In this document: piece after piece, positions 1 to 8,852 of the stretch
Layout of the letters: the number at the start of each line of letters is the position of its first letter
Position numbering within the stretch: the first letter of the stretch is position 1
Assembly (NCBI GenBank): GCA_030614005.1
Contig: JAUWKS010000096.1
Location: 1-8,852, forward strand
DNA length: 8,852 bases
Direction: 5' to 3'
Source of the DNA: Candidatus Heimdallarchaeota archaeon
Lineage (GTDB): Archaea; Asgardarchaeota; Heimdallarchaeia; JABLTI01
Program-made: the position numbers and the translations under genes
The notes under the pieces: generated by a model
Database searches by the model: none
The model's input: only the letters and a program-made list of their open reading frames with translations
What the model was told of the DNA's origin: nothing

Positions 1-47
1 TAGCTAAAGAGGTTACTGAAAGTATTGTCCTTTATTTAAAAGAATAG
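1..47 (+). CDS. Possible 3' end of an upstream gene (partial, ...AKEVTESIVLYLKE*)
   Basis: The frame starting at 3 is open from the window edge to TAG at 45-47 and encodes a helix-like peptide. It is too short to assign. Confidence 0.3.
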   Translation, partial: AKEVTESIVLYLKE

Positions 48-228
48 TTGAACAATTAGCCATTCGTACAGCTATTCTAAGAGGCATTTAAAAAGAAGAC
101 AGGGTATTGAATTGTAGGAGAATCACTATGCAAAATTATTGACATTTCTATGAAAAAAGATTCTTGCTTTTTTTCTTTGACTGTGGAAAATTTAAATATT
201 AGTTAACGAAATGATATCATAACAAACA

Positions 229-701
229 GAGAAGTTTCTTGAAGCAAAGAATATTGATGAGTATCTTGCAGAAAGGCATGCCAATTTTATAAAGACATTA
301 GAAAAGCACCGAGACTAACAAACATTATTTTGTACTCAGGAAGTTGATGATGAAGTTGTAGAGCATGTGAAGAATAATGCACAAATTGAAGGTGGAACAA
401 GAAAGGGTAATATTCTTTATGCAGAAAAAATTCCTTATATGACAAAAAAATTCCTAAATGAAACAGATGAGAATATGAAAAAGCATTTCTACTGTCATTG
501 TGTGTGGGTTAGAGAAGCCTTGAAAACGGGAGAAGTAAATGTGCCATCAAAGTTTTGTAAATGTAGTGCCGGTTACTATAAGAATCAATGGGATGTAATA
601 TTGGATCAAACAGTTGAAGTTGAGGTATTAGAAACAATTCTAGATGTTTATTTGCAATACACCTCCCTGAAGAAGTTGTCAAACAAGCAGAGAAGAAGTA
701 A
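229..701 (+). pseudogene. Disrupted Cys-rich protein gene (DUF6144-like, from memory); the computed ORF 367..726 is only its middle fragment
   Basis: The frame of ORF 367..726 continues upstream as EKFLEAKNIDEYLAERHANFIKTLEKHRD*QTLFCTQEVDDEVVEH, with an in-frame TAA at 316-318. The core has YCHCVWVREALK...FCKCSAGYYKNQWDVIL...VEVEVLETIL. The family-typical end RCLFAIHLPEEVVKQAEKK* lies in a different frame (642-701). More stops occur upstream (TAA 193-195, 220-222). Confidence 0.7.
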
Positions 702-819
702 TCATGTAAGTGTTTCTTTCAAGTGAAAGAGCAAGGTGTCAATAATATTGTCGAATAATCATTTACTGTATAAAACAGCAAAGATTTAGTATTCAAATTG
801 TAATGTAGTATTGCTCATT

Positions 820-2079
820 ATGAAGATAGAAAATTATGAAGCAAAATCCCTAGTTCGACAGGGAGGAGTATCCATTTTTTCTTGGGCGGAAACATATCTC
901 AACCCATATCAAGGGTGCTATCATAATTGTGTTTACTGTGATGGAAAATCGGAACAGTATTATATGCACGAAGATTTTGGAGAACGAGTACGAGTAAAAA
1001 CGAATGCTCCAGAACTATTGATAAAATTCTTGAAGAAGAATGGTTTTAGTTCGGTCCATAGCAAAAAGCAATTTTCTATCTACGATTTTTTACCATCATT
1101 AAAGAAAGATGCAAAATCACACACAAAACCTAAATCAATAATTACTATCGGTGGAGGAGTTTGTGATGTTTATCAGCCGGCTGAAAAAGAAGTAAAAATG
1201 ACTCGTAAATTACTTGAAATAATTTATGATTACCAATTGCCTCTTTGGATTCTCACAAAAAACAAACTCGTTCTTAGAGATATTGATTTGATAAAAAAGA
1301 TCAATAAAGAATCGTATGCTTGTGTTAATTTTACTATAACATTGGCAGATGAACGAGCACGCAAAGTATTCGAACCTAGAGCTAGTTCTTCCAAAGAACG
1401 ATTTGAAGCGATCAAAATTCTCCGAAAAGAAGGCATAAATTCAGGCATCTATTTTTATCCCTGTCTCCCATTTATAGGTGACACAGAAGATAACGTTAGC
1501 TCAATTTATCAAAGAGCAAAGGAAGTAAATGCACAATTTGTTAACTGTGCAGGATTAACTTTGAAACCGGGTAGAAGCAAAAACGAATTTATGGATGCTT
1601 TACGTGTAAACTATCCGGATATTTACCAAAAATATAAGCAACTTTACGGTAATGACAACAAGTATGGCAATCTTGACTATGACCAATTTAAGAAACTGAA
1701 TTTAGTTTGGCCTGAAATCAAAGGATACAAATATGGATATGAATTAGGGATTTCCTTCGTTGCCGATAGATATGTACCAGATGGGAGAATAGAAACAAAT
1801 CTTAAAATTGCTGAGCTTTTATTAAAAATTTCTTATATTAAAAGAAATGTCATTCATGATTCGAAATTTGAGATACAAGATTTTAACAAAGCAGCTCATA
1901 TAGTAGAAAATTCAACACGAGATTTCGGTTTATTAGTGGATGATGAATTTAGTGAAATCCCTACAAGTAAATTAGTGAAATCAATTATTCAAGAATATGT
2001 AGAACAGGGAAAAAGCAGTTATTTACAGAACCTTGAGAAAAAAGCCTATGAACATGTAATGAATAAATATTACAGTTAA
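820..2079 (+). CDS. Radical SAM protein, spore photoproduct lyase-like (SplB/COG1533, Rv2578c/PA0069-type), with a C-terminal helical extension
   Basis: CxxxCxxC motif in NPYQGCYHNCVYC (Cys codons 916-939). Family blocks DVYQPAE, ILTKN, RDIDL and FEPRASS..ERF are present. ATG at 820 is preferred over TTG at 811. Stop TAA at 2077-2079. Confidence 0.9.
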   Translation: MKIENYEAKSLVRQGGVSIFSWAETYLNPYQGCYHNCVYCDGKSEQYYMHEDFGERVRVKTNAPELLIKFLKKNGFSSVHSKKQFSIYDFLPSLKKDAKSHTKPKSIITIGGGVCDVYQPAEKEVKMTRKLLEIIYDYQLPLWILTKNKLVLRDIDLIKKINKESYACVNFTITLADERARKVFEPRASSSKERFEAIKILRKEGINSGIYFYPCLPFIGDTEDNVSSIYQRAKEVNAQFVNCAGLTLKPGRSKNEFMDALRVNYPDIYQKYKQLYGNDNKYGNLDYDQFKKLNLVWPEIKGYKYGYELGISFVADRYVPDGRIETNLKIAELLLKISYIKRNVIHDSKFEIQDFNKAAHIVENSTRDFGLLVDDEFSEIPTSKLVKSIIQEYVEQGKSSYLQNLEKKAYEHVMNKYYS

Positions 2080-2086
2080 TTTTTGT

Positions 2087-2114
2087 AAACTACATTGATA
2101 TTAGTAGTTTTTTT
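2087..2114 (+). terminator. Candidate terminator of the radical SAM gene
   Basis: AAACTAC (2087-2093) and GTAGTTT (2104-2110) form an inverted repeat running into a T7 tract (2108-2114), just after the stop codon. Confidence 0.4.
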
Positions 2115-2116
2115 GT

Positions 2117-2130
2117 AAAAAGTTTATATA
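2117..2130 (+). promoter_or_regulatory. Archaeal-type promoter (BRE + TATA box) for the acyltransferase gene
   Basis: Purine-rich AAAAAG (2117-2122) lies immediately 5' of TTTATATA (2123-2130), about 80 nt upstream of the GTG start. Confidence 0.55.
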
Positions 2131-2198
2131 TTTTCAAGAGCTTGTTGGAAAAATCCCGACAATATACTAATTATCAATTACTATTATTATACCTTTAC

Positions 2199-2204
2199 AG
2201 GAGA
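2199..2204 (+). promoter_or_regulatory. Shine-Dalgarno site
   Basis: AGGAGA lies 8 nt upstream of GTG 2213 and supports that start. Confidence 0.6.
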
Positions 2205-2212
2205 TAAGAGAA

Positions 2213-3304
2213 GTGACCAATGAAAATAGTGAATATATTATAGAACAATTTACGATTGAAAAAGAGAATTTCGATGAGCTTGCAAAGCTAATCACTCAAG
2301 CTTTCTTAAGTGATGAAACAGCAATTCAAGAAGGAGCATCAGTCGCTTTTTCAGAAGCAACGTTCAACATGATGTACGGGGCCCCGTCTATTGACAAAGA
2401 TCTATTCATAAAAGCAACTCATAAACCAACAGGGCAAATTGTGGGATTCTTAGGAGGGATACCTCGAAAACTTTCAATTCTAGGTAAAACCTACAAATTT
2501 GCTATACCATCTTGGTTAAGTGTCCATTCCCAACACCAAAGGAAAGGATTAGCAAAAGGAATGGGAAAGAAGCTATTTGAAATCGGCAACAAACTAGGTT
2601 ACGACGGAGGGTTTTCTTTTCATGAACCTCAACAATATGGACTAGATGTTTCCGTTGCTGTTGCCAGAGATTTGAAAATTCCATTCCAAAGAATTATCAA
2701 ACTAACTCAATTTGTAATCAAATCCTTTAATGTGAATGAAGTTTCCAAAGTAGTAAGATTGCGATGGTATGAAAAATTAGTTTTTAAAATGTTTCAAAAA
2801 TACAAAAAAATCGATTCGGAACATATAAGAAAATATCAAGAAAAAGATATCCAAGATATGTTTGAAATCATCCAGGAACAAGTGAGTCGCAATGAGATAT
2901 CCATAGTTCCTGAACTTGATGATTTGAAATGGACACTAAGTAACCCTGGTGTCAATTGTGTTGTTCATGAAGATGATAATGGAAAAGTAAAAGGATTCAT
3001 GTTAGCTTGGGAGTTTATCCTAGCAGGCATGGGAAATAAATTACCATTCGGGTGGCTTGATATGGTTCATATTCATCGATTGACAACAAAAGAAGCAGGA
3101 GATTTAGCAAACTATCTTTGCCAAACTTCTGAAGAACATGGTTGGTATGGTTTACAAACACCATACATTCCATATTTTGATATGAAACCTTTGAAAGCTG
3201 CTAAATTCTTTTTCTTCGGCAAGGAAATCAACCTTGATCTTTTCAACATGAATAATGTGCCAATACCTGAGAAAGTAGAAACGGTTTATTTTGATTGGCG
3301 ATAA
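2213..3304 (+). CDS. Tandem-GNAT acyl-CoA N-acyltransferase, N-myristoyltransferase-like architecture
   Basis: GNAT motif A is present ([17 protein letters not shown]), followed by a second GNAT repeat ([10 protein letters not shown]...[13 protein letters not shown]). The gene has an SD and GTG start, and stops at TAA 3302-3304. Similarity to NMT is by manual alignment (see findings). GNAT membership is secure; the NMT-like call is less so. Confidence 0.8.
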   Translation: [363 protein letters not shown]

Positions 3305-3358
3305 AAAAATCAATAATTGCTCGAGAAAGTATTTTTGACACTTTCTCTGCAATTTTTT
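3303..3358. terminator. Candidate bidirectional terminator hairpin between convergent genes
   Basis: AATTGC-TC-GAGAAAGT-(9-nt loop)-ACTTTCTC-T-GCAATT (3315-3354), followed by a T tract on + (to 3358) and preceded by A6 (3303-3308), which is a T tract on -. Confidence 0.55.
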
Positions 3359-3390
3359 CTCATTGTAAACGGATTTGCTGTTAATACACC

Positions 3391-5295
3391 TTATTCATTT
3401 GATTGTTGTGCAATAGGTTGAGAAGAGTTGTTAACGACATCAAATTGGCTGTTATGTAGCTCAGCATAGAATCCATCTTTCTCGAGTAATTCTTTATGAG
3501 TACCTTGTTCTACAATATCCCCATCATCCATTACGAGAATAAGATCAGCATTTCTAATTGTTGATAAGCGATGAGCGATAACAAAACTTGTTCTATTCTT
3601 CATCAAATCGTCCATTGCTCTCTGGATTAGAATTTCAGTTCGAGTATCTACTGAACTAGTTGCTTCATCTAATATTAGAATAGGGGGATCAGCTAATACA
3701 GCTCGTGCAATTGTTAGCAGTTGTTTCTGTCCTTGTGAGATGTTTGTCACTTCTTCATTAATTTCCATATCATATCCACCAGGTAGTGCATGTACGAATT
3801 TATCAACATGGGCTGCTTTTGCAGCTGCTTTTACTTCTTTATCAGAAGCATTTAGACGTCCATACCGAATATTCTCCAGTATTGTTCCGTTAAACAGCCA
3901 CGTATCCTGAAGAACCATGCCAAAATTATCACGCAAATCGTAACGTGTTACTTCTCGAATATCAACACCATCTACCAAAATTGCTCCATCACTCACATCA
4001 TAAAAACGCATAAGGAGTTTAACCATGGTAGTTTTTCCTGCTCCTGTTGGACCAACTAAAGCTATTTTTTGTCCTGGTTTTGCTATAGCAGAAAAATTAT
4101 GGATAATTGTCTTATCTTTGTGATAACCAAAATTAACCTTTCTAAATTCTACAAGACCAGTAACATTTTCAAATTTGAGAGGATCGGTAGGATCGGCAAT
4201 TTCTTCAGATTCACCTAGAAATGCAAACACTCTTTCTGAAGCTGCAGCAGTTTGTTGCAGAACATTAGATGCACTAGCAAGCTGCCCAAGAGGTCGAGTG
4301 AATGAACGCACATATTGAATGAAAGCTTGAACATCACCTATCGTAATGGCACCTTGGCTAGTTAAATAACCACCAAAGATTGCAACAGCAACGTATCCCA
4401 AGTTACCAATAAAAGTCATCATTGGCATCATTAATCCTGAAAAGAATTGGGATTTCCATGCAGATTTGTGTAGAGTATTGTTGTATTTTGTGAATGTTTT
4501 GAGGCTCTGTTCTTCACCATTAAATGCTTTCACAATTAAATGTCCACCGAACATCTCTTCTACGTGACTATTCACGTGACCTAAGTATTCCTGTTGTTGA
4601 TTGAAATGCTTTTGTGATCTTTTTACAATAAAAGCTATCATCAATCCAGATATTGGAATCACTACCATGACGACCAAAGTTAGCTTCCAGCTGATAGTAA
4701 ACATCATAACAAGTACACCAATAACAGTTACTATAGATGACATTATTTGTGTGATACTTTGGCTCAAGGTTTGGTTGATTGTGTCTACATCATTAGTTAA
4801 TCGTGAGAGTATTTCACCATGGGTAGTAGTATCATAAAACTTGAGTTTCATTCGATTCATTTTTTCTGAAACATCTTTTCGTAATCGATATGCTATATCT
4901 GTTGAAACTTTGGCCATTATCCAACCCTGGATGTAGGACAAAAGTGCTGATGCTCCATATAGTGATAATGTTATCAACATTATTTTACCAATATAATCAA
5001 AATCAACTGAACCCGTTCCTCGAATAGAAGCCATCAATCCTTCAAATAGCTCTGTAGTAGCTCTTCCTAGGATTTTGGGACCAACAATATTAGCTGCAGT
5101 AGAAGCTATAGCGATCAGAATGGCAATTATTATTATTGTTTTATATCGACCTAAATATCTGATCAGTTGAAGCATGGTTCCTTTGAAGTCTTTTGCTTTT
5201 TCACCACCTCGCATCATACCACCCATTGGTCCTCCTCGTCTAGGACCACGTTGGGGTTGCTTTCGAGCACCATTTTGATTGTGATTGTTGCTCAT
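3391..5295 (-). CDS. ABC exporter permease/ATP-binding subunit, TM288-like (canonical-catalytic subunit of a heterodimeric multidrug-type exporter)
   Basis: N-terminal transmembrane domain, Walker A GPTGAGKT, Q-loop MVLQ, signature ISQGQ, Walker B ILILDE and H-loop IAHR. SD GGAGG lies within 5301-5307. ATGA overlap with the upstream gene at 5292-5295. Confidence 0.95.
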   Translation of the reverse strand: MSNNHNQNGARKQPQRGPRRGGPMGGMMRGGEKAKDFKGTMLQLIRYLGRYKTIIIIAILIAIASTAANIVGPKILGRATTELFEGLMASIRGTGSVDFDYIGKIMLITLSLYGASALLSYIQGWIMAKVSTDIAYRLRKDVSEKMNRMKLKFYDTTTHGEILSRLTNDVDTINQTLSQSITQIMSSIVTVIGVLVMMFTISWKLTLVVMVVIPISGLMIAFIVKRSQKHFNQQQEYLGHVNSHVEEMFGGHLIVKAFNGEEQSLKTFTKYNNTLHKSAWKSQFFSGLMMPMMTFIGNLGYVAVAIFGGYLTSQGAITIGDVQAFIQYVRSFTRPLGQLASASNVLQQTAAASERVFAFLGESEEIADPTDPLKFENVTGLVEFRKVNFGYHKDKTIIHNFSAIAKPGQKIALVGPTGAGKTTMVKLLMRFYDVSDGAILVDGVDIREVTRYDLRDNFGMVLQDTWLFNGTILENIRYGRLNASDKEVKAAAKAAHVDKFVHALPGGYDMEINEEVTNISQGQKQLLTIARAVLADPPILILDEATSSVDTRTEILIQRAMDDLMKNRTSFVIAHRLSTIRNADLILVMDDGDIVEQGTHKELLEKDGFYAELHNSQFDVVNNSSQPIAQQSNE

Positions 5296-7538
5296 GCAAA
5301 TTCCTCCAATTCAAGTTGTGAAATAGCAATTTCTTTGTAGATATCACATGTTTCCATCAATTCATCATGAGTGCCTTTATTTACGATTTTACCTTCGTCT
5401 ATCACTAGAATTTGCTCTGCATTTTTTATAGTTGAAACACGTTGAGTAACCATTAATACTGTGCTATCACCAGTTTTTTCCTTGAGAGCTTTCCGCAAGG
5501 CAGCGTCAGTTTTAAAGTCTAGAGCAGAAACGCTATCATCGAAAATATATATTGGTGGTTTCTTAACCAGTGCTCGAGCAATAGAAAGACGTTGTTTTTG
5601 TCCACCAGAAACATTCATACCGCCTTGGGCGATTTCACGATCCATTCCTTCAGATTTGTCAAAAACAAACTCAGTAGCTTGTGCAATATCTATTGCAGAT
5701 CTAAGATCTTCATCGTCTGCATTTTCATTTGCAAAAAGTAAATTACTTCCGATGGTACCTGAAAATAAGGAACTTTTTTGTGGAACATAACCTATCTTAT
5801 CCCTTAAATCATGCTGGGTTACTTTCCTAATATCTAAACCATCGATCCGTATTGATCCTGTAGTTACGTCATAGAATCTCGGAATTAGATTTATAACTGT
5901 TGATTTGCCCGATCCTGTTGCTCCGATTAGAGCAGTAGTTTGACCAGGTTGAGCTGTAAAACTAATGTTCTGTAGCACATGTTTCTTCGCCCCCGGATAT
6001 TTGAACGAAACATTTCGGAATTCGATTGTTCCTTTGAAAGATTCTGGAAACGTTTTTGGTTCCTCAGGATCTATTATTGAGGGTTCTGTTTGTAATACTT
6101 CGTTGATACGCCTTCCGGATACCACTGCTCTGGGCAAAATGATAAACATCATTGTTAACATTAGAAATGCAAATACAATCAACATTGCATATTGCATAAA
6201 TGCCATCATATCACCAACTTGCATGGTAGCAGCCTCAACTTCATGAGAACCTATCCAAATAATGCTGATCATTAGCCCGTTCATAATTAACATCATGATT
6301 GGCATCAAAATAACCATCACTCTGTTGATAAATAGTACAACAGATGTCAAATCTTTATTAGCCGTATCAAATCTCTCTTCTTCATACTTTTCTCTATTGA
6401 ATGCTCGAATAACCAGCATACCTATTAGATTTTCACGAGCAACTAAATTGATACGATCAGTTAGCGATTGCATTATGTTGAATTTTGGCACAGCAATGAA
6501 AAAGACAATCAGTACTAGCAATATCAACACACCCACAGCAACTGCGATAAGCCACCACATTGATGCATTTTTATTTAGTGCGCGAATTATTCCACCTATA
6601 CCTAAGATAGGTGCATAGAAAACCATTCGAATTATCATAACAGTAACTGATTGAATCTGAGTAACATCATTAGTAGAACGAGTAATTAACGAAGCAGTGG
6701 AAAAAGAATCAAATTCTATACTTGAAAAATTTTCAACCGTTTGGAATAAATCACTACGAATATCACGTGCCATTCCTGCTGCTGTTCTAGATGCTAGAAA
6801 GCTTACCGAAATTGTACACAACACAGACAGCAAGGTCATTAGCAGCATCAACCCTCCAGCTTTGAGGATATAATTACTCTGTAATTTATCAGTGTCCAGG
6901 CCGATTATTTCATATTCTAATCCTACTGCGAGAGCAGCAATTTGATCGAGCATAATCTCTCCCATTGCTTTGAAATTCTGAGTGATAATATTTGAGAGAA
7001 ACATAAGCTCCTCAAAAGTTAGCATGCTGCTCAAAATATCGAACAAATCTGTTCCAGGAGGAAGAGTTGCTGGATCAATTTCTAGTAATTCCCATATTAA
7101 GGTCGCATTTTCTGGATTTGCCATTGCTTGTTCTAGAGTAAAAACAACTACAAAGGGTTCTACGAATATTTGATGAAGCTCATCGTTCTTATCTTGTTTA
7201 ATATCATTTAAAACATAAATAGATTCATTCTCAAGTATTGGGTAGTCATTAATATAGGAATCATAATCTGTTGAGTTTTCATCTACCAACGTATATTCTG
7301 CAAGTACGGTTGTTTGATTATCAGGGTGTGTGAAAATGAAGATTCGATCCAACAACTCACTTTGACGAATTGCTACAGGGACAGCATTTTCAACCCCACC
7401 TTGTTGGATACCTGTATCAACTATATCGGATAGATAATCAGGTAATGCTAAGTCAAGGTTTGCTTGTGCAGCTAATAAGCCAATGGAAAAAAGAACCAAA
7501 AGCAGATATGGTTTTGTATATTTTAATATTTTAAACAT
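5292..7538 (-). CDS. ABC exporter permease/ATP-binding subunit, TM287-like (degenerate subunit), with a large extracytoplasmic insertion
   Basis: Transmembrane domain plus Walker A GATGSGKS, Q-loop YVPQ, signature VSGGQ, Walker B IYIFDD (Asp in place of the catalytic Glu) and switch VTQR (Gln in place of His). SD GGAG at 7548-7551. Confidence 0.95.
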   Translation of the reverse strand: MFKILKYTKPYLLLVLFSIGLLAAQANLDLALPDYLSDIVDTGIQQGGVENAVPVAIRQSELLDRIFIFTHPDNQTTVLAEYTLVDENSTDYDSYINDYPILENESIYVLNDIKQDKNDELHQIFVEPFVVVFTLEQAMANPENATLIWELLEIDPATLPPGTDLFDILSSMLTFEELMFLSNIITQNFKAMGEIMLDQIAALAVGLEYEIIGLDTDKLQSNYILKAGGLMLLMTLLSVLCTISVSFLASRTAAGMARDIRSDLFQTVENFSSIEFDSFSTASLITRSTNDVTQIQSVTVMIIRMVFYAPILGIGGIIRALNKNASMWWLIAVAVGVLILLVLIVFFIAVPKFNIMQSLTDRINLVARENLIGMLVIRAFNREKYEEERFDTANKDLTSVVLFINRVMVILMPIMMLIMNGLMISIIWIGSHEVEAATMQVGDMMAFMQYAMLIVFAFLMLTMMFIILPRAVVSGRRINEVLQTEPSIIDPEEPKTFPESFKGTIEFRNVSFKYPGAKKHVLQNISFTAQPGQTTALIGATGSGKSTVINLIPRFYDVTTGSIRIDGLDIRKVTQHDLRDKIGYVPQKSSLFSGTIGSNLLFANENADDEDLRSAIDIAQATEFVFDKSEGMDREIAQGGMNVSGGQKQRLSIARALVKKPPIYIFDDSVSALDFKTDAALRKALKEKTGDSTVLMVTQRVSTIKNAEQILVIDEGKIVNKGTHDELMETCDIYKEIAISQLELEEFA

Positions 7539-7564
7539 AGTTTTTTACTCCAGATATAAAATAA

Positions 7565-8110
7565 TTATTCTGTTTTATTTTCCTCTTCTTGAAATTTAAT
7601 ATCAAATTTTTTAGCCAAATCTTTGAGAGATTTGAGAGTATTTTCAATTATCGTTTCTGTTTCTGTGGGAGCTTCTTTTGCTAACAGCATAATCATAAGC
7701 TGAATACTCCTCATTTTTTCTGTAATAGCGCAAATTCTCTTTTGAAAAATTTCTGATTCCTCTATATTCTCTATTTCACCCACCATTTGAGCAAATGAAA
7801 GAAATTGAGCAAAATTCTTCATCATATGCTTTTTCATTTCCTTACGAATCTCTTCGAAGGATTTTCGTCCTCGTTTTGTTATTGAATATACTTTCTGAGC
7901 GCGTCCTTTCTCGATTCTTTCCTCAATAGAAACCATTTTTTCGCTTTCCAAAGAGCGTAATGAATTATAAACCGCTGTTTGACTTGGTCTCCATCCATGC
8001 TTTTCCTCTATAGACGAAGTCAGCGCATAACCATGCATAGGTCCCTCTAGTACTATTTGCATAAGAATTAGAGAATCGAGTATTTTGGTTGGGGAGAATA
8101 TAGGAATCAT
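7565..8110 (-). CDS. PadR-family winged-helix transcriptional regulator
   Basis: PadR pattern LILMQIVLEGPMHGYAL...PSQTAVYNSLRSLESEKMV...GRAQKVYSITKRG with a C-terminal helical dimerisation region. It is the first gene of the exporter operon, 26 nt from the next start. Confidence 0.92.
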   Translation of the reverse strand: MIPIFSPTKILDSLILMQIVLEGPMHGYALTSSIEEKHGWRPSQTAVYNSLRSLESEKMVSIEERIEKGRAQKVYSITKRGRKSFEEIRKEMKKHMMKNFAQFLSFAQMVGEIENIEESEIFQKRICAITEKMRSIQLMIMLLAKEAPTETETIIENTLKSLKDLAKKFDIKFQEEENKTE

Positions 8111-8130
8111 TAGCGATGTGAAATCTGTGT

Positions 8131-8153
8131 CATATAAAAAAATTGTTATATAC
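8131..8153 (-). promoter_or_regulatory. Candidate TATA box and overlapping inverted-repeat operator of the padR-ABC operon
   Basis: TTTATATG on - (8138-8131) ends 20 nt before ATG 8110. The palindrome ATATAA-N8-TTATAT spans 8132-8151. Confidence 0.4.
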
Positions 8154-8340
8154 TTAATAAATGGTAAGACTTCGCATCATTTTGCTGTTTGAAGGGAGAG
8201 AAAAAGGTTAGCATTTATTAGATACTTATTTCCAAACAATTTTATCTGTATACCAATCTTCTAACGCATCTGGAAGATTTCCTTGTAGTGCGGAACGAGT
8301 ATTATTATGTGTAAAAGAAGAGTAAGATAAGATGGTGTTC

Positions 8341-8727
8341 TTATCTCATTCTGTCTAAAAAGTATTTATTTGGTTTATAGGTAAGCGGCCATTCGGGTTC
8401 ATTATCCAATATTTCTTCAATCTGTTCTATGATATCCTTAGATAATGTTACATCAGAAGCTTTAACGTTTTCAATAACATGCTCTGGTTTTGATGCACCA
8501 ATTATTGCTGCAGAAATTTCAGGACGTCTTAGAATCCAAGCTAAAGCTAGCTGGCTCACTGTAATATCAATTGTTTTTGCTAGCTCGCCAAGTTTTTTGA
8601 TTTTCAACAGATTTTCATCAGTGAGGTATTTTTTAATTGATTCAGACCTACTTCCTTCTGGAATGCCATCATTGTATTTTCCAGTCAGCAATCCTTGACC
8701 CAACGGAGACCAGACTGTAAAGCCCAT
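8341..8727 (-). pseudogene. Aldo/keto reductase, C-terminal fragment (5'-truncated or interrupted)
   Basis: AKR motifs WSPLGQGLLTGKY, QLALAWIL and IIGAS..EH..EN are present. In-frame stops lie just upstream (TAG 8733-8731, TAA 8742-8740), and the upstream 125 nt encode no AKR-like sequence in any frame. The N-terminal catalytic Asp/Tyr/Lys/His region is absent. Confidence 0.8.
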
Positions 8728-8852
8728 GGTCTATCTTGGTTAACGCACTCTTAAAGAGTTGGTGTTAACTTTTGACTTTCTGCGAGTCCGCCCAACTCCA
8801 GAATGATTCTGGAGGAACTTTCGTTTGACGTTTGGCTGTCTGTCGCTAAAAA
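8728..8852. mobile_element. Candidate end of an inserted element interrupting the AKR gene (family unassigned)
   Basis: Abrupt junction with AKR coding sequence, about 44% GC (55/125 by hand count) against AT-rich surroundings, and several inverted repeats. No transposase is visible inside the window. Confidence 0.4.

Follow-up and report, generated by a model that had tools for sequence, protein, structure and literature searches.

The window, that is, the whole 8,852-nucleotide stretch of DNA analysed here (GenBank: JAUWKS010000096.1), carries on its forward strand an intact gene, which we call P0001, for a predicted acyltransferase with two tandem GNAT lobes of the N-myristoyltransferase (NMT) type. 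The reading frame opens with a GTG codon that coincides with the aligned N-termini of its homologues, and a putative ribosome-binding element precedes it at short range. The features of the locus are as follows:

2200..2203, + strand: Shine-Dalgarno-like GGAG, 9 nt upstream of the GTG start, read from the sequence
2213..3304, + strand: P0001, predicted NMT-type double-GNAT acyltransferase gene, 363 aa, complete, stop codon included (ORF list and translation)
2225..2737, + strand: N-terminal GNAT lobe, approximately residues 5-175, predicted to bind acyl-CoA and to be catalytic (Pfam matches over residues 15-124)
2507..2518, + strand: P99-S-W-L102, aligned with the N-F-L beta-bulge of NMT (sequence alignments)
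2537..2554, + strand: Q109-R-K-G-L-A114, GNAT motif A of the classical form (Q/R-x-x-G-x-G/A), for binding the CoA pyrophosphate, read from the sequence
2810..3247, + strand: C-terminal GNAT lobe, approximately residues 200-345 (hhalign over residues 199-278, structural alignment over the whole lobe)
3248..3301, + strand: C-terminal tail ending in W362-R363, predicted to supply a catalytic carboxylate (family and structural alignments)

Database searches recovered 103 homologues of P0001, of which the nearest, labelled Heimdallarchaeaceae, is of equal length and 94% identical. The named relatives belong to Heimdallarchaeaceae, Heimdallarchaeota, Lokiarchaeota, and Gerdarchaeota, and the host, whose genome is 90%-complete, is accordingly an Asgard archaeon of the Heimdall group, a possibility that the original prediction had raised. 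The gene is under selection: 50 genomes carry it in intact form, at 43-94% identity, and several of them have two paralogues. No conserved operon surrounds the family's gene in Asgard genomes; an operon reading was considered and rejected, as the radical SAM, ABC exporter pair, PadR, and aldo-keto reductase neighbours are common within the genus only.

P0001 is a distant homologue of N-myristoyltransferase

The original prediction had described collinear blocks shared with NMT, and all 7 of these were recovered in computed alignments (phmmer, hmmsearch, hhalign, and MAFFT). Residues 21-34, 44-58, and 73-114 align to the NMT N-lobe with phmmer, hmmsearch, and hhalign; residues 167-180, 204-240, and 249-266 align in hhalign to the Y-x-H-R-x-L-N, R-x-M-x-x-x-D-(V/I)-P, and Y-V-V-E...T-D-F-x-S-F-Y regions, respectively; and MAFFT places residues 326-345 on K-F-G-x-G-D-G-x-L-x-Y-Y-L-Y-N. 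A profile-profile comparison of the P0001 family with an 18-sequence NMT profile in hhalign gave a probability of 98.8% (E = 5e-17) across 232 columns, which take in both lobes as well as the linker between them; the NMT sequences used for comparison were drawn from viral and metagenome contigs. A search of the PDB with the family profile likewise recovered yeast NMT as the best match (E = 7.7e-14) in two collinear stretches, the N-lobe aligning to yeast residues 56-165; the 35 best distinct sequences in this search were all NMTs, with the first non-NMT GNAT appearing at E = 0.005. P0001 and NMT share 13-18% identity, and P0001 is a real but distant NMT homologue, with a similarity well above chance.

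The Pfam models bore out this relationship for one lobe and not for the other. The NMT N-domain model PF01233 matches P0001 at 32.6 bits (cut-off 25), with residues 16-117 covering profile positions 31-129, and is matched by 29 of 35 family members, whereas the NMT_C model PF02799 has no match in P0001 at E-values up to 1 and is matched weakly by just 2 of 35 relatives (best E = 5e-4). On the N-lobe, the generic Acetyltransf_9 model outscores the NMT N-domain (45.3 versus 32.6 bits), which, like the missing PF02799 match, counts against an NMT-type reading. Acetyltransf_1/7/9 also match the motif A region, in keeping with the CoA motif read from the sequence there.

The AlphaFold2 model of P0001 (pLDDT 93.3, pTM 0.90) confirmed the full two-lobed NMT-like architecture that had been proposed. 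VIA-align superposed it on yeast NMT end to end, across both lobes, with a Z-score of 31.6 (rmsd 2.8 Å, 336 residues aligned) and on C. parvum NMT with a Z-score of 29.6, while the top 50 PDB and top 30 Swiss-Prot matches retrieved by Foldseek were all NMTs (TM 0.74-0.80). These results bear on the alternative that P0001 belongs with the generic tandem GNATs (Eis, MshD, FemX, or clavulanate type), its likeness to NMT amounting to a shared fold only. Such a reading could appeal to Acetyltransf_9 being the top-scoring model on the N-lobe, a model that presumably also covers the Eis N-domain, and to the presence of tandem GNATs in the structural list at Z-scores of 13.6-22.7. However, the best of them (Z 22.7) lies about 9 Z units below NMT, with fewer residues aligned and a higher rmsd; Eis, MshD, and FemX reach 20.2, 15.5, and 13.6, and none of the four types was detected by the family profile in the PDB at E-values up to 1, against 35 NMT sequences. 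The hhalign match across the NMT linker and both lobes speaks against it as well. Since NMT thus leads FemX, Eis, and MshD in both Z-score and sequence, its match stands clear of the background, and we regard the generic reading as largely refuted, with the faintest of chances of being right.

Several of the elements on which NMT catalysis depends can be aligned with P0001. In NMT, the backbone amides of the N-F-L beta-bulge constitute the oxyanion hole; S100-W101-L102 of P0001 align with N169-F170-L171 of the yeast enzyme. The preceding P99 is invariant, the form P-(S/A/G)-W-L predominates among the 99 full-length sequences, and the aromatic-Leu pair is kept in most of the family. The stretch Q109-A114 aligns with R-S-K-R-L-A of NMT. 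The C-terminal lobe, which in NMT is the peptide-binding side, has among its invariant residues R206, D212, W240, G272, G280, G310, W311, P317, and P320. In NMT the catalytic group is the C-terminal carboxylate itself (Leu455 in yeast, Gln496 in human). The P0001 family ends its chain at one fixed alignment column, with R in 97 and WR in 96 of the 99 full-length members, nearly all of them as ...DWR; P0001, at 363 residues, ends in D-W-R as expected for its own family ((D/E)-W-R). In the structural alignments, residue 363 falls where the NMT chain terminates (yeast 455, Arabidopsis 434, rat 496, and mouse NMT2 529), and MAFFT places the P0001 C-terminus on the ...GLVLL/Q end of NMT. The motif A definition applied here is the one quoted in a study of HisAT/NAT16 (Nat Commun 2025; PMC12219266).

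By homology, the N-lobe would bind acyl-CoA via motif A, the W101-L102 beta-bulge would polarise the thioester, the acceptor amine would be held in a cleft whose walls are formed by the C-lobe, itself strongly conserved, and the main-chain carboxylate of R363 would fold back to the active site as a general base, like yeast Leu455 or human Gln496. We infer these roles for W101-L102 and the R363 carboxylate, and acyl-CoA as the donor, by homology; the position of the carboxylate relative to the beta-bulge is likewise deduced, from alignment ranges. The indirectness of that placement, in a region where the last three residues of the model have a pLDDT of about 73, is one of the points that weigh against an NMT-type reading. 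Others are the essentially invariant terminal Arg, where NMT ends in Leu, Gln, Val, Ile, or Met; the occupancy of the NMT Asn169 position by Ser, Ala, or Gly and the variability of the position aligned with NMT Thr205/Thr282; and the absence from P0001 of the conserved opening segment of the NMT core (F-W-x-T-Q-P-V, about 45 residues), the hhalign match to the NMT consensus beginning at residue 7 on NMT column 118, with 6 residues upstream. On balance, we consider it probable that P0001 is a stand-alone, acyl-CoA-dependent N-acyltransferase of the NMT-type double-GNAT class, a distant prokaryotic relative of NMT rather than its demonstrated ancestor.

Distribution, phylogeny, and candidate acceptors

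The P0001 family is present in 50 of 399 Asgard genomes and absent from most families, several of its own class included; its spread is patchy, covering Heimdallarchaeia, Lokiarchaeia, and some bacteria. One carrier is a closed 6.04-Mb genome, and the bacterial members sit on contigs with Mfd or MutS. The nearest wider relatives of the family are bacterial proteins of about 350 residues, and P0001 belongs to one branch of a prokaryote-wide, largely bacterial NMT-like family of this size. Given the bacterial members and the bacterial nearest relatives, the idea that P0001 might be an Asgard-specific eukaryotic signature protein was not sustained. Against the NMT profile, two other prokaryotic groups (scores 197 and 172) outscore the P0001 family (131), which therefore is, by profile score, not the closest prokaryotic relative of NMT.

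Trees were computed with FastTree, along with a quick LG+C20 tree of 60 sequences. In the maximum-likelihood tree, NMT (support 100) is separate from all prokaryotic sequences (support 100), and the P0001 family forms a distinct clade on a long branch nested among the latter. The sister relationship to NMT that the original prediction had looked for is thus not recovered in this tree, although forcing NMT and the P0001 family together as sisters costs 4.3 lnL units and is not rejected (p-AU 0.378). A role of P0001 as the direct ancestor of eukaryotic NMT is not supported. As the family is broad and largely bacterial, patchy in Asgard archaea, and not the closest to NMT, the origin of NMT may lie in bacteria or elsewhere in archaea.

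A first alternative, which follows the original prediction, is a true N-terminal fatty-acyl transferase, an archaeal NMT that would lipidate proteins starting with Gly or a small residue, such as Arf-like GTPases, and would stand as the Asgard ancestor of the eukaryotic enzyme. In its favour, NMT is the closest family in both fold and sequence, with which P0001 also shares a chain end at a fixed position; sister placement to NMT is unrejected; and the host genome has 34 Arf-family matches, one of which begins M-G-I-L-S-K-L-F, an Arf-like amphipathic N-terminus. Acetyl-CoA carboxylase genes and the gene for a 3576-aa type I FAS/PKS-like synthase also lie in this genome, and the synthase is a possible source of long acyl chains; its co-occurrence with the P0001 family is partial and mostly tracks phylogeny, so we discounted it as support. 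On the other hand, 11 of the 12 best Arf-like GTPases of the host do not begin with MG, and in two published studies Asgard Arfs showed no signal for myristoylation and bound membranes without depending on it. Gly at position 2 is under-represented in the predicted host proteins (3.5% versus 6.0% Gly overall), and among MG proteins Ser/Thr at position 6 is at 16% versus a 13% background, so the genome scan for MGxxxS/T proteins showed no enrichment; this census is weak because start-codon calls are crude (that of P0001 itself was misplaced). Lipidation of N-terminal Gly consequently finds no support here. The restriction of the family to 50 of the 399 Asgard genomes, the nearer standing of other prokaryotic groups to NMT, the nesting of the family within the prokaryotic clan, and the missing N-terminal core segment weigh against the archaeal NMT reading too, and we hold it to be improbable. 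A predicted complex of P0001 with CoA and residues 2-45 of a Gly-2 Arf-like protein scored 0.02, which is evidence neither way.

A second alternative keeps a protein substrate and shortens the acyl chain: P0001 would transfer an acetyl or another short acyl group to a lysine or the N-terminal amine of a protein or peptide, and would merely happen to have an NMT-type double-GNAT scaffold. Its motif A is of the classical acetyl-CoA type, Q-x-x-G-x-A, where NMT has R-x-x-R-x-A, and generic acetyltransferase models are among the best Pfam matches. Ser is the commonest second residue in the predicted host proteins (15%) and host Arf-like proteins begin M-S-F-L; N-termini of this kind are acetylated in eukaryotes. 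The beta-oxidation genes for acyl-CoA dehydrogenase and enoyl-CoA hydratase were not found in the 90%-complete host genome, which also suits a short chain. Nevertheless, single-domain NAT structures cover just one lobe of the P0001 model, at a Z-score of about 15, and we think this alternative unlikely.

A third alternative dispenses with a protein acceptor altogether: an NMT-fold enzyme would N-acylate a metabolite, for example an amino acid, an amino sugar, or an amine of the polyamine or agmatine-like kind, with the C-terminal Arg binding a substrate carboxylate or phosphate. Here the wider family provides the main pointers. A distant bacterial relative, P0191, lies in an apparent biosynthetic operon comprising genes for a pyruvoyl arginine decarboxylase, the NMT-like protein, an ATP-grasp protein, an arginase-family protein, a radical SAM protein, and an AMP-binding protein; the nearest ESM Atlas clusters to P0001 are bacterial GNATs of about 350 residues; and some AFDB relatives are fused to a carrier domain or to UDP-glucose dehydrogenase. 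HisAT, a double GNAT whose acyl pocket is long, is able to act on a free amino acid (PMC12219266). The lack of Gly-2 enrichment and of the two beta-oxidation genes fits this alternative as well. Yet the Asgard genomes have no conserved metabolic neighbours of the kind usually expected for a pathway enzyme, conservation is very strong throughout the C-lobe and tail, which correspond to the peptide side of NMT, and among solved structures NMT is far nearer than the small-molecule tandem GNATs. We judge that this alternative could well be right, if at somewhat less than an even chance.

Within the favoured reading of P0001 as an NMT-type N-acyltransferase, the acceptor is quite possibly a small amine or amino acid, a proposal to which we give slightly less than even weight. 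An N-terminus or lysine on a protein or peptide, acylated with a chain of any length, is a more doubtful candidate, and true N-terminal fatty acylation, which falls inside that share, is unlikely. The boldest version, which we rate as decidedly improbable, is a working Asgard protein-lipidating enzyme. It would take a medium or long fatty acyl chain from acyl-CoA, for which the FAS-like synthase might be the supplier, and attach it to the exposed N-termini of a few proteins (e.g., the Arf-like M-G-I-L-S-K-L-F or M-S-F-L). If true, acyl-anchored membrane targeting of small GTPases would be older than eukaryotes.

To our knowledge, textbooks treat NMT, which joins a fatty chain to the ends of proteins with myristoyl-CoA as donor and an N-terminal Gly (or Lys) peptide as acceptor, as eukaryote-specific, and protein myristoylation is regarded as an innovation of eukaryogenesis. 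Our literature search found no paper pairing 'N-myristoyltransferase' with 'Asgard', and a 2026 preprint on structural clustering of Asgard proteins makes no mention of NMT or GNAT. With a well-supported homologue of NMT known from Heimdallarchaeia and Lokiarchaeia, the prokaryotic roots of the enzyme become open to bench tests. The NMT fold alone does not imply lipidation, and the substrate of any member of about 350 residues with the conserved ...W-R end would close a real gap.

Comparison with known systems

That NMT-type folds occur in archaea and bacteria has already been noted: the structure searches of the HisAT/NAT16 study yielded prokaryotic NMT-type double GNATs, a Thorarchaeota protein among them, in which the C-terminus extends into the active site as it does in NMT1, with the caution that the fold does not allow activity to be inferred (PMC12219266). 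In contrast to the P0001 family as delineated here, those proteins were reported without a sequence family, a distribution, a phylogeny, or a C-terminal motif. Further prokaryotic parallels from our own searches are the NMT-like groups A5, A6, and A7, which include a Woesearchaeota protein and bacterial proteins, have the size (about 350 aa) and architecture of P0001, and share 20-26% identity with it; 18 of 31 end in Arg. They nevertheless form clades separate from the P0001 family, and A6 and A7 score nearer to eukaryotic NMT. The A6 profile matches P0001 at 163 bits and, across the Asgard genomes, recovers only loci of the P0001 family (A1), plus one weak distant match. Both of the A5-A7 proteins whose neighbourhoods were examined, one of them P0191, are on bacterial-type contigs.

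Mycobacterial MAB_4324, Eis, and the clavulanate-pathway tandem GNAT share the tandem GNAT fold with P0001 (Z 19-22.7); unlike NMT, they are invisible to the sequence profile, and they align over fewer residues at a higher rmsd. Several tandem GNATs of the mycobacterial and clavulanate types depart from the NMT type in which lobe is active or in how the C-terminus is arranged (PMC12219266). HisAT/NAT16 and the archaeal Ta0821-type proteins are more remote, reaching a Z-score of only 14.8 against P0001. These are double GNATs in which the N-lobe is active and the acyl pocket can accommodate long chains; what defines the HisAT type is a Trp-bearing beta7-beta8 hairpin together with a C-terminus that does not extend as far as the active site (PMC12219266).

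Eukaryotic NMT itself (yeast Nmt1p, human NMT1/2; PF01233 + PF02799) differs from P0001 in having the ribosome-binding N-terminal extension and the F-W-x-T-Q-P-V segment, in a C-terminus that is not the Trp-Arg of the P0001 family, in its motif A, in the Asn169/Thr205 residues whose equivalents are not conserved in P0001, and in its NMT_C match. What the two have in common is the collinear order of the two lobes and linker, the aromatic-Leu position of the beta-bulge, the CoA-binding helix, and a chain that ends at a fixed distance past the last strand, superposed in P0001 on the catalytic C-terminus of NMT.

Similarity of P0001 to N-myristoyltransferase

The NMT-like protein P0001 is encoded by an intact open reading frame with a GTG start and a GGAG motif 9 nt upstream of it:

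2213-3304, +, P0001, 363 aa

In Pfam searches, its N-terminal half matches generic GNAT models (Acetyltransf_9, 45.3 bits); it also matches the N-terminal domain of eukaryotic N-myristoyltransferase (NMT) at 32.6 bits, with a curated cut-off of 25, and gave no match to NMT_C. Searched alone against all solved structures, P0001 recovered only NMTs (yeast, E 8e-4), with Plasmodium vivax NMT aligned to residues 22-268. A profile built from 35 members of the family (A1) retrieved NMTs as the best 35 distinct sequences in the PDB (best E 7.7e-14), in two collinear stretches spanning both lobes, the first non-NMT GNAT following at E 0.005. Every NMT-like block listed in the original prediction was found again in the computed alignments, and the similarity is confirmed as an observation far beyond chance.

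A confident AlphaFold2 model built with the family alignment as input (mean pLDDT 93.3, pTM 0.90) retrieved only NMTs in Foldseek searches, both as the top 50 matches in the PDB (E about 1e-21, TM 0.75-0.80) and as the top 30 among Swiss-Prot models. An exhaustive structural search with VIA-align over 48,161 representative chains also placed NMTs first:

VIA-align matches to the P0001 model
Yeast NMT: Z 31.6, rmsd 2.8 A over 336 residues (model 2-363 on chain 74-455)
Cryptosporidium NMT: Z 29.6
MAB_4324 tandem GNAT: Z 22.7 (best non-NMT)
Eis: Z 20.2
Clavulanate tandem GNAT: Z 19.0
MshD: Z 15.5
HisAT: Z 14.8
FemX: Z 13.6

NMT comes first in both searches, at Z 31.6 and 29.6 against at most 22.7 for the others in VIA-align. 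The refuting case named in the original prediction, a likeness to NMT that does not exceed the likeness to other tandem GNATs, therefore does not apply.

Distribution and gene neighborhoods in Asgard archaea

The nearest relatives of P0001 carry the source labels Heimdallarchaeaceae (94% identity), Heimdallarchaeota, Gerdarchaeota and Lokiarchaeota/Promethearchaeia, with one each labeled Thorarchaeota and Sigynarchaeota. The host genome (G000; 3.62 Mb, 90% complete), of which the window is contig C108, encodes a second NMT-like paralogue:

C33:5155-6243 (locus L001:754-1848), -, P0178, 364 aa, 46% identical to P0001, with an E-W-R end

Several related genomes have two to four NMT-like matches, including a tandem pair about 150 nt apart (G080:C78). 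Across the phylum, the family is present in 50 of 399 genomes:

Genomes with an NMT-like gene, by taxonomic family
f1 (own family): 11/11
f3 (same class): 25/30
f19: 10/14
f21: 2/4
f31 (G316): 1 genome
f5: 0/12
f6: 0/22
f12: 0/19
f20: 0/135

Among closed genomes, the gene is present in two (4.36 and 6.04 Mb), whereas in two others (3.1-3.3 Mb), from the same class as the window, it is broken by internal stops or split into pieces:

G015:C1:1011617-1012699, broken NMT-like gene
G016:C1:1138307-1141232, broken NMT-like gene

Gene order around the NMT-like gene is kept within the genus only, and comparison of Asgard neighborhoods found no operon partner. The other genes of the window are:

811-2079, +, radical SAM protein, 422 aa, with a weak DUF999-like C-terminal part
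3391-7538, -, ABC exporter gene pair with fused membrane and ATPase domains, ends overlapping by 4 nt
7565-8110, -, PadR-family regulator preceding the exporter pair

The radical SAM gene lies directly upstream of P0001, an adjacency restricted to the genus and interrupted in one relative by a 304-aa ORF. The exporter pair and the regulator look like a regulated efflux unit, which is convergent with the NMT-like gene and unrelated to it beyond the genus.

Prokaryotic relatives and the position of eukaryotic NMT

When 1.8 billion representatives were searched exhaustively, only 74 relatives were recovered, among them proteins of ~350 aa with 20-26% identity, several of which themselves score above the Pfam NMT cut-off; two of these are located on bacterial-type contigs and one comes from a Woesearchaeota genome. 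The closest ESM Atlas clusters to the P0001 family are bacterial. A profile of the wider relatives recovered almost only A1 loci from Asgard genomes, with one extra weak distant match (G121), so A1 is essentially the only NMT-like family there. The family itself is not confined to Asgard archaea: its member P0065 (Smithella label; L118/L119) lies on contigs with a bacterial Mfd/TRCF gene, and a 378-aa subgroup (P0101; L120/L121) adjoins bacterial MutS and the glycoside hydrolases GH94 and GH38. The genes flanking P0065 encode an NDP-forming acyl-CoA synthetase and an acyltransferase-like protein of the 2-oxoacid-dehydrogenase type. In the FastTree tree, P0065 neighbors P0068 (Lokiarchaeia label), which together with the bacterial contigs suggests that Asgard archaea and bacteria have exchanged the gene.

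The bona fide NMT set combined giant-virus-like contigs (350 aa) with 80 metagenome or metatranscriptome contigs, whose NMTs are mostly 440-546 aa long and end in G-L-V-L-L/Q. Compact true NMTs of 350-364 aa (L019-L025 from IMG/VR; P0172/P0177 from metagenomes), with both Pfam NMT domains strong and no long N-terminal extension, come from viral, probably giant-virus, contigs and short metagenome contigs. We compared the P0001 family and three other prokaryotic groups of NMT-like double GNATs with an 18-sequence NMT alignment (A4):

Profile-profile comparison with A4
A6 (other prokaryotic): probability 99.7%, E 3e-26, score 197
A7 (other prokaryotic): probability 99.5%, E 8.5e-23, score 172
A1 (P0001 family): probability 98.8%, E 5e-17, score 131
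A5 (other prokaryotic): probability 97.9%, E 6e-13, score 101

FastTree and LG+C20+F+G4 trees, both without an outgroup, agree that NMT forms a single long-branched clade (support 100), with all prokaryotic sequences on the opposite side (support 100). The P0001 family forms a clade (support 100) nested among the latter, sister to the P0135 group (83) and then P0132/P0146 (92). Constraining NMT and the P0001 family together, again with no outgroup, was worse by 4.3 log-likelihood units (p-AU 0.378); the AU test does not reject a sister relation, and the trees give it no support. The original prediction stands in part: its NMT-like observation holds, while the evidence does not establish P0001 as a signature protein of Asgard archaea, nor as NMT's ancestor.

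Possible function and comparison with NMT

P0001 is probably an N-acyltransferase that depends on acyl-CoA and has an NMT-type active site. Its acceptor may, tentatively, be a small amine or amino acid; for one of the two relatives on bacterial-type contigs, the distant P0191, the gene for the NMT-like double GNAT sits in an apparent biosynthetic operon (L112:7435-17167), where it follows a pyruvoyl arginine decarboxylase gene and precedes, in order, an unknown gene, an ATP-grasp gene, an arginase-family gene, a second unknown gene, a radical SAM gene, a third unknown gene and the gene for an AMP-binding (adenylating) enzyme. The operon may encode a pathway to an acylated agmatine- or polyamine-like product. 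A protein or peptide amine is a rather unlikely acceptor, and true N-terminal fatty acylation, a subset of that reading, is improbable. Indirect signals of function were sought in the host genome. In a crude gene call, 3.5% of 3003 proteins had glycine at position 2, compared with an overall glycine content of 6.0%, and Ser/Thr occupied position 6 in 16% of MG proteins versus 13% of all proteins. The genome has 34 Arf-family matches, for example:

C9:70338-70925 (L116:338-925), +, Arf family
C73 (L117:262-801), -, Arf family

Most of the best 12 of these begin M-S-(F/W/L)-L and continue with a basic amphipathic stretch, and one begins M-G-I-L-S-K-L-F-K-K, close to eukaryotic Arf/Arl N-termini. 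In published studies, no myristoylation signals were detected on Asgard Arfs, which bound membranes without lipidation.

As to the acyl donor, no acyl-CoA dehydrogenase or enoyl-CoA hydratase was found in the host genome, which has three adenylate-forming enzymes and, on a contig (C71) matching its GC content, the following genes:

L122:3321-14051, -, type I FAS/PKS-like megasynthase, 3576 aa
L122:14113-15711, -, acetyl-CoA carboxylase carboxyltransferase
L122:15884-17368, +, biotin carboxylase

The megasynthase has Pfam domains for an NMO-type enoyl reductase, KS, AT, ACP, KR and a C-terminal phosphopantetheinyl transferase, and its KS-AT part occurs in 66 of 399 Asgard genomes (f1 11/11, f3 26/30, f5 11/12, f19 3/14, f20 11/135). 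Such a synthase would not be expected in archaea, whose membranes are isoprenoid; given its acetyl-CoA carboxylase neighbors and the adenylate-forming enzymes, long acyl chains are plausible in this organism on gene content.

Among the papers that we searched, none directly links NMT and Asgard archaea. Structure searches have reported 'NMT-type' double GNATs from both archaea and bacteria, a Thorarchaeota protein among them, with a caution against reading activity from fold (PMC12219266, 2025). P0001, a so far uncharacterised double GNAT of the NMT type that comes from a prokaryote and ends in ...W-R, challenges the view of NMT as eukaryote-only and is open to testing in culture.

Unlike NMT, the P0001 family lacks both the N-terminal extension and the conserved F-W-x-T-Q-P-V... 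segment that opens the NMT core; its motif A is the classical Q-x-x-G-x-A, and the positions aligned with NMT Asn169 and Thr205 are unconserved. The catalytic base of NMT is the main-chain carboxylate of its last residue (restated in PMC12219266). Residue 363 of P0001 superposes on the last residue of the yeast, Arabidopsis, rat and mouse enzymes in structural alignments, and MAFFT aligns the family tail with the NMT ...G-L-V-L-L/Q end, about 20 residues past the Y-Y-L-Y-N-W strand. Arginine is final in 97 of 99 full-length members, in a single alignment column, and Trp-Arg in 96, whereas NMT ends in a hydrophobic residue or Gln. This fixed C-terminus is the strongest hint that an NMT-type mechanism may have been retained, with an active-site geometry inferred from the alignments.
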